Origin: an uncultured Thermoleophilia bacterium
GTDB taxonomy: Bacteria > Actinomycetota > Thermoleophilia > Miltoncostaeales > Miltoncostaeaceae
NCBI GenBank assembly: GCA_963802325.1
Contig: CAWDII010000003.1
Location: forward strand, 36,496-100,495
Length of the DNA: 64,000 nucleotides
Direction of reading: 5' to 3'
Of the stretch, positions 1 through 64,000 are shown in pieces; the stretch's first letter is position 1; the number at the start of each line of letters is the position of its first letter. The position numbers were made by a program, and so were the translations under genes. A model generated the notes under the pieces. That model saw nothing but the letters and a program-made list of their open reading frames with translations, did not search any database and was not told where the DNA came from.

Positions 1-269
1 GGATCGGCGCGCCCCGGGTCCGGGGGCGCGAAGCCCCGGAAGCGGGCGGTGGAGGGCGCCAGCTGAGCGGCGCCGAGGCTGCGCATGCGGTCCCCGTCGA
101 TGCTCAGCACCATGCGCGAGAGGTGGCGCGTGTCGTCGGCGATCACGCCGTCACCGTCGCCGCCGATGTCGCCCAGGGCGTCGGAGATCGCGAAGGTGAG
201 GCCGTCGATCAGCGTCACCGCCGAGCTGCCGCCGGCCAGGATCACCGGCTCCTCGCGCGGCTCAGACAC
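1..269 (-). CDS. Amylo-alpha-1,6-glucosidase / glycogen debranching enzyme family, N-terminal part (runs off the window edge)
   Basis: Manual translation from GTG at 269: MSEPREEPVILAGGSSAVTLIDGLTFAISDALGDI...DDTRHLSRMVLSIDG. The DTRHLS motif is typical. Start overlaps the GT4 stop. Confidence 0.7.
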   Translation of the reverse strand, partial: MSEPREEPVILAGGSSAVTLIDGLTFAISDALGDIGGDGDGVIADDTRHLSRMVLSIDGDRMRSLGAAQLAPSTARFRGFAPPDPGRAD

Positions 270-1371
270 CGGCGCCGGCGACCTCCGGCGCGGCGGCGTA
301 CCCCTGCAGCTCGGCCCGCATCAGCCGCTCGTAGCCGAGCGTCATGGCGTCGGCGGAGAACCGCTCCGCAACCCGGCGCCGGCACGCGTGCCGGTCGATC
401 TCGCCGATCCGGCCCACCGTCTCGACGAGCGCGTCCGGCGTGTCGCGGACGAAGCCGGTGACGCCGTCGGCCACCACCTCGGGCACCGATCCGTGGGAGG
501 TCGCGAGCACGGGCGTTCCGCAGGCCATCGCCTCGATCATCACCATCCCGAACGGCTCCGGCCAGGCGATCGGGAACAGCAGGGCGCGGGCCCCGCCCAG
601 GAGCTCGTACTTCTCCGGGGCCGTGAGCTCACCCAGCCAGACGACGTCCGGGCCGAGGGCCGGGGCGACGTGCTCGGCGAAGTAGGCGTGCTCGGCCTCC
701 TCGCGGCACTTGGCGCCGATCAGCAGCGGAAGGCCGGCCGCCCGGGCGATGCGGATCGCGTCGGCCGGGCCCTTCTCGGGGGACATGCGGCCGAGGAAGG
801 CCAGGTAGCCCTCCGGCCGCGCGCGGAAGGTGGCCGCCTCCAGGGCGAGGCCGTTGTGGCAGACGCCGGCGAACGGCAGCTCCGGGGCCATCGCCCGCTG
901 GGCCTCGCTGATCGCCACCAGCCGCAGCAGCGGGGAGTGGCGGCTGATCCCTGCGTAGATCTCCGCCGGGACGGCGTGCAGGGGACCGTGCGTCACGTGG
1001 AGCCCCGGCGCCCGGAGCCGCGAGGTGAGCAGCGCCCCGAGCGGCCCGGAGTGGTCGACCACGACGTCCACGTCGGCGAGCGCGTCCAGGCCGGCCAGCG
1101 CGTGCTGCCAGTCGGGGGCCGACTCGCCGATGACCGCGGGGATCGTCGCCAGCGGGCTCACGACCTCGACGCCCTCGATCGCCGACCCCGGCGCGGCCAC
1201 GAGCACCACCTCGTGCCCGCGTTCCACGAGCCCCTCGGCCAGCGTGTGCACGACCTGCTCGATGCCCCCGTAGGACGGGGGCGGGATCGGCACCCAGGGG
1301 GGAGCCAGCAGCCCGATGCGCAGCCGGCGCGCCGATCGGCGCCCCCGGACGAGGGTGAGGTCGGTGTGCAA
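262..1371 (-). CDS. Glycosyltransferase family 4
   Basis: PPxxYGGIE N-terminus, FLGRMSPEKG, EPFGMVMIEAMACGTPV. Confidence 0.9.
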   Translation of the reverse strand: MHTDLTLVRGRRSARRLRIGLLAPPWVPIPPPSYGGIEQVVHTLAEGLVERGHEVVLVAAPGSAIEGVEVVSPLATIPAVIGESAPDWQHALAGLDALADVDVVVDHSGPLGALLTSRLRAPGLHVTHGPLHAVPAEIYAGISRHSPLLRLVAISEAQRAMAPELPFAGVCHNGLALEAATFRARPEGYLAFLGRMSPEKGPADAIRIARAAGLPLLIGAKCREEAEHAYFAEHVAPALGPDVVWLGELTAPEKYELLGGARALLFPIAWPEPFGMVMIEAMACGTPVLATSHGSVPEVVADGVTGFVRDTPDALVETVGRIGEIDRHACRRRVAERFSADAMTLGYERLMRAELQGYAAAPEVAGAGV

Positions 1372-1590
1372 TGGAGCCTCCGCGATTCCTGCCTGTCGGC
1401 GACCGAGAAGCGGAGGGGGCCCGGCCGGAGCGGTCCCCTCAGGCCCCGTGCGGACCGCAGGCGGCCCGGAGGGGGACGAGCTCGAGCGTCACTGCGTCGA
1501 GGGTACTCCCCGGCCGGTGGATCCCCGCATTGCGCCGAGGAGCCCCCCGTAGGACACTCGCGCCCCACCATCTGATGAGGAGAGCGTGGG

Positions 1591-2859
1591 ATGCGGTGCG
1601 TCGTGCTCGCGGGCCTCGGTGCCCTTGCCCTGATCGCCCCGGCCTCGGCGGCGGCCGTCGTCAACGTGTCGCTGGCGGGCGGCACGCTCACCGTGACGGC
1701 GACCGCTGATGACGACCACATCACCTTCGGCTCGGCGGGCAGCAACGCGCTCGGGCCGACCACGCGGGTGAGCGGCTCCGGCGAGACGATGCAGGCCGGG
1801 CCCGGGTGCCAGGGGTTCGGCGACGCCAACGGGCCGGCCAACGACGACAGCGTCTTCTGTCCGACCAACGACATCGCCCGGCTGAGGGTCAACCTGCTCG
1901 AGGGCGACGACGAGGTCGACACCGGGCGCTTCGAGGCTGTGGTGAACGGCGGCCCCGGCGAGGACGACATCACGATCGGCGGCTCCGGCTCGGATGGCCT
2001 GAACACGGTCGATGCCGGTCCGGACGCCGACACCATCGACGTGGGCCGGGCGGGCCAGGCCGACTCCATCGCCGGCGGCCCCGGCTCGGACACGGTGACC
2101 TACGCCTCCCACGCGGCGGTGACGGTGACCCTGGACGGGGTGCCCGACGACGGCGCCGCCGGCGAGGGGGACGACGTGCGGCCCGACGTCGAGCACGTCA
2201 TCGGGACCTCCGCCGACGACACCCTGATCGGAAGCGGCGGCCCGGACACCCTCGACGGCGCGGGCGGCACCGACCGGCTGGAGGGGCTCGGCGGCGGCGA
2301 CACCCTGATCGGCGGCTCCGGGGCCAACGACGCCACCTTCGGCGGGGAGGGCGACGACAGCATCCTGCTCCGCGACGGCCTGCGGGACGCGTGCGCCGTC
2401 GGCGGCTCCGGCACGAACACCGTGGACGGCGACCTCAAGGACCTCCGCGACGACATCGGCCGCCTGCGGTGCATCTTCCCGGTGGGACGGCCGCTGCCGG
2501 CGCTCCGGGACATCATCCTGATCGGCCCCGTGAAGGAGGGGCCCAACGTGCGGATGCGCGCCCCGGCGCCGGCGCTGCGCACGGCCGGCGTCCGCGTGCG
2601 CCTCGCGTGCCCGGCGGTGCTGCGGGCGCCCTGCGCCGGGCCGCTGCGCGTCTTCACGGGACGCGGCACGCGCGTGCTCGGTGTGAGGACGTACTCGATC
2701 GACCCCGGCCGCGGGAAGGTCGTCGTCGTCCCGCTCGCGGCGCCCGAGCGCGCCATCGCCCTCGCCGCGGACCTCCTGCGCATCGTCTCGGTGGAGCGGG
2801 GCATCTCGCCGCTCGGGCCCAAGACCACGATCCTCTTCGCGCCACCCCGCGGTTCGTAA
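1591..2859 (+). CDS. Secreted calcium-binding protein with RTX/hemolysin-type repeats
   Basis: Signal peptide; many GGxGxDxL-type nonapeptides (GGPGEDDI, GGPGSDTV, GSGGPDTL, GLGGGDTL). Confidence 0.8.
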   Translation: MRCVVLAGLGALALIAPASAAAVVNVSLAGGTLTVTATADDDHITFGSAGSNALGPTTRVSGSGETMQAGPGCQGFGDANGPANDDSVFCPTNDIARLRVNLLEGDDEVDTGRFEAVVNGGPGEDDITIGGSGSDGLNTVDAGPDADTIDVGRAGQADSIAGGPGSDTVTYASHAAVTVTLDGVPDDGAAGEGDDVRPDVEHVIGTSADDTLIGSGGPDTLDGAGGTDRLEGLGGGDTLIGGSGANDATFGGEGDDSILLRDGLRDACAVGGSGTNTVDGDLKDLRDDIGRLRCIFPVGRPLPALRDIILIGPVKEGPNVRMRAPAPALRTAGVRVRLACPAVLRAPCAGPLRVFTGRGTRVLGVRTYSIDPGRGKVVVVPLAAPERAIALAADLLRIVSVERGISPLGPKTTILFAPPRGS

Positions 2860-3044
2860 GGAAGACCGCCGGCACGGACCGTCCAACGGCCGCGTGAGTT
2901 ACAAACCTGGTACTGGCGGTCGGCGCCGCACCGCACCTAATCTCGGTACAGGCAGACCGGTGGAGGCGGCGTCCTCCCCGGCCGGAGCAGCCGCGATCAC
3001 GCGGCCCCGTTCCCCGATGTGCGGCCTTTTCCGAAGGAGGACCC

Positions 3045-3167
3045 GTGGTGTCGCTGAAGCGGCAATGGCATGAGCTGGGCCGGGACCTGCAGATCCTGTT
3101 CCTGGTGTTCAGCGGCAGCATCGTGGCGGCGACCGCCACCTACTACGTGCGCGCGCTGCTGCTCTAG
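3045..3167 (+). CDS. Small single-pass membrane protein (40 aa), not in the ORF track
   Basis: AAGGAGG RBS just upstream of GTG; MVSLKRQWHELGRDLQILFLVFSGSIVAATATYYVRALLL*; GC3-rich codons. Confidence 0.65.
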   Translation: MVSLKRQWHELGRDLQILFLVFSGSIVAATATYYVRALLL

Positions 3168-3222
3168 CGCGCCGGGCTCGATCCCCGCCCTGTCGCGATG
3201 CGCCCGGCGGCCCCGGAACGAC

Positions 3223-3248
3223 GAGAGCCCCGCCGGGGCGGGGCTCTC
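3223..3248. terminator. Perfect hairpin between the small ORF and the tRNA 3' end (probable terminator)
   Basis: GAGAGCCCCGCC-GG-GGCGGGGCTCTC inverted repeat. Confidence 0.65.
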
Positions 3249-3253
3249 GGAAG

Positions 3254-3326
3254 TGGGCCGTGAAGGATTCGAACCTTCGACCTTGGGATTAAGAGTCCCC
3301 TGCTCTACCAACTAAGCTAACGGCCC
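3254..3326 (-). tRNA. tRNA-Lys (CTT)
   Basis: Minus strand GGGCCGTTAGCTTAGTTGGTAGAGCAGGGGACTCTTAATCCCAAGGTCGAAGGTTCGAATCCTTCACGGCCCA; cloverleaf, anticodon CTT, CCA not encoded. Confidence 0.97.
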
Positions 3327-3393
3327 GCGGCGGCCAGAGTAGCAAAGGCTCCCGGCCCGGCGACAGCCCCTCGTGGGGCGGCCCGGCGGTCGG

Positions 3394-3924
3394 TCAGAGG
3401 CCCTCGAGGCGGGTGCGGATGGCATCGGCGTTCGGGTCGTCGGGCGCGAGCCGCAGGAACGCCTGGTACGAGAGGCGGGCCAGCGACGTCTTGTCGGCGT
3501 CCTCGGCGAGCTGCCCGAGCTGCAGGAACGCCTCGGCGTCGTTCGGCTTGCGCGCCGTGTAGGCCTGCACCGCGGCGATCGCGCCGGCGGTGTCGCCCTG
3601 GCGCACCTGCAGGGAGACCAGCGTCTGGAGGCGGCGGAAGTTGTTCGGCTGGAGCGCCACCGAGCGCTCGGCGGCATCGATCGCCTGGTCGAACTGCTCG
3701 GTGCCGGCGTAGGCGGAGGCGAGCTGCTCCCAGGCGTCCGCGCTCTTGGGCTGCTTCTCCACCAGCGCCTTGGCGTCGTCGAGCAGGACGTCGGCCTCGG
3801 TCTGACCGCCGCCCCCGAAGAAGATCAGTCCGAGCACGACGAGGATCACCCCTCCGAATGCGAGAGAGGTGAGCACCGCCGTGATCTGCACCATCCGCCG
3901 GGTGCGCTTCTGGTCGAGGAGCAC
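3394..3924 (-). CDS. Membrane-anchored TPR protein
   Basis: N-terminal TM helix; TPR-like repeats (AWEQLASAY...ALQPNN; AFLQLGQL...LRLAPDD). Confidence 0.8.
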   Translation of the reverse strand: MLLDQKRTRRMVQITAVLTSLAFGGVILVVLGLIFFGGGGQTEADVLLDDAKALVEKQPKSADAWEQLASAYAGTEQFDQAIDAAERSVALQPNNFRRLQTLVSLQVRQGDTAGAIAAVQAYTARKPNDAEAFLQLGQLAEDADKTSLARLSYQAFLRLAPDDPNADAIRTRLEGL

Positions 3925-3936
3925 TGGCGCGGGACG

Positions 3937-5280
3937 CTAGCAGAGGCGTGCGCGGGCCTCGGCGGCGCGGGTGCGCACCTCGGCGGCGTCGAGGCGGGTG
4001 GGAACGCCTTCGCGCAGGAGGATCTCGCCCTCCACGACCACCGTGCGCACCGTGGTGTCCGCGCGGAGAGCCGCCGCCCGTGGGTCGGCGCCGGCATCGC
4101 GCGGGCGGAGCGACACGAGATCGGCCCGCTTACCGGCCTCCAGGCTGCCGACCTCCCCGGCCAGCCCGATCGCCCGCGCCGCATCGATCGTCATCAGGCG
4201 CAGCAGAGCGTCGTCGTCGAGCGCGACGTGGCCGTCGTGCGCGAGCCGGCAGGCGCGGGCCTCACCGCGCAGGTCGTAGTCGCCGCCGCTCGCGGGGCTG
4301 TCGGTGCCCAGGCCCACGGCGACGCCGGCCTCGCGCAGCGCCTCGATCGGCGACCTGCCGCAGAGCAGGTGCAGGTTCGAGCGCGGGCAGTGGGCCACCC
4401 CGATCCCGGCGCGGGCGAGGGTGGACGGGTCGTCGTCGCGCAGACGCACGCAGTGGGCCGCCACCAGGCCCGGGGTGACCACGCCGGCGCCCGCCACCCG
4501 TCCCACCGGCCCGGCGCCGGCCGGGCCGTCCCATCTGCCCGGCTCGAGGCCGGCGGCGGCGAAGAGCTCGCCCAGGGGGCCGTCGCCGGTCGCGATCACG
4601 CGCTCCTCGTCGGCGGACTCGGCGAGGTGCGTCGCCCAGGGGCGGCCCGCGAGGCCCGGGTGGGCGCGCAGGGCCGCCCAGAGCGCGGGGCCCACCGTGT
4701 AGGGCGCGTGGGGCGACACCCCCGCACGGCCGCGCGGACCCACGGCGGCATCGAGGGCGGCCACCCCGTCGGCCACCCGGCCGGCCGCCGCCTCCGCCTC
4801 CTCGCCGACCTCGCGCCCGAAGGCCTCGAGGTGTACGAGGCCGCGCAGGCCCGACTCGGCGAGCGCCGCCGCGCCGGCGCCGGTGGGGCCCGAGTCGGCG
4901 AGGGTGGTGGTGCCGGCCTCGAGCGCCCGCAGGGCGCCGAGCCGGGCGGCCGTGCCGTAGTCGTCGGGCCGCATCCGCATCCGCAGCGGGATCAGGCGGC
5001 CGAGCCACTCGGCGAAGCCGGCCGGGGGCAGGAGACCCTCGAGCAGGCTCCACTCGAGATGGCAGTGCGCGTCGACGAATCCGGCGAGGACGATCTCGTC
5101 GCGACGGTCCTCGACGGGCAGGTCCGGGTGGTCGCGGAGCACTGATTCGGCCGGGCCCACCTGCGCCACGCGGCCGTCGCGGACGGCGATCGCCCCGTCT
5201 CGGAGCGGGTCGCCGGCGATGGTCAGGATCCAGGCGGAGCGCCAGATGCGCCCCCGCGCCGGATCAACCGACCTTCTCAT
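3937..5280 (-). CDS. Amidohydrolase, MTA/SAH/aminofutalosine deaminase-like
   Basis: [10 protein letters not shown] (HxH), [24 protein letters not shown]. Confidence 0.85.
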
Positions 5281-5464
5281 CCTCCCGCTTGGCAGGACCG
5301 GTGATCGACTCGCCGTCGGCGTCGTCGTGATGCCCGGTGATGCCGTCCTTGAACTCGCGCGCGCCGGCTCCGAGGTTGCGTCCCAGCTCGGGCAGCCGCT
5401 TCGCGCCGAAGACGACCAGGACGATCACGAGGACGATGATCAGCTGGATGGGCGAGAAGTCCAC
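5264..5464 (-). CDS. tatA: Twin-arginine translocase TatA
   Basis: [39 protein letters not shown]; GTG start after AAGGAAGG. Confidence 0.92.
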
Positions 5465-5522
5465 GTCGCCTTCCTTCTCGGTCGGGGCGGGGGGCGTGCC
5501 GGTCCGAGGGTAGCATGGCCCG

Positions 5523-5936
5523 ATGGCGGCCCTTCTCTCGCGCCGGGTGGGTGTCACCGCCCGGCTGGACCTCATCGCGGTCGTGTGGGGCGGACTCGCC
5601 GCCTCCGTCGGCCTGATGGCCGGAGCGGGCCGCGAATGGCCGGCGCGCCTGGGTATCGCGGCGGTCTCGTTCGGCGTCGGGGGGTTCCTGGCGGGCGTGC
5701 GCGCCGCCGGACGGCGTGTCGCCCACGCGATCGCGGCCTGGGCCGCCGCCTACGCGATCCACGCCTGCTTCATCGTCCTGGCGACGGTGATCGACGCGGT
5801 GGGCGGCCCCGACGCCCCGCCGCTCGTGGCCGGATCGGGTGCCCAGTGGCTCTACGCGCTCGGGTGGGCCTTCCTGCTGGCGCTCGCGGGCGGCCTGGTC
5901 GCCAACTCATGGCTGCGCCCCGCGAGCCGCCGCTGA
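5523..5936 (+). CDS. Hypothetical 4-TM membrane protein
   Basis: Four hydrophobic segments; TAGCAT 6 nt before ATG. Confidence 0.7.
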
Positions 5937-5939
5937 GCC

Positions 5940-6503
5940 TCAGCCGTCGGTGCGGCGCTCGAACTCGCGGTGGAAGGCGCTCGCCGTGGGCCCGCTCTGG
6001 CCCTGGTACTTACCCCGGTAGGGGTTGTCGACCGGCGTGCTCATCTGGAGGAACGAGATCTGCCCGATGGCCATGCCCGGGTAGATCGAGATGGGCAGCC
6101 GCGCGACGTTGGAGAGCTCGAGCGTGATGGTGCCGTCGAACCCGGGGTCGATGTAGCCGGCGGTCGAGTGGATCAGCAGTCCCAGGCGCCCGAGGCTCGA
6201 CTTGCCCTCCAGGCGGGCCACCAGGTCGTCGGGCAGCGCGACCCGCTCCGACGTCGATCCCAGCACGAACTCGCCCGGGTGCAGGATGAACGCCTCGCCC
6301 TCGGGGATCGCGACGATCTCCGTGAGGTCGTCGTTCGGCTCGCGGACGTCGATGTAGGCGCGGCGGTTGTTGTGGAAGACGCGGAACTCGGCGGCGACGC
6401 GCAGGTCGACCGACGACGGCTGCAGCAGCGACTCGTCGAACGGGTCGATGATCAGGCGGCCTGCCGCCAGCTCTTCCCGGATGGTTCGATCGGAGAGGAC
6501 CAT
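5940..6503 (-). CDS. dcd: dCTP deaminase
   Basis: [41 protein letters not shown]. Confidence 0.95.
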
Positions 6504-6539
6504 TCGGTCGGCAGCGTACCGGTCCGCTACCGTGACGGC

Positions 6540-7589
6540 ATGATCGGCGAGCGCGGATTCCGGGTGGACGAGATCCCCGGTGGACCCACCCGCGCCGAGG
6601 TCACCGCCGCGCGGGCCGAGGGCTTCGTGCCCGACGTGGTCCTGGGCGGCAGCCTGGTGGGCGAGGGCGATGCCGGCGCGCTCGATCTGGTCGACGTCGA
6701 GCCGGGGCAGCTGGCGCAGCTCTGCGACCGCCGCCGCCTGCCGCGGTGGGTGATCGCCAAGAACCCCCTCTCGGGTGGGTTCGTCAGCACCAAGGCCCTG
6801 ATGCGCACCTCGGAGCTGGTGACCGTGTGCGAGGAGGCCGCCTGCCCGAACATCGGCCAGTGCTGGGCGCGCGGGACGGCCACCTTCATGATCGCCGGCG
6901 ACACCTGCACCCGCGGATGCCGCTTCTGCAACATCGCGACGGGCCGCCCGGCCCGGCCGCCCGACCCGCAGGAGCCGGCGCGGATCGCCGAGGCCGCCGC
7001 CGCCATGGGCCTGCGGTTCGTCGTGGTGACCGCCGTGGCCCGCGACGACCTGCCCGACGGCGGGGCGGCCCACTTCGCGGCCTGCATCGCCGCGCTGCGC
7101 GAGCGGCTGCCCGAGTGCAAGGTCGAGGTGCTCATCCCGGACCTGCGCGGCAGCTGGGAGGCGCTCGAGGCGATCATCGAGGCCGCCCCCGACGTGCTGA
7201 ACCACAACACCGAGACGGTGCCGCGGCTCTACTCGCGCGTGCGCCCGGGCGCACGCTATGAGCGCACGCTCGAACTCCTCTCGCGCAGCGCCTCCGCCGG
7301 TCTCACCACCAAGAGCGGGATCATGGTCGGCCTCGGCGAGGGGCTGGGCGAGATCGCGTCGGTCCTGTCCGACCTGGCCTCGGTCGGTTGCGGTCCGGTG
7401 ACCGTCGGCCAGTACCTGCGCCCCTCGCCGGACCACCTGCCCGTGGAGCGCTACTACGCGCCGGCGGAATACCCCGCGATCGCCGCCATGGGGCGGGATC
7501 TCGGCCTCGCGCACGTCGAGTCCGGGCCGCTCGTGCGCTCGTCGTACGAGGCGGATCGCGTCGCGGAGTCGGCTCTCTCGCACGTCTGA
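6540..7589 (+). CDS. lipA: Lipoyl synthase
   Basis: [41 protein letters not shown]. Confidence 0.95.
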
Positions 7590-7722
7590 GGGGAGGCCCC
7601 GCGGAAGGTCTGCGGGCATCTCAAGTTCACCTCGGGCGGGCCGATACCTCGGGCACACCTGGTAAACCAGCGACGACGGCCAAGGACGGCGGTCGATTGC
7701 GCCGCGAGAGACGGACACAGCC

Positions 7723-8175
7723 ATGAAGGGCTACCGAACCAAGAAGATCGCCCTCCCCGGGGGGAAGGTCATCGAGATCGTCTACTTCTCCGAGCCGAGC
7801 GACGACGCCGTCGCGCCCGGCCTCGAGGTGGACGTCGAGGAGACCGGACCCGGCCCTGACGGGCTCTCTCCCGAGGACATCGAGCTCGACCTGCACATCT
7901 GCCCCTCCTGCGAGAGCGATCTCGTCTACCCGGTCAGCTGGGAGGAGCGCGCGGGCGATTCCTGGCGCATCGAGCGCCGCTGCCCGAACTGCGAATGGCG
8001 GCACGCCGGCGAGTTCACGCAGGACGAGGTCGAGATCTTCGACGACGCGCTCAACGACGGCACCGAGGACCTCCTGGTCAACCTGCGCAACTTCGCGCGC
8101 GCCAACATGGAGGCCGACGTCGAGCGGTTGATCGAGGCGATCCACATGGACCGAATCGAGCCGATGGACTTCTAG
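7723..8175 (+). CDS. Hypothetical acidic zinc-ribbon protein
   Basis: CPSC...CPNC pair; very acidic; clean codon usage. Confidence 0.75.
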
Positions 8176-8204
8176 GACGTTTGGCGGGTGACCGCCGGGC
8201 GACC

Positions 8205-9257
8205 GTGAGCGACTCCACATCACACATCCGCGGGCGCGCCGTCCTCGTCCGCGACCATGTGGCCGCATCCCGTGCGCTGGCGCTCTTCGCCGGGGCCGGC
8301 GGCCTGTGGGTCCTCGGCGCCACCGCCACGGTGCCCGGCTTCGCCGGACAGGGCGCCACGGTGGCCGTGTCCTTCGCGCTGGGCTTCGCGCTGGTCGTGG
8401 TCGCGGCCGCGGCCTGGCTCGGCGCCGAGCGGATCCCGGCGGCGGCCCTGTTGTGGGTCGCGCCCGTCTCGGTTCTGGTGATCGGGTTCCTCAACTTCAT
8501 CACCGACGACTCCAGCACGGGTTCGCAACTCTTCCTGCTGTGGCCGGTCCTCTTCGCGGCGAGCTTCCAGAGCCGCCGCATCGCCGTGATCGTGCTCCTG
8601 CAGATCCTGGCCGTCGAGGGCTTCGTGCTGGGCAGCCTCCAGCACCCCTCCCAGGCGGTGGCCGACACCCTCGCGCTCGTCCTGGCCTACACGATGGCGG
8701 CCTTCGCGGTCCTCACCTTCCGGCGGCGGGTGGACCGGCTGCTCGACGCCCTGAACGCGCAGGCGCGCGAGGACTCCCTCACGGGGCTGCCGAACCGCAG
8801 GGCCTTCGACGAGCATCTCTCGCGCCTGACGCGCCTCGCCGAGCGCTCGCGTGAGCCGCTGTCGCTGCTGGCCGTCGACGTCGACCGCTTCAAGGAGGTC
8901 AACGACACCCGGGGGCACGTCGTGGGCGACCAGGTCCTGTGCGCGGTCGCCGAGGCGCTGCGCGCCAGCGGGCGCGACGTCGATGTGGTCGCGCGGGTCG
9001 GTGGCGACGAGTTCGCGGTGCTCCTTCCGGGGTGCGAGCTCGAGGACGCTGTCTCGGTGGGCGCGGTCGTGGCCGAACAGGCCATGGTCCACACCGCCCG
9101 CCTCGGCGAGCCCGTCTCGGTGAGCGTCGGCGCCGCCACCCTCTCCGGCGGCGCGATGACGCCGGATGCGCTTCTCACCGCCGCCGACCGCGCGCTGTAC
9201 GCGTCCAAGGACGAGGGGCGCCGCCGCTCCGGATCGCCCCTGCTCAGGCCGGGCTGA
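8205..9257 (+). CDS. Membrane-bound diguanylate cyclase (GGDEF)
   Basis: About 6 TM helices, then DSLTGLPNRR, DVDRFKEVND, RVGGDEF. Confidence 0.92.
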   Translation: MSDSTSHIRGRAVLVRDHVAASRALALFAGAGGLWVLGATATVPGFAGQGATVAVSFALGFALVVVAAAAWLGAERIPAAALLWVAPVSVLVIGFLNFITDDSSTGSQLFLLWPVLFAASFQSRRIAVIVLLQILAVEGFVLGSLQHPSQAVADTLALVLAYTMAAFAVLTFRRRVDRLLDALNAQAREDSLTGLPNRRAFDEHLSRLTRLAERSREPLSLLAVDVDRFKEVNDTRGHVVGDQVLCAVAEALRASGRDVDVVARVGGDEFAVLLPGCELEDAVSVGAVVAEQAMVHTARLGEPVSVSVGAATLSGGAMTPDALLTAADRALYASKDEGRRRSGSPLLRPG

Positions 9258-10391
9258 CCCCGGAGCGCAGTGCGAGCGTGCGCGCGTGGAGGCGCGCACC
9301 GAGGGCGCGTCGCCCCTCCCGCCAGGCCCTCTCGCGCTCGGCCGCCGGCATCCTGCCGACCGCTCTGCGAAGGCGCTCTTCCTCGAGGGTCCTCATCTGG
9401 GTGATCGCGGGCCCCGCGGCCGAGCCCGCCAACCAGGCCTCCCACTCGGCGGCGGCGACCAGCGCCTGCCGGTCGGCGTCGGATACGCCGAGGCGTTCGC
9501 GCTCCGCGGCGCCGGCCGTGACGGCGTCGACGTCCAGGAGCACCAGTCCGGGGAGCGCCGCGGCCGCGGGGTCGACGTCGCGGGGCACCCCGAGGTCCAG
9601 CACCAGCGCGCCCGTCCCCCGCCGCTCCGCCATCGACTCCCGCAGGACGCCGACGCCGACCACCGGCGTGGTGGCCGAGGTCGCGGTCACCACCAGGTCG
9701 GCCGCCGCCAGGAGTGCGGTGAGGGTGGGTGGTCTCCCGTCTCGCGGCGCCCCGCCCCCGTCACCCGGACGCCGGCCCGGGCCAGCCGGTCGGCGGCCTC
9801 GCGGCCGGTCGCCCCGTTGCCGACGACCAGCGCGTGCCGGCCGGCCAGGCTTCCCAGCCGCGTGCGTGCCACCTCCACCGCACAGGCCGCCGCGGACGAG
9901 GGCCGCGCCGGGCCGCTGCGCTCACGGCGCACCCGGCGTCCCACGACCAGCGAGGCGTCGACGAGACGGTTCAGCACGATGCCGGTCGCCCCCTGCTCGC
10001 GCGCCATCCGAACCGCGTCGCGCAGTTGACCGCGGATCCCGTCGTCGCCCGGGACGCGCGATTCGAGCCCCGCAGCCACCCGGAAGAGGTGGTGCGCCGC
10101 GGCGGAGCCGGCGCGGACGGTGGCATGGGGTCCGGCGCCGAGGGTCTCGCGCAGCCGCACCTCGAGGGCTCGTGGGTCGTCACCGGCGGCGTAGAGCTCG
10201 ACGCGGTTGCAGGTGCTGAGCGCGAAGGCCTCGCGCGCGACCCCGTCGTGGAGCATGGCGACCAGGGCACGCCGGGCGCCCTCATCGTCGAGGGCGCGTT
10301 CCTGGCGGGCGTCGAGCGGGGCGGTGCGGTGGCACACGCCGGCCATCACGAGCGCGCAGCTCGGACGGCTCGGGGAGGGGCGGGGACCCAT
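9244..10391 (-). pseudogene. hemA: Glutamyl-tRNA reductase-like, split by a frameshift near 9725-9730
   Basis: STCNRVELY, HLFRVAAGLES and GNGATG in 9687-10391; ADLVVTATS and DLGVPRDVDP in the next frame (9244-9720). Confidence 0.8.
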
Positions 10392-10420
10392 CGACGCGGC
10401 CCCCGCCCTCGTTCCCCGGC

Positions 10421-11749
10421 CTAGATCACCGGCGCCAGCGACATCCCGTCGGCCACCCGCTTGACCTCCTCGGCGAGGCGCGCGACCTCGGTCGAGGCGC
10501 GACCGGTCTCGCCGGCCGCGGCGGCCACCTCCTGGGAGGCTGCGGCGATCGTCTCGAGGGCGACGTTGGTGCTCTTGACGGCCTCGTTGATCGCGGAGAA
10601 GCGCTGCTGGACCGTCGTGGTCGACTCCCCGAGGGCGGCGACCTGCTCCTCGGCGCCCTGGCCCGCCGCGCGGACGTCGGCGATCGAGCGCTGCATCACC
10701 GTGACCGTGGCGTTGGCCTGACCGAGGCTCGCCTGCGTGCTCTCGGCGAGCCGGCGGACCTCGTCGGCGACGACGGCGAAGCCGCGGCCGGCATCGCCGG
10801 CGCGGGCGGCCTCGATGGCCGCGTTCAGGGCCAGCAGGTTGATCTGGTCGGCCGTCTTCTTGAGGACGTCCGTGATGCTGTCGATCTCGCCGGAGCTCGT
10901 CTCGAGCGAGGTGGCCGCGCCGGTGAGCTGATCCGTGGCGCCGCCCACCTTGCGGACGGCCGACTCGGCGTCGCTCACGGCCTCGAGGCCCTCGCCGGCG
11001 GTGTTGCTGGTGCTGGCCGAGAGCTGGGCCGCGCCGCTGACCTCCTCGGCGACCTGGACGGCCGTGGCCGTCATCTCCTCGACCGAGGCCGAGGCCTGCT
11101 CGGCGGCGGCCGCGAGCTGTCCGGCGAGGTCGTTGAGCTCGATCTGCGCGACCCGCTGGGCCTCCTGGGCCTCGCGGGCCTCCGAGAGGGCGTTGTCGGC
11201 GCGGTCCTGGCGCGAGTTCATGAAGGTGACGCAGACCACGCCCTCGTCGAAGGCCAGCAGCTTGTCCAGCGCGTGGATGTAGGCGGCGGCGCGGGAGGGG
11301 GCGATGAGCGGCTCGGCGGCGACTAGGGCGGTGCCCTCGGGAGCGTCGGCGGGGACCTCGGGTTCGGGCGCGATCGTGGCCTCGAACACGATGTCGGTCC
11401 AGACCTCCCGGATCGCCTGCACCTGGGCGGTGTAGGCGTCCACCGGCAGGTCGATCCGGTCGTGCACGCCCGCGATCACCTCACGGGCGGCGATGTGCGA
11501 CTCGTCGAGGCGGGTGGTCGCCATGTCGAGCACGTACGTCTTGAGGGTGCCCTCCAGCCGTGCGCGGTTCGAGTGCTGGGCGATCAGCTCGCCGAGGCCG
11601 GGGATCAGGTCGACCCGGTCGTAGAAGGCGGCCGCGATCCGGTCGACGTTCTCCCGCAGGAGAGGGGCGACCTCGCCCACCAGGCGGAAGGTCTCCTCGT
11701 CGATGCCGAGCAGTCGCTTGCGGTCCTCGTGAGTGAACCAATCCGCCAT
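10421..11749 (-). CDS. hemAT: Globin-coupled methyl-accepting chemoreceptor (HemAT-like)
   Basis: Soluble protoglobin-like N-terminus (AFYD...[10 protein letters not shown]) plus MCP signature [35 protein letters not shown]. Confidence 0.88.
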
Positions 11750-11813
11750 CGGACTTTCCCCCAGGCCGGTCGTTTCCCGTGTGCGGACCGAAATAATGTC
11801 CGCTTCAGGGCTG

Positions 11814-11840
11814 TATTCGGCCGGCCCTCCGTCGTCTTGA
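11814..11840 (-). promoter_or_regulatory. Sigma-28 (FliA/WhiG-type) promoter upstream of hemAT
   Basis: Minus strand TCAAG-N14-GCCGAATA, close to the TAAA/TCAAG...GCCGATAA consensus, in front of a chemoreceptor. Confidence 0.6.
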
Positions 11841-11905
11841 GGCGGCGGGGGTGTCGTCGGAGGAAACTTGAGGCGAACCGTAAGCCGGCCGCCTCACGAG
11901 AGCGT

Positions 11906-12229
11906 CTAGCGGGGCGGCTCGCCCTCGTAGGGGAGGCCCTCGACGGCCCAGGCGATGATGCCTCCCTCGATGTTGGCCACCTCGCCGTGCTCGCCGGCGG
12001 CGGTGAGGTAGTCGGCCACCTGGCCGCTGCGGTTGCCGCTGCGGCAGAGGATGGCGAGGGGGCGATCGGTGGGGATCTCCTCGATGCTCGCCAGCAGCTC
12101 GCTCATCGGGATCAGGGGGATGCCCTCGACCCTCGAGGCGTCGTGCTCGGACTGCTCGCGGACATCGATGATCGCGAGCGCCCCCTCGGTCCAGAGCCGG
12201 TGGGCCTCGGTGACGCTGTACTCGATCAC
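11906..12229 (-). CDS. Rhodanese-like protein
   Basis: IIDVREQSEH, LCRSGNRS, NIEGGIIAW; GTG overlaps the mqnC stop. Confidence 0.9.
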   Translation of the reverse strand: MIEYSVTEAHRLWTEGALAIIDVREQSEHDASRVEGIPLIPMSELLASIEEIPTDRPLAILCRSGNRSGQVADYLTAAGEHGEVANIEGGIIAWAVEGLPYEGEPPR

Positions 12230-13320
12230 GCGAAGGTCCTGACGGCCCGGTAGAGGGTGTCGCGCTGCACCGCGCGGCGCCCGGTGGCCTCGATCGCCCG
12301 CACCATCCGGTCGGTGTCGAGGCGGAAGGCGGTGCCGGCGGCGCGCACGACGTTCTCCTCGATCATGATCGAGCCCATGTCGTCGCAGCCGAACTCCAGC
12401 GCGAGCTGGCCGATGCGCAGGCCCTGGGTGACCCACGACGACTGGAAGTGGGGGAAGTTGTCGAGGTAGAGCCGGCTGACCGCGAGCATCATCAGGTAGT
12501 CGGCGGGCGTCGTGTGGGCATGGTCGTCGCCGCGCGCGCTGCCGCCTCCCGACTGGTAGCTCCAGCAGACGAAGGCGCGGAAGCCCGCGGTCTCGTCCTG
12601 CACCTCGCGCAGGCGGCGCAGATGCTCGATGCGGTCCTCGGGGGTGTCGACCGTGCCGTACATCATCGTCGCCGTGGTCGACATGCCGGCCCGGTGGGCG
12701 GCCTTCATCACGTCGAGCCACTCGTCGCTGGTGGTCTTGCGCGGCGCGATCACCTGGCGGACGCGGTCGACGAGGATCTCGGCCCCGCCGCCCGGGAGCG
12801 AGTCGTGGCCCACCGCCCGCAGGCGCGCGAGCGTCTCGTCGAGCGTCAGCTTCGAGACGTGGCTGATGTGGAGGATCTCGGAGGGCGAGAGCGCGTGCAG
12901 GTGGATCGGGTAGCGGGCCTTGATGTCGCTGAACAGGTCCTCGTACCACTCGATCCGCAGGTTCGGGTGGTGGCCGCCCTGCAGCAGCAGCGCGGTGCCG
13001 CCGAGGTCGAGGGTCTCCTCGATCTTCCGGAAGATGACCGACTTCGGCAGGACGTAGCCCTCGGGGTCCATCGGCTTGCGGTAGAAGGCGCAGAAGTCGC
13101 AGTCGGTGATGCAGAAGTTGGTGTAGTTGACGTTCCGGTCGATCACGAACGTCACGACATCGGGGTCACTCGCGGCGTCGCGCCGTCGCCCGGCCGCCTG
13201 CCCCACCGACACCAGGTCGCGCGAGGTCAGCAGCGTCAGCGCGTCCTCGTCGGACAGCCGCCCGCCGGCGTCGAGGGCCTCGAGGATCTCCTGCGTGCGT
13301 GCCGGTGCGAGAGTGGACAT
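12226..13320 (-). CDS. mqnC: Cyclic dehypoxanthinyl futalosine synthase (radical SAM)
   Basis: DRNVNYTNFCITDCDFCAFYR, LQGGHHP, QSSWVTQG, MGSIMIEENVV. Confidence 0.92.
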   Translation of the reverse strand: MSTLAPARTQEILEALDAGGRLSDEDALTLLTSRDLVSVGQAAGRRRDAASDPDVVTFVIDRNVNYTNFCITDCDFCAFYRKPMDPEGYVLPKSVIFRKIEETLDLGGTALLLQGGHHPNLRIEWYEDLFSDIKARYPIHLHALSPSEILHISHVSKLTLDETLARLRAVGHDSLPGGGAEILVDRVRQVIAPRKTTSDEWLDVMKAAHRAGMSTTATMMYGTVDTPEDRIEHLRRLREVQDETAGFRAFVCWSYQSGGGSARGDDHAHTTPADYLMMLAVSRLYLDNFPHFQSSWVTQGLRIGQLALEFGCDDMGSIMIEENVVRAAGTAFRLDTDRMVRAIEATGRRAVQRDTLYRAVRTFA

Positions 13321-13329
13321 CCGCTGATT

Positions 13330-14130
13330 CTACGCGGCGAGCCGCGGGACGACATCGAGCTCGCCGCACTCGCGGGCGCGGGTGAGGAAGGTCTCCAGGC
13401 CGCGGCGCTCGGCCGGCCCGAACTCGTACCGCAACCGGCGCAGGTAGGGGCGGATGAAGTCGGCGGGGAAGGGGAATCGCTCCGCGGCCGCGGCGACCAC
13501 GGCCTCCGGGTCGGCGAGGTAGGCCGAGCGCGCGTCCGAGAGCAGGGCGGCGAAGGCGTCGAGCGCCTCAGCGCGCTCGCGCGCCACCTCGGCGCCGGCG
13601 GCCCAGACCGCGAAGACCATCGGCTGGCCGGTGCGCGCCCGCCAGAGGCCGCCGAGGTCGGTGCGGTGCTCGCAGAAGGGCACGCGCAGTCCGCAGAGCG
13701 CCTCGTCGCCGATCAGCAGCACGCCGTCGACCGTCTCCAGGGCCTCGGCGGGTGGCCCGTCGAGGGTGGTGAACGGCGCGACGCCGGGCCCGAGCAGCAC
13801 GCGCAGCAGCGCCACGGAGGTCTCGCTGTGCGGCGTCACCGCCACCGTGCGGACCTCCTCGAAGGGCACCCGCGAGAACAGCTGGATCGAGTCGACCGCA
13901 CCGTCGGCGGTGATCGAGGCCACCGGCACCAGCCGCAGCCGGGCCGCGTTGCGGGCGTAGGCGATGCTCGACATCGCCGAGACGTCGAGGCGGCCCTCGA
14001 TCAGCGCGCGATTGAGCTCGGAGGGCACGCCGTCGGTGAACGCGAGGGTGGGATCGGCCGCCCGCTCCAGCCCGTGGTAGAGCGGATACATGTTGAGGGC
14101 CGAGATACGGCCCACCCGCAGCAGCCTCAC
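13330..14130 (-). CDS. mqnA: Chorismate dehydratase
   Basis: VGRISALNMYPLY, PSELNRAL, SETSVALL, LLIGDEAL, PMVFAVW. Confidence 0.9.
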   Translation of the reverse strand: MRLLRVGRISALNMYPLYHGLERAADPTLAFTDGVPSELNRALIEGRLDVSAMSSIAYARNAARLRLVPVASITADGAVDSIQLFSRVPFEEVRTVAVTPHSETSVALLRVLLGPGVAPFTTLDGPPAEALETVDGVLLIGDEALCGLRVPFCEHRTDLGGLWRARTGQPMVFAVWAAGAEVARERAEALDAFAALLSDARSAYLADPEAVVAAAAERFPFPADFIRPYLRRLRYEFGPAERRGLETFLTRARECGELDVVPRLAA

Positions 14131-14687
14131 GCCCGCCTCACCGCCGCGCCGACCCCCGCGGCCAGGTGATCGGGGTCGCTCGCGTCGTCGGCCGGGATCA
14201 GCCACTCGGTCGCGCCGAACGCGACGGCGATCTGGCAGGCGGCCGCGCCGAGGCGGCCCCAGTGGGGGCGCACCTCGACATCGCCGGGCAGGGCGAGGCG
14301 GCAGACCGCGATCACGGTCAGGTCCTCCACGCCCCAGGAGCCCGGGCGCTCGGGGGTGCCCTCGGCCGGCACGGGGCAGACCGCCCTCAGCAGCCCGGTC
14401 TCGCGGGCGAGCTCGGCCAGGGCGGCGATGCGCTCGGCGATGTCGGCGGGGTCGTGGCCCGCTCCGTAGGCGACGGCCGCCTCGCTCGGGCGCCCGGCGG
14501 CGTGGGCGGAGCGGTGGGCGTCCAGCGCGCCCTCGGCGTCGCCGTCCACCAGGCGGTCGTCCCCGGCGGGCTCCCGGGTGACCGTGACGCCGGCCCCCGG
14601 GCTCACGCCCGCGGCGCGCGCCGCGACCAGGGGGTCGGCGTCTCGCAGCAGTGCCTCGATCTGCTCGCGGGAGACGGCGCCGCTCAC
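14127..14687 (-). CDS. Miniaturised MqnE/CofH-like protein lacking the radical-SAM cluster motif
   Basis: 186 aa, coupled by GTGA overlaps at both ends; HRSAHAAG...YG...ETG...EDLTVIAVCRLAL...HW..LG...QIAVAFGA resembles the CofH/MqnC/MqnE C-terminal half. Confidence 0.65.
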   Translation of the reverse strand: MSGAVSREQIEALLRDADPLVAARAAGVSPGAGVTVTREPAGDDRLVDGDAEGALDAHRSAHAAGRPSEAAVAYGAGHDPADIAERIAALAELARETGLLRAVCPVPAEGTPERPGSWGVEDLTVIAVCRLALPGDVEVRPHWGRLGAAACQIAVAFGATEWLIPADDASDPDHLAAGVGAAVRRA

Positions 14688-15667
14688 GAGTACCGGTCCA
14701 CGACGCCGTCGGCGATCTCGAGCAGCGCGGGCACGTCGGCGCCGTCGGCCGGCGCGTCCTCGATCGCCGTGCGCGCGCGCGCGACGAACGTCAGAGCGCG
14801 CTCGCGCGCGAGGCGCAGGCCCTCGTGACCGGCCAGCCGGTCGCAGAGCGCCTCCAGCCCGGGACCCTGCGCCGCGTCGGCCAGATCGGCACGCAGGCCC
14901 GGCTCCACCTGCAGCGCGAGGATCACCGGCAGCGTCACCGTGCCGTCGCAGAGGTCGGTGCCGCGCCGCTTGCCCGTCACCGCCGGCGCGCCCGCGAGGT
15001 CGAGGATGTCGTCGAAGATCTGGAACGCCATCCCCACATTCTCGCCGAACGCCGCCAGGCGGTCCTCGGCGTCGCGCCCCGCTCCTCCGACCATGGCGCC
15101 CAGCCGGCACGCCACCGAGAAGAGCGCCGCCGTCTTGCGCCGGCAGCGGGAGAGGTACGCGTCCTCGGTGAGGTCGAGGTCGTAGGCCGCCCGCTGCTGG
15201 TCCATCTCCCCCTGCGAGAGGTCGAGCGCCGCGCCCGCGAGCGCGCTCACGGCCCGCGTGGAGCCGGTGCGGGTGAGCTCGCCGAAGGCGCGCGCGAACA
15301 GGAAGTCGCCGGTGCTGATCGCGCGGGCGGCGCCGAGCGCCTGCGCCACCGTCGGCCGCCCGCGCCGCATCGTGGCCCCGTCGAGCAGGTCGTCGTGCAC
15401 GAGGGTCGCCATGTGCACCAGCTCGACCGCGGCACCGGCCGACAGGAGGTTGGCGCGGGCGGAGGTCTCGGCGAGCGCGGCCTGCGGGGCGGCGCAGAAC
15501 ACCAGCAGCGGCCGCACGCGCTTGCCGCCCGCGACGAGGGTGTCCTCGGCGGGCCGGGCCACCTGCTCGGCGTGGCCGGCCACGGCGTCGCGCAGCCGCT
15601 GCTCGCAGAGGGCGAGCAGCGGTGTCATCGGGCGCACCAGGGGGGGCAGCGGCGCGGCCGAGGTCAC
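14684..15667 (-). CDS. Polyprenyl (heptaprenyl-type) diphosphate synthase, catalytic subunit
   Basis: GGKRVRP, VHMATLVHDDLLD, RRG, KTAALF, AFQIFDDILD. Confidence 0.92.
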   Translation of the reverse strand: MTSAAPLPPLVRPMTPLLALCEQRLRDAVAGHAEQVARPAEDTLVAGGKRVRPLLVFCAAPQAALAETSARANLLSAGAAVELVHMATLVHDDLLDGATMRRGRPTVAQALGAARAISTGDFLFARAFGELTRTGSTRAVSALAGAALDLSQGEMDQQRAAYDLDLTEDAYLSRCRRKTAALFSVACRLGAMVGGAGRDAEDRLAAFGENVGMAFQIFDDILDLAGAPAVTGKRRGTDLCDGTVTLPVILALQVEPGLRADLADAAQGPGLEALCDRLAGHEGLRLARERALTFVARARTAIEDAPADGADVPALLEIADGVVDRYS

Positions 15668-16374
15668 GCCACGCGCCCGTGGTGCAGGGCGATGATGCCT
15701 CCGGCGAGCCCCCGCCAGCGGACGTCGGTGAGGCCGCAGGCGGCCATCCTGGCGGCGAGCTCGGGGGGCTCGGGGAAGCGGCGCACCGAGGCCGGTAGAT
15801 ACGAGTAGGCGGCCGAATCGCGCCCGAGCAGCTTCCCGAGCTGCGGGACGACCCGTCCGAACCAGAGGTCGTAGAAGGGGCGCAGGCGGGCGGGGGTGGT
15901 GATCTCGAGGATCACCACGCGGCCGCCGGGGCGGACGACCCGCGCCATCTCCGCGATCCCTCCATCGAGGTCGCTGACGTTGCGGATGCCGAAGGCGACG
16001 GTGGCCGCGTCGAACTCGTCGTCGGCGAACGGCAGCGCCAGGGCGTCACCCTGGACGAACTCGACCCGCGCGCCGCGCTCGGACGCCTTGACGCGCGCCC
16101 GGGCGAGCATCTCCTCGGCGAAGTCGAGGCCGACCACCGACCCCGACGGCGTGACGCGGGCGGCCAGCTCGAAGGCGAGGTCGCCCGTGCCGGTGCAGCA
16201 GTCGAGCGCGCGGTCCCCGGCGGCCAGGTCGGCCGCGGCTGCGGCGGCGCGACGCCAGCGCCCGTCGAGGCCCGCGGTCATCGCGCGGTTGAGGCGGTCG
16301 TACCGGGGCGCGATGCGGTCGAACATGTCGCGCACCTCGGCGGCGGGCAGCCGCCCGGGCGTCGCCTCGCTCAT
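15664..16374 (-). CDS. menG: Demethylmenaquinone methyltransferase
   Basis: MFDRIAPRYDRLN, LDCCTGTGD, AFGIRNV, AYSYLPASVRRFP. Confidence 0.92.
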   Translation of the reverse strand: MSEATPGRLPAAEVRDMFDRIAPRYDRLNRAMTAGLDGRWRRAAAAAADLAAGDRALDCCTGTGDLAFELAARVTPSGSVVGLDFAEEMLARARVKASERGARVEFVQGDALALPFADDEFDAATVAFGIRNVSDLDGGIAEMARVVRPGGRVVILEITTPARLRPFYDLWFGRVVPQLGKLLGRDSAAYSYLPASVRRFPEPPELAARMAACGLTDVRWRGLAGGIIALHHGRVA

Positions 16375-17009
16375 GCCGGGTGCCCCTGCGCCATCGCGGG
16401 GTCCTCGCCCCAGCGCGCCATCAGGTCGTGGGGCACGCCGAGGTGGTCGAGCGCCTTGGCGACCATGAAGTCGACCAGCTGGTCGACGCTGCGCGGGTGG
16501 TTGTAGAAGCCCGGCATCGCCGGCATCACGATCGCGCCGGCGCGGGTGAGCGTCGCCATGTTCTCGATCTGGATCAGGCTGAGCGGGGTCTCGCGAGGCA
16601 TCACCACCAGGCGGCGGCGCTCCTTCAGCATCACGTCCGCGCAGCGGTGGATCAGGTTGCGCGAGGTGCCGTGGGCGATGCAGGCGAGGCTCGAGCCCGA
16701 GCAGGGGGCGATCAGGGCGGCCGGGGCGAGCGACGATCCCGACGCGAAGGGCGCCGTCAGGTCGTTGAGCCCGAGCACGGTCACCGAGCCGGGGCCGGTG
16801 GCGTAGCGCTCGACGAAGGTCGCGACCACGAGGGCCGGGTCCTCGGGCGGCCGCGGTCCGGCCTCGAGGATCTCGTGGCTGATCACGTGCGCGCCGGCGC
16901 CGCTGACGCACAGGCCGACGTCGCAGCCGGCGTCGGTGAGGGCACGGAGCGCGTGGCCGGCGTAGACGGCCCCGCTCGCTCCCGTGACCCCGAGGAATAC
17001 GCGCATCAC
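16371..17009 (-). CDS. ubiX: Flavin prenyltransferase
   Basis: GVTGASG, ASGS, IAPCS, LKERRRLVVMPRETPL, PAMPGFY. Confidence 0.93.
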   Translation of the reverse strand: MMRVFLGVTGASGAVYAGHALRALTDAGCDVGLCVSGAGAHVISHEILEAGPRPPEDPALVVATFVERYATGPGSVTVLGLNDLTAPFASGSSLAPAALIAPCSGSSLACIAHGTSRNLIHRCADVMLKERRRLVVMPRETPLSLIQIENMATLTRAGAIVMPAMPGFYNHPRSVDQLVDFMVAKALDHLGVPHDLMARWGEDPAMAQGHPA

Positions 17010-17091
17010 GTCCTCGATGGTAGCGGGACGCTTCCCCTGGGAGGGCCGAACCGACCGGAGGCGAGCGCCTCCGGTCGGACGGACGACGGCC

Positions 17092-17832
17092 CTACTTGTA
17101 CTTGGTCCCGAGACCGGCGAGGAACGTGCCGATCTCCTCGTACTGCTGCGGGGTGAAGGTCGTGAACTTCGGCATCACGCCGCCGGGCGGCGCCTTGATG
17201 AAGTCGCCGTAGAACTCGGCCGTCTGGCCCTTGCTACCGAGGTTCGTCAGGTTCGGACCGGGCCCCGGTGCTCCCACGCCGGCCACGTTGTGGCAGGCCG
17301 TACAGCCGTTTGCCAGGAACAGCGCCGCTCCCGCCTGCGCCGTCTCGTCCAGACCGGTCAGGGGAAGGCCCTCGCTGCCCACGCCCTCGTTGGAGCTGGC
17401 GCCGAGGTTCGTCATGTAGGCGAGGAACGCGATCACCGCGATGCCCGTGAAGAGCGCGATCGGCCGCTTCTGGATCCTGCGCTCCGGGCCCCGGTCGATG
17501 AACGGGGTCGCGATGAGAAGCACCATGAGGATGTTCGGGACGATGAACGTGGCCATGATGACCGGCATCAGGGCGTTCTGGCCCTTGAAGATCTTCAGGA
17601 GCTCGAACAGGAAGAAGAAGTACCACTCGGGCCGCGGCACGAAGTCGGTGCTCGCCGGGTTGACCGGCTCGCCCACCTCGACGCGGTGCCAGATGGCCAG
17701 CGTGATCACCAGGGCGATCGCCAGCGTGGCGACGAGCAGGTCCTTGTAGATCGCGTAGGGGAAGAAGGGCTTGCCCTCGGCCTTCGCCTGCGCGTAGTCG
17801 CGCTTGTAGTACTCCTGCTGACCGCGGTTCAC
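17092..17832 (-). CDS. qcrC: Menaquinol:cytochrome c reductase subunit IV fused to cytochrome c
   Basis: KPFFP, PRPEWYF (PEWY motif), PFIDRGPERR, C-terminal CTACH heme c site. Confidence 0.88.
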   Translation of the reverse strand: MNRGQQEYYKRDYAQAKAEGKPFFPYAIYKDLLVATLAIALVITLAIWHRVEVGEPVNPASTDFVPRPEWYFFFLFELLKIFKGQNALMPVIMATFIVPNILMVLLIATPFIDRGPERRIQKRPIALFTGIAVIAFLAYMTNLGASSNEGVGSEGLPLTGLDETAQAGAALFLANGCTACHNVAGVGAPGPGPNLTNLGSKGQTAEFYGDFIKAPPGGVMPKFTTFTPQQYEEIGTFLAGLGTKYK

Positions 17833-18662
17833 GAGGCACCCTCGACCTTCTGGGGCTCGGGCGTGGGCGCGACGGCCGGGACCTCACGACGCCCGTACGG
17901 GAGACGCTCGTTCTCCGCCGCGCGGCGCGCCTCCTCCTCGGAGCGCTCGATCGCCATCCGCCGCTTGCTGTACGGGGGCTCGGCGATGCCGAGCTTGGCG
18001 ACGAGGTACATGTGGAGGCCGATGAAGGTGGCCATCCCGCCCGGTATCACGAGCATGTGGATGGAATAGAAGCGCGACAGAGTCTCGGGTCCGAACTCCG
18101 GGCCGGCGCGGAGCACGTCGGCGATGTACGGGCCGATGATCGGCGCGCTGGCGGTGATGTTCACGGCGACCACGGTGGCCCAGTAGGCCTTCTGGTCCCA
18201 CACCAGCAGGTAGCCGGTGAGTCCCATGAACATGGTCATGATGAGCAGGATCGCCCCGGTCACCCAGGTCAGCTCGCGCGGGTACTTGTACGACCCGAAG
18301 AAGAAGACGCGCCCGAGATGGAGGAAGACCACCACGATCATCGCGCTGGCGCCCCACTTGTGCATGCCGCGCACGAGGTAGCCCCAGGTGACGTCGTTGG
18401 TGATGACCTCGATGCTCTGGAAGGCGCTGTTGGGGTCGGGCTTGTAGTACATCGCCAGGATGATCCCGGTGATGGCCTGCATGCCGAAGAGCGCCATGGC
18501 GGTGAAGCCGAGCGTCTGGAACCAGCTCGTCTCCGCCGGGATGTTGCGGAAGAGGAACCACTTGGCGCCGGTCTTGACCCCGGTGCGCTTGTTGACGTAG
18601 TCGAAGGCCGCCTCGCCCGCCTTGACGGCCGGGTTCTTGGGTCCGATGTCTGTCGTAGCCAC
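17829..18662 (-). CDS. qcrB: Cytochrome b6-like subunit
   Basis: RGMHKWGAS, HLGRVF, PRELTWVTG, WDQKAYWA, RFYSIH. Confidence 0.92.
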   Translation of the reverse strand: MATTDIGPKNPAVKAGEAAFDYVNKRTGVKTGAKWFLFRNIPAETSWFQTLGFTAMALFGMQAITGIILAMYYKPDPNSAFQSIEVITNDVTWGYLVRGMHKWGASAMIVVVFLHLGRVFFFGSYKYPRELTWVTGAILLIMTMFMGLTGYLLVWDQKAYWATVVAVNITASAPIIGPYIADVLRAGPEFGPETLSRFYSIHMLVIPGGMATFIGLHMYLVAKLGIAEPPYSKRRMAIERSEEEARRAAENERLPYGRREVPAVAPTPEPQKVEGAS

Positions 18663-18672
18663 GGGCGCCTCT

Positions 18673-19383
18673 CTAGAAGGGGTAGAGGTTGGAGAGAGGC
18701 CCGGTCACCAGCTCGCCGGGGCCGTGAAGCTTGTAGGGCTTCTGGTCCTCGTCGATGGAGAACGGGCGGCCCAGGAGGACGCGGTCGTCGGGGCTCGCGT
18801 CGGCCGTCGAGACACCCTCGGACGGCGAGGTCGTCAGTGCGACGTCCTTGCCGTCGGGGGTGACGATCTTCACGTCGAACCGGTCCATCGGCCGCGGGGG
18901 CGGGCCCGAGGTGACGAGTCCGAGCGAGTCGTAGGCGCCACCGTGGCACGGGCAGGCGTAGACGTCACCGCCCGGCGAGTAGGCGACCGGGCACCCGAGG
19001 TGGGCGCATCGGTTCCAGATCGCGATCATCGCGCCGTCCTTGTGGCGCAGGAACGCGCGCCGGTCGGACTCGGGCGCGGGGCCCGAGACGGCGATCGAGC
19101 CGGTCTGACCGTCGGGGAAGTCGGAGAGCGGGCCGACATCGACCCAGCGGAACTCCTCTTCCTTGAGCGCGTCCGCTGCGGCGAAGCCGACGACGGGCAC
19201 GAGGATGGCCGCGGTCATGACGCCACCCGTGACCAGCGCGACGCCGGTCAGGAACCTGGTCCGCGTGATGAACGCGGGGTCGTCGTGGTGGTCGTGCACG
19301 GCCTCCGGCGCGTGCGCCTGCGGCCCGCTGTACTGACCCCCGCGAGTGCCTCCGGCGGTCCCGTCCCCCTGGCTCTCAGCCAA
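18673..19383 (-). CDS. qcrA: Rieske iron-sulfur subunit
   Basis: CAHLGC and CPCHGG boxes; TRTRFL plus TM anchor. Confidence 0.92.
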   Translation of the reverse strand: MAESQGDGTAGGTRGGQYSGPQAHAPEAVHDHHDDPAFITRTRFLTGVALVTGGVMTAAILVPVVGFAAADALKEEEFRWVDVGPLSDFPDGQTGSIAVSGPAPESDRRAFLRHKDGAMIAIWNRCAHLGCPVAYSPGGDVYACPCHGGAYDSLGLVTSGPPPRPMDRFDVKIVTPDGKDVALTTSPSEGVSTADASPDDRVLLGRPFSIDEDQKPYKLHGPGELVTGPLSNLYPF

Positions 19384-19515
19384 CCCCGACCTCCTGCGAT
19401 GTCGTCCAGCGGCCGGACCCCGGCACGCTCGGGGGATTCAACCCGACGGGAAGGCCGATATCAACGACTACCCGACGGGTCGGACGTCCCTTTCTCGGGG
19501 GGACGGATCCACGTT

Positions 19516-20943
19516 TCAGCCGAGGCCGTACTCGCTCCAGCGCCGGTCGACGAGGGCGCGGACGTCATCGCTCATCACGATCGCCTCGGGCCACGGACGC
19601 ACCAGGCCCTCGCCCTCCCACTTGCGGGTGGCGTCGAATCCGACCTTGGACCCGTAGGCGAAGTAGGGGGCCGCGTGGTCGAGGGCGTCAACCGGCCCCT
19701 CCACCACGAGCATGTCGCGCCCGGCGTCAACGTTCGAGAAGGCCTGGAAGGCCACCGCGGAGACGTCCTGCACGTCAACGTCGTGGTCGACCACGATCAC
19801 GCAGCGGCTGAGCGACAGCAGGCCGAGGCCCCAGATCGCGCTCATCAGCTTCTTCGCGTGGCCCGGGTAGCGCTTCTTCACCGAGACGATCGCGCAGTTG
19901 TGGAACACGCCCTCCAGGGGCAGGTTCATGTCGACCAGATCGGGCAGGGTCATCCGGATGATCGGCAGGAAGAGGCGCTCGGTGGCCTTTCCGAGGAAGA
20001 AGTCCTCCATCGGCGGCGGTCCCACGACGGTGGTCGAGTAGATGGCGTCCTTGCGCATCGACATGCCCGTCAGGTGGAAGGTGGGGTAGTCGTCGACCGG
20101 CGTGTAGAAGCCCGTGTGATCGCCGAAGGGGCCCTCGGGGCGGAGGTCGTTCGCGTCGACGTAGCCCTCGAGCACGATCTCGGCCTCGGCCGGCACCTCG
20201 AGGTCGACCGTCCGGCACTTGACCATCTCGACGCTCTTACCGCGCAGGAAGCCCGCGAAGATCATCTCGTCGATGCCCGGTGGCAGCGGCGCCGTGGCCG
20301 AGTAGGTGGTGGCCGGGTGCGAGCCGATCACCACGGCGACCGGTACGCGCCCCTGCGAGTCGCGCAGGTGGGCGGCCCCGTCCTTGTGGATCTGCCAGTG
20401 CATCATCGCCGTGCGCTTGTCGACCTTCTGGATGCGGTACATGCCGCAGTTACGCGCGCCGGTGACCGGATCCTTGCTGAAGACCAGCGGCAGCGTGACG
20501 TACGGGCCGCCGTCGTCGGGCCAGCAGGTGAGGATCGGCAGCAGGTCGAGGTCGGGCTCGTCGAGCCAGACCTCCTGGCAGGGCCCGTCCTTGACCATCT
20601 TCGACGAGAACGAGGCCAGCTCGCGCAGCTTGCCGAGCGCCTTCATCTTCGCGACGACGCCCTGGGGCGGCTGCAGGTCCATCAGCGTCTCGATGCGCTC
20701 GCCGAGGGCGTCGAGGCTCTCGGTGCCGAGGGCCATGCACATGCGCCGGTCGGTGCCGAACTGGTTGATCAGCACGGGGAGGCGGCTGCCGGCCACGTCG
20801 GTGAACAGCAGCGCCGGTCCGCCGGCCTTCGAGACGCGGTCGGCGATCTCCGTGATCTCGAGGTGCGGATCGACCCGCGCGCCGATCCGCCTGAGCTCAC
20901 CCGCCTTGTCGAGCGCCTTCACCCACTCCCGGAGATCCTTCAT
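19516..20943 (-). CDS. ubiD: UbiD-family menaquinone biosynthesis decarboxylase
   Basis: EITEIADR, NQFGT, RNCGMYR, EGPFGDHTGFY, GFDATRK. Confidence 0.93.
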   Translation of the reverse strand: MKDLREWVKALDKAGELRRIGARVDPHLEITEIADRVSKAGGPALLFTDVAGSRLPVLINQFGTDRRMCMALGTESLDALGERIETLMDLQPPQGVVAKMKALGKLRELASFSSKMVKDGPCQEVWLDEPDLDLLPILTCWPDDGGPYVTLPLVFSKDPVTGARNCGMYRIQKVDKRTAMMHWQIHKDGAAHLRDSQGRVPVAVVIGSHPATTYSATAPLPPGIDEMIFAGFLRGKSVEMVKCRTVDLEVPAEAEIVLEGYVDANDLRPEGPFGDHTGFYTPVDDYPTFHLTGMSMRKDAIYSTTVVGPPPMEDFFLGKATERLFLPIIRMTLPDLVDMNLPLEGVFHNCAIVSVKKRYPGHAKKLMSAIWGLGLLSLSRCVIVVDHDVDVQDVSAVAFQAFSNVDAGRDMLVVEGPVDALDHAAPYFAYGSKVGFDATRKWEGEGLVRPWPEAIVMSDDVRALVDRRWSEYGLG

Positions 20944-21458
20944 CGGTTGAGTGCCTCCTCGAGTCCGGGTGTCGGCGGCAGCTCGGCGGCCAGGGCGTCG
21001 AGCCCGGCCACCTCGCCATCGGTGCGCAGGGCGCGCTGGGCCGCCAGGAACAGGGCGCCGGTCTCGGCCTCGCGCGGGCCGCGGCGCGCGGCGATCGCCG
21101 CCGTGGTTCCGCGCCAGAGGGGCACGAGGGCCTCGTGCCGCTCGGCGGCGACCAGGCCGGCGCCGAGCGCGATCAGGTCGGCGAGCGCCTCGACCACGAA
21201 CAGGTCGCCGGCGCCGGTGATACGCACCAGCCCGTGGGCGTAGCAGTAGTCGCCGGCAAGCACTTCCCGGCCGGGCGCGGAGGGTGTCAGGTGTCGCGCC
21301 TGCCCGTGGTGCAGCAGGAAGCCCTCGAGGATCAGGTCGAGGCCGGCGGCCTCGAAGGGGCTCAGGGGCGGCGAGATCAGCGGCGACAGCAGGGGCGCCG
21401 CGGCGGGCTCGATCAGCTCGGCGGCGAGCGCCGGCTCGGCCGCCAGGACATCCCTCAC
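20940..21458 (-). CDS. Hypothetical helical protein, HepS-like (non-catalytic prenyl synthase fold)
   Basis: LILEGFLLHHG...EVLAGDYCYAHGL...LADLI; coupled to hemL and ubiD by 4-nt overlaps. Confidence 0.65.
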   Translation of the reverse strand: MRDVLAAEPALAAELIEPAAAPLLSPLISPPLSPFEAAGLDLILEGFLLHHGQARHLTPSAPGREVLAGDYCYAHGLVRITGAGDLFVVEALADLIALGAGLVAAERHEALVPLWRGTTAAIAARRGPREAETGALFLAAQRALRTDGEVAGLDALAAELPPTPGLEEALNR

Positions 21459-22720
21459 GCCTGCGCCGCCCGGGCCAGCGCCTCCCGCGCGAGCGCGATC
21501 TCCTGGTCCCCGTGCGTCAGCCCGGTGAACCATGCCTCGAACTGCGAGGGCGGCGGGTAGACGCCCTCGGCGAGCAGCGCGCGGGCGAAGCGGCCGTAGG
21601 CGTCGGTGTCGCTGCGCGTGGCGTCGGCGTAGTCCTCCACCGGGCCGTGGGTGAAGAAGGGCGTCAGCATCGAGCCGACGCGGTTGATGTGCACCGGCGC
21701 CCCGCTCGCGCGCACGGCGTCCTCGAGGGCCGCGCCGCTCGCCTCGAGCCGCTCGTAGACGCCCTCGCGGGCGAGCTCGCCCAGCACGGCCAGGCCGGCG
21801 GCGGTCGCGAGCGGGTTCCCCGAGAGCGTCCCGCCCTGGTAGCAGGGGCCCTCGGGCGCCAGCTCGCGCATCACGTCGCGCCGTCCACCGAAGGCGCCGA
21901 CCGGCAGGCCGCCGCCGATGATCTTGCCGAAGCAGGTGATGTCGGCCCGCACGCCGTAGCGCTCCTGCGCTCCGCCGCGGGCGACCCGGAAGCCGGTGAT
22001 CACCTCGTCGATGATCAGGAGCGCCCCGGTGCGGTCGCAGGCGGCGCGCAGGGCGGCCAGGTAGCCGTCGCGCGGGGGCACCACGCCCATGTTGCCGGCC
22101 ACCGGCTCGACGATCATCGCGGCGGCGCCCTCGAGCGCGGTCTCGGCCGCGGCGGCGTCGTTGAAGGGGACGATGTGGGTGGCCGCCGTCGCCGCGGCGG
22201 TGACGCCGGCGCTCGCGGGGACCCCGAGGGTGGTGAGGCCGCTACCGGCCTGCGCCAACAGGCCGTCGATCGCGCCGTGGTAGCCGCCGGCGACCTTCAC
22301 GATCGTCTCGCGGCCCGTTGCGGCGCGCGCCAGGCGCAGGGCGCCCATCACGGCCTCGCTGCCCGAGGAGGTCATGCGCAGCTGCTCCACCGAGGGCACC
22401 GCGTCGCAGATCGTCTCGGCGAACACCACCTCGCGCTCGGTGGGGGCGCCGTAGGAGGTGCCCAGCGGCAGGGCGCGCTCCACGGCGCGCAGCACGGCCT
22501 CGGGGCTGTGGCCGAGGATCGCCGGGCCCCAGGTGGAGAGGAAGTCGAGGTAGCGGTTGCCGTCGGCGTCCCAGACGTAGGGGCCCTCGGCGCGGGCGAT
22601 GAACAGCGGGTCGCGGCCGATCGAGCGCATGGCCCGCACCGGCGAGTTGACCCCGCCGACGAGGACCTTCCGGGCGCGCGCGAACAGCTCGGCGCTGCGT
22701 GTCCCCTCGGGCCCCGCCAC
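21455..22720 (-). CDS. hemL: Glutamate-1-semialdehyde 2,1-aminomutase
   Basis: GGVNSPVRA, SYGAPT, EPVAGNMG, DEVITGFR, FGKIIGGGLPVGA, GTLSGNP. Confidence 0.95.
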   Translation of the reverse strand: MAGPEGTRSAELFARARKVLVGGVNSPVRAMRSIGRDPLFIARAEGPYVWDADGNRYLDFLSTWGPAILGHSPEAVLRAVERALPLGTSYGAPTEREVVFAETICDAVPSVEQLRMTSSGSEAVMGALRLARAATGRETIVKVAGGYHGAIDGLLAQAGSGLTTLGVPASAGVTAAATAATHIVPFNDAAAAETALEGAAAMIVEPVAGNMGVVPPRDGYLAALRAACDRTGALLIIDEVITGFRVARGGAQERYGVRADITCFGKIIGGGLPVGAFGGRRDVMRELAPEGPCYQGGTLSGNPLATAAGLAVLGELAREGVYERLEASGAALEDAVRASGAPVHINRVGSMLTPFFTHGPVEDYADATRSDTDAYGRFARALLAEGVYPPPSQFEAWFTGLTHGDQEIALAREALARAAQA

Positions 22721-22728
22721 GCTCGGGC

Positions 22729-23827
22729 TCAGTGCTTCTTCCAGCGCGGGAGCGGGTCGCCGGCGAGCGCCTTCGCCTCCCACTCCTTGTAGTCGGGCGT
22801 GTAGTACATGAGGCGGATCTTCTTGAACTCGTAGGTCGAGTAGAGGATCGCCCGGCGCGAGGGGTCGGTGACGCCGATGTCCTGCGCGATCGCGTCGATC
22901 GCCTCCTCGCAGGCCTCCATCGAGCGCGCGTGCACCATCGTGAAGATGTTGTACGGCCAGTCGGGGTAGGTCGGGCGCTTGTAGCAGTGCGACACGGACT
23001 GGAAGGCGGCCATCTTGGGGCCGACCTCCTCGAGGTCCTCCTCGGGCACCTGCCACACGGCCATTCCGTTGGCGCCGAAGCCCGCCTTGCGGTGGTTGAG
23101 CACCGCGGCGAAGCGGCGCATGTAGTTGCGGTCAACGAAGGTCTGGCAGGCGGCCAGCAGCTCGTCGGTGGTCACCCCGGCGTCGACGGCCCAGGCGTCG
23201 AAGGGGTGGTGCTCCACCGGCAGGTCGCGCTGGAGGACCACGATCAGGCGCTTGTCGGCGTCGGTGGGCAGCACGCCGTCGCCGCGGGTGGGCGGGGGCT
23301 TGGGGGCCGCCTCCTTGGCCTCCACGGAGCGCTCGCCGGTCATGTCGAGCTGCACGTTGATCTTGAAGAGCTTCAGCGTCGGCAGCATGCGGGTCGAACT
23401 CGGCGCCCGAGGCCTCGTGGAGGCGGTTCATCGTGTCCTCGAGCCCGAACTCCGACTCGGGCTCCACGGCCAGCGTGTACCAGAGGTTGAACGCGTGGGT
23501 GCGCCGGTAGTTGTGGCTCACGCCGGGGTGGCCGCCCACGATGTCGGCCGCCTCGAAGAGCCTGTCCTCGGGGTAGCGCGCCGCCACCAGGGTGCTGGTG
23601 TAGCCGAGCGCGCGGGTGTCGAAGATCGCCGAGAGCTGGCGCACGATCTCGGCCTCCTTGAGGCGGGTGAGCCGGCGCAGCACCTCTTCCTCGTCCATCC
23701 CGATGCGCGAGCCGATCTCGGCGAACGGTGCGCGCACGAACGCGAGCCCGGCCTGCAGCTGGTTGAGCAGCGCGCGGTCGGCCTCGTCGGGCTTGTGGTG
23801 GACACGGGGTGCGGCGGCGGTGGTCAA
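22729..23827 (-). pseudogene. ahbAB: Fused siroheme decarboxylase AhbA/AhbB (NirDL-like), 1-nt insertion at ~23397
   Basis: Two Lrp/AsnC-like halves: VSHNYRR...NLWYT and VSHCYKRPTYPDWPYNIFTMVH...EFKK. Removing one T from GAGTTCGACC joins them. Confidence 0.85.
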
Positions 23828-24840
23828 CGACCCTCTCCCTCGGCGATCCAGCGGGCGGCGTCCTCGGCGTAGTACGTGATGATCAGATCGGCTCCCGCGC
23901 GGGCGATCCCGGTGAGCACCTCCATCGCGGCGAGCCTCTCGTCGAGCCAGCCGCGCTCGGCGGCCGCCTTGATCATCGAGTACTCCCCGCTCACGTGGTA
24001 CGCGGCGAGCGGCAGATCGGTTGCGGCGCGGACCGCGTGGATGACGTCCAGATATGCCGCGGCGGGCTTCACCATCACCATGTCGGCGCCCTCGGCGACG
24101 TCGAGCAGCGTCTCGCGGACGGCCTCCTGGCCGTTGGCCGGGTCCATCTGGTACCCGCGCCGGTCGCCGAACCCGGGGGCCGATCCGGCCGCCTCGCGGA
24201 AGGGGCCGTAGAAGGCCGAGGCGTACTTGGCCGAGTAGGCCATGATCGTCGTGTCCTCGTGGCCCTCGGCGTCGAGCGCCGCGCGGATGGCCCCGACGCG
24301 GCCGTCCATCATGTCGCTCGGGGCGACGATGTCGGCTCCGGCCTCGGCGTGGCTCACGGCGGTGCGGGCCAGCAACTCGAGGCTGCGGTCGTTGTCGACC
24401 CGGTCGTCGATCAGCACGCCGCAGTGCCCGTGGTCGGTGTAGGCGCACAGGCACACGTCGGTGATGACGACCATCTGCGGCACGGCGTCCTTGATGGCGG
24501 CGACCGCCGACTGCACCACCCCGTCGGCCTCGTAGGCCGCGCTCGCGGCGGCGTCCTTGTGGTCGGTGACGCCGAACAGGAGCATCGCCGGCACGCCGGC
24601 GGCGAAGGCGCGGCGGGCGGTCGCGGCGATCAGGTCGGGCGACATCCGGGAGTGCCCGGGGAGCGACGGGATCGGGACGCTCGCCTCGCGGCCCGCGATC
24701 GCGAACGCCGGGAGGATCAGCTGGTCGGGCGACAGGCGCGTCTCGCGCACCATCCGGCGCAGCGTCTCGCCCGCCCGCAGGCGCCGCATGCGCACCTGTG
24801 GGAAGCGGGCCCCCGCCGCGGTTTCCGTGCCCTCGATCAC
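23824..24840 (-). CDS. hemB: Porphobilinogen synthase
   Basis: RMRRLR, DVCLCAYTDHGHCG, APSDMMDGRV, FYGPFREAA, MVKPA, YHVSGEY. Confidence 0.96.
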   Translation of the reverse strand: MIEGTETAAGARFPQVRMRRLRAGETLRRMVRETRLSPDQLILPAFAIAGREASVPIPSLPGHSRMSPDLIAATARRAFAAGVPAMLLFGVTDHKDAAASAAYEADGVVQSAVAAIKDAVPQMVVITDVCLCAYTDHGHCGVLIDDRVDNDRSLELLARTAVSHAEAGADIVAPSDMMDGRVGAIRAALDAEGHEDTTIMAYSAKYASAFYGPFREAAGSAPGFGDRRGYQMDPANGQEAVRETLLDVAEGADMVMVKPAAAYLDVIHAVRAATDLPLAAYHVSGEYSMIKAAAERGWLDERLAAMEVLTGIARAGADLIITYYAEDAARWIAEGEGR

Positions 24841-24894
24841 CCGCGGGAGTCTACTCCCCGTCCCGCTGCGCCCACCGCTGCCAGACTGCCCGGT

Positions 24895-25614
24895 GTGAGC
24901 GGCCCACCCGTCCTCGTCGTCTTCGGCGCCCGCAACGTGGGACGGGCGGTCGTGGCCGACCGCCTCGCCGCCGGCTGGCGGGCCCTCGCGGTGGCGCGCT
25001 CCGACGAGACCCTGGAGGCGCTGACCGCCGCGCACCCGGGCGTCGCGACGCTCCGGGGCGACGCCGCTGACCACGACGTGGTGGCCGAGGCGCTCGCCCG
25101 CGCGGAGCGCGACCTCGGCGGGCTCGACCTGGTCGTCAACGCCACCACCTCGGTGCCGCGCGACCACAGCTTCGGCGGCGGCCCGATCATCGACGCCCCG
25201 CCCGATCGGCTCGAGTCGTGGATGGCGGGGTTCCTGCCCGCGGCCTGGGCCATCCTGCGCGGCGCCGGCGCCGCGCTCGAGCGCCGCGGCTCCGGCACCC
25301 TCGTCCAGATCTCCGGCGGCTCGGCCCGGCGCGCGATGCCCGGCCGCGGCCCCTGGGCGGCGGCGCAGTTCGGCGCGCGCGCCCTGACGCATTCGCTCGC
25401 CCAGGAACTGCGCCCGCGGGGCGTGCACGTGGCGTTGCTGGTGGCCGACGGGGTGATCCAGACCGAGCGCAACCCGATGGAGGGTCGCCCGCCCGAGGAG
25501 TCGCTGACCGCCGAGGACGTGGCGGCGGCCGTGGCCTACCTCGCGTCCCAGACGCCGCGCGCCTGGACCCACGAGCTCGTCATCACCCCGGCCGGGGACA
25601 CCTGGGTGCCGTAG
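24895..25614 (+). CDS. Short-chain dehydrogenase/reductase (atypical)
   Basis: VFGARNVGRA Rossmann start, LVVNA, SLAQELRPRGVHV, AWTHEL; YxxxK replaced by WAAAQ. Confidence 0.8.
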   Translation: MSGPPVLVVFGARNVGRAVVADRLAAGWRALAVARSDETLEALTAAHPGVATLRGDAADHDVVAEALARAERDLGGLDLVVNATTSVPRDHSFGGGPIIDAPPDRLESWMAGFLPAAWAILRGAGAALERRGSGTLVQISGGSARRAMPGRGPWAAAQFGARALTHSLAQELRPRGVHVALLVADGVIQTERNPMEGRPPEESLTAEDVAAAVAYLASQTPRAWTHELVITPAGDTWVP

Positions 25615-25625
25615 CACTCAGGGCG

Positions 25626-25776
25626 CCGGGGAGCGCGTCGGGTGAACCCCGACGCCGTCGGGCCACCACCAGGCCACGCGCATCATCTGCGCGCTGTCCA
25701 GTGCACCGAAATGACGGCTTCTACTGCATGATTCTGACGAGGATCGGAGCCACCGAACGTGCGGAGGCGCTCCCGG
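25626..25776. ncRNA. Candidate structured non-coding RNA between convergent genes
   Basis: Terminal stem CCGGGGAGCGC/GCGCTCCCGG enclosing 4-5 hairpins; interior less GC-rich than the flanks; family not recognised. Confidence 0.45.
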
Positions 25777-25822
25777 GAGGAGCGTGACCCGGCCTGAACA
25801 CGACCCGGTCTGAGCACGACCC

Positions 25823-27076
25823 TCAGGCCGAGAGGGCATCGCCGCGGCCCGTGAGGAACGCGCGCTCGGCGGCGCTGCCGGTGAGCTCGGCGGCGCGGCG
25901 GTACGCGGCGGCGGCTTCCGCGGTGCGGCCGAGGCGGCGGAGCATGTCGGCGCGGGCGGCGTGGAGCGGGCCCCAGGCGGAGAGGGTCTCCAGATCCGCG
26001 AGGGTCTCGACCTCCGCCAGCCCGGCCTCGGGGCCGTGCACCTCGGCGAGGGCGACGGCGCGGTTGAGGGCGACCACCGGCGTCGGCGTGCGCCGCAGCA
26101 GCTCGTCGTAGAGCGCGAGGATCTGGGGCCAGTCGGTGTCCTCGGCCCGCGCGGCCTCGGCGTGGAGGGCCGCGATGGCGGCCTGGAGGGCGTAGGGGCC
26201 CGCCGGTCGGCGCATCCGCAGGGAGCGCTCGACGAGGGCGACGCCCCGCGCGATGGCGTCGCGGTCCCAGAGGCGGCGGTCCTGGTCGGGCAGGAGGATC
26301 AGCGATCCGTCGGCACCGGCCCGGGCCCCCCGCCGGGCGTGGTGGAGCGTCATCAGGGCCAGCAGGGCCAGCGGCTCGGCCTCGTCGGGCATCAGGCCGC
26401 GCAGGGCGTCCGCCAGGCGGATCGCCTCCTCGGCCAGATCATCGCGGCGCAGGCCGGGCCCGGCGGTGGCCGAGTAGCCCTCGGTGTAGGTCAGGTAGAG
26501 CACCGCGAGCACGCCGTCGATGCGCTCGGGCAGCTCGTCGGCGGGGGGCTCGCCGATCGGGATCGCGGCGTCGCGGATCTTGCGCTTGGCGCGAACCAGC
26601 CGCTGGGCCACGGTCGCCTCGGGTTGCAGCAGGGCGCGGCCGATCTCCGGCACGGTCAGGCCGGCGACCAGCCGCAGCGTCAGCGGTACCCGGGCGTCGA
26701 GCGCCAGCGACGGGTGGCAGCAGGCGAAGATCAGCCCGAGCCGTTCGTCAGGGATCGGCGTGTCGGTGCTCAGGCTGTCGAGGTCGTCGGACGCGGTGCC
26801 CTCCAGGAGACGGTGGCGCGCCACCTCCGAGCCCGAGCGCGTCCGCTCGGCGCGGATGGCGTCGATTGCCCGGTTGCGCGCGGTGGTGACGATCCAGGCG
26901 AGGGGGCGCCGGGGTGTCCCCTCGCCTGGCCAGCGGGCGATGGCGATCGCGAAGGCGTCCTGGATCGCGTCCTCGGCGCGGTCGATGTCGCCGAGGATGC
27001 GCGCCAGGGTCGCGACGGCCCGCCCGTACTCCTCCCGGAAGACCCGGGCGACGGCCTCCGTGCCGCCGGCGGTCAG
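25823..27076 (-). CDS. ECF sigma factor with C-terminal TPR extension (ECF42-like); start uncertain
   Basis: AEDAIQDAF, WIVTTARNRAID, LIFACCHP, DQDRRLWD, GPYALQAAIAALH, TDWPQI. Confidence 0.9.
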   Translation of the reverse strand: MTAGGTEAVARVFREEYGRAVATLARILGDIDRAEDAIQDAFAIAIARWPGEGTPRRPLAWIVTTARNRAIDAIRAERTRSGSEVARHRLLEGTASDDLDSLSTDTPIPDERLGLIFACCHPSLALDARVPLTLRLVAGLTVPEIGRALLQPEATVAQRLVRAKRKIRDAAIPIGEPPADELPERIDGVLAVLYLTYTEGYSATAGPGLRRDDLAEEAIRLADALRGLMPDEAEPLALLALMTLHHARRGARAGADGSLILLPDQDRRLWDRDAIARGVALVERSLRMRRPAGPYALQAAIAALHAEAARAEDTDWPQILALYDELLRRTPTPVVALNRAVALAEVHGPEAGLAEVETLADLETLSAWGPLHAARADMLRRLGRTAEAAAAYRRAAELTGSAAERAFLTGRGDALSA

Positions 27077-27423
27077 TCGAACTCCATGATCGGGCGGACC
27101 TCGACCCCGCCGTGCCGGGCGCCGGGGATGCGCTTGGCGGCGGCGATCGCCTGATCGAGCGTGTCGCACTCGATCATGTAGAAGCCGCCCAGCTGCTCGT
27201 GCGTCTCCGCGAAGGGACCGTCGCTGAGCAGCGTCTCGCCGTCGCGCACGCGGACCGTCGTGGCCGTGCCGGACGACTGCAGGGCCTCGCCGCCGCGCAT
27301 GATCCCCTCCGAGGTGATCGCCTCGCCGAAGGCCATGTACTCGGCCATCTCGGCCTGCATCTCCTCGGGGGTCGCGTCGGCGAATGCGGCCTCGCCGCCG
27401 TAGATGAGGAGCAGGTAGCGCAT
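27073..27423 (-). CDS. YCII/DGPF-family protein
   Basis: MRYLLLIY, DGPFAETHEQLGGFY, VEVRP; usual ECF42 partner. Confidence 0.9.
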   Translation of the reverse strand: MRYLLLIYGGEAAFADATPEEMQAEMAEYMAFGEAITSEGIMRGGEALQSSGTATTVRVRDGETLLSDGPFAETHEQLGGFYMIECDTLDQAIAAAKRIPGARHGGVEVRPIMEFD

Positions 27424-27523
27424 GGGTCGCCTCCATGGTCGGGACGGCGCCGTTCGCCGTCCTCGCCAAGTAGACGGCACCGGGCCCCCGAAATCGACAG
27501 GGTCCCCGTTACCGTTGCGCACG

Positions 27524-28135
27524 ATGCGACCGCGGCGCGCCGACCACCCCTCCCTCGCCCCCGAGGCACTGCTGACCGGGTACCTGCACGGCTGGTTCCC
27601 GATGGACGAGGTCGGCCACGCCGGGCCGGTCGGCATGTACGAGGCCGATCCGCGCGGCGTCATGCCGATCGAGGGCTTCCGCGTGCCGCGCTCGGTGCGC
27701 CGCGCGATGCGGGCGGAGTCCTACGAGATCAGGATCGACACGGCCTTCGCCGAGGTGGCCCGGTCGTGCGCCGTGCGCGAGGGCGAGGGGGTGTGGCTCA
27801 CGCCGCGCCTGGTCCGCGCCTACGAGGAGCTGCACCGGCGCGGGCACGCCCACAGCGTCGAGGCGTGGCGCGACGGGGTGCTGGGCGGCGGCCTCTTCGG
27901 GGTGGCGCTCGGCGGGATGTTCAGCTCGGAGACCATGTTCCACCGCGCCCCCGACGCGGGCAACGCCGCGCTGGTCGCGACGGCCGCCCTGCTCGCGGCC
28001 GCCGGGTTCTCGCTCTGGGACATCCAGGTGACCTCCGAGCACACGGAGCGCTTCGGGGCGGTGGGGATCACGCCGCACGAGTACCGCCGCCGGCTGACGC
28101 GCGCCCTCGGCCAGCGCCCCCTGCCCCTGGGTTAG
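27524..28135 (+). CDS. aat: Leucyl/phenylalanyl-tRNA-protein transferase
   Basis: GYLHGWFPM, PRGV, HAHSVEAW, GGLFGVALGGMFSSETMF. Confidence 0.88.
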   Translation: MRPRRADHPSLAPEALLTGYLHGWFPMDEVGHAGPVGMYEADPRGVMPIEGFRVPRSVRRAMRAESYEIRIDTAFAEVARSCAVREGEGVWLTPRLVRAYEELHRRGHAHSVEAWRDGVLGGGLFGVALGGMFSSETMFHRAPDAGNAALVATAALLAAAGFSLWDIQVTSEHTERFGAVGITPHEYRRRLTRALGQRPLPLG

Positions 28136-29475
28136 GCCGTCGCGCGGCGGCGCACGACCAGGGCCGCCACGGCGCCGAAGACCGCCGCCAGCAGCCCGAG
28201 GTGGCCGAAGGTGAGCGCGAGGTCGCTCCCCGTGATGGCCGGCTCGACCAGCAGGGTCTGGAAGGCCTCGAAGGCGGGGCCGAACGGCACGACCTGCGAC
28301 ACGGCCGACGCGATCGCGGCGTTCGGCAGCAGGCCCAGGGCCAGTAGCGGCAGCGTGAGCATCAGCGCCACCAGTAGCGCCGTGCGCGTCTCGCGGGCCA
28401 GGGCGCCCGCCAGCACGCCGAAGGCGCCGAAGGCGAGGCCCGCGAGCGCCAGCGCCGCGAGCCACAGCGGCCAGCGTCCGACCGCGACCGAGGTGAAGGC
28501 GGCCACCCCGCCGAGCAGCGTGAGCCCGATGACCAGGCAGGCGAGCGCGGTGAAGACCATCTTCTCGGCCACCAGGGCCCACGCCGACACGAGGCCGCGC
28601 CCGAGCCTCACCAGGACCTGGTCCTCGCGCTCCGCCGACATCGCGGCCGCGGCCAGCAGCACCCCGGCCAGCCCGAGGCTCACCAGCAGGGCGCCGGCGA
28701 ACCCGAACGCCGACAGGGGCTCGCGGCCCTGCGCCGACTCGCTCACCTGCAGCACGATCGGGGCCCGGATCGCGTTGGCGGCGGGCTTGGCCAGGTCGAG
28801 GTTGCGCTGGGTCTCGTCGATGAAGTTGATCAGCGGCTCGAGCTCGCCGGCGGGGCGTGCCTGGCCCTCGTCGCGCAGGCGCTCCTGGACGCCGGTGACC
28901 AGGACGCGGCTGCGCTTCAGGCCGAGAGCGTCGCCGGTGCGCCCGAAGAAGCCGAGCCGGCCTCCGTTGACGACCAGGTCAACGAGCCGCAGCACCTGGT
29001 CGACGTAGCCCTGGGCGAGGCTCTGGTTGAGGCGGTAGACGGCCGACTCGAGGTTGCGCACGATGGCGTCGGCCTCGATCGGCGAGCGACGGCTCGCGTC
29101 GAGCCGCAGCGCGGGCTGGCGGACCCCCGACTGGAGGTCGGTGATGAAGCCCTCCGGGATGGTGAGCACCGCGGCGACGCGGCCGTCGTCGAGCGCCGCC
29201 GCCGCCGCATCGGCGTCGAGGGCGCGCACGTCGACGTCCTCCGAGAGCCGGGCGATGTAGTCGTCGACCCCCAGGCGCCGCTCGCCCACCGCGACCGTCC
29301 TGCCGGACGTGTCGAGGTTGACCACGGCAACGTCGGGCCGGCGCTCGTCGCTCTGCAGGGCCAGCGCGACCAGGGTGGCGACCAGCAGGGGGAACACGAC
29401 CAGGATCAGGAGCACCGCGGGCGTGCGCGCCAGCAGCCGCAGGTCCTTGCGCAGGAGCAGGGCGGCCGACCTCAC
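28132..29475 (-). CDS. ABC-2 type exporter permease
   Basis: LLRKDLRLL, N-terminal TM, VAVVNLD extracytoplasmic domain, five C-terminal TMs. Confidence 0.85.
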   Translation of the reverse strand: MRSAALLLRKDLRLLARTPAVLLILVVFPLLVATLVALALQSDERRPDVAVVNLDTSGRTVAVGERRLGVDDYIARLSEDVDVRALDADAAAAALDDGRVAAVLTIPEGFITDLQSGVRQPALRLDASRRSPIEADAIVRNLESAVYRLNQSLAQGYVDQVLRLVDLVVNGGRLGFFGRTGDALGLKRSRVLVTGVQERLRDEGQARPAGELEPLINFIDETQRNLDLAKPAANAIRAPIVLQVSESAQGREPLSAFGFAGALLVSLGLAGVLLAAAAMSAEREDQVLVRLGRGLVSAWALVAEKMVFTALACLVIGLTLLGGVAAFTSVAVGRWPLWLAALALAGLAFGAFGVLAGALARETRTALLVALMLTLPLLALGLLPNAAIASAVSQVVPFGPAFEAFQTLLVEPAITGSDLALTFGHLGLLAAVFGAVAALVVRRRATA

Positions 29476-30191
29476 GTGGCGACCTCTCCGGGCGAGACCA
29501 GGCGCAGGAAGGCCAGCTCGGCCGCCTCGGCGTCGGCGCCCGGCCCGATGCCGTGGGCGCTCACCATCTCGTCGGAGGTGCCCGAGAACAGGAGCCGCCC
29601 GGCGGTCAGCACCATCATGCGGTCGGAGCGCCGCATCGCCTCGTCGACCGACTGCGTGGAGAAGAGCAGGGCCATGCCCTCCGCGCGCAGGGAGGCGAGC
29701 CACTCCCAGAGCCGGTGGCGCTGGTCGGGGCTGAGGGTCGCGGTGGGCTCGTCCAGCAGCAGCACGCTCGGCCGCCCGGCGAGGGCGATCGCGAGGTTCA
29801 GCCGCTGGATCGTGCCCGTCGAGAGCCGCCCGGCGGGGCGGTCGGCGAACTCGCCCAGGTCGGCGCGGGCGATCAGCTCCTCGGCCAGGGCGGCCGGATC
29901 GGGTGCGCCCTCGAGCCCCGCGAAGAGGCGCAGGTTCTCCCGCGGGGTGAGCCGCTGGTAGAGCGCCGGGCGGTGGGGCACCCAGCCGACCCGCGGGGTC
30001 GCGCCGTCGGCCCACTCGACGCCGCCGGTGGTCGCGCGCGTCACGCCGGCGAGGATGGTGAGGAGCGTCGTCTTGCCGGCCCCGTTCGGGCCGATCAGCG
30101 CAACCGATTCGCCGGGGTCGAGGCGCACGTCGACGCCCTCCAGCGCGACGACGCCGCGGTAGCGCCGCCCCAGCCCCCGGGCGGTCAGCAT
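29472..30191 (-). CDS. ABC transporter ATP-binding protein
   Basis: GPNGAGKTT, LSTG, LLLDEP. Confidence 0.92.
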   Translation of the reverse strand: MLTARGLGRRYRGVVALEGVDVRLDPGESVALIGPNGAGKTTLLTILAGVTRATTGGVEWADGATPRVGWVPHRPALYQRLTPRENLRLFAGLEGAPDPAALAEELIARADLGEFADRPAGRLSTGTIQRLNLAIALAGRPSVLLLDEPTATLSPDQRHRLWEWLASLRAEGMALLFSTQSVDEAMRRSDRMMVLTAGRLLFSGTSDEMVSAHGIGPGADAEAAELAFLRLVSPGEVAT

Positions 30192-30205
30192 CGATGCCGG
30201 GCCGG

Positions 30206-31354
30206 TCAGGGCTCGGGCCGCAGGGCCGGCGCGTCGATCGTGCGCGTGGGTGTCTCGCGCGCCGGGGCCGCGGCGGTCGCGGGGGCGGGCGCGAGCGTGG
30301 CGCCGAAGCCGAGCCGCTCGGAGGCGAACATGACCGCCTCCTTGACCACGACCACCACGGGGATGGCGATCAGCACGCCCACGATGCCCGCCAGGTGCTC
30401 GCCGATCAGCAGGCCGAAGATCACGACCAGCGGGTGCACGCCGACGGCCGACCCCATGATCTTGGGGACGACGATGTGGCCCTCGAGCTGGTGGATGGCC
30501 ACGAAGGCCACCACCACCCAGAGGGCGGCCAGAGGTGAGGTGAACAGGGCGAGCAGCACCGGCGGCACGGCTCCGAGGATCGGCCCGACGTAGGGGACGA
30601 ACTCCATCACGAAGACCCACGCCGTGAAGGCCACGGCGAACGTCGCCCCGAGCGGGAACAGTCCCGTCACCCCGAAGATCCACAACACCACCCCGGCGCT
30701 GGTGCCGATGATCAGCGACACCAGCAGCTGCGCCTTGACGTATTCGGTGAGCGTGCTCTCGACGCGCCGCAGGAATCCCGCCGTCTCGGGGCCGCCCACC
30801 CGCTGGGCGAAGCGCAGGATGCGAGGGGCGTCGAGCAGCATGTAGATGCAGGCGACGAGGATGAAGATCAGCGTCACGAGCACGCCGAGGACGTTGAGGC
30901 TGTAGTCCACGAGGTTGTCGGCGGCCTCCGAGGCGCGGTCCTGGAGCCCCGCCAGGAAGGCGTCCGAGCGCGCCTTCACGTCGACGTCGATGCCCCGGCG
31001 ATCGAAGAACTGCTGCAGGTCGTCGGCCTGGCGCTCGGCCTGGTCGGTGTAGACGGGCAGGTTGGCCTGGATCTCCTCGATCTGCGTGCGCACCGGCGAG
31101 ATCACCAGGAAGACCGCCAGGGCGATCGTCGCGACGAACCCGACGAACACCGTCAGCACCGCGAGCCCGCGCGGGATGTGCAGCCGCCGCAGCAGCCGGA
31201 CGACCGGGTTCAGCAGCAGGGCGACGATCGTCGACACCGTGAAGACGAGCAGCACAGGACCGATCGTCTGGCCGAGGATCCACACGATCGCCAGCACGGC
31301 CGCGACCGCCACGAGCTTCGCCCATGCGGGCTGGGGGGCGCTGCGCCCGCTCAT
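30206..31354 (-). CDS. AI-2E (PerM) family transporter
   Basis: LLNPVV, YVKAQ, VPYVGP, QLEGHIVVPKIMG, VGVHP; TAACAT 7 nt before ATG 31354. Confidence 0.9.
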   Translation of the reverse strand: MSGRSAPQPAWAKLVAVAAVLAIVWILGQTIGPVLLVFTVSTIVALLLNPVVRLLRRLHIPRGLAVLTVFVGFVATIALAVFLVISPVRTQIEEIQANLPVYTDQAERQADDLQQFFDRRGIDVDVKARSDAFLAGLQDRASEAADNLVDYSLNVLGVLVTLIFILVACIYMLLDAPRILRFAQRVGGPETAGFLRRVESTLTEYVKAQLLVSLIIGTSAGVVLWIFGVTGLFPLGATFAVAFTAWVFVMEFVPYVGPILGAVPPVLLALFTSPLAALWVVVAFVAIHQLEGHIVVPKIMGSAVGVHPLVVIFGLLIGEHLAGIVGVLIAIPVVVVVKEAVMFASERLGFGATLAPAPATAAAPARETPTRTIDAPALRPEP

Positions 31355-31424
31355 CGGCTGCATGTTAGTCGCCCGGGGTCCCGCGCTGGCGCCCCCCGGT
31401 CCGGCTCAGCTACGCTCACAGGCT

Positions 31425-32177
31425 ATGCCCCCCCTCACCAGGGAGCACCTCGCCGGGCGGCGTGCCTCCCGGCGGCGCCGCGCTCTACGGCGCGATCCCC
31501 GTGCCCTCGTCTCCGCCGCGATCCCCGTGATCGTCGTCGCCGTGCTCGCGATCGTCCTCGGTGTGATGGGCAGCGGGGCCACTCCCGACGATGTCGGTCC
31601 CCTCGCTTCGCCGGTCCCCTCGCCCGAGCTGGGCTCGGGCGCGCGCCCTCCCGAGCTGATCATCGCCCGGGCCGAGGGGGTCGAGGTGCACCTGCCGGTC
31701 GATCCCGAGCGGGTGACGGCGATCGCATTCCATCCGATCGACGACCCCTCGGGCGTCGCGCTCTCCGCCTCGGGCGCGGTCACGATCCACCAGGCCGAGC
31801 GCCGCGGCCGCGTGGGCCCCGACACCGCCGGCCTCGACGTGGGCGCTCCGGCGGGGACGACGGTCTTCGCGCCCGTCAACGGCGTCATCGCCAGCGTCAG
31901 CGACTACATGGTCTCCGGGCGCATCGAGGGCTACGAGGTCACGATCACGCCCGCCATCGCCGCCAGCGGCCTGGTGCTGCGCGTCACCCACCTCGGCGAT
32001 CGTGACAACGGCGAGCGTCCGAGCGTCGGCACGCCGGTGCGCGCGGGCGTCACGCCCCTGGGCACCGTCCACGACTTCTCCGGGGTCGTCGAGCAGGAGC
32101 TCAGCCAGTACACCTCCGACGCGGGCAACCACGTCAACCTCGAGCTGATCCGGACCCAGGCGGCGCTGATCCTCTGA
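31425..32177 (+). CDS. Membrane-anchored M23 peptidase-like protein with degenerate metal motifs
   Basis: GLDVGAPAGTTVFAPVNGVI, THL, VRAG; HxxxD and HxH appear as TAGLD and HVN. Confidence 0.7.
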   Translation: MPPLTREHLAGRRASRRRRALRRDPRALVSAAIPVIVVAVLAIVLGVMGSGATPDDVGPLASPVPSPELGSGARPPELIIARAEGVEVHLPVDPERVTAIAFHPIDDPSGVALSASGAVTIHQAERRGRVGPDTAGLDVGAPAGTTVFAPVNGVIASVSDYMVSGRIEGYEVTITPAIAASGLVLRVTHLGDRDNGERPSVGTPVRAGVTPLGTVHDFSGVVEQELSQYTSDAGNHVNLELIRTQAALIL

Positions 32178-32203
32178 TCGCGGGCGCGGGTAGGGTGGCC
32201 GCC

Positions 32204-32986
32204 ATGCGCGCGATGATGATCGGAGACGTGTTCGCGGGGGTCGGCCTGCGGGCGCTCCTCACGCGCCTGCCCGAGCTGCGCGAGCAGTACCGGCCCGACA
32301 TCGTGGTCGTGAACTGCGAGAACGCCGCCGCGGGCGTCGGCACCTCTCCCCGTCAGGCCAAGGACCTCCTCGACGCGGGCGTCAACGTCCTCACGGGTGG
32401 CAACCACACGCTCCACAAGGCCGAGATCCTCCCGATGCTGGAGGCCGAGCCCCGGATGCTGCGCCCGGCCAACATCGCCGTCCGCGCCCCCGGACGCGGC
32501 ATGACGACGGTCGAGACCGCCGCCGGCCCGGTGAGCGTCATCAACGTCATGGGCTCGGTGTTCCTCACCTCCGCGCAGAGCCCCTTCGCCATCATCGACG
32601 ACCTCGTCGAGCAGGCGCGGCGCGCGGCGCCGATCGTGCTGGTGGACATGCACGCCGAGGCCACCAGCGAGAAGATCGCCCTCGCCCACCACCTCGCGGG
32701 GCGCGTCACCGCGGTCGTCGGCACCCACACCCACGTCCAGACCGCCGACGCCCGCGTCCTCGCCGGCGGCACCGCCTACATCAGCGACCTCGGCATGACC
32801 GGCCCCCACGACTCGGTGATCGGCGTGCGCACCGACATCGTCCTGCGCCGGTTCCTCCACGGCTCCTCCGGCCGCTTCGAGCCCGCCGACGGAGGCGTCC
32901 TCGTCCAGGGCGCCATCATCGACGCCGACGACGAGGGCCGCGCGACCGCGATCGAGAGCTTCAGCATCGAGGGTGAGGCTACGTAG
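32204..32986 (+). CDS. ymdB: YmdB/TIGR00282 metallophosphoesterase
   Basis: IGDV, NCENAAAG, TGGNH, DMHAEATSEK, GTHTHVQT, SDLGMTGP. Confidence 0.93.
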   Translation: MRAMMIGDVFAGVGLRALLTRLPELREQYRPDIVVVNCENAAAGVGTSPRQAKDLLDAGVNVLTGGNHTLHKAEILPMLEAEPRMLRPANIAVRAPGRGMTTVETAAGPVSVINVMGSVFLTSAQSPFAIIDDLVEQARRAAPIVLVDMHAEATSEKIALAHHLAGRVTAVVGTHTHVQTADARVLAGGTAYISDLGMTGPHDSVIGVRTDIVLRRFLHGSSGRFEPADGGVLVQGAIIDADDEGRATAIESFSIEGEAT

Positions 32987-33173
32987 ACCTCTGAGAGGCC
33001 GTTGGCGCGCAGGTCCGCGGGGGACGATCGTCTGGGGCGTCCATGGCACGCGGTGCCCGGGCGTACGACCTGCTCGGGACGGAGTGGTTCTGGCCCCACT
33101 CTTTGGGACGATCGTCTGGGGCGTCCATCGGAACGCCTTACCCGGACGTGCGTCGACGCACTGATCTCCCACT
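32981..33173 (+). repeat. Mosaic palindromic repeat (REP/BIME-like), left part of the copy interrupted by IS110
   Basis: Exact 24-nt repeat GGGACGATCGTCTGGGGCGTCCAT at 33021 and 33105; modules shared with 36113-36545. Confidence 0.7.
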
Positions 33174-33182
33174 AATGGCGCT

Positions 33183-33350
33183 GGATCAGCGTCATGGGAG
33201 AGGCTGATCCTCCGAGCCGCCGGTGGGTGAGCACTCTTTCCCACAGGGCCATGAGCCCTATCGCAAGAGCGTGCCCCTGCCGGGCGGTGAGGAGTCAGAT
33301 GGCTGGTGGGATGGCGTGCCCTCAGAGCACTGATCCATTAGGTCGCCACG
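33183..33350 (+). ncRNA. Bridge RNA of IS110 element 1 (ends approximate)
   Basis: 5' hairpin, then target loop (TTTCCCAC 33237-44, CGCAAG 33262-67) and donor loop (GTGGGATGGC 33306-15, CCATTAG 33335-41) matching the target and the circle junction. Confidence 0.85.
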
Positions 33351-33397
33351 GACTTCTCGGGCTCGGGGGCATGCGGTCACACAAGAGGAGGCGCGTC

Positions 33398-34612
33398 GTG
33401 ATCTTCGTGGGCGTCGACTGGGCCGAGGCCCACAACGACGTGGCGGTGATGGATGAGGCGGGGGCGGTGCTCGGCCGAGGGCGCTTCGGGGTCGGGCTGG
33501 GTGGCCTGGCCCAGTTGCACGGCCTGATCGCCGATCACGCCGATGAGCCCGAGCAGGTCGTGGTCGGCATCGAGATCGATCGGGGTCTGCTGGTTGACTC
33601 GCTCGCCGGCGCCGGTTACCGGATCTATGGCCTGAACCCCCTGGCGGTGAGCCGCTACCGCGATCGCCATACGACCTCACGCGCCAAGTCCGATGGCGCT
33701 GATGCCAAGCTCCTGGCCGATCTGGTGCGCACCGATCGCCACAACCACCGGCCGCTTGCCGGTGACTCGGATCAGGCGAGCGCCATCCGGGTGCTGGCCC
33801 GGGCCCACCAGGGCCTCGTCTGGATGCGCCAGCGCCAGCTCAACGGCCTGCGCTCGGCGCTTCGCGACTACTTCCCGGGCGCCCTTTCGGCCTTTGGCAC
33901 CGACCTGGCCTGCGCCGATGCACTGGCGATCCTCGCCATCGCACCGACGCCGCAGATCGCCAGAGGCCTTTCACGGTCGAGGATCGCTGCGGCCCTTGGC
34001 CGCGCCGGCCGCCAGCGCAACCTGGAGCGACGGGCGGCCGAGATCCAGGAGGCGTTGCGCGCCGGACAACCCGAGGCATCGGATGCGGTGGCCGATGCCC
34101 TCGGCGCAGCATCAGCTGCCCGGGTGGCGGTGATCGTGTCGCTCAACCAGCAGATCAGCGAGCTCGAGCGCGCCATGTCCGAGCATTTTGATCGTCACCC
34201 GGACGCCGAGATCCTTGGCAGTCTTGCCGGACTCGGCCCAGTGCTCGGCGCCCGGGTGCTCGGCGAGTTCGGGGACGACCCGAACCGCTTCGGCGATGCT
34301 AGAGGCCGAAAGGCCTATGCGGGAACCGCCCCGATCACCCGGGCATCGGGTCGCAGCCGGGTCGTGCTGGCGCGCGTGGTGCGCAACCGCCGGCTGGCGG
34401 ATGCCTGCGATCGCTGGGCCTTCTGCTCCCTGACCGCCAGCCCCGGGGCTCGCCGCTACTACGACGCCCTGCGTGCACGCGACAAGACCCACTCCCAGGC
34501 CACCCGCCAGCTCGCCAACCGCTGGGTCGGGATCCTGCACGCGTGCCTGGAGCAGCGCGCGCTCTACAGCGAGGAGGTCGCCTGGCCGCAGGACACTCTC
34601 CTGGCCGCTTGA
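33398..34612 (+). CDS. IS110-family recombinase/transposase
   Basis: FVGVDW, GIE, KSDGADA (DEDD), GLGPVLG, APITRASG; GAGGAGG RBS. Confidence 0.95.
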   Translation: MIFVGVDWAEAHNDVAVMDEAGAVLGRGRFGVGLGGLAQLHGLIADHADEPEQVVVGIEIDRGLLVDSLAGAGYRIYGLNPLAVSRYRDRHTTSRAKSDGADAKLLADLVRTDRHNHRPLAGDSDQASAIRVLARAHQGLVWMRQRQLNGLRSALRDYFPGALSAFGTDLACADALAILAIAPTPQIARGLSRSRIAAALGRAGRQRNLERRAAEIQEALRAGQPEASDAVADALGAASAARVAVIVSLNQQISELERAMSEHFDRHPDAEILGSLAGLGPVLGARVLGEFGDDPNRFGDARGRKAYAGTAPITRASGRSRVVLARVVRNRRLADACDRWAFCSLTASPGARRYYDALRARDKTHSQATRQLANRWVGILHACLEQRALYSEEVAWPQDTLLAA

Positions 34613-34635
34613 CTCCTTGGAGCCGTGGGATGTCT

Positions 34636-34713
34636 TGCGGGGAGATCAGGGCGACAAAATGGCCCCTGGCCGGGGCCATTTTGATTCCTGTGAGTCTGCG
34701 CGGTGACGGTTTC
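34636..34713 (+). repeat. Right part of the interrupted mosaic repeat
   Basis: TGCGGGGAGATCAGGGCGACAAAAT plus hairpin AAAATGGCCCC/GGGGCCATTTT; aligns with the reverse complement of ~36325-36402. Confidence 0.7.
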
Positions 34714-34724
34714 GTGTCTGGGGC

Positions 34725-36020
34725 CGTCGTTGCCAGGCTGGTGGCGAGTGGCCGGGCGTGACCCGTTTGGTTCCTGACCCGCCTGGGCGGTGTCCTTGGA
34801 TCGATGTGTCCGCTCGGTCGCTCGGCGCCGGCCTGGTGCCCGCCGCAGTGGCCTGATCAGGAGCCTGTCCGCCCTCGGGGCGTGACCCGTCACAGGTCTG
34901 CCGTGCGGTTTCCCAGCCCCAGGCCGGACGCCGTCCCCCCAAAGCGGAGTCTGGAGGTGGAGCAGATGGTGGCACAGTCAATCGATGTCGTGGTCGGCGT
35001 CGACACCCACCGTGATGCGCATGCCCTGGCGGTGGTGGGCGCAGGCACGGGCGAGGTGATCGCCGAGTTCGTGATCCGGGCCGATCCGGCCGGCTACCGG
35101 GGCGCGCTCGCGCGCGTTGAGGCTCTGGGGCGCGGCGAGCGCGCCTGGGCCGTGGAGGGCTGCGGCTCCTACGGGGCGGGCCTGTGGCGTCACCTGGCCC
35201 GGGCCGGTGAGCTGGTCGTGGAAGCGGGCCCTCCCGGGCCCGGTGTGCGGGCCAAGTCCGATGCCCTGGATGCGGTGCGGGCCGCCCGCTCGGTGCTCGG
35301 GGCGGTCCATGACACGCAGCCGCGCGCCGATGGGCCGCGCGAGATCCTGCGCGTCCTGATGCTCGCCCGCGATGGGGCGATCGACATCCGCCGGGCCGCC
35401 CTGTGCCAGCTGCGGGCAATGGTCCTCACCGCCCCCGACGGCCTGCGTGAGCCGCTTCGCGGGCTGACCCGCCAGGCGCTCCTTACCCGCTGCGCGGGCC
35501 TGCGCCCCCAGGCCCACACCGATCCGGTGACGGGCGCCGTCGCCCTGGCGCTGCGTGCGCTGGCGCGCAGGATCCTCAGCGCCAGCGCCGAGGCCCGCGA
35601 GCTCGAGCAGGCGATCGCCCTGCAGGTCACCCAGATCGCCCCGGCGCTCCTTGGCGAGGTCGGGGTCGGCCCGATCAACGCCGCCCGCCTTCTGATCAGC
35701 TGGTCGCATCGGGGGCGGATCCGCTCCGAGGCCGCCTTCGCACGCCTGGGCGGAGTGGCGCCGATCCCCGCCTCATCGGGTCAGGTGGTGCGCCATCGCC
35801 TGGATCGTGGTGGCGATCGCCAGCTCAACTACGCCCTGCACGCCATCGTGCTGGTGCGAAAGCGGATCGACCCGGCCACCCGGGCCTACATCGAGCGGCG
35901 TGTGGGCGAGGGAAAGAGCCGCCGCGATGCCACCCGCTGCCTCAAGCGCTACCTCGCCCGCCACCTCTTCCGACTCCTGGAGGCGACCGCCACGAGTGCT
36001 TGACACGACATAGGAGCATC
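34725..36020 (+). mobile_element. IS110-family element 2 (ends approximate)
   Basis: Transposase plus ~240-nt structured non-coding left end; right end TTGACACGACATAGGAGCATC. Confidence 0.75.
34966..36003 (+). CDS. IS110-family recombinase/transposase (second, divergent subgroup)
   Basis: VGVDTH, AVEGCGSYG, KSDALDA, GVGP, APIPASSG, RGGDRQLN, CLKRYLAR. Confidence 0.95.
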   Translation: MVAQSIDVVVGVDTHRDAHALAVVGAGTGEVIAEFVIRADPAGYRGALARVEALGRGERAWAVEGCGSYGAGLWRHLARAGELVVEAGPPGPGVRAKSDALDAVRAARSVLGAVHDTQPRADGPREILRVLMLARDGAIDIRRAALCQLRAMVLTAPDGLREPLRGLTRQALLTRCAGLRPQAHTDPVTGAVALALRALARRILSASAEARELEQAIALQVTQIAPALLGEVGVGPINAARLLISWSHRGRIRSEAAFARLGGVAPIPASSGQVVRHRLDRGGDRQLNYALHAIVLVRKRIDPATRAYIERRVGEGKSRRDATRCLKRYLARHLFRLLEATATSA

Positions 36021-36112
36021 GCTCCTCCGGGCTTCGCCCGGGGTACGTCGCGGTCAACCAATCACAGTGGTCCGTAGACGACGAACCCTGTTTCACGCTT
36101 CAGGCCTCACCC

Positions 36113-36545
36113 ACGTAGAAGCCTGGGAGGCCGTTGGCGCGCAACCCTGCGTGCGATCCAGGTCGGTCTTCATGGTGCCTTTGATCTTCGGATCGTCTGT
36201 GGCGCGCAATCCGAGGTGGTCGCGATATGGAAGCAGGCGCGGCGCGATGTGATCGTGTGGGCGTAGCCCCCGGAATCGTCCTGTGTGGCCGTCCCTGGTG
36301 CCTGATCGTCTCGGTGTTCCAGAGGCCGTCCCCGCCGAAGGCGGTGCCTGCTGGGTGCAAATCGCCTCGGTAGAGGCGATTTGCCGCCCTGATCTCCCCG
36401 CAAGAGGGAGATCAGTGCGTTGAACGCACGTCCGACGGCCCGATCGCGTCCCCGGCACGGCCATCGTCCCGCGCAAAGGGAGTGAGACCACTCCGTCCCG
36501 CGCAAAGCGGAGTGGAACCACCCCGCCCACGCCCCAGAGGATCAG
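36113..36545. repeat. Second, uninterrupted mosaic palindromic repeat (mostly inverted relative to the first)
   Basis: ACGTAGA-N7-GAGGCCGTTGGCGCGCA also at 32981; hairpins at ~36357-36384 and 36389-36415; tandem CGTCCCGCGCAAAG units at 36465-36523. Confidence 0.7.
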
Positions 36546-37823
36546 TCGAACGAGGTACCTCGCGGAGACGGCTTTCTCGGCGCGTTTGGGGTCGGCTCCC
36601 TGGCCGAGGACCCGGCCCTGGGGGCGGCCGGCGATGCTGGGTCGGGGCCAGCAGGCGGCGAGCAGGGCGATCAGGACGCTGTCGCGCAGCACCAGGATGG
36701 CGATCGGCCAGGTCTCGAGCGCGACCAGGTCCCAGTACTGATGGGGGAAGTAGGCGAAGGTGAGCATCATCGCGCTCGCGGTCAGCGCCGCCGCCAGCGG
36801 TCCGAACCGGCCGACGACGAGGAAGCAGACGGGCAGGAGCCACACCAGGAACTGGGGCGAGAGCACCTTGCCGCCGACCAGCAGGGCGACCATCGTCGAG
36901 GCGGATGCGGCGATGAACAGCCGTGCGTCGCCCGGCGCGCGGGCGCGGTGGAGCAGGAGCCAGAGCGTCCACGCGATGCCGATCAGGACGACGATCAGGA
37001 TCGCCGTGGAGATGCCGGCGATCACCGAGGGCCCGGTTCCGGCGAGGCCCTGGCTGCCGAACGAGCTCTCGACGGTGATCGGGACGTCGGCGAGCGCGTG
37101 CAGCCCGAGCAGGTACGCCGCGCCGGTCGCCTCCAGCTGCAGCGGCCGGTCGAGGTGGTACTGCGCCAGGTCCCACGTCCCCGAGGGCGACAGGATCACG
37201 AACGGCAGAAGGCCGGCGACGACGATCGCGAGGCTTCCCGCGAGGCCCGCCCACGCGCGGCGGGCGCCGGCGCGATGGCGCTGCCAGATCAGCAGGACCG
37301 GGATCAGGGCCAGCGGCACCAGCTTCAGCAGGGTGGCGCAGGCGAGCAGGGTCCAGGCGAGGCGCCACCGCTCGGTCACCGCCGCCCAGAGCGTCCATAC
37401 GAGCAGGGCCGCCAGGGCGAGGTCGAAGCGCGTCTCCACCAGGTTCCCGATCATCAGGGGGCTGACCGCCACGAGCACTCCGGCGGCGGTCTGGCGCCGC
37501 TCGTCCATGCCGAGGGCCCGGGCGATCGCGATCACCCCGAGCACGGTGGCGCAGAGGGCGAGGAGCATGAGGATCGAGAAGGTCACGCCGTACGGCCCCG
37601 GCAGGACGCCCGCGAGCCAGAACAGCGCCCCGGCCAGCGGCGGGTACTCGAGCGTGAAGTCGGCATAGGGGATCTGACCGTCGGCGATCAGGTCGTAGGC
37701 GCGCTGGTAGGTGGGGATGTCGGTGATGACGGAGTCGGCGTAGACGCCGAGCTGCAGGGGGATCGCCCACACCACGACGGCCAGGGCCACCGCGAAGGCC
37801 GGCAGGGATCGGCGCTGGTTCAC
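36542..37823 (-). CDS. GT87-like (GT-C) membrane glycosyltransferase; inferred stop at 36542, read-through to 36093 as sequenced
   Basis: PYADFTLEYPPL, RFDL, KLVP, RPLQLE, KVLSPQFLVWL; removing one T from GTTCGACTGA gives ...YLVD*. Confidence 0.85.
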
Positions 37824-39652
37824 GTCGCCACCGTCACGGGCTCGAGCGCGGGGGCGGACTCGGGCAGCGGGCGGCGGGCGCGGACCGGCGCCGGCCAATC
37901 GGGGACCATCGCGACCAGCGCGAAGGGCAGGAACCACGGGATGTAGAGGTAGAACCAGTGCGTGAGCGTGAGCTCGACCCCGATCAGTAGTGCTCCGGAC
38001 AGTGCGGTCATCGTCAGCATGTCGAGCCGGCGCGGCCAGCGCAGCACGGCGAGGCCCGCCGCGGCCACCAGCACCATCAGCCCGATCTGCACCGGGCGCA
38101 GGCCGGGGTGCTGGCCCCAGATGGAGAAGGGCGACTCGCGGCCCAGCTGATAGCCGATGGTGCGCGACCAGAATGCCCGCAAACCGTCGCCGCCGTCGAG
38201 CAGCAGCACCCAGCCCGTCAGGACGACGGCGCCGGCGAGGCCGGCCGCGAAGGGCAGCAGCGTGCGCCCGGAGGGGCGGCGCGGGTAGGGGTGACGGCTC
38301 CAGAGCGGCAGCAGGATCGCCGGCGCGAACTTGGTGCCGAGGGCGAGCCCCAGCATCAGGCCGCGCCCGACCGGGTGGCGTGCCACGACCAGGCCCCAGA
38401 TCAGCATCGCCGCGACCAGGGAGTCGTTGGAGTTGGTCTCGAGCGCGTAGGCGGTGAAGGGGAAGGCGGCCCAGGCCAGGGCGAGGCCGATCCCCAGCCG
38501 CAGGCCGGACAGGCGCCACCCCAGCAGCAGCAGTCCGCCCAGGCAGAGCAGGTCGAACATGGTGGCGGCGCCGTGCGCGGCCGGCAGCGCGTCCCACTTT
38601 CCATTCCACGGCTCGGCGAACTCGAAGGGGACGTAGGCGATGTAGTTCAGCGGCCCGTAGGTGTCGCAGCTGCCGCAGTCGCTGGGCATCGTGCCGTAGG
38701 GGGTCGCCCCGTGCTGGATGCGGTCGGCGCCGATCACCCCGGCGTACCCGACGTCGATCACGTTCGCGTCGAACGCGTTGAGCCCGAACCTCAGGGCGAG
38801 CGAGATCGCGAGCAGCGTGACGAGCACCCAGGTGGGCGCCGACCCGCCGAAGGTGGGCCGCCGGCGCGCCGCCGGGGCCGGTGCCTCCTCGCCGGCGCCC
38901 GGGCGGGCGGCGCGCACCCGCGCCACGGCGATCCAGGCCAGCCGTATCGCGAGGTAGAGCATCGGCGGGTACTGGAGGGGCACCGAGGTGAAGACCTCGC
39001 CGCTGTTGAACCAGATCAGCGAGAACCCGAACGAGAGCAGCACCAGCAGGTCGAGGGTCCGCCAGGAGATCAGGCCGCGGGGGCGCGTGAACGGCAACAG
39101 CGGGATGAGGAAGAGCGCGCACAGCCACAGCCACACCGCCGGCCGGTTGATCGCCTTGCCGAAGGCGCCGTCGTAGCCGCGGGCCATCATCCAGGCAACC
39201 TGCGGGCCGGTGCGCACCTCGGTGATCTGCCCGCTGTCGTCGGCCACCAGCACCTGGGCCTCGACGGTCTCGTCGCCACCCTCGTCCTTGCTGACCGCGA
39301 AGTAGGTGTGCACGCCCTTCTTCGCGTCGTAGCTGACGGCGGTCCGGAAGATCGTGCGGTCCTCGACCCAGTCGTTCAGCTCCTGCGAGGTCCGGGCGAT
39401 CGCGGTGACCTCGTCGTCGGTGAGCGACGCGCCGCGCCGCGCGGCCGGTGAGGCGATCGACTCCTTGATCTCCCCGGCCTTGTCGGCCACCGCGCGGACC
39501 AGCGCCTCGGCCGCTCCCCGCGCCTCGGCCGGCGTGGGCTCGCTGACCGCGCGCTCGGGGGCGTCGGCCGCGCCCGCGCTCCCCGCGGTCCCCAGCGCCG
39601 CGACGGCCACGGTCGCCAGCAGGGCGGCGAGGGCCCGTCGCGGGGACCGCAT
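37820..39652 (-). CDS. GT87-like glycosyltransferase with N-terminal extracytoplasmic domain
   Basis: Signal-like N-terminus, DVGYAG, DTYGP, NSNDSL, KFAP, RESPFSIWG, WFYLYIPW. Confidence 0.8.
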   Translation of the reverse strand: MRSPRRALAALLATVAVAALGTAGSAGAADAPERAVSEPTPAEARGAAEALVRAVADKAGEIKESIASPAARRGASLTDDEVTAIARTSQELNDWVEDRTIFRTAVSYDAKKGVHTYFAVSKDEGGDETVEAQVLVADDSGQITEVRTGPQVAWMMARGYDGAFGKAINRPAVWLWLCALFLIPLLPFTRPRGLISWRTLDLLVLLSFGFSLIWFNSGEVFTSVPLQYPPMLYLAIRLAWIAVARVRAARPGAGEEAPAPAARRRPTFGGSAPTWVLVTLLAISLALRFGLNAFDANVIDVGYAGVIGADRIQHGATPYGTMPSDCGSCDTYGPLNYIAYVPFEFAEPWNGKWDALPAAHGAATMFDLLCLGGLLLLGWRLSGLRLGIGLALAWAAFPFTAYALETNSNDSLVAAMLIWGLVVARHPVGRGLMLGLALGTKFAPAILLPLWSRHPYPRRPSGRTLLPFAAGLAGAVVLTGWVLLLDGGDGLRAFWSRTIGYQLGRESPFSIWGQHPGLRPVQIGLMVLVAAAGLAVLRWPRRLDMLTMTALSGALLIGVELTLTHWFYLYIPWFLPFALVAMVPDWPAPVRARRPLPESAPALEPVTVAT

Positions 39653-39657
39653 CCGGG

Positions 39658-40110
39658 CTACCGGAAGGACCAGCGGCGGTTGAGCAGGAAGTTCACCGGC
39701 ATGACCGCCGCGATCGCGACCGCCTGCGCCGGGACCTCGGCGAGCCCGGCGCGCACCAGCACCTCGAGCAGCACCAGGTTGATGGCCAGGGCCACGAGGC
39801 TCACCGCCAGGTACCGGGCGCCCTGGCGCACGGCCGACAGCTCGTGCTTGTTGAAGGTCCAGAACTTGTTGAGGACGAAGTTGTTGGTCCAGGCCACGCA
39901 GAAGGCGCCGATGGCGGCCGTCACGTGGTGCGCCCCCACCGAGTGGACGAGGATGGAGAAGACGACCAGGTTGACCAGGTACCCGGAGGCACCCACCACG
40001 CAGAAGCGGACGAGCTCGTTCCAGTCGGCTCTGCGGGCACGCCGGATGTTCGGCACGCGCAGGACGCGCGCCTCGGGCACGTCCGGGGGCGGGGCTGGCC
40101 TGGTCGGCAC
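39658..40110 (-). CDS. GtrA-family flippase-like protein
   Basis: RFCVVGASG, NFVLNKFWTF, NFLLNRRWSF. Confidence 0.9.
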   Translation of the reverse strand: MPTRPAPPPDVPEARVLRVPNIRRARRADWNELVRFCVVGASGYLVNLVVFSILVHSVGAHHVTAAIGAFCVAWTNNFVLNKFWTFNKHELSAVRQGARYLAVSLVALAINLVLLEVLVRAGLAEVPAQAVAIAAVMPVNFLLNRRWSFR

Positions 40111-40163
40111 GACCCGCGACGATACCAGAGGCCTCCTCGGCCCCCGACCCGGACTGGCCTAAG

Positions 40164-41507
40164 ATGCCTTCCATCGCACTCGACCTCCCCGAGGGAGACC
40201 CGACGCACCAGCGGACCCCCCCGCCGCGGCCCAAGCCGCACGAGAGCGCCCTGACACCGGGCGACTCGTCCCGATACGACGTTCGCTTCGCCTCACGTGC
40301 CTCGGGCATCGTGTCGTCGGTGATGCGCGATCTGATGTCGCTCTCCGAGCGCCCCGAGATCATCTCGCTGGCCGGGGGCTTCCCCAACACCGAGTCGTTC
40401 GAGCGCCAGGTGTTCGACGAGGTCGTCCAGGCGGTCGCGCGCGACCACCTGGCCTCGTCGTTGCAGTACGGGCCCACCGAGGGGCTGGTGGAGCTGCGGG
40501 AGCGGATCGTCGAGGTGATGGGGCACGAGGGTGCCCGCGCCGGGGTGGACGACATCATGGTGACCAGCGGCGGCCAGCAGGCGATCGACCTCTCGATCCG
40601 CACCTTCGTCAACCCCGGCGACACGATCCTCGCCGAGGGCCCGACCTATCCCGGCGCGGTGCCCTGCTTCACGACCTACGAGGCGAAGGTCGAGCAGATC
40701 CCGATGGACGAGGACGGCCTGCGCATCGACCTCGTGGAGGAGGCCCTGGTCCGCCTCACCGCGGAGGGCCGCCCGCCGAAGCTGCTCTACACCATCCCCA
40801 ACTTCCACAACCCCGGCGGGGTGACGATGTCGCGCGAGCGGCGCGAGCGGCTGGTCGCCCTCGCCCACGAGCGCGAGCTGCTGATCGTGGAGGACAACCC
40901 CTACGGCCAGATCCGCTTCGAGGGCGACCCGCTGCCGACCCTCTGGGAGCTCGACGACGGGGCCGGCTGGGTCATCTACGCCTCGACCTTCTCCAAGATC
41001 CTGGCGCCGGGCGTGCGCGTGGGCTGGGTGGCCGCGCCGGCCGCCGTGCTGCGCAAGATGAACCTGGGCAAGCAGGCGGCCGACCTGTGCTCGTCAACCA
41101 TCTCCCAGCGGGTGATCATCGAGTACCTGCGCCGCTACGACTGGCGCGACTACGTCGCCCGGCTGAACGGGATCTACCGCTCGCGCCGCGACGCGATGCT
41201 GCGGGCGCTCGAGGAGGAGCTGCCCTCGGACGCCCACTGGAGCCGGCCGGCCGGCGGCCTGTTCGTGTGGGCCACGCTGCCCGACTACCTCGACACCACC
41301 CATCTGCTCGCCCGCGCCGTCGATCAGCACGAGGTGGCGTTCGTGCCCGGCCGCGGGGCCTTCCTCGACGGCCGCGGCGGGAACTCGATGCGGCTCAACT
41401 ACTCGGGAGTGTCCGAACCGATGATCAGCGAGGGCGTGCGCCGGATCGGCCTGGCCGTGGAGGAGATGACCGAGATGCACCGGGCACTCGGGGGCGAGAC
41501 CTCGTGA
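40164..41507 (+). CDS. PLP-dependent class I aminotransferase (LysN/ARO8-like)
   Basis: ISLAGGFP, LQYGPTEG, PNFHNPGG, EDNPY, STFSKILAPGVRVGW. Confidence 0.92.
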   Translation: MPSIALDLPEGDPTHQRTPPPRPKPHESALTPGDSSRYDVRFASRASGIVSSVMRDLMSLSERPEIISLAGGFPNTESFERQVFDEVVQAVARDHLASSLQYGPTEGLVELRERIVEVMGHEGARAGVDDIMVTSGGQQAIDLSIRTFVNPGDTILAEGPTYPGAVPCFTTYEAKVEQIPMDEDGLRIDLVEEALVRLTAEGRPPKLLYTIPNFHNPGGVTMSRERRERLVALAHERELLIVEDNPYGQIRFEGDPLPTLWELDDGAGWVIYASTFSKILAPGVRVGWVAAPAAVLRKMNLGKQAADLCSSTISQRVIIEYLRRYDWRDYVARLNGIYRSRRDAMLRALEEELPSDAHWSRPAGGLFVWATLPDYLDTTHLLARAVDQHEVAFVPGRGAFLDGRGGNSMRLNYSGVSEPMISEGVRRIGLAVEEMTEMHRALGGETS

Positions 41508-42442
41508 GGGTCGCAGTGCTCAAGGGCGGCCGCTCGCTCGAGCGCGAGGTGAGCCTGCGCTCGGGCGCCAACGCCGAGGCGGCCCTGCGGCGCCTCGGCC
41601 ACGACGTGCTGGAGATCGACGTCAACCAGCACCTGGTGCGCACCCTGCGCGCCGAGCGCCCCGAGGTGGCGTTCATCGCCCTGCACGGCAAGGGGGGCGA
41701 GGACGGGACGGTGCAGGAGCTGCTCGAGATCCTCGAGATCCCCTACACCGGGCCGGGTGCGCTGGCCTGTGAGCGCGCCATGGACAAGGTGGTCGCAAAG
41801 GCCTACTTCGCCTCCGCCGGCATCGACACCCCGCCCGCCTACGCCTTCCGCCAGGAGGCGTTCCGCGAGCTGGGCGCGGGCGAGGCGATCTCGGAGATCT
41901 GCGAGCGCCTCGGCCTGCCGCTCGTCGTGAAGCCCGCCAAGCAGGGCTCGGCGCTCGGGATCTCGGTCGCGCAGGAGCGCACCGACGTGCCCGGCGCCCT
42001 GATGGGCGCGCTCGCCTACGACGACCGTGTGCTCCTGGAGCGGTTCGTCCCCGGCCGCGAGCTGGCGGTCTCGGTGCTCGGCTCGGCCGAGCCCTGGGCG
42101 CTGCCGGTGGTCGAGGCCATCCCGCGCGGACGCGACTTCTACGACTTCGAGGCGCGGTACACGCCGGGCCTCACCGACTTCGTCGCCCCGGCTGACCTGC
42201 CCGACGACGTGGCGCAGGAGGTGGCCCGCGTCGCGATCGCCTGCTTCACGGCCCTCGGCTGCCGCGGGGTGAGCCGGGTGGACATCATCCTCGACCGCGA
42301 CGACCGCCCCTGGGTCCTGGAGATCAACCCGATCCCGGGCATGACCGACACGAGCCTGCTCCCGAAGGCCGCCGAGGCGGCGGGTCTGGGCTTCGACGAG
42401 GTGGTCGAGCGGATCCTCGCCGAGGCGGCCCTCGGGGCGTAG
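41504..42442 (+). CDS. ddl: D-alanine-D-alanine ligase
   Basis: GGRSLEREVSLRSG, LHGKGGEDG, MDK, QGSALG, FYDFEARY, LEINPIPGMT. Confidence 0.95.
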   Translation: MRVAVLKGGRSLEREVSLRSGANAEAALRRLGHDVLEIDVNQHLVRTLRAERPEVAFIALHGKGGEDGTVQELLEILEIPYTGPGALACERAMDKVVAKAYFASAGIDTPPAYAFRQEAFRELGAGEAISEICERLGLPLVVKPAKQGSALGISVAQERTDVPGALMGALAYDDRVLLERFVPGRELAVSVLGSAEPWALPVVEAIPRGRDFYDFEARYTPGLTDFVAPADLPDDVAQEVARVAIACFTALGCRGVSRVDIILDRDDRPWVLEINPIPGMTDTSLLPKAAEAAGLGFDEVVERILAEAALGA

Positions 42443-42457
42443 CTCACACCGGGTGGC

Positions 42458-42967
42458 TCAGCAGACCACCTGGATGTGGAAGGAGCTGTTCACCGGGGTG
42501 CCGGCGCCGTTCATGGTGCGCACCACGAGCTGCGTGCGGGCGGCGTCGGTGGTGTCGAGTGCGATCCGCAGGGTCACGATGTCGGCGACCGGCGTCACGT
42601 CGGCCGACGTCGTGCCGGTCCACGAGCAGGCGCTGATGTTGCGGTCGAACTTGACCCGGTAGTTGCCGTCGTCGATCCGCTGGGACGAGACCGCGCCTCG
42701 GGTGCGGACGAGGTTCGACCCGACGGCCCCGCTGCTCACGACGAACAGGGGGATCTGCGGGGCGAGGGCGTCGAGGCGGGCGTTCGCCTCGTTGCTGCGC
42801 TTGACCGCCGCCTGGGAGATCTTCTGATTGACCTTGAGCTGTTGCGCGCTGACCTCGACCGGGCGCGCCGCGCTGGCATCACCGGTCGAGCCCTCCACCG
42901 CGATCACCGCACCGAGGCCGATGGCGACCCCCGCCGTGACTCCGACCCACCAACGTCCCTTGAGCAT
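42458..42967 (-). CDS. Secreted hypothetical protein with one copy of the QLxxNQxISQAAVxR module
   Basis: GGAGGA RBS, signal/TM segment, SAQQLKVNQKISQAAVKRSN, beta-rich C-terminus. Confidence 0.75.
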   Translation of the reverse strand: MLKGRWWVGVTAGVAIGLGAVIAVEGSTGDASAARPVEVSAQQLKVNQKISQAAVKRSNEANARLDALAPQIPLFVVSSGAVGSNLVRTRGAVSSQRIDDGNYRVKFDRNISACSWTGTTSADVTPVADIVTLRIALDTTDAARTQLVVRTMNGAGTPVNSSFHIQVVC

Positions 42968-43108
42968 CTGTCCTCCATCCGTGGACCCGCATGAGAGAGG
43001 CGAACCTACGCCGCGGGACCATGCCGGCGGCGCAGGGTTCACGGGACTCTTACCCCGCTCTTAGACGCGCACGCAATTCCATCGATCCGCCACCCTGCGA
43101 TGGCAGGC

Positions 43109-44020
43109 TCACCGACGGCCCGCCCGCCGGTCCTCCTGGAGGGCGAGCAGGGCATCGAGCACGCGGTTCACGGGCGTCGGCACGCCGAGCGCCGCCCCCT
43201 CCCGGGCGAGGAAGCCGCAGAGGGCGTCGCGCTCGAGGGGCTTACCGGCCTCGAGGTCGCGCGCGGTGGAGGGGTGGTAGTCGCGCAGCTGGAGGTTCGG
43301 AGCGGCCATCTCGTCCACGTCCTCGGCGCCCAGCGTCACGCCGTGGCGGGCGCCGATCGCCACCACCTCCCACATGGCCTCGCGCACCAGGGTCTCCGAG
43401 TCGGGGGTGGCGAGCGCCTCGCCGGCGGTCGCGCCGGTGACGGCGCAGATCGCGTTGAAGCCCGCGTTCCAGAGCAGCTTGTGCCACTGGTCGTGGACGA
43501 TCCGCTCGGAGAGGGCGACGTCCCAGCAGGGTGCGAGCAGGGCGTGGGTCCGGGCCGCCCGGTCGGTGAGGCCGGCCGGATCGCCCATCTTCACCCAGCC
43601 CTCGGCCTCGTGGTCGACGACGCCCGGCTCCTCCACCCGGAGCCCGACGAAGGCGATCGCCCCGAGCACGCGCTCGGCACCGAGCACCGAGGCGAGCCTT
43701 CCGACGTTCTCGACCCCGTTCTGGAGTGACATGACCGTTGTCCCGGGCCCGACCACCGGCGCGAGCGCCGCCGCCGCGGCGAGCGTGTGGTGCGACTTGG
43801 TGGTGACGATCACCAGGTCCGGCGGCGGGCCGGCCGGCTCGGCCGCGGCCTGGACCGGTGTGCTCCAGAGGGCGCCGTCGGCCTCGCGCACGGTCGCCCG
43901 CCCCGCGGCGCGCAGGGCCCCGAGGTGGGCGCCGCGGGCCACCAGGGTGACGTCGTGGCCGCCGCGCGCGAGGAGCGCCCCGTAGTAGGTTCCGACCGCC
44001 CCGGCCCCCATCACGGTCAC
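43109..44020 (-). CDS. panE: Ketopantoate reductase family protein
   Basis: GAGAVG, TTKS, SLQNG, WHKLLWN, STARDLEAGKPLE. Confidence 0.88.
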   Translation of the reverse strand: MTVMGAGAVGTYYGALLARGGHDVTLVARGAHLGALRAAGRATVREADGALWSTPVQAAAEPAGPPPDLVIVTTKSHHTLAAAAALAPVVGPGTTVMSLQNGVENVGRLASVLGAERVLGAIAFVGLRVEEPGVVDHEAEGWVKMGDPAGLTDRAARTHALLAPCWDVALSERIVHDQWHKLLWNAGFNAICAVTGATAGEALATPDSETLVREAMWEVVAIGARHGVTLGAEDVDEMAAPNLQLRDYHPSTARDLEAGKPLERDALCGFLAREGAALGVPTPVNRVLDALLALQEDRRAGRR

Positions 44021-44022
44021 AG

Positions 44023-44830
44023 ATGCCAGCTGAGAACCCCCCGTCCGGCGGCCGTCTCGATGTCGAGGAGGACGGCCACGCGCTGATCGTCCGGATCGCC
44101 AACGAGAGCCGCGCCAACGCGCTCGACGACGCGATCCTCGATGCGCTGGTGAGCCTACTGGAGGGCCCGCGCGCGGCGGCCGCCCGGGTCGTGGTGCTGA
44201 CCGGCGCGGGCGACCGCCACTTCTCGGCCGGCCTCGACCTCGCCGACCGCACAGCCGACGAGCTCGTGGACTACCTGCAGCAGGGCGAGCGCCGCCTCGG
44301 CCGCGCCGCGCGCGCCATCGCCGGATGCCCGAGCCCCGTGGTGGGGGTGCTCAACGGCGCGGCCTTCGGCGGAGCCCTGGAGCTTGCGATCGCCTGCGAC
44401 TGGCGCATCGCTCGCCGCGGCGCGCGCCTGGGGATGCCCGCCGCGCGGATCGGCGTGGTCTACGCCGCCGACGGCCTGCGCCGGTTCGTCGCGGCCATGG
44501 GCCCGGCGCGCACGCGCCGCCTGTTCCTGACCGGCGCCCCGATCGACGCCGACGAGGCCTTCGCCCTCGGCCTGGTGGACCAGGTGGTCGAGCCCGGCGA
44601 CCTCGTGGAGACCGTCGCGGGGCGGCGGCGCGCCAGGTCGCCTCGGCCGCTCCGCTCGCCGTGGCCGGCACGCGGGCGATCATCGCGACGCTGACGGAGC
44701 GCGCCCCCTGGGAGGAGGTCGAGGCGACCGCCTCGGCCGCCCGCGCCCGGTCATTCGGGTCGGAGGACTTCCGCGAGGGCCTCGCCGCCTTCCGCGACAA
44801 GCGCCCCCCGGAGTTCGGGGGCGCGCCGGC
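44023..44830 (+). pseudogene. Enoyl-CoA hydratase/isomerase, frameshifted near 44620; 3' end uncertain
   Basis: FSAGLDL, NGAAFGGALELAIACD; continues as APLAV...SEDFREGLAAFRDKRPPEF in another frame. Confidence 0.8.
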
Positions 44831-44914
44831 GCAGGGCGGTCCGAGGAGGCGGAGGACGCGTCGTCGCGTGGCGTGCCCTCGCGGGAACCTCCCACCTGAG
44901 GACGCTCTCCCGGC

Positions 44915-45483
44915 CTACTCCAGGGCGGCCACGACCCGTTCGCGCGCGCGGTGCAGCCGGCTCATGACGGTGCCCTCCTTGGTGCCGAGGGATTGGCGGC
45001 CTCCCGGTAGGAGAGGCCGACGACGTCGACCGCCACGATCACGTCGCGGAAGTCGTCGGGCAGGGCGGCGATGGCGCCGTAGACCGCCGCCGCCTCGAAG
45101 ACCGCCGCCGGCTCGCCCGAGGCGCGCCCGGCCAGGTGGTCGTCGAGGGGGAGCGCGTCCGGCGGCGGGCGCCGGGCGGCGGCGCGGCGCCCGTCGAGGA
45201 ACGTGTTGCGCAGCGCGCCCATCAGATAGCCGAGGTCGCCCTCCCGGCGCAGGATGCGCGGCCTGCCGAGCACGCGGGCGTAGGTCTCCTGGACCAGGTC
45301 CTCCGCGTCCTCGCGGTCGCCACAGAGCGCCCACGCCGCACGGTAGAGATGATCGAGGTGGTCTCCGAGGCCGTCCCGGTCGAGGGCGCGGGTCGGCGCC
45401 CGGGACGCGTCGTCCTGCCGGCGGGGTGGCTCCGCGATGCCGCCGTGCGCGGTGGCGGTCGAGCCCTCGGGTTCGTCTTTCAT
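44915..45483 (-). pseudogene. ECF sigma factor, frameshifted near 44995
   Basis: LYRAAWAL, DAEDLVQETY, GLSYREAA, then GTVMSRLHRAR in a shifted frame. Confidence 0.85.
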
Positions 45484-45585
45484 CCGCCGACCATCGTCCC
45501 CCGTACGTGCCCCGGAGGATAGGGGCGGTCGGGGTGAGCGTCGACCTGGTCGAAAGTCGGTGATGCCGGGGTGCATAATCACGGC

Positions 45586-45996
45586 GTGGCCACGACACCC
45601 CGCTCGATGATGGACCCGGCGGCGCTCGATGCCGTTGACGCCGGCTGCCCCGCGCGCCGCCTGCTGGGACGCATGGCCGAGCGCTGGACGGGCCTCGTGC
45701 TGGTCGCGCTCGCCGACGGCCGGGACAAGCGCTTCTCCGAGGTGGCCCGCGAGATCGGCAACATCTCGCCGAAGATGCTGGCCCAGACTCTCCGGGCCCT
45801 GGAGCGCGACGGGTTCGTGGACCGCCGGGTGAACGGCGGCTCCCCCTCGCGGCCGCTCTACCGGGTCAGCGCGATGGGGGCCGAGATGATGGGCCCCCTG
45901 GGGGCCCTCTCGGGGTGGGCGTACGCGAACCGCGAGGCCCTGGACGGTGCCCGCGAGCGGTACGACGCCGCGACCACCGGAGTCGCCGTCGAGTAG
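45586..45996 (+). CDS. HxlR-family winged-helix regulator
   Basis: CPARRLL, RW, RFSE, ISPKMLAQTLRALERDG. Confidence 0.9.
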   Translation: MATTPRSMMDPAALDAVDAGCPARRLLGRMAERWTGLVLVALADGRDKRFSEVAREIGNISPKMLAQTLRALERDGFVDRRVNGGSPSRPLYRVSAMGAEMMGPLGALSGWAYANREALDGARERYDAATTGVAVE

Positions 45997-46108
45997 CCCC
46001 TCCCCGGAGCGGATCGATTTCGCGCCGGCCGGGAATAAAGGGGCACCGGGCGACGTCCCCGTCTCATGACGGGGTCTCTCGGCTCCGTCCAGGGAGGGCG
46101 GGATCGAC

Positions 46109-46798
46109 GTGGACGACCGACAGATGGACCGGGACGAGCTGGCCGCGCGCCTCGACGCGCAGGAGCGCGCGCGCGAGATCGTCGGCCGGGCGGCCGTGCC
46201 GGCGCCCCCCCACCTGCGCGCCCGTATCGAGCAGATGCGGGCGCCGGCCCGGCCCCACCGCGCCCCCCGCCGCCGCGGGCTCTTCGCCGGCGGGCTGGCC
46301 GCCGCGGCGATCGCCCTGGCGGCGTTGCTGGTGCTCTTCCTGCCGGGCGGGGCGGCCGGACCCGGCCTGGCCGAGGCGGCCGAGCTCGCCCGGCTGCCGG
46401 CCACCGCGGCCGCGCCGCCGACCCGACCTGGCTCCCCCGCGCTGCTCGCCGCCGACCTCGAGGGCCTCGCCTTCCCCGACTGGGCCGCCGAGTTCGGCTG
46501 GACTGCGACCGGGATCAGGGACGACGAGATCGGCGGCCGCCGGGCGGTCACGGTCTTCTACGCCAAGGAGGGACGCCGGCTGGCGTACACGATCGTCTCC
46601 GGCGACGGCCTCGCGGTGCCCGGCGAGCCGGCGGTCACGCGCGACGAGGTCGAGTTCCGGTTCGTCCAGACCGACGCGGGCGAGATCCTCACCTGGGAGC
46701 GCCGAGGCCACACCTGCGTGATCAGCGCGCCCGGCACACCCCGGCCGACGCTCCTCGACCTGGCCGCCTGGCGCGGCGCCGGAGCGCTCGGCTTCTGA
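46109..46798 (+). CDS. Putative anti-sigma factor (single TM)
   Basis: APPHLRARI cytoplasmic part, TM helix, extracytoplasmic beta domain; near an ECF sigma gene. Confidence 0.65.
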   Translation: MDDRQMDRDELAARLDAQERAREIVGRAAVPAPPHLRARIEQMRAPARPHRAPRRRGLFAGGLAAAAIALAALLVLFLPGGAAGPGLAEAAELARLPATAAAPPTRPGSPALLAADLEGLAFPDWAAEFGWTATGIRDDEIGGRRAVTVFYAKEGRRLAYTIVSGDGLAVPGEPAVTRDEVEFRFVQTDAGEILTWERRGHTCVISAPGTPRPTLLDLAAWRGAGALGF

Positions 46799-46807
46799 AC
46801 CGGGACG

Positions 46808-48622
46808 CTAGCGCCGCCCGGCGGTCATGGGCATCAGGTCGGCGGCTCCGATCGAGCCCGGCTGGAAGTCGCTCGTCGAGAGCCCGAACATGAGACGCCG
46901 CCGCAGCGCCTCGGCCCGGCGCACCGCCCCCTGGGAGATCTCCTGGGAGATCAGGAGCTGAGCCGCCGTGGGGCGCACCGGGGCCGAGCGCCCGCGGCGT
47001 GCCGCGATCACGGTCACGCTCGGTGGAACGGGCGTCCCGGCCGCGCCCGCCGCGCCGAGGGTCACTCCTGCGGCCAGCTTCTCGGCGCCGATCGAGCCGT
47101 CGAGGATGTCGCCTCCGGTCAGGCCGGAGCGCAGCCGCGCCTCCAGCGCGTCGATCCGGCGCACGGCCGACTGGGCGATGCGCTGCGTGCGCAGCATCTC
47201 GCGCGCGCTCACCCGGATGGGCCCCCGGGTCGCGGCCACCCCGGCGCCGGTGCCGATCGAGCGCACGGCCGCGGCCGCCGCACCCGTGGCCTCGGGGGTC
47301 CCGGCCGGTCGCAGCGCGGGGTCGAACGCGGCGGCGCCGAGCCCGCCGTGGCGCAGGTCGCCGGCCCTGATCCCCGCGTCCAGCCAGGCCTCGATGGCCG
47401 TCACGCGCCGGACCGCCGCCTGGGCGATGCGGCGGTTCACCAGCATCTGCGCGCCGTCGAGGCGCACGGGGCGCACCACGTCGAAGTAGCTCAGCCCGAG
47501 GGGCTGGCCCGCGTACCCCGAGCGGCGGGTGTACGGCCACACGCGCCACGCGTAGCGGACGCCGAACCGCAGGCCCGCGGGTCGCGCCCGGGTCGCGCGG
47601 GGGAAGGTGGAGGAGATCTTGGTCAGCGAGTCGCCGCGGACCTGGAAGACCTGCAGGTTGTAGAGACTCGCCCCCCGCGCGGCACGCCAGGACAGGAGGG
47701 GCCGCGCCCGCGTGACGGTGGCGCCGGCCCTCGGGCGGAGCCGCGAGGGCGTCCGCACGCGAGGCGTGGTGCGCAGCGCCGCGGGCACCGCCTGGACGAC
47801 GGTGAACGGGTCGGCGACGCTGAACGGGCCGCTCCGGCCGGCGGCCCCGGCCTGGCGCACCTGGAACGCGTACGCGCCCGGCAGCAGCGGACCCAGGGTG
47901 ACCGAGGTGGCCAGGGTGTCGCCCTGGGACACCACCGCACCCTGCGAGAGCACCTGCCAGGTGAACAGGGCGCCCGGCTCCCCGCCGGTCCATCCGAAGG
48001 CGGGGCGGTTGCCGCGCACCGGCTGGGGCGGGCGCCCCACGATGACGGGCGCCGCCGGGCCCACGGTGTAGGCGACGCTCCGCGTCGCCGCGTTGCCGGC
48101 CGCGTCGGTGGCGGCGACGCCGAAGGTGGCCGGCCCCGCGACCCCCGTCGGCAGCAGGGCGGCGTCGGGCAGCGTGCCCACGCAGGAGACCGCCCCGGCG
48201 CAGGAGTAGTCGACCTCCACGGGCTGGCCCGGGAGGTAGAGCGTCCCCTCCACCGGCTGGCGGACCGAGATCGTGGGAGGGGTCACGTTGACGCGGACGA
48301 CGCGCCGCGCCTTCGCCCCTCCCGGCGACTGCGCCGCGTCGAGGTTGTAGGTGCCGCCGGCCAGGCCCGAGAGGCTGATCCGCAGGGGCGAGGCGCCCGA
48401 CCCCTTGCGGGTGGTACCCGAGAGCGTCCAGTTCAGGACGGCGCCGCGCGCGCTGCCGGTGATCGTGTAGGCCGGCGTCGGTGCGGCCACGTTCCAGACC
48501 GTGGCGTCCGATCCGGAGATCCGCGGCGCCGCCGGCGCCGCCGAAGAGGTCGCCGCCGCCGACGCGAGCACCAGACCCGCCGCGAGCGGCACGAGCCGGT
48601 GGAGCAGGGATCCCGGGCGCAT
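46808..48622 (-). CDS. Secreted Ig/FN3-like protein with three C-terminal repeats of an unassigned module
   Basis: Signal peptide, ATDAAGN Ig-like motif, three ...RIAQAAVRR...G..D...G.[LI]GA repeats. Confidence 0.75.
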   Translation of the reverse strand: MRPGSLLHRLVPLAAGLVLASAAATSSAAPAAPRISGSDATVWNVAAPTPAYTITGSARGAVLNWTLSGTTRKGSGASPLRISLSGLAGGTYNLDAAQSPGGAKARRVVRVNVTPPTISVRQPVEGTLYLPGQPVEVDYSCAGAVSCVGTLPDAALLPTGVAGPATFGVAATDAAGNAATRSVAYTVGPAAPVIVGRPPQPVRGNRPAFGWTGGEPGALFTWQVLSQGAVVSQGDTLATSVTLGPLLPGAYAFQVRQAGAAGRSGPFSVADPFTVVQAVPAALRTTPRVRTPSRLRPRAGATVTRARPLLSWRAARGASLYNLQVFQVRGDSLTKISSTFPRATRARPAGLRFGVRYAWRVWPYTRRSGYAGQPLGLSYFDVVRPVRLDGAQMLVNRRIAQAAVRRVTAIEAWLDAGIRAGDLRHGGLGAAAFDPALRPAGTPEATGAAAAAVRSIGTGAGVAATRGPIRVSAREMLRTQRIAQSAVRRIDALEARLRSGLTGGDILDGSIGAEKLAAGVTLGAAGAAGTPVPPSVTVIAARRGRSAPVRPTAAQLLISQEISQGAVRRAEALRRRLMFGLSTSDFQPGSIGAADLMPMTAGRR

Positions 48623-48767
48623 CGGCTCCGAGCCTACCGGCACCCCGGGGGGCGACGGCCCGCCCGAGCGTAAGGATTGCGTTGGATCGCGCCGCCGGGG
48701 CCGGGGCCGGTGCCGGGCGGGTGGAGCTCCCTCCCTCCGGCGACGGGCGCCGGAGGGAGGGGTCGGA

Positions 48768-50339
<1,572 letters not shown>

Positions 50340-50340
50340 T

Positions 50341-51537
50341 TCAGCTCCCCGTCGTATTCGCATCCGCAAGTTTCCGCCCTCCGCCCGGTGCGAGCATCCA
50401 GTAGGCCACGGCCGGTAGGAGCGCGGCGACGGGGAGCGCCACACCAGAGCCTGCCACGTGGAGCGCCATCCCGCATCCGAAACCCGCCCCCCAGCTGCAC
50501 AGTCCTGTAGTTCCCCACCGCCCGCATGCGGCTTTTCCACGAAGTGCGTGTACCGCGCAGACGGCCGCGAGGCCCGGGGTGGCGAGGGCCATCACCGTCA
50601 GCCACGGGAGCATCAGATCCGAGAACCCGGCCGCGGCCACGATCGCGCCGGCTACGGCGACCGCCGGCATCGCCACAGCCTCGGGGACGCGCGGCACCAC
50701 GTGCGAAAGGGACAATCCGCCCGACCAGATGTTGGTCAGGACCGAGCCCGTGAACCCCACGGCCACGAAGAGGTAGGCCGCTCCGGGGCTGCCGAGGCGG
50801 CGCATCACGTCGGCCAGATCCCAGGTTCCGGTGGCCGCCTGGAGGGCCGCCCCGGCCAGGGCGAAGGCGATCAGGGGCACCACCAGGCCGGCGAGGGCGC
50901 ACCAGACGACCTGACGGGCGCGGCGCAGGTCGTGGGTGAAGTCGGGCGTCCGCAGCGCGAAGGCCGCCCCGTATCCCACCACGAGCACGACGGCGGGGGC
51001 GATGCCGATCGGCTCTGCCCCGGCCGCGCCGCCCGAGAGCGTGAAGGGCGCATCGGAGAAGGCCAGGTGCAGCCCGTAGGCGGCGAGGGCGGTGGTCGCC
51101 AGGCCGGCCACGAGCGCCGACCACGACAGCGCTCCGAGCCCGGTACGCGCGACACCGAGCATGATCGCCGCGAACACGGCCACTCCGGCCACGTCCGGAA
51201 TCGCGAGCAGGCGGGCCAGCGCCACGCCGGCGACGCCGACGTTGACGCCGAACCAGCCGATCATCATCAGCAGCATCACCACCGAGGCGCTCCAGCGGCT
51301 GCCCGACTCCCCCAGGGGGCCGGCGGTCAGGGCGCTGAGGGGCGCGCCGGTGCGCTGGCCGAGGATCCCCTGACCGATCGCGAGCACCGCGAGCAGGGCG
51401 ACCCCCGCCAGCAGCGCGAGCACCAGGCCGGCGCCCCGCAGGCCCTCGCCCAGCCCCCCGCCGGTCATGAGGGCGGCCGGGCTGGTGCCGATGCCCACCC
51501 AGGGGCCGACGCGCGCCAGCCAGCCGTCGCCGTTCAT
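50341..51537 (-). CDS. Cytosine/purine permease (NCS1-like) transporter
   Basis: About 12 TMs, GWFGVN, PDFTH. Confidence 0.7.
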   Translation of the reverse strand: MNGDGWLARVGPWVGIGTSPAALMTGGGLGEGLRGAGLVLALLAGVALLAVLAIGQGILGQRTGAPLSALTAGPLGESGSRWSASVVMLLMMIGWFGVNVGVAGVALARLLAIPDVAGVAVFAAIMLGVARTGLGALSWSALVAGLATTALAAYGLHLAFSDAPFTLSGGAAGAEPIGIAPAVVLVVGYGAAFALRTPDFTHDLRRARQVVWCALAGLVVPLIAFALAGAALQAATGTWDLADVMRRLGSPGAAYLFVAVGFTGSVLTNIWSGGLSLSHVVPRVPEAVAMPAVAVAGAIVAAAGFSDLMLPWLTVMALATPGLAAVCAVHALRGKAACGRWGTTGLCSWGAGFGCGMALHVAGSGVALPVAALLPAVAYWMLAPGGGRKLADANTTGS

Positions 51538-51560
51538 CCCGCGACGGTATCGTGCGGTGC

Positions 51561-52322
51561 GTGGGTGAGCGGACCTCCTACGCGCCGGGCGTCTTCTGCT
51601 GGGCCGATCTCGGCACCACCGACCCCGCCGCCGCCGTCTCCTTCTACTCGGGCCTGTTCGGCTGGGAGCCGGCCGAGGTGCCCGGAGGCGGCGGCTACAC
51701 GCTGATGCGGCTGCGCGGCGCCGACGTCTGCGCCATCCACGGCCTCGCCGACGGCGCCCCGGCGATGCCCGCGTGGACCTCGTGGGTCGCGGTGGAGGAC
51801 GCCGCCGGCACCCTGGAGCGCGCGGTCTCCCTCGGCGGCGCCGTCGTGCGCGACACGACGGATGTCATGGACCTCGGCCGCTCGGCCGCGCTCACGGACC
51901 CCCAGGGCGCGATGTTCGGGCTCTGGGAGCCCCGCGACTTCATCGGCGCCGGGCTGGTGAACGAGGCGGGCACCATGGTGCTGAACCAGCTCAACACGCC
52001 CGACCCCGCCGCCGCCGGCGAGTTCTACGCCGCGCTCTTCGGCTGGGAGGTGACGCTCGCCGCCGCGGACCCCGCCCCCTACTGGGGGATCTTCAACCAG
52101 GGGCGGCTGAACGGGGGCATGATGACGCTCGAGCCCCCGGCGGGCGCCCACTGGCTGGTGTACTTCACGAGCGAGGACCTGGACGGATCGGACGCGCTGA
52201 TCGTCGAGGGCGGGGGCGCGGTCGTGGTGCCCCCGATGGACGTGCCCGGGGGCCGGATCCTCGTGGCGCACGATCCCGGCTACGCGTTCTTCGCGGTGCT
52301 CGAGGGGCGGATCGATCCGTAG
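51561..52322 (+). CDS. Two-domain VOC/glyoxalase family protein
   Basis: PGVFCWADL, FYSGLFGW and FYAALFGW, DPQGA. Confidence 0.9.
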   Translation: MGERTSYAPGVFCWADLGTTDPAAAVSFYSGLFGWEPAEVPGGGGYTLMRLRGADVCAIHGLADGAPAMPAWTSWVAVEDAAGTLERAVSLGGAVVRDTTDVMDLGRSAALTDPQGAMFGLWEPRDFIGAGLVNEAGTMVLNQLNTPDPAAAGEFYAALFGWEVTLAAADPAPYWGIFNQGRLNGGMMTLEPPAGAHWLVYFTSEDLDGSDALIVEGGGAVVVPPMDVPGGRILVAHDPGYAFFAVLEGRIDP

Positions 52323-52356
52323 GGACGAGCTGGCGTCGCTCGGCGTCCAGCTACCC

Positions 52357-52845
52357 GTGCTGCCCACGATCGTCCTCGGCTGCCTGCCGGGCGGCGAGGG
52401 CTGGTCGGCGCGCCTGTCCCGGATCGGGGTGGACGTCACGTCCAGCGGCGCGGCCGAGGACACGCCCGAGACCCTCGCGGCGGCCCGCGCGGCGGCGCCG
52501 CACCTCGCCCTGAAGGCCCGCATGGCCGATCCCGCCGGGCTCGACGGCCCGCGCGGGCTGATCGTCGAGACCTCGGCCGGGGTGCCCGAGGGCCTCTACC
52601 GGCTCGGTCCCGACGAGGACGTCGTGGTGGCCGTGGAGCCGGACGCGCCGCTCGAGGATGTGATGGTCGTCGCCCGCCAGGTGCTGATGCGCGCCCGGGA
52701 GGGCGTGCCCTCGGCCCTCTGGGTCGTCGCCGCGCCGGGGATGGAGCGCATCGATCCCGCGCTCGCCGAGGCCAAGCTCGAGGTGCTGGTCGTCGGTGCC
52801 CGCCAGGCCCGGCTCTACCTGGCCAAGGAGCAGTTCGACATCTGA
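52357..52845 (+). CDS. Hypothetical protein resembling a miniaturised MetE/UroD-superfamily domain
   Basis: MLPTIVLGCLP start; LWVVAAPGM...AEAKLEVLVVGARQAR end. Confidence 0.6.
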   Translation: MLPTIVLGCLPGGEGWSARLSRIGVDVTSSGAAEDTPETLAAARAAAPHLALKARMADPAGLDGPRGLIVETSAGVPEGLYRLGPDEDVVVAVEPDAPLEDVMVVARQVLMRAREGVPSALWVVAAPGMERIDPALAEAKLEVLVVGARQARLYLAKEQFDI

Positions 52846-53582
52846 GGCTCGGCGCGGCACCCGCCGCGCAGCGCGCACCAGGACGTCACGATCGCCGCGC
52901 CGAGGGCCATCACGGCGCCCCCCGCCAGCGCGTCGAGCACGTAGTGGTTGGCCGTGCCGACGATGGTGATGAAGACGACGACCGGGTACGCGAGCGCGAG
53001 GGCGCGCAGCGGCCACGACCTCAGCAGGACGAAGGCGACCGCCCCGATCAGCGCCGCGTAGCCGAAGTGCATCGACGGCACGGCGGCGTAGGGGTTGAAC
53101 CAGCCCGAGAGCATCCCCCCGTGCAGGTCAACGTCGCTGACGCGGTGCAGGGTGTCCACGAAGCCCTCGCCGGCCCCCGCCAGGCGCGGCGGTGCCACCG
53201 GGAAGAGGACGAACACCACCAGGGCGAGGCCGTTCGCCACCAGGAACGCGTTGCGGACCACCGGGTAGGAGGCGGGGCGCCGGCGGTAGAGCCACACGAA
53301 GAAGAGCGGGGTGACGATCCAGTGGGCCGAGAGGTAGAAGGCGTTGAGCGCCTCCACCAGCGGGGCATGGTCGAGCACGCGCTCCTGGATCGCCGTCTCG
53401 ACGAAGAGGCCGGCCTGCTTCTCGACCCCGATCAGGGCGCGCGCGTTGTCGAACGCCGTGGACGGGTCGCCGATCACCAGCGCCCGCGAGGCCTGGTACA
53501 CGACCAGGGCGAGGGCGAAGACGCCGACCTCGCGGATCCAGGCGGAGCGCGGGACGAGGCGGGGGGTGGGGGCGCGGAGCAT
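52815..53582 (-). CDS. PAP2 / inositolphosphotransferase-like membrane protein
   Basis: FPVAPPRL, NPYAAVPSMHFG, TANHYVLD. Confidence 0.88.
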   Translation of the reverse strand: MLRAPTPRLVPRSAWIREVGVFALALVVYQASRALVIGDPSTAFDNARALIGVEKQAGLFVETAIQERVLDHAPLVEALNAFYLSAHWIVTPLFFVWLYRRRPASYPVVRNAFLVANGLALVVFVLFPVAPPRLAGAGEGFVDTLHRVSDVDLHGGMLSGWFNPYAAVPSMHFGYAALIGAVAFVLLRSWPLRALALAYPVVVFITIVGTANHYVLDALAGGAVMALGAAIVTSWCALRGGCRAEPQMSNCSLAR

Positions 53583-53679
53583 GTGTCGCAGCCTCTCGCC
53601 TCCGGCCCCGGCCGACCAGAGGGGTAGCCCTAGTCCGTATCCCTGGGGTAAGTGAGACGATCCCGGGTGTCACGACCCG

Positions 53680-53994
53680 TCAGAGCCCGAGGACGGTCTC
53701 CAGCGCCTCGTCCACCGAGAGCTGCTCCGCGTGGCTCAGGTGCCCGACGTGCTCTCCGAGCCGGGCGACGTTAACGGCGCGCAACTGCTCGACCAGCACC
53801 CGCGTCGCCTCCCCGCCCACCTCGATGCGGGGCCGGAACGTGGCGGGCGCGGCCTGCCGTGACGTGGGGGCGACCAGAGCGGTGGAGAGCCCGAGGAACT
53901 CGTCCGCCTGGACGATGACCGCGAACCTCGGGCCGAGCTGCTCGTGACCTCGTCCCGGCGGGAGTCGGACGCGGTGGATGTCGCCCCGGATCAC
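53680..53994 (-). CDS. mazF: PemK/MazF-family toxin
   Basis: RGDI, GHEQLGPRFAVIVQ, APTS, EQLRAV. Confidence 0.9.
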   Translation of the reverse strand: MIRGDIHRVRLPPGRGHEQLGPRFAVIVQADEFLGLSTALVAPTSRQAAPATFRPRIEVGGEATRVLVEQLRAVNVARLGEHVGHLSHAEQLSVDEALETVLGL

Positions 53995-54239
53995 TCGGGC
54001 CAGTCGCCCGAGAGGGACTCCATGTCGGCCATCACGGCCTGTCGCTCGGCCGCGTCGTCGGGGTCGTCAGCCAGCCTGCGCACCTCGGCCGCCAGGGCCG
54101 AGCGCCGGCGCCGGCGCTCGGCCGACTCGACCAGGGCCAGCCGGACCGCCTCCGACTCGTTCCGGCCCTCGCGCATCAGCAGGGCGAGGCCCTCCTCGGA
54201 GGGTTCATCGAGCCGTGCGCGGACCACGCGGGATGCCAT
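53991..54239 (-). CDS. Putative antitoxin (RHH-like)
   Basis: 82 aa, SEAVRLAL, acidic C-terminus, GTGA overlap with the toxin. Confidence 0.8.
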   Translation of the reverse strand: MASRVVRARLDEPSEEGLALLMREGRNESEAVRLALVESAERRRRRSALAAEVRRLADDPDDAAERQAVMADMESLSGDWPE

Positions 54240-54308
54240 GGACCGAACGTAGCACAGGTTGTGCCACAGAACGCCGCCCGACTGCACCGGGCGGCGGTCC
54301 ACTCCGTG

Positions 54309-58016
<3,708 letters not shown>

Positions 58017-58026
58017 CCTCTGAAGG

Positions 58027-58239
58027 CTAGCGCCCCTTCCCCGATCCGCTCGGGAAGAGCACGCGGGCGACCACCGGTCCGGCGACGATGCCGGCCAGCA
58101 CGATCCCCACCGCGACGAAGCCGAGCGTCTCGTCGTCGTTGGCGACGGAGATCATCCCGAGCGGCGCCGCGATGACGCAGGTGACCAGCAGCCGGATCGA
58201 CTTCTCGGCGCGCGGGGACAGCCGGCGGATCCATCCCAT
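58027..58239 (-). CDS. Small two-TM hypothetical protein
   Basis: 70 aa; start overlaps the fabF stop. Confidence 0.6.
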
Positions 58240-59501
58240 CAGGAGGCGCCGTTCGCGTAGCGGGTCAGGGCGAGGACCGCGTTGTGGCCGCCGAGGCCGT
58301 AGGAGGCCGACAGGGCCACCCGGATGTCCGCCGGCCGGGCGACGTTGGCGACGTGGTCGACGCCCGCGCAGGCCGGGTCGATCGTGTGGAGGTTGATCGT
58401 CGGCGGCAGCATCGATTCGTGCAGGGCCAGGCCGGTGATCGCGGCCTCCAGCGCGCCGGTCGCGCCCATGCAGTGGCCGTGCATCGACTTGGTGGCGCTC
58501 ACCGCCACGCCGGATGCGACCTCCTCCCCGAACACGTTCTGCATCATCCGCACCTCGGCCGGGTCGCCCGGCTGGCTGGCGCCGCCGTGGGCGTTGACGT
58601 GATCGACCTCCGCGGGAGACAGGCCGGCGTCATCGAGCGCCGCGCGCATCGCGCGCGCCTGCGGCAGCCCGCTCGGGTCGGGATCGGTGATGTGGTGCCC
58701 GTCCGAGCTGGCCCCGTAACCGGCCACCTCGCAGATGATCCGCGCCCCGCGGGCCACGGCGTCCTCGAGGCGCTCCAGCACCACCACGGCGCCCGCCTCG
58801 CCCACCAGGAAGCCGTCGCGGTCCTGGTCGAAGGGGCGCGCGGCCCCGGCCGGGTCGTCGTTGCGGTGGGAGAGGACGCGCATGGCGTCAAAGCCCGCGA
58901 CGAAGTAGGGCGAGATCAGGCAGTCGCCACCACCGGCCAGCATCGAGCGGGCATCTCCGCGGCGGATCACCTCGGCGGCGGTGCCGATGGCGTCGGTGCC
59001 CGCGGCGCAGGCCGTGCACATCGCCGTGACGGGGCCGCGCAGGCCGAGCTCGATCGAGACCTGGCCGGCGCCCATGTTGGCGACGCTGAGGGGGATCGCG
59101 AAGGGCGACACCCGGTCCGGACCGCGCTCGAGCATGATCTTGTGCTGCTCCTCGCGCGAGATCGTGCCCGACCCGCCGTTGCCGATGATCGCGCCGATCC
59201 CGGCGCCGTCCTCGTCGACGGTGAAGTCGGCGTCGGCGACCGCGAGGCGGGCCGCGGCCACCGCGAGCTGGGCGTACCGGTCCATCCGCCGGGAGGCCTT
59301 GCGGTCGATGAAGTCGGTCGGCTCGAAGCCGTGCGCCTCGCAGGCGATGCGTACGTCGTAGCCGGTGGTGTCGAAGAGGGTGATCGGCCCGGCGCCCGAG
59401 CGCCCGGCCACGACCGAGCTCCACATCTCCTCGCGCCCGATCCCGAGCGGCGAGACCACGCCGATGCCGGTCATCACCACGCGTTGGCGGCCGTCGCTCA
59501 T
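58239..59501 (-). CDS. fabF: Beta-ketoacyl-ACP synthase II paralog (divergent motifs)
   Basis: TACAAG, NAHGGAS, KSMHGH, ASYGLGGHN. Confidence 0.9.
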   Translation of the reverse strand: MSDGRQRVVMTGIGVVSPLGIGREEMWSSVVAGRSGAGPITLFDTTGYDVRIACEAHGFEPTDFIDRKASRRMDRYAQLAVAAARLAVADADFTVDEDGAGIGAIIGNGGSGTISREEQHKIMLERGPDRVSPFAIPLSVANMGAGQVSIELGLRGPVTAMCTACAAGTDAIGTAAEVIRRGDARSMLAGGGDCLISPYFVAGFDAMRVLSHRNDDPAGAARPFDQDRDGFLVGEAGAVVVLERLEDAVARGARIICEVAGYGASSDGHHITDPDPSGLPQARAMRAALDDAGLSPAEVDHVNAHGGASQPGDPAEVRMMQNVFGEEVASGVAVSATKSMHGHCMGATGALEAAITGLALHESMLPPTINLHTIDPACAGVDHVANVARPADIRVALSASYGLGGHNAVLALTRYANGAS

Positions 59502-60748
59502 GAGTCCCTCAGCTTGGAGAAGGCCAGGACGGCGTTGTGGCCGCCGAAGCCGAACGAGTTCGAGAGCGCCACGTCCACACGGGCCTGCCGCGCCTGGCCG
59601 AGCACGTGGTCCACGCCGCCGCAGGCCTCGTCGAGCGCGTCGACGTTGACGGTCGGCGGCACGCGGTCCTCGCGCACGGCGAGCGCCGAGAGAACGGCCT
59701 CGAAGCCGCCGGCCGCGCCCATCCCGTGGCCGTGCATCGACTTGGTGGACGACACCATCAGCCGGGGCGCCCGCTCGTCGCCCGCGAGCTGGCGGATCGC
59801 GCCGATCTCGACCGGGTCGCCCGCGGGCGTGGACGTGCCGTGCGCGTTGACGTAGTTGACCTCCGCCGCCTCGAGCCCGCCGCGCTCGAGCGCCATGCGC
59901 ATCGCGGCGACCTGCCAGCGACCGCTCGGGTCGGGTTCGGTGAGGTGGTAGGCGTCGCTGCTCGCCCCGTAGCCGCGCAGCTCGCAGATGACCGGCGCGC
60001 CGCGCTCCAGGGCATGCTCCAGGCTCTCCAGCACCACGACGCCCGCGCCCTCGGCCGAGACGAAGCCGTCGCGCTCCGTGTCGAACGGGCGGCTGGCGCG
60101 CTCGGGGGCGTCGTTGCGGCGCGAGAGGGCCCGCGTCGCGTCGAGGCCGGCCATGCAATACGGCGTGACGCCGGCCTCGGTTCCGCCGGCGATCATGACG
60201 TCGGCCGCCCCGCGGCGGATGACCGCGGCCGCCTCGCCGATGCCGTGGTTGCCCGACGCGCAGGCGGTGACGACGCAGGCGCTCGGGCCGCCGAGGCCCA
60301 GCTGCATCGAGACGTGGCCCGCCGACATGTTCACGATCGTCATGGGCACCATCAGCGGCGAGGCCCGGCCCGGCCCGCGCTCGATGAGGGCGATGTGGTT
60401 GTCCTCGAAGGTCTGGCTGGCGCCGTTGCCCGTCGAGATCACGGCGCCCGTGCGCTCGCGCTCGATCGTCAGGCCGGCGTGCTCGACCGCCATCATCGAC
60501 GCGGCCACCGCGAACTGGCTGGCGCGGTCCATGCGCCGGGCGGTCCTGCGGTCGAGGTCGAAGTCGGCCGGGTCGAAGCCCTCCACCTCGCAGGCGATCT
60601 TGCAGGCGTGTGCCGAGGTGTCGAAGTGCGTGATGAGGCGGGCGGTGGAACGCCCGGCGAGGGCCGCCTCCCAGCTCTCGCGCCAGCCGATCCCGAGCGG
60701 GGAGACCATCCCCAGGCCCGTGATGACCACCCGTCGCTCGTCTCTCAT
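59498..60748 (-). CDS. fabF: Beta-ketoacyl-ACP synthase II
   Basis: TACASG, NAHGTST, KSMHGH, SNSFGFGGHN. Confidence 0.93.
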   Translation of the reverse strand: MRDERRVVITGLGMVSPLGIGWRESWEAALAGRSTARLITHFDTSAHACKIACEVEGFDPADFDLDRRTARRMDRASQFAVAASMMAVEHAGLTIERERTGAVISTGNGASQTFEDNHIALIERGPGRASPLMVPMTIVNMSAGHVSMQLGLGGPSACVVTACASGNHGIGEAAAVIRRGAADVMIAGGTEAGVTPYCMAGLDATRALSRRNDAPERASRPFDTERDGFVSAEGAGVVVLESLEHALERGAPVICELRGYGASSDAYHLTEPDPSGRWQVAAMRMALERGGLEAAEVNYVNAHGTSTPAGDPVEIGAIRQLAGDERAPRLMVSSTKSMHGHGMGAAGGFEAVLSALAVREDRVPPTVNVDALDEACGGVDHVLGQARQARVDVALSNSFGFGGHNAVLAFSKLRDS

Positions 60749-61479
60749 ATGCGCAGTCCTCCGTCCACGGCGAGCACCGTACCCGTGATGAAGGACGATG
60801 CGCCGGAGCAGAGGAACGCGACCGGCCCCGCGACGTCCTCCGGCGAGCCCAGGCGCCCCAGCGCGGTGGCCCCCAGCAGGTGGTCGCGGTGCTCGTCGGC
60901 GAGCACGTCGGTGAGCCGGGTCGTGATGTACCCCGGCGCGACGGCGTTGACCCGCACCCCGCGCGACCCCGCCTCGCGCGCCAGCGCGCGCGTGAGGCCG
61001 ATGATGCCGGCCTTGGAGGCGGCGTAGTTCGCCTGGCCCGCGTTGCCCTGCACGCCCACGACCGACGAGATCGTCACGATGCTGCCGGCGCGCCGGCGCA
61101 TCATCCCGCGAAGGGCCCCGCGCACGACGGCCATCGTGCCGGTCAGGTTGACGTCGATCGGATCCCGCCAGGCGTCGCCGGTCATGCGCACGGCCGGGCC
61201 GTCGCGCGTGATCCCCGCGTTCGCCACCAGCGCGTCGAGGGGCCCGAGGGCCTCCTCGACCTCCGCCACGACCGCGGCGGCGTCATCCCAGTCGCGGGCC
61301 TCCGCCCGGCGCACGTGCGCCCGGCCACCGGCGCGCGCGACCTCGGAGGCGACCGCCTCGGCGCCCTCGCGATCCTCCGCGTAGGTCAGGCCGACGTCGT
61401 ATCCCCGCTGTGCGAGAGCCACCGCACACGCCGCCCCGATCCCCTTGCTCGCCCCGGTGACGAGCGCGACGGGCGGCAC
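60745..61479 (-). CDS. fabG: 3-oxoacyl-ACP reductase
   Basis: TGASKGIG, NAGITRD, GQANYAASKAG, VAPGYI. Confidence 0.92.
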   Translation of the reverse strand: MPPVALVTGASKGIGAACAVALAQRGYDVGLTYAEDREGAEAVASEVARAGGRAHVRRAEARDWDDAAAVVAEVEEALGPLDALVANAGITRDGPAVRMTGDAWRDPIDVNLTGTMAVVRGALRGMMRRRAGSIVTISSVVGVQGNAGQANYAASKAGIIGLTRALAREAGSRGVRVNAVAPGYITTRLTDVLADEHRDHLLGATALGRLGSPEDVAGPVAFLCSGASSFITGTVLAVDGGLRI

Positions 61480-62432
61480 TATCCGGGCGACTGCCCGGCG
61501 AGCGCCAGGAGGGCCGGGAGGTCGGACGGGTCGCCCAGATGGACCGCCTGGACCCCGGGCCGGATGCGGCGCACGAGGCCGACGAGGACGCGCCGATGGC
61601 CGAACTCGACGAAGGTGTCGGCGCCGACGTCGAGGGCCAGCTTGACCGTCTGGGTGAAGCGCACCGGCGCCGTCAGCTGCTGGGCCAGCAGGGAGCGCAG
61701 GCGCTCGCCCTTCTCGAAGGCGGCCGAGGTGGCCGACAGGAAGGGCAGCGACGGCGTGCTGATCTTCACGCCCGAGAGCGTCTCGCGCAGCTTGTCGGCG
61801 GCGGGCGCCATCACCGACGAGTGGAACGCGCCGTCCACGTCGAGCAGCTTGGCCTTGATGCCGCGCGCCCGCGCCAGGTCGAGAAGGCGGTCGACGCCCT
61901 TCGACAGGCCCGAGGCCACGATCTGGCCGGGGCAGTTGTAGTTGGCGGGCCACACCTCGCCGGCCTCGCGGCAGAGCGCCTCCACGTCCTCGTCGCTGGC
62001 GCCCAGCAGCGCCGCCATCTGGCCGGGGTGGGCCGCCACGACGTCCTCGGTCGCCTCGCCACGCGCCTCCACCAGCCGCAGCGCCTCGCCGAACGACAGG
62101 CTCCCGCACGCCACCAGCGCCGAGTACTCGCCAAGGGAGTGGCCCATCGTGAGACCGCCCTCGACGCCGTGGTCGCGGGCGACCCGCCAGGCGGCCACCG
62201 AGTGGGTGAGCACGGCCGGCTGGCAGTGCTTGGTCGACATCAGGTCCTCGTGAGGGCCCTCGAAGCAGATGCGGGAGAGGTCGTACCCGAGGAGGTCGTT
62301 GGCCTCCTCGAAGGTGCGCCGGGCCGTGGGGAACGCGTCGTACAGGGCCTTGCCCATGCCGACTTCCTGCGCTCCCTGACCGGGGAACAGGAGCGCGATC
62401 AGAGCTGGGCCTCCACGGTGCGGCGGGGACAC
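61479..62432 (-). CDS. fabD: Malonyl-CoA:ACP transacylase (start may be ~62402)
   Basis: FPGQGAQ, GHSLGEY, GAFHS, PVRF. Confidence 0.93.
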   Translation of the reverse strand: MSPPHRGGPALIALLFPGQGAQEVGMGKALYDAFPTARRTFEEANDLLGYDLSRICFEGPHEDLMSTKHCQPAVLTHSVAAWRVARDHGVEGGLTMGHSLGEYSALVACGSLSFGEALRLVEARGEATEDVVAAHPGQMAALLGASDEDVEALCREAGEVWPANYNCPGQIVASGLSKGVDRLLDLARARGIKAKLLDVDGAFHSSVMAPAADKLRETLSGVKISTPSLPFLSATSAAFEKGERLRSLLAQQLTAPVRFTQTVKLALDVGADTFVEFGHRRVLVGLVRRIRPGVQAVHLGDPSDLPALLALAGQSPG

Positions 62433-62545
62433 GCGACCGACCTCATGCCGACTCCTCGCGCGACAGGGGCGTTACGGGTGGGCCACCCGAGAGAACGAGC
62501 CATGATAGGCCGCCGGGGCACCCCCATTCAAGGAGGGGCCGCCGA

Positions 62546-64000
62546 TCAGGGCCCGAGGGCCTCGCTCGCCGCAGTGGCGAGGGAGACGGCGGCCTCCCGG
62601 TTGGGCGCCATGGCGATGATCGCGCGGTCGGGGGCGCCGAAGGTGACGGCGACGACGCCACCCTGGCTCTGCACGAGCCCCTCGCTGGAGATCCCCCCGA
62701 GCGCCACCGGGCCCTCCGAGGTGCCCCCGAGCGAGTCGCGCAGGCGCTCGACGGCGACGCGGCCGTCCTCGGTGAACGGGTGCACGCCCACCAGCAGGCC
62801 GGTGTCGGCCCCACGGACGGCCTGGGCCGTCTCCACGTCGCCGTCGGCGCCGAGCTCGAGGTTGACGACGCCCGGGTCGGTCGCGGTGAGGCTCCAGCCG
62901 TCGATCGCCCGCGGCAGCACCGCACCGAGCGGGAAGGCGCTCGCGAGCCCGGGCGCCGTCACCGGTGCGACGGTGGTGTCGAGCACGACGGTCGTCACGG
63001 TGCGCTGGCCCTCGCCGCCGGACGCGGCCGAGATCACCCCGACCACGACGGCCAGAGCCGCCAGGACGCCGCCCACGATGGCCGGGATGCGCCAGCGGGG
63101 CGCCTCCTGGTCGGGCGGCGGCGCGGCCGGGCGGGGCGAAGGAGCGGGGGGAGGCGGCGGCGGGGGCGGTGGTGGCGGCGGGGGCGGGGGCGGGGGTGGG
63201 GGTGAAGCGCCTCCGGCCAGGGTCACCGCGGGGCCCGGGCGGGCGGCGGCGATGGGGGCGGGTCGCGAGGCGGCGGCGCCGGGGGTGGCCGCCACGGCCG
63301 CCTCCAGGTCGGCGACGAACGCCGCCGCGGAGGCGTGGCGCTCACCCGGCTCCTTGGCCAGGCCGCGTGCGAGCACCCCGTCCACGGCCGCCCCGAGGGC
63401 GGGGTTGCGCTGCGAGGCGGCGGGCGGGGCGCTGTTGACGTGGGCGTAGAGCGTCGCCGCCCGGTCCTCGCGCGGGAAGACCGGAGCGCCGGTGAGCGCC
63501 TCGAAGGCGACGGCGGCCAGCGCGTAGCGGTCGGCGGCGGGTGTCACCTCGCCGCCGCGGACCTGCTCGGGCGCGACGTACTCGAAGGTCCCGATCCACA
63601 TCCCGCTGCTGGTGAGGCGGGTCTCGGCGAGCGCCTTGATCAGGCCGAAGTCCGAGAGGTAGGCGTGGTCGCCGGGTCCGAGCAGGATGTTCGCGGGCTT
63701 GACGTCGCGGTGGACCATCCCGCGGGCGCTGATGTGGTCGAGGGCCTCGGCCACCTGGCGCACGATCGCCAGGGTCCGGCGCGCCTCGATCCCCTCGGGC
63801 CGGCTCAGGAGGACGTCGAGGGAGGGCCCGTCGACGAACTTCATCGACAGGAAGGCCAGCCCATCGGCCTCGCCGGCCTCGAAGACCGGGATGATGTGGG
63901 GGTGGTCGAGGCTCGCCGCCGCGATGCCCTCGCGGGCGAACCGCTCGCGGAAGCCGGCCTCGGCGGAGAGCTGGGACGAGACGACCTTGAGGGCCACGGT
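62546..64000 (-). CDS. Transmembrane Ser/Thr protein kinase (N-terminus outside the window)
   Basis: VALK, HRDVKPAN, DFG, YVAPE, poly-Pro linker, TM helix. Confidence 0.93.
   Translation of the reverse strand, partial: TVALKVVSSQLSAEAGFRERFAREGIAAASLDHPHIIPVFEAGEADGLAFLSMKFVDGPSLDVLLSRPEGIEARRTLAIVRQVAEALDHISARGMVHRDVKPANILLGPGDHAYLSDFGLIKALAETRLTSSGMWIGTFEYVAPEQVRGGEVTPAADRYALAAVAFEALTGAPVFPREDRAATLYAHVNSAPPAASQRNPALGAAVDGVLARGLAKEPGERHASAAAFVADLEAAVAATPGAAASRPAPIAAARPGPAVTLAGGASPPPPPPPPPPPPPPPPPPPAPSPRPAAPPPDQEAPRWRIPAIVGGVLAALAVVVGVISAASGGEGQRTVTTVVLDTTVAPVTAPGLASAFPLGAVLPRAIDGWSLTATDPGVVNLELGADGDVETAQAVRGADTGLLVGVHPFTEDGRVAVERLRDSLGGTSEGPVALGGISSEGLVQSQGGVVAVTFGAPDRAIIAMAPNREAAVSLATAASEALGP

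What the first reader, a model, noticed from the sequence alone, without database searches (positions are those of the whole stretch)
33172..34635. IS110 element whose bridge RNA, donor junction and target are all readable, with an empty paralogous target next door
Seen: the element lies between two CT dinucleotides (33172-73, 34634-35). Excising it rebuilds a hairpin with target TCTCCCA-CT-TGCG and gives circle junction GTGGGATGT-CT-AATGG. The non-coding left end holds two internal loops. Loop 1 has TTTCCCAC (33237-44; 7/8 to the left target, the mismatch being a G-U wobble) and CGCAAG (33262-67; exact reverse complement of CTTGCG) around hairpin AGGGC/GCCCT. Loop 2 has GTGGGATGGC (33306-15; 9/10 to the donor left arm) and CCATTAG (33335-41; exact reverse complement of CTAATGG) around GTGC/GCAC. 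Established: this is the architecture of IS621-type bridge RNAs (LTG/RTG, LDG/RDG, CT core). Inference: an intact, programmable RNA-guided recombinase from a little-studied high-GC lineage, aimed at a host repeat. The unoccupied copy at 36389-36415 has one extra mismatch next to the core (TCTCCCT-CT), which may explain why it is empty.
Basis: partly seen in the sequence, partly recalled or inferred. Interest (0 to 1): 0.9.

Follow-up and report, generated by a model that had tools for sequence, protein, structure and literature searches.

The report
IS110 element with readable bridge RNA
This is a typical, very cleanly readable member of the known RNA-guided IS110 "bridge recombinase" jumping genes, from an uncultured high-GC Thermoleophilia bacterium; its guide RNA spells out both its own ends and the loop of a host repeat hairpin into which it inserts.

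Summary
The element is 1460 bp (33174-34633) between two CT dinucleotides. It has a 224-nt non-coding left end, a 404-aa IS110-family recombinase (NCBIfam "IS110 family RNA-guided transposase", above cut-off) and a 21-nt right end.

The genome holds three copies, all at the same base of the same hairpin of a ~535-bp host repeat. There are also 17 empty sites identical to the rebuilt target and 15 empty sites with the -1 mismatch (TCTCCCT).

I collected about 70 homologous elements (59-84% identity). Their left ends fold into the same two stem-loops with internal loops, and the stems covary. The loop-1 guides track each element's own flanks: 4.4 of 7 and 4.4 of 5 positions match, against 2.0 and 2.4 for permuted pairs. 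Loop 2 tracks the element ends. Polarity and CT core are as in IS621.

However, this is a new member of a known kind, and the scan has more than 1300 notes on IS110 bridge RNAs elsewhere. RNA expression, circle formation and programmability were not shown. The -1 mismatch is a plausible but unproven reason why the neighbouring site is empty, since 17 perfect sites are empty too.

The parts
33105..33173 (+). Left half of the host repeat end (type A). It carries a 6-bp hairpin (GTGCGT..ACGCAC), the 5' arm of the target hairpin, the left target TCTCCCA and the left copy of the CT core (33172-73).
   Evidence: Repeated about 20 times in the genome. It abuts the element in all 3 copies.
33174..33397 (+). 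Non-coding left end (224 nt), the bridge RNA gene. It starts with the right donor AATGG. It has a 5' hairpin at 33183-33210 and a ribosome-binding site AAGAGGAGG at 33383-91.
   Evidence: Conserved and alignable in 55 homologs. The fold z-score is -3.15.
33219..33285 (+). Target-binding stem-loop. It has an outer stem, the left target guide UUUCCCAC (33237-44), the inner hairpin AGGGC/GCCCU (33245-59) and the right target guide CGCAAG (33262-67; 33261 adds a U-G wobble).
   Evidence: The outer stem and inner hairpin show compensatory changes in many sequences. The guides match the flanks and covary with the flanks in homologs.
33289..33358 (+). Donor-binding stem-loop. The outer stem is GAGGAGUC/GACUUCUC. 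The left donor guide is GUGGGAUGGC (33306-15), the inner hairpin is GUGC/GCAC (33316-30) and the right donor guide is CCAUUAG (33335-41).
   Evidence: Constrained folds give the outer stem in 47 of 55 homologs, with different stem sequences in different subfamilies. The donor guides follow the element ends in homologs.
33398..34612 (+). IS110-family recombinase gene (GTG start, 404 aa). It carries D7, E59, D99 and D102 in the RuvC-like domain and S317 in the SG motif of the C-terminal domain.
   Evidence: Pfam PF01548 at 2e-32 and PF02371 at 2e-10. NCBIfam NF033542 scores 173.5 bits against a cut-off of 140. PDB matches ISCro4 at 7e-8 and IS621 at 3e-6.
34609..34633 (+). Right end. A -35-like TTGACT (34609-14) overlaps the TGA stop codon. 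The left donor GTGGGATGT lies at 34625-33. After circularisation, TTGACT, 18 nt and TCTAAT would form a promoter-like site across the joint.
   Evidence: TTGAC[A/G/T] spaced 17-18 nt from TCTAAT is found in 57 of 57 rebuilt homolog junctions.
34634..34688 (+). Right copy of the CT core (34634-35), the right target TGCG, the 3' arm of the target hairpin, and the rest of the host repeat end with an AAAATGGCCCC/GGGGCCATTTT hairpin.
36389..36415 (-). Empty paralogous hairpin (type B end of the same host repeat copy). It reads TCTCCCT-CT-TGCG, with a mismatch to the left target guide at position -1.
   Evidence: It is one of 15 such sites, none of them occupied.

Best explanation
This is an IS110-group insertion sequence that moves by bridge-RNA-guided recombination, as IS621 does. 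The left end encodes an RNA with two stem-loops, each holding an internal loop.

[quoted passage not shown] In loop 2, GUGGGAUGGC reads the element's right end and CCAUUAG reads its left end.

The recombinase (DEDD domain plus serine domain) would use this RNA to bring the joined ends of an excised circle together with the loop of one hairpin of a host repeat, and to exchange strands at CT.

Shown here: the anatomy, the exact insertion point in three copies, a conserved RNA structure, and guide-flank covariation in relatives.

Inferred: transcription of the RNA (probably from a promoter assembled at the circle junction), circle formation, present-day activity and reprogrammability.
For: (1) Family membership is supported by Pfam, NCBIfam and PDB matches.

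(2) Three copies lie at the identical base of the same hairpin, between CT and CT. 17 empty sites are identical to the rebuilt target.

(3) All four guide matches are at the stated places. 0 of 20000 shuffles reproduce them.

(4) In the 55-sequence alignment, the consensus fold has 33 pairs, 15 of them with compensatory changes. For example, 20 and 25 sequences changed on both sides at columns 80:144 and 106:121. The donor-loop outer stem appears in 47 of 55 sequences.

(5) Across 58 unique insertions of homologs, the left guide matches the left flank at 4.43 of 7 positions, against 2.03 (sd 0.16) for permuted pairs. The right guide matches the right flank at 4.38 of 5, against 2.39 (sd 0.12). 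No permutation out of 5000 reached the observed values.

(6) Same-genus relatives at 81-84% DNA identity carry different loop-1 guides and sit in correspondingly different sites.

(7) The donor guides follow the element ends. GGGGTGT ends always go with GGGGUGU guides. Every A/G difference is compatible with a wobble pair. A CTAATAG left end goes with a CUAUUAG guide.

(8) The four differences in the left end of the third copy all lie in stems (keeping the pair) or in a hairpin loop. None is in a guide.

(9) Occupancy is mosaic among three host repeat copies that are 99.1-99.4% identical. The third copy sits in a host repeat that is about 7% diverged, while the element itself differs by 1.3%. 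The element therefore arrived on its own, not as a passenger.
Against: There is no RNA evidence and no circle junction: GGGATGTCTAATGG is absent from the assembly.

Only 3 of 20 perfect sites are occupied, and one copy is frameshifted with a stop at residue 244. Activity is therefore low or past.

The left guides read only the C of the CT core. The next base belongs to the inner stem.

Position 7 of the left donor guide (G) does not match the T of the end. It varies freely (G/T/A/C) in homologs while the end stays T.

Positions -6 and -7 of the left target show no more matching than chance across the clade.

The junction -10 (TCTAAT) has C at the position where A is most conserved. No sigma-70-type site is found in the integrated state.
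Confidence: 0.9

Rival explanations
1. The three copies did not arise by targeted insertion. The host repeat multiplies on its own and carried an already inserted element along, so the shared insertion point reflects one old event.
For: The host repeats of the two near-identical copies (C3 and C10a) are themselves 99.2% identical. Divergence of the element and of its host repeat rank in the same order.
Against: A third host repeat copy that is 99.1-99.4% identical to those two lacks this element and carries only the second IS. C10a lacks the second IS, while C3 has both. That pattern needs separate gains or precise losses at the CT core. The third element copy differs by 1.3% and sits in a host repeat about 7% diverged from all others. 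Homologs in other genomes sit at sites that match their own guides.
Confidence: 0.06
2. The element is a readable but no longer mobile relic. The guides still match because nothing has changed since the last insertions.
For: 17 perfect targets are unoccupied. One of the three copies is frameshifted.
Against: Two copies differ by 1 base in 1460 and encode identical intact proteins with the catalytic-type residues in place. The left-end substitutions in the third copy keep the structure. The junction promoter-like site is intact.
Confidence: 0.2
3. The left-end motifs are DNA sites bound by the recombinase (sub-terminal repeats), not RNA guides. Their likeness to the flanks reflects DNA-level site preference.
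For: None specific. The sequence alone cannot show that the strand is transcribed.
Against: The motifs lie in the internal loops of stems that are kept by compensatory changes. That is a signature of RNA, not of DNA sites. Strand polarity follows the IS621 rule on both loops (for the rule, for the match). The mechanism has been shown biochemically for the family (PMC11208160, PMC11208158).
Confidence: 0.02

Closest known systems
IS621 / ISCro4 (IS622) bridge recombinases with bridge RNA (IS110 group; Durrant et al. 2024, PMC11208160; Hiraizumi et al. 2024, PMC11208158; PDB 8wt6, 9t56)
   Same: Shared features:
- A long left end that encodes the RNA upstream of the recombinase, and a short right end.
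- A CT core duplicated at both ends.
[quoted passage not shown]
- A donor loop more conserved than the target loop.
- The -35 element of a promoter in the right end.
- A host repeat as target.
   Different: The protein is only distantly related (E 3e-6 to 7e-8 over the N-terminal domain) and longer (404 against about 330-340 aa). The host has 74% GC. In this clade the left guides cover only the first core base, and the informative left target is about 5 bases. No experiment has been done on this element.
ISPpu10 and ISPpu9 of Pseudomonas putida (IS110 elements in REP hairpins; bioRxiv 10.64898/2026.03.19.712850; PMC12288879)
   Same: They insert into many identical copies of a structured intergenic repeat, and most copies stay empty. 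The target is part of a stem-loop.
   Different: In ISPpu10 the left target forms the 3' arm of a stem-loop lying 5' of the core. Here the core sits in the 7-base loop of a 10-bp hairpin, so insertion splits the hairpin. A role for the structure here is untested.
Unnamed clade of IS110 elements in Thermoleophilia, Acidimicrobiia and Mycobacterium genomes (loci L031-L110)
   Same: 59-81% protein identity. The left-end RNA has the same architecture. The CTAATGG left end, GGGATGT/GGGGTGT right end and CT core are the same.
   Different: Loop-1 guides and targets differ. None of those inspected targets this host repeat.
IS1111-group elements with seekRNA
   Same: Same recombinase family and the same two-guide logic.
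   Different: Those carry the RNA in a long right end downstream of the gene. Here the right end is 21 nt and the RNA lies upstream.

Membership tests
IS110 family, IS110 group (bridge recombinase elements) | Recombinase with an N-terminal RuvC-like DEDD domain and a C-terminal Tnp domain carrying a conserved serine | tested here: met
   PF01548 at 2e-32 and PF02371 at 2e-10. NF033542 scores 173.5 bits against a cut-off of 140. D7, E59, D99, D102 and S317 align with the corresponding ISCro4 motifs. That these are the catalytic residues is inferred from the family.
IS110 family, IS110 group (bridge recombinase elements) | Long non-coding left end upstream of the gene, short right end, no long terminal inverted repeats | tested here: met
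   The left end is 224 nt and the right end 21 nt.
IS110 family, IS110 group (bridge recombinase elements) | Two-base core present once in the empty site and at both ends of the inserted element | tested here: met
   CT at 33172-73 and 34634-35. The empty sites hold a single CT. The contig joint has a 2-base ambiguity.
IS621-type bridge RNA | Two stem-loops, each with an internal loop around a short inner hairpin, kept by covariation | tested here: met
   The target stem-loop has 15 of 33 consensus pairs with compensatory changes. The donor outer stem appears in 47 of 55 constrained folds, with subfamily-specific sequences. The donor inner hairpin is invariant and so uninformative.
IS621-type bridge RNA | The 5' loop strands have the sense of left target or donor plus core. 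The 3' loop strands are the reverse complement of core plus right target or donor. | tested here: met
   The rule comes from PMC11208160. One departure: the left guides include only the C of the core.
IS621-type bridge RNA | Guides covary with the flanks and ends across homologs | tested here: met
   Permutation test on 58 insertions. Same-genus relatives have other guides and other sites.
IS621-type bridge RNA | The RNA is transcribed, from a promoter completed at the circle junction | tested here: inconclusive
   A promoter-like TTGAC(N), 17-18 nt, TCTAAT is conserved in 57 of 57 rebuilt junctions. The -10 is imperfect, and no RNA data could be laid on the stretch.
IS621-type bridge RNA | Recombination depends on the RNA and follows reprogrammed guides | not testable with these tools
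   This needs a plasmid or in vitro recombination assay.
Rfam RNA families | A match of the left end to a curated covariance model | tested here: not met
   No family matched 33174-33397 at E up to 1. No model in the library matched this left end.

The most novel reading that the evidence does not exclude
The host repeat may be more than a sequence match. Its hairpin (CT in a 7-base loop over a 10-bp stem, next to a second 6-bp hairpin) could be a structural gate for the recombinase, as proposed for ISPpu10. The ~535-bp repeat family could serve as a shared safe landing pad for two unrelated bridge recombinases. The natural A/T difference at position -1 between its two inverted ends could act as an on/off switch for this element.
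Probability: 0.2. Interest if true: 0.5.

Novelty: new member of a known kind. Interest (0 to 1): 0.3.

Why it matters
It adds a cleanly annotated bridge recombinase from an uncultured, 74% GC actinobacterial class. Its target, donor, guides and boundaries are all fixed to the base.

The genome also offers a built-in natural specificity test: 3 occupied sites, 17 empty perfect sites and 15 empty sites with a mismatch at -1.

Such an ortholog could be tried as an editing tool in high-GC hosts.

The clade alignment suggests that about 5 left-target bases, the core and 4-5 right-target bases carry the specificity.

It does not change what is known about how these elements work.

Tried and rejected
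(1) Read mining for the circle junction. All runs on offer were kept as contigs, not raw reads. No joint running from the right end back to the left end was seen, and contigs drop rare forms. The joints that skip the element (33171 to 34634) are explained by the 17 empty paralogs, so they are not evidence of excision.

(2) Rfam matched nothing in the left end or in the host repeat.

(3) My first regular-expression parse of the loops failed for most homologs. I replaced it with alignment columns.

(4) RNAalifold on the MAFFT alignment did not return the donor outer stem, because the arms are gapped differently. Constrained single-sequence folds did return it. RNAalifold also paired the first seven bases (CUAAUGG) with the right donor guide. 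That is simply the donor-guide complementarity seen in cis, and would vanish if transcription starts downstream of the junction -10.

(5) The passenger hypothesis was tested with a host-repeat identity matrix and largely rejected.

(6) Occupancy of type A against type B sites is 3 of 20 against 0 of 15. By my own arithmetic, the chance that all three fall in type A is 1140/6545 = 0.17, which is not significant.

(7) The promoter and terminator scan of the integrated element found nothing.

(8) The left target guide (UCCCAC) is complementary to the left donor guide (GUGGGA). Homologs with other targets lack this, so I treat it as a coincidence of this target.

Full report
**Observation.**
I read 33000-34800. 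The CT dinucleotides lie at 33172-73 and 34634-35. The flanks read TCTCCCA and TGCG. The element starts AATGG and ends GTGGGATGT. The four loop strings are at 33237-44, 33262-67, 33306-15 and 33335-41, around AGGGC/GCCCT and GTGC/GCAC.

The open frame starts at GTG 33398, behind AAGAGGAGG, and ends at 34612. It carries both IS110 Pfam domains and passes the NCBIfam equivalog "IS110 family RNA-guided transposase" at 173.5 bits against a cut-off of 140. Its only solved relatives are ISCro4 and IS621, and both are distant. The DEDD-type acidic residues and the SG serine are in place.

In 20000 dinucleotide-preserving shuffles of the left end, the four matches never occurred together in the right order.

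**Copies and target in the same genome.**
The assembly (3.5 Mb, 74% GC, 10 contigs) holds three copies. All lie at the same base of the same hairpin, each between CT and CT. Two copies differ by one base and encode identical proteins. The third differs by 1.3% and has a one-base deletion that stops the frame at residue 244. Its four left-end differences fall in stems (U-G to C-G, U-A to U-G) or in a hairpin loop. None is in a guide.

A search with the rebuilt empty site found 32 unoccupied hairpins:
- 17 are identical to the target (TCTCCCA-CT-TGCG).
- 15 carry T at position -1 (TCTCCCT-CT-TGCG).

These two forms are the two inverted ends of a host repeat of about 535 bp. The site at 36389-36415 is the type B end of the very repeat copy that holds the element.

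**Is it the element that moves, or the repeat?**
The host repeats of the two near-identical copies are 99.2% alike, so a passenger model had to be checked. An identity matrix of 15 host repeat copies, with the insertions removed, shows three copies at 99.1-99.4% that differ in occupancy. One has this element plus a second IS110 element, one has only this element, and one has only the second element. The frameshifted copy lies in a host repeat about 7% diverged from all others. Separate gains, or precise losses at CT, are therefore required.

**Comparative test of the RNA.**
A scan of one genome per species returned 80 loci with 59-81% protein identity. Most come from Thermoleophilia, Acidimicrobiia and Mycobacterium genomes. 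Their left ends align well.

The consensus fold gives the target stem-loop with many compensatory pairs. Folding each sequence with the guides kept single-stranded gives a donor outer stem in 47 of 55, with different stem sequences in different subfamilies.

I fixed the element ends by the conserved CTAATGG and GGG(A/G)T(G/A)T-CT motifs, which are independent of loop 1. I then compared each element's loop-1 strands with its own flanks. Across 58 unique insertions:
- The left guide matches 4.43 of 7 flank bases, against 2.03 (sd 0.16) for permuted pairs.
- The right guide matches 4.38 of 5, against 2.39 (sd 0.12).
- No permutation out of 5000 reached the observed values.

Matching is strongest next to the core: 98%, 84% and 79% at -1, -2 and -3, and 100%, 100%, 93% and 86% at +1 to +4. 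It falls to background at -6 and -7.

The donor guides follow the ends. GGGGTGT ends go with GGGGUGU guides. All A/G differences are compatible with wobble pairs. A CTAATAG left end goes with CUAUUAG.

Same-genus relatives at 81-84% DNA identity have other loop-1 sequences and sit in matching, different sites. One more relative, in genome G011, has yet another site.

The rule for strand polarity is taken from Durrant et al., and this element follows it.

**Expression.**
Joining the right end to the left end creates TTGACT, 18 nt, TCTAAT. The -35 overlaps the stop codon, and the -10 is built from the last T of the right end, the CT core and AAT. The same arrangement is present in 57 of 57 rebuilt homolog junctions.

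The integrated copy has no sigma-70-type site. This fits the IS621 model, in which the RNA and recombinase are switched on after circle formation. However, the -10 is imperfect and no RNA data were available.

**Reads.**
The stretch is held by freshwater-sediment and other sediment metagenomes. Only contigs could be laid on it. They show the flank-to-flank joint with a 2-base overlap, which the empty paralogs explain. They show no circle junction. A relative in another study's sediment run sits in a similar hairpin with different outer flanks (run X5).

**Lineage.**
Genome G003, placed in the same genus by the tool, has a contig of the same length and the same locus coordinates as a record titled "uncultured Thermoleophilia bacterium". 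The host is therefore an uncultured Thermoleophilia (Actinomycetota).

**Comparison and verdict.**
All defining features that sequence can test are met. The element is a member of the IS110 group with an IS621-type bridge RNA.

Departures from IS621 are small:
- The left guides cover only the first core base.
- Position 7 of the left donor guide is free.
- The informative left target is about five bases.

Insertion into structured host repeats is known for IS621, ISPpu9 and ISPpu10. Here the core lies in the hairpin loop rather than beside a 5' stem-loop.

The -1 mismatch of the type B ends is a reasonable cause of non-use, given the 98% match at -1 across the clade. But 17 perfect sites are empty too, and 3 of 20 against 0 of 15 is not significant.

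The scan holds more than 1300 notes on IS110 bridge RNAs in other genomes.

This is a new member of a known kind, of moderate-to-low interest. It is useful mainly as a well-defined high-GC ortholog with a natural specificity series.

Noticed in passing
window 34689-36020: A second, different IS110-family element lies 55 bp downstream in the same host repeat copy. Its gene runs from ATG 34966 to 36003, and NF033542 scores 138.6 bits, just under the cut-off of 140. There are four copies at 99.85-100% identity, all between GATTCC and GCTCC. They sit in host repeats that differ by up to 10%, so the insertions are recent and independent. Its left end holds TCCGCTC (34809-15, the target read across the joint), AGGAGC (34859-64) and TCACAG (34890-95, the reverse complement of C-TGTGA). 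The flank overlap is only 1 base.
   Followed up: partly
window 33022-33173, 34634-34688 and 36021-36520; for example L018:1441-2096: A host repeat of about 535 bp has two inverted, hairpin-rich ends (type A and type B) and a more variable middle. The genome holds at least 15 full copies. It was found in multiple copies in 9 of 18 same-genus genomes searched. It matches no Rfam family. Part of its left end (GGGACGATCGTC..GGGGCGTCCAT) is duplicated again at 33022-33045.
   Followed up: partly
window 34223-34303 (-): Rfam Ms_AS-4 (RF02464, 'Actinobacteria sRNA') matches at 73.9 bits, antisense to the conserved helix-hairpin-helix part of the recombinase gene. The family appears to model a conserved stretch of IS110 transposase genes rather than a free-standing sRNA.
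   Followed up: no
G000:C10:719943-721401 (+) and G000:C10:751213-752672 (-): Two copies of the element lie about 30 kb apart in inverted orientation on one contig. That arrangement could support inversion of the segment between them.
   Followed up: no
window 33239-33244 and 33306-33311: The left target guide (UCCCAC) is the exact complement of the first six bases of the left donor guide (GUGGGA), so the two loops could pair with each other. Homologs with other targets lack this, so it is probably a coincidence of this target.
   Followed up: partly
window 32195-32986 (+): The gene upstream of the host repeat encodes a YmdB-like metallophosphoesterase (PF13277, 2e-92). The repeat and both IS elements lie between it and a large GT87-type membrane glycosyltransferase gene on the other strand (36093-39134).
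   Followed up: no

What the first reader, a model, noticed from the sequence alone, without database searches (positions are those of the whole stretch)
46830..47460. Unassigned ~45-aa module repeated three times at the C-terminus of a secreted protein
Seen: DGAQMLVNRRIAQAAVRRVTAIEAWLDAGIRAGDLRHGGLGAAAF / SAREMLRTQRIAQSAVRRIDALEARLRSGLTGGDILDGSIGAEKL / TAAQLLISQEISQGAVRRAEALRRRLMFGLSTSDFQPGSIGAADL, separated by low-complexity linkers and following Ig/FN3-like domains. I recognise no named family. Inference: three helices forming an intramolecular pseudo-trimer, serving as a lineage-specific surface anchor or assembly domain (analogous in logic to triple SLH repeats), and possibly marking an undescribed surface-display system.
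Basis: partly seen in the sequence, partly recalled or inferred. Interest (0 to 1): 0.72.

Follow-up and report, generated by a model that had tools for sequence, protein, structure and literature searches.

The report
New triple-repeat surface-anchor-like protein domain
The three repeats are real and fold together into one compact, strongly basic domain. One little-studied actinobacterial family (Miltoncostaeaceae) attaches this domain to hundreds of different secreted proteins, most likely to hold them on the cell surface. It matches no described domain family or solved structure.

Summary
The 604-aa secreted protein at window 46808-48622 (-) ends in three homologous units, each about 80 aa rather than 45.

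**Structure.** Each unit has a short lead strand, a 26-residue helix, four pentapeptide-like turns and an ordered return linker. AlphaFold2 folds the 229-aa C-terminal region as one compact domain (pLDDT 92, pTM 0.87).

**No known match.** Pfam, NCBIfam, PHROGs, PDB sequences, Foldseek and VIA-align give no significant hit.

**Distribution.**
- A profile of the module finds 631 protein clusters among 1.8 billion representatives.
- 193 of 196 held proteins carry exactly three copies, almost always at the extreme C-terminus.
- These proteins mostly have signal-peptide-like N-termini and very varied extracellular passengers (FG-GAP, PKD/Ig, TolB-like propellers, GH5/GH26, proteases, lysyl oxidase).
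- The module was found only in Miltoncostaeaceae (Thermoleophilia): in 0 of 125 genomes sampled from ten other families of the class.

**Charge.** The domain is very basic (mean net charge +13, median pI 11.7), while the passengers are acidic.

**Reading.** Best explanation, about 50%: a non-covalent cell-envelope anchor that works like triple SLH or CWB2 domains but is not homologous to them. The ligand is unknown and the function is inferred, not shown. The scan had not noted this module on other DNA.

The parts
46808..48622 (-). Coding sequence of the 604-aa secreted protein (ATG at 48622; a GTG at 48643 would give 611 aa; stop at 46808-46810).
   Evidence: ORF list and translation. The database copy P0003 is 604 aa. 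Orthologues of 593-614 aa are colinear with it.
48536..48622 (-). Signal-peptide-like N-terminus: a basic start, an A/L/V-rich hydrophobic stretch and an SSA-A type cleavage motif.
   Evidence: Read directly from the translation. It is disordered in the AF2 model, residues 1-27 with pLDDT below 50. No signal-peptide predictor was available.
47468..48535 (-). Passenger region: four tandem beta-sandwich (Ig/FN3-like) domains.
   Evidence: The AF2 full-length model is all-beta over residues 30-385. Foldseek hits Ig/FN3 arrays (Robo2, NCAM2, fibronectin, SiiE, GhpA) at E down to 1e-13. Pfam gives only a weak PKD-like hit.
46811..47497 (-). The whole C-terminal triple-repeat domain (229 aa), predicted to be one compact fold.
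   Evidence: AF2 with a 45-sequence alignment gives pLDDT 92.1 and pTM 0.87. The domain aligns colinearly with three paralogues in the same genome.
47309..47482 (-). Repeat unit 1 (lead strand, helix, four pentapeptide-like turns). Its signature is A-W-L-D-A-G ... D-L.
   Evidence: HMM domain hits, alignment A1 and position-specific consensus.
47060..47233 (-). Repeat unit 2. Its signature is A-R-L-x-x-G-L-T-G-G-D.
46811..46993 (-). Repeat unit 3 plus a tail of about 6 residues that ends the protein.
   Evidence: In 189 of 196 proteins the tail after the third unit is 15 residues or fewer.
47378..47455 (-). Helix 1 (domain residues 15-40).
   Evidence: DSSP on the AF2 model.
47126..47206 (-). 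Helix 2 (domain residues 98-124).
   Evidence: DSSP on the AF2 model.
46889..46966 (-). Helix 3 (domain residues 178-203).
   Evidence: DSSP on the AF2 model.
42458..42967 (-). Small 169-aa secreted protein carrying one helix half-module directly after its signal peptide (helix at about 42767-42868), followed by a beta domain of about 100 aa with two conserved Cys.
   Evidence: HMM hit to model positions 1-33. The family has 118 clusters, including Miltoncostaea marina, aligned. It is syntenic with orthologues of the main gene.

Best explanation
The C-terminal 229 residues form an undescribed, autonomous domain built from three homologous units of about 80 aa.

**Anatomy of each unit**
- A short lead strand (V-x-L-S/T).
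- A 26-residue helix with the motif Q-L-L-I-N-Q-R-I-x-Q-A-A-V-R-R-x-N-A-L.
- Four pentapeptide-like turns, with G-L-T-G-G-D-L-x-D-G-x-I as the core of the pattern.
- An extended, ordered return linker.

**Fold.** The three units pack into one single-chain pseudo-trimer. The three helices form the core, most probably as a parallel three-helix bundle. The turns form a small cap, and the linkers run back along the bundle.

**Likely function.** The domain is very basic. On my heptad reading, each helix presents a conserved, outward-facing R-Q-R-N stripe. Miltoncostaeaceae attach the domain to many unrelated secreted proteins. I think it most likely holds these proteins non-covalently on the cell envelope by binding an anionic wall or surface polymer. 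That is the logic of triple SLH and triple CWB2 domains, reached without sequence homology.

**Shown:** the repeats, the single-domain prediction, the distribution, the charge and the lack of any known match.

**Inferred:** the parallel helix orientation, the exposed stripe, the ligand and the anchoring function.

**Confidence.** About 0.85 that this is a real, autonomous pseudo-trimeric domain family. About 0.5 for the whole statement including the anchoring function.
For: **Repeat and fold**
- Each protein has three units, and the units are position-specific. Unit 1 of one protein resembles unit 1 of another more than it resembles its own units 2 and 3: 47-52% against 39-46% identity. So the triple is an old, fixed unit.
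- AF2 gives pLDDT 92.1 and pTM 0.87, with three 26-27-residue helices and confident linkers. The same secondary structure appears in the full-length model.
- After each helix, isolated beta bridges fall on hydrophobic residues five apart, at module columns 38, 43, 48 and 53.
- The best whole-domain structural neighbour is gp41-5, a single-chain bundle (Z 7.1). From my own knowledge, not from the tool output, gp41-5 is built on three parallel helices joined by return segments. A designed antiparallel three-helix bundle scores Z 4.4.

**Behaves like a mobile surface module**
- 631 representative clusters match.
- 193 of 196 held proteins have exactly three copies, and 189 of them end within 15 aa of the last copy.
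- 69 of 91 complete proteins pass a crude signal-peptide test.
- Passengers include FG-GAP, PKD, PD40, Big_5, TIG, OmpA, GH5, GH26, S8, trypsin, lysyl oxidase, polysaccharide lyase, VWA and GDSL.
- There are 3-11 such proteins per genome, often in tandem.
- Rare proteins place the triple right after the signal peptide instead, and signal-peptide-plus-domain-only proteins exist. So it is a folded module, not a cleaved C-terminal sorting tag. From my own knowledge, SLH domains likewise occur at either end of proteins.

**Charge**
- The domain has mean net charge +12.9 and median pI 11.7, and 94% of copies have pI above 9. Passengers have mean charge -5.5 and pI 5.3.
- R18, R25 and R26 are 89-95% conserved; Q21 is 86% and N28 is 66% conserved. 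With a/d positions at L13, N16, A/S20, A23, A/L/V27, L30 and L34, these residues fall at the exposed f and b positions (the register is my inference).

**Extracellular setting.** A Cys upstream of unit 1 and a Cys in the unit-1 turns occur together in 104 proteins, are both absent in 71, and occur singly in only 7. This suggests a disulfide.

**Lineage**
- The module was found only in Miltoncostaeaceae.
- SLH motifs were not found in 18 of 18 genomes of this genus, but are abundant (about 60 motifs each) in two genomes of another family of the class.
Against: - There is no direct evidence for binding to anything. The ligand is unknown.
- TagF-type teichoic acid polymerase was not found in the genus, and CsaB pyruvyl transferase does not track the domain. 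So neither of the two textbook anionic ligands is indicated.
- I could not read the model's coordinates. The parallel orientation, the cap geometry and the exposed stripe are therefore inferences from secondary structure, linker lengths and heptad logic.
- High-GC genomes are Arg-rich in general, although the acidic passengers argue against a pure composition effect.
- A sortase is present in the genome, so another anchoring route exists.
- Three members carry an OmpA-type peptidoglycan-binding passenger, which would be partly redundant with a wall anchor.
- Signal-peptide-plus-domain-only proteins hint that the domain may do something in its own right.
- The SLH/module complementarity is weak, because most families of the class sampled have neither.
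Confidence: 0.5

Rival explanations
1. It is a substrate-targeting, lectin-like or CBM-like domain. It would bind an external anionic polymer (for example algal or biofilm polysaccharide, or extracellular DNA) and concentrate enzymes and adhesins on that material, rather than on the cell's own wall.
For: Some passengers are glycoside hydrolases and polysaccharide lyases: GH5, GH26, GH115_C, PL. The strong positive charge would suit acidic polysaccharides. Relatives come from marine and sediment settings where such polymers abound (labels; Miltoncostaea isolates). Three symmetric conserved polar stripes resemble multivalent lectins.
Against: Most passengers are not carbohydrate-active: FG-GAP, PKD/Ig, PD40, proteases, lysyl oxidase, SpoIID. 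One and the same module on so many unrelated passengers is more typical of anchors than of CBMs. No CBM family or fold match was found.
Confidence: 0.15
2. It is a protein-protein docking or oligomerisation device. The helical bundle would dock onto another protein (for example the small P0002-type proteins that carry the same helix, or an S-layer-like lattice), or would drive higher-order assembly, in the way dockerin binds cohesin.
For: The same helix motif occurs once, right after the signal peptide, in a conserved family of small secreted proteins found in the same genomes. That family lies 4 kb from the main gene and stays syntenic with it. Domain genes also form tandem arrays.
Against: No scaffold protein with multiple receptor modules was found, and no conserved neighbour beyond shared synteny. 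The triple already forms a closed bundle in the model.
Confidence: 0.15
3. It is an export or sorting signal. A dedicated secretion or attachment machine would recognise it and perhaps remove it, as with the T9SS C-terminal domain or LPXTG and PEP-CTERM tags.
For: It is strictly C-terminal in about 96% of proteins, with a tail of 15 or fewer residues. It is lineage-restricted and sits on many unrelated secreted proteins.
Against: Several proteins carry it at the N-terminus, after the signal peptide. It has no C-terminal transmembrane helix or basic tail motif. At 225 aa it is large for a tag, well folded and possibly disulfide-stapled. No co-located machinery was found. All members already have Sec-type N-termini.
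Confidence: 0.05
4. It is only a rigid stalk or spacer, or a folding aid, with no binding function.
For: A three-helix bundle plus cap would be a stiff rod of about 6 nm. Trimeric coiled-coil stalks are common in surface proteins.
Against: A spacer at the extreme C-terminus with nothing beyond it spaces nothing. The very high conservation of exposed Arg/Gln/Asn residues and the extreme charge are not needed for a spacer.
Confidence: 0.05

Closest known systems
Triple S-layer-homology (SLH) domains, Pfam PF00395 (e.g. Bacillus anthracis Sap, Paenibacillus alvei SpaA)
   Same: - Both have three tandem units of about 55-80 aa that fold into one pseudo-trimer, each unit giving one helix to a three-helix bundle core (PMC6081394; model).
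- Both have conserved Arg residues and are attached to many unrelated secreted proteins.
- Both can sit at either end of the protein (for SLH this is from my own knowledge).
- In this class the two have a complementary genomic distribution.
   Different: - There is no sequence similarity: no Pfam hit even at E up to 1.
- The TRAE and GIIxG motifs are absent.
- Each unit has one long helix plus pentapeptide-like turns and a long return linker, rather than a helix-loop-helix 'prong'.
- No SLH structure appears among the best structural matches.
- The CsaB pyruvyl transferase that accompanies SLH does not track this domain.
Triple CWB2 cell-wall-binding repeats, Pfam PF04122 (Clostridioides difficile Cwp proteins)
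   Same: [quoted passage not shown] That unit anchors varied surface proteins non-covalently to an anionic wall polymer, PS-II (PMC6081394; PMC4973711 listed).
   Different: CWB2 units are alpha/beta modules of about 90 aa with a different fold around the bundle. There is no sequence or fold match here. CWB2 belongs to Firmicutes, not Actinomycetota.
gp41-5, a single-chain helical bundle (PDB 3o3x)
   Same: It is the best whole-domain structural neighbour: Z 7.1, 108 residues aligned, spanning model residues 6-203. From my own knowledge, it has three parallel helices in one chain, joined by segments that run back along the bundle.
   Different: It is an engineered viral construct whose return segments are helices. 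A Z of 7 is within the range of chance for helical bundles (note). It has no beta-turn cap and no homology to this domain.
Pentapeptide repeats (PF00805) and N-at-d layers of trimeric autotransporter stalks
   Same: After each helix, hydrophobic residues recur every fifth position for four turns. On my heptad reading, the helix has a conserved Asn at a core d position, as in parallel trimeric coiled coils of adhesin stalks (from my own knowledge).
   Different: There is no Pfam pentapeptide hit. Each unit has only four turns, probably shared between three segments rather than forming a four-sided solenoid. The chain is a single polypeptide, not a homotrimer.

Membership tests
SLH domain (PF00395) | Match to the SLH sequence profile. 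| tested here: not met
   Pfam scan of the whole protein at E up to 1 shows no SLH hit. None was reported among 73 family members (only the 25 most frequent of 47 families are listed). A six-frame SLH search of the genome finds nothing (the genome is rated 67% complete).
SLH domain (PF00395) | Conserved TRAE and GIIxG motifs. | tested here: not met
   The consensus of 579 modules contains neither motif. Its conserved motif is Q-L-L-I-N-Q-R-I-x-Q-A-A-V-R-R.
SLH domain (PF00395) | Three tandem units forming one pseudo-trimer around a parallel three-helix bundle. | tested here: inconclusive
   Three units and one compact domain with three long helices are predicted. The parallel orientation is inferred from the linker lengths and the gp41-5 match, because the coordinates could not be read. 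No SLH chain is among the top 50 VIA matches.
SLH domain (PF00395) | Binds pyruvylated secondary cell wall polymer. | not testable with these tools
   Only indirect evidence is available: CsaB (PF04230) was found in 6 of 18 genomes of the genus and does not track the domain.
CWB2 (PF04122) | Match to the CWB2 profile or fold. | tested here: not met
   No Pfam hit. There is no CWB2 chain among the Foldseek or VIA matches, though the fold part is only inconclusive.
Pentapeptide repeat (PF00805) | Tandem A(D/N)LXX repeats recognised by the profile and forming a four-sided beta-helix. | tested here: not met
   No Pfam hit at E up to 1. Each unit has only four period-5 turns.
C-terminal sorting tags (LPXTG, PEP-CTERM, GlyGly-CTERM and the like) | A short motif followed by a transmembrane helix and a basic tail at the extreme C-terminus. 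| tested here: not met
   The protein ends in a polar, turn-rich segment with no hydrophobic stretch. NCBIfam has no hit. A crude LPXTG screen of the genome finds no convincing substrate.
T9SS C-terminal domain (Por_Secre_tail) | A beta-sandwich of about 80 aa at the C-terminus, matched by the profile. | tested here: not met
   No Pfam or NCBIfam hit. The domain is 225 aa and largely helical.
New family proposed here (Miltoncostaeaceae triple helix-turn domain) | Three units with the Q-L-L-I-N-Q-R-I-x-Q-A-A-V-R-R helix motif, position-specific signatures, at the end of a secreted protein. | tested here: met

The most novel reading that the evidence does not exclude
This is a third, independently evolved triple-repeat cell-wall anchor built on a parallel three-helix bundle, after SLH and CWB2. 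It would serve as the main surface-display device of Miltoncostaeaceae, which seem to lack SLH, and would recognise a so far unknown anionic envelope polymer through three conserved Arg-Gln-Arg-Asn stripes. The same helix would be reused in homotrimeric small proteins and in a shorter helix-only triple.
Probability: 0.4. Interest if true: 0.7.

Novelty: new variant of a known kind. Interest (0 to 1): 0.5.

Why it matters
If the anchoring reading holds, it has four consequences.
- It would give a handle on the almost unstudied cell envelope of Thermoleophilia: which proteins are displayed, and on what polymer.
- It would be a striking case of convergence. Three unrelated triple repeats (SLH, CWB2 and this one) would all solve surface anchoring with a three-helix bundle.
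- In practice, it defines a new domain family of more than 600 protein clusters that current annotation leaves blank. Defining it would immediately improve annotation of secreted proteins in these genomes.
- It offers a small, self-contained, confidently predicted fold with no PDB counterpart for structural work, or as a display tag.

Tried and rejected
**Searches that found no match for the domain**
- Pfam, NCBIfam and PHROGs.
- A PDB sequence profile: only a chance hit at E 0.2.
- Foldseek against the PDB and against viral models: nothing.
- VIA-align against 48,161 chains: best Z 7.1, within the chance range for helical bundles.
- The ESM Atlas: only weak hits at or below 0.83 to unnamed, partly viral clusters, below the level worth trusting.

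**Search for a partner gene.** I clustered all ORFs of 110 aa or more in 77 related loci. The large clusters were antisense or shifted-frame shadows of the domain genes themselves. The real recurrent neighbours all came from one syntenic group.

**Search for the ligand by co-distribution**
- CsaB does not track the domain.
- TagF was not found in the genus.
- LCP ligases are present but are uninformative.

**Other leads**
- Sortase is present. A crude LPXTG screen found no convincing substrates.
The planned test of homotrimerisation of the small helix protein was therefore not run, and nothing can be said either way.
- The literature search found nothing on this domain or on the Miltoncostaea envelope.
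- The earlier-findings look-up by sequence found no look-alike in other windows.
Full report
**1. What is there**

The ORF at window 46808..48643 (-) encodes a protein of 611 aa from a GTG start, or 604 aa from the ATG at 48622 as in the database copy P0003.

The N-terminus looks like a Sec signal peptide. The full-length AlphaFold2 model (pLDDT 81.6) shows four beta-sandwich domains over residues 30-385. These hit Ig/FN3 arrays in the PDB at E down to 1e-13.

**2. The repeat is real and bigger than described**

An HMM built from the four copies in the window finds three more proteins in the same 3.5-Mb genome. Each has exactly three copies at its C-terminus, with E = 4e-44 to 2e-51.

Aligning the four C-terminal regions shows that the 'linkers' also carry conserved stretches. 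The repeat period is 80-82 aa.

Each unit consists of:
- a lead strand (V-x-L-S/T);
- a helix with the motif Q-L-L-I-N-Q-R-I-x-Q-A-A-V-R-R-x-N-A-L;
- four turns with a hydrophobic residue every fifth position, plus conserved G37, D42 and G46;
- a return linker.

Units are position-specific. Unit 1 carries A-W-L-D-A-G, unit 2 carries G-L-T-G-G-D, and unit 3 carries its own tail. Same-position units of different proteins are more alike (47-52% identity) than different units of one protein (42-48%). The triplication therefore predates the spread of the domain, and the three positions are not interchangeable.

**3. Fold**

With a 45-sequence alignment, AlphaFold2 folds the 229-aa region as one compact domain: pLDDT 92.1, pTM 0.87, and all five models at or above 89.
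- The helices span residues 15-40, 98-124 and 178-203.
- After each helix, isolated beta bridges fall on the period-5 hydrophobic residues.
- The linkers are confident (pLDDT 82-93).

I could not read the coordinates, so the geometry is inferred. Three points suggest a parallel three-helix bundle with a cap made of the 3 x 4 turns:
- The units are equivalent to one another.
- The return segments are long (about 35 residues), which an up-down bundle would not need.
- The best structural neighbour is gp41-5, a single-chain bundle, at Z 7.1. From my own knowledge it is built on three parallel helices with return segments. A designed antiparallel three-helix bundle scores only Z 4.4.

A pair of Cys residues gives further support. 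One lies 9-14 residues before unit 1 and the other in the turns of unit 1. They occur together in 104 proteins, are both absent in 71, and occur singly in only 7. This fits a disulfide that staples the lead-in segment to the cap. It also fits an extracellular location. The window's protein belongs to the Cys-less group.

**4. No known family**

None of these searches gave a significant match:
- Pfam-A, at E up to 1 on this protein and at E up to 0.001 on 73 members;
- NCBIfam and PHROGs;
- a PDB sequence profile;
- Foldseek against the PDB and BFVD;
- VIA-align against 48,161 chains.

Atlas look-alikes are below the trustworthy range. Papers on Miltoncostaea say nothing about the domain.

**5. 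Distribution**

An exhaustive profile search of 1.84 billion representative proteins finds 631 clusters at E <= 1e-3, and 232 at E <= 1e-30.

- 193 have exactly three copies;
- 189 end within 15 residues of the third copy.

A Pfam scan of 73 complete members lists these passengers: FG-GAP, PKD, PD40, He_PIG, Big_5, TIG, OmpA, GH5, GH26, subtilase, trypsin, lysyl oxidase, polysaccharide lyase, VWA and GDSL lipase. A crude N-terminal test finds a signal-peptide-like start in 69 of 91.

Three proteins carry the triple directly after the signal peptide, with the passenger behind it. Four are just a signal peptide plus the domain.

Taxonomically the module is narrow.
- Among 41 relatives it is in 18 of 18 genomes of the window's genus and in two more genera of the family. 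It was not found in four other genera of the family, nor in 16 genomes of six other families.
- In an even sample of 151 genomes of the class it is in 12 of 26 genomes of the family (7 genera) and in 0 of 125 genomes of ten other families.
- A scan of GTDB species genomes returns only MAGs labelled Miltoncostaeaceae, Thermoleophilia or Actinomycetota, apart from one 'Dehalococcoidia' label that is probably a binning slip.
- Cultured Miltoncostaea oceani and M. marina have members.
- Genomes hold roughly 3-11 such proteins, and 23 of 78 loci hold two to five of the genes in tandem.

**6. Clues to function**

The domain is strongly basic: mean net charge +12.9, median pI 11.7, and 94% of copies above pI 9. 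The passengers of the same proteins are acidic, with mean charge -5.5 and pI 5.3.

Reading the helix as heptads puts L13, N16, A/S20, A23, A/L/V27, L30 and L34 at the a/d core positions. It puts the most conserved polar residues on the outward f and b positions: R18 (95%), Q21 (86%), R25 (89%) and N28 (66%) (the register is my inference). Exposed, near-invariant Arg/Gln/Asn on three symmetric faces of a very basic domain point to an anionic ligand rather than to folding needs.

The same motif is kept in two other settings.
- It occurs as a single helix right after the signal peptide of a conserved 169-aa protein, 4 kb away in this window at 42458-42967.
- It occurs in a shorter C-terminal triple found in relatives. 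This variant has a 45-aa period and helix-only units joined by Pro-rich linkers. Its passengers include a glycoside hydrolase, a SpoIID-like protein and an Ig protein resembling the one in this window.

The helix bundle is therefore the essential part, and the turn cap is an accessory.

**7. Comparison with known systems**

[quoted passage not shown] The present domain shares that logic but fails the membership tests for both: no profile match, no TRAE or GIIxG motifs, and no fold match.

SLH motifs were not found in any of 18 genomes of the genus. Two genomes of another family of the class have about 60 motifs each, together with strong CsaB hits. This complementarity is suggestive but weak, because most families sampled have neither.

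The ligand remains open:
- TagF was not found in the genus;
- CsaB does not track the domain;
- LCP ligases, which attach wall polymers, are present.

**8. What was not found**

There is no conserved partner or machinery gene near these genes. The apparent recurrent neighbours were either frame shadows of the domain genes or came from one syntenic group. The 'undescribed surface-display system' with its own machinery is therefore not supported. A self-sufficient binding module, as with SLH, fits better.

**9. Verdict**

The domain is a new family restricted to one actinobacterial family.

Its behaviour and charge make a non-covalent envelope anchor the best explanation, at about 0.5. The rivals are:
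- substrate targeting (0.15);
- protein docking or oligomerisation (0.15);
- sorting signal (0.05);
- inert stalk (0.05).

I class it as a new variant of a known kind: a triple-repeat surface anchor, reached by an unrelated sequence and fold. Interest is moderate. It is a clean, sizeable, unannotated domain family with a testable function, but the function is still inferred.

Noticed in passing
window 42458-42967 (-): A conserved 169-aa secreted protein family (118 clusters, including Miltoncostaea marina). It consists of a signal peptide, one lead strand plus helix half-module, and then a beta domain of about 100 aa with two near-invariant Cys, the last being the final residue. Relatives have 2-4 tandem paralogues. 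It keeps synteny with orthologues of the main gene.
   Followed up: partly
L094:753-2585 (+), L095:598-2157 (+), L096:160-1860 (+), L097:1873-3999 (-), L098:1631-3205 (-): A short variant of the C-terminal triple in related genomes. It has three helix-only units at a 45-aa period, joined by G-R-P-A-P-A-type linkers, with no turn cap. Its passengers include a glycoside hydrolase, a SpoIID-like protein, a lysyl-oxidase-like protein and an Ig protein resembling the one in this window. It was not found in the window's own genome.
   Followed up: partly
L004:1278-1553 (+) = G000:C2:441077-441352: An orphan 91-aa ORF (TTG start, no signal peptide) that holds only a unit-3-like module and its preceding linker. 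It lies between a MarR-type regulator and a typA-like gene. It may be a gene remnant or a stand-alone single unit.
   Followed up: partly
window 44915-45400 (-); also G000:C2:614800-615252 and C7:86524-86970: An ECF sigma factor gene has its region 4 split over two reading frames. Two LCP-family genes elsewhere in the genome are each split over several frames. Together with a 67% completeness estimate for a 3.5-Mb, 10-contig assembly, this suggests indel errors from long-read assembly rather than true pseudogenes.
   Followed up: partly
window 46109-46798 (+): A 229-aa ORF with one predicted membrane-spanning stretch and no Pfam match. It converges on the 3' end of the main gene with a 9-base gap, downstream of an HxlR-type regulator (45571-45996) and near the ECF sigma gene. 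It may be an anti-sigma-like protein.
   Followed up: no
proteins P0185, P0129, P0097; P0193, P0196, P0140, P0092: Rare architectures of the domain. In three proteins the triple comes directly after the signal peptide with the passenger behind it (for example a polysaccharide lyase). Four proteins consist of a signal peptide plus the domain and nothing else.
   Followed up: partly
family-wide; not in the window's own protein: A Cys 9-14 residues before unit 1 and a Cys at module column 44 of unit 1 occur together in 104 proteins, are both absent in 71, and occur singly in 7. This suggests a disulfide in a large subfamily.
   Followed up: yes
genomes G032 and G037 (another family of the class): Each has about 60 SLH motifs plus a strong CsaB hit, while the window's genus has none in 18 genomes. 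So different families of Thermoleophilia appear to use different surface-anchoring modules.
   Followed up: partly
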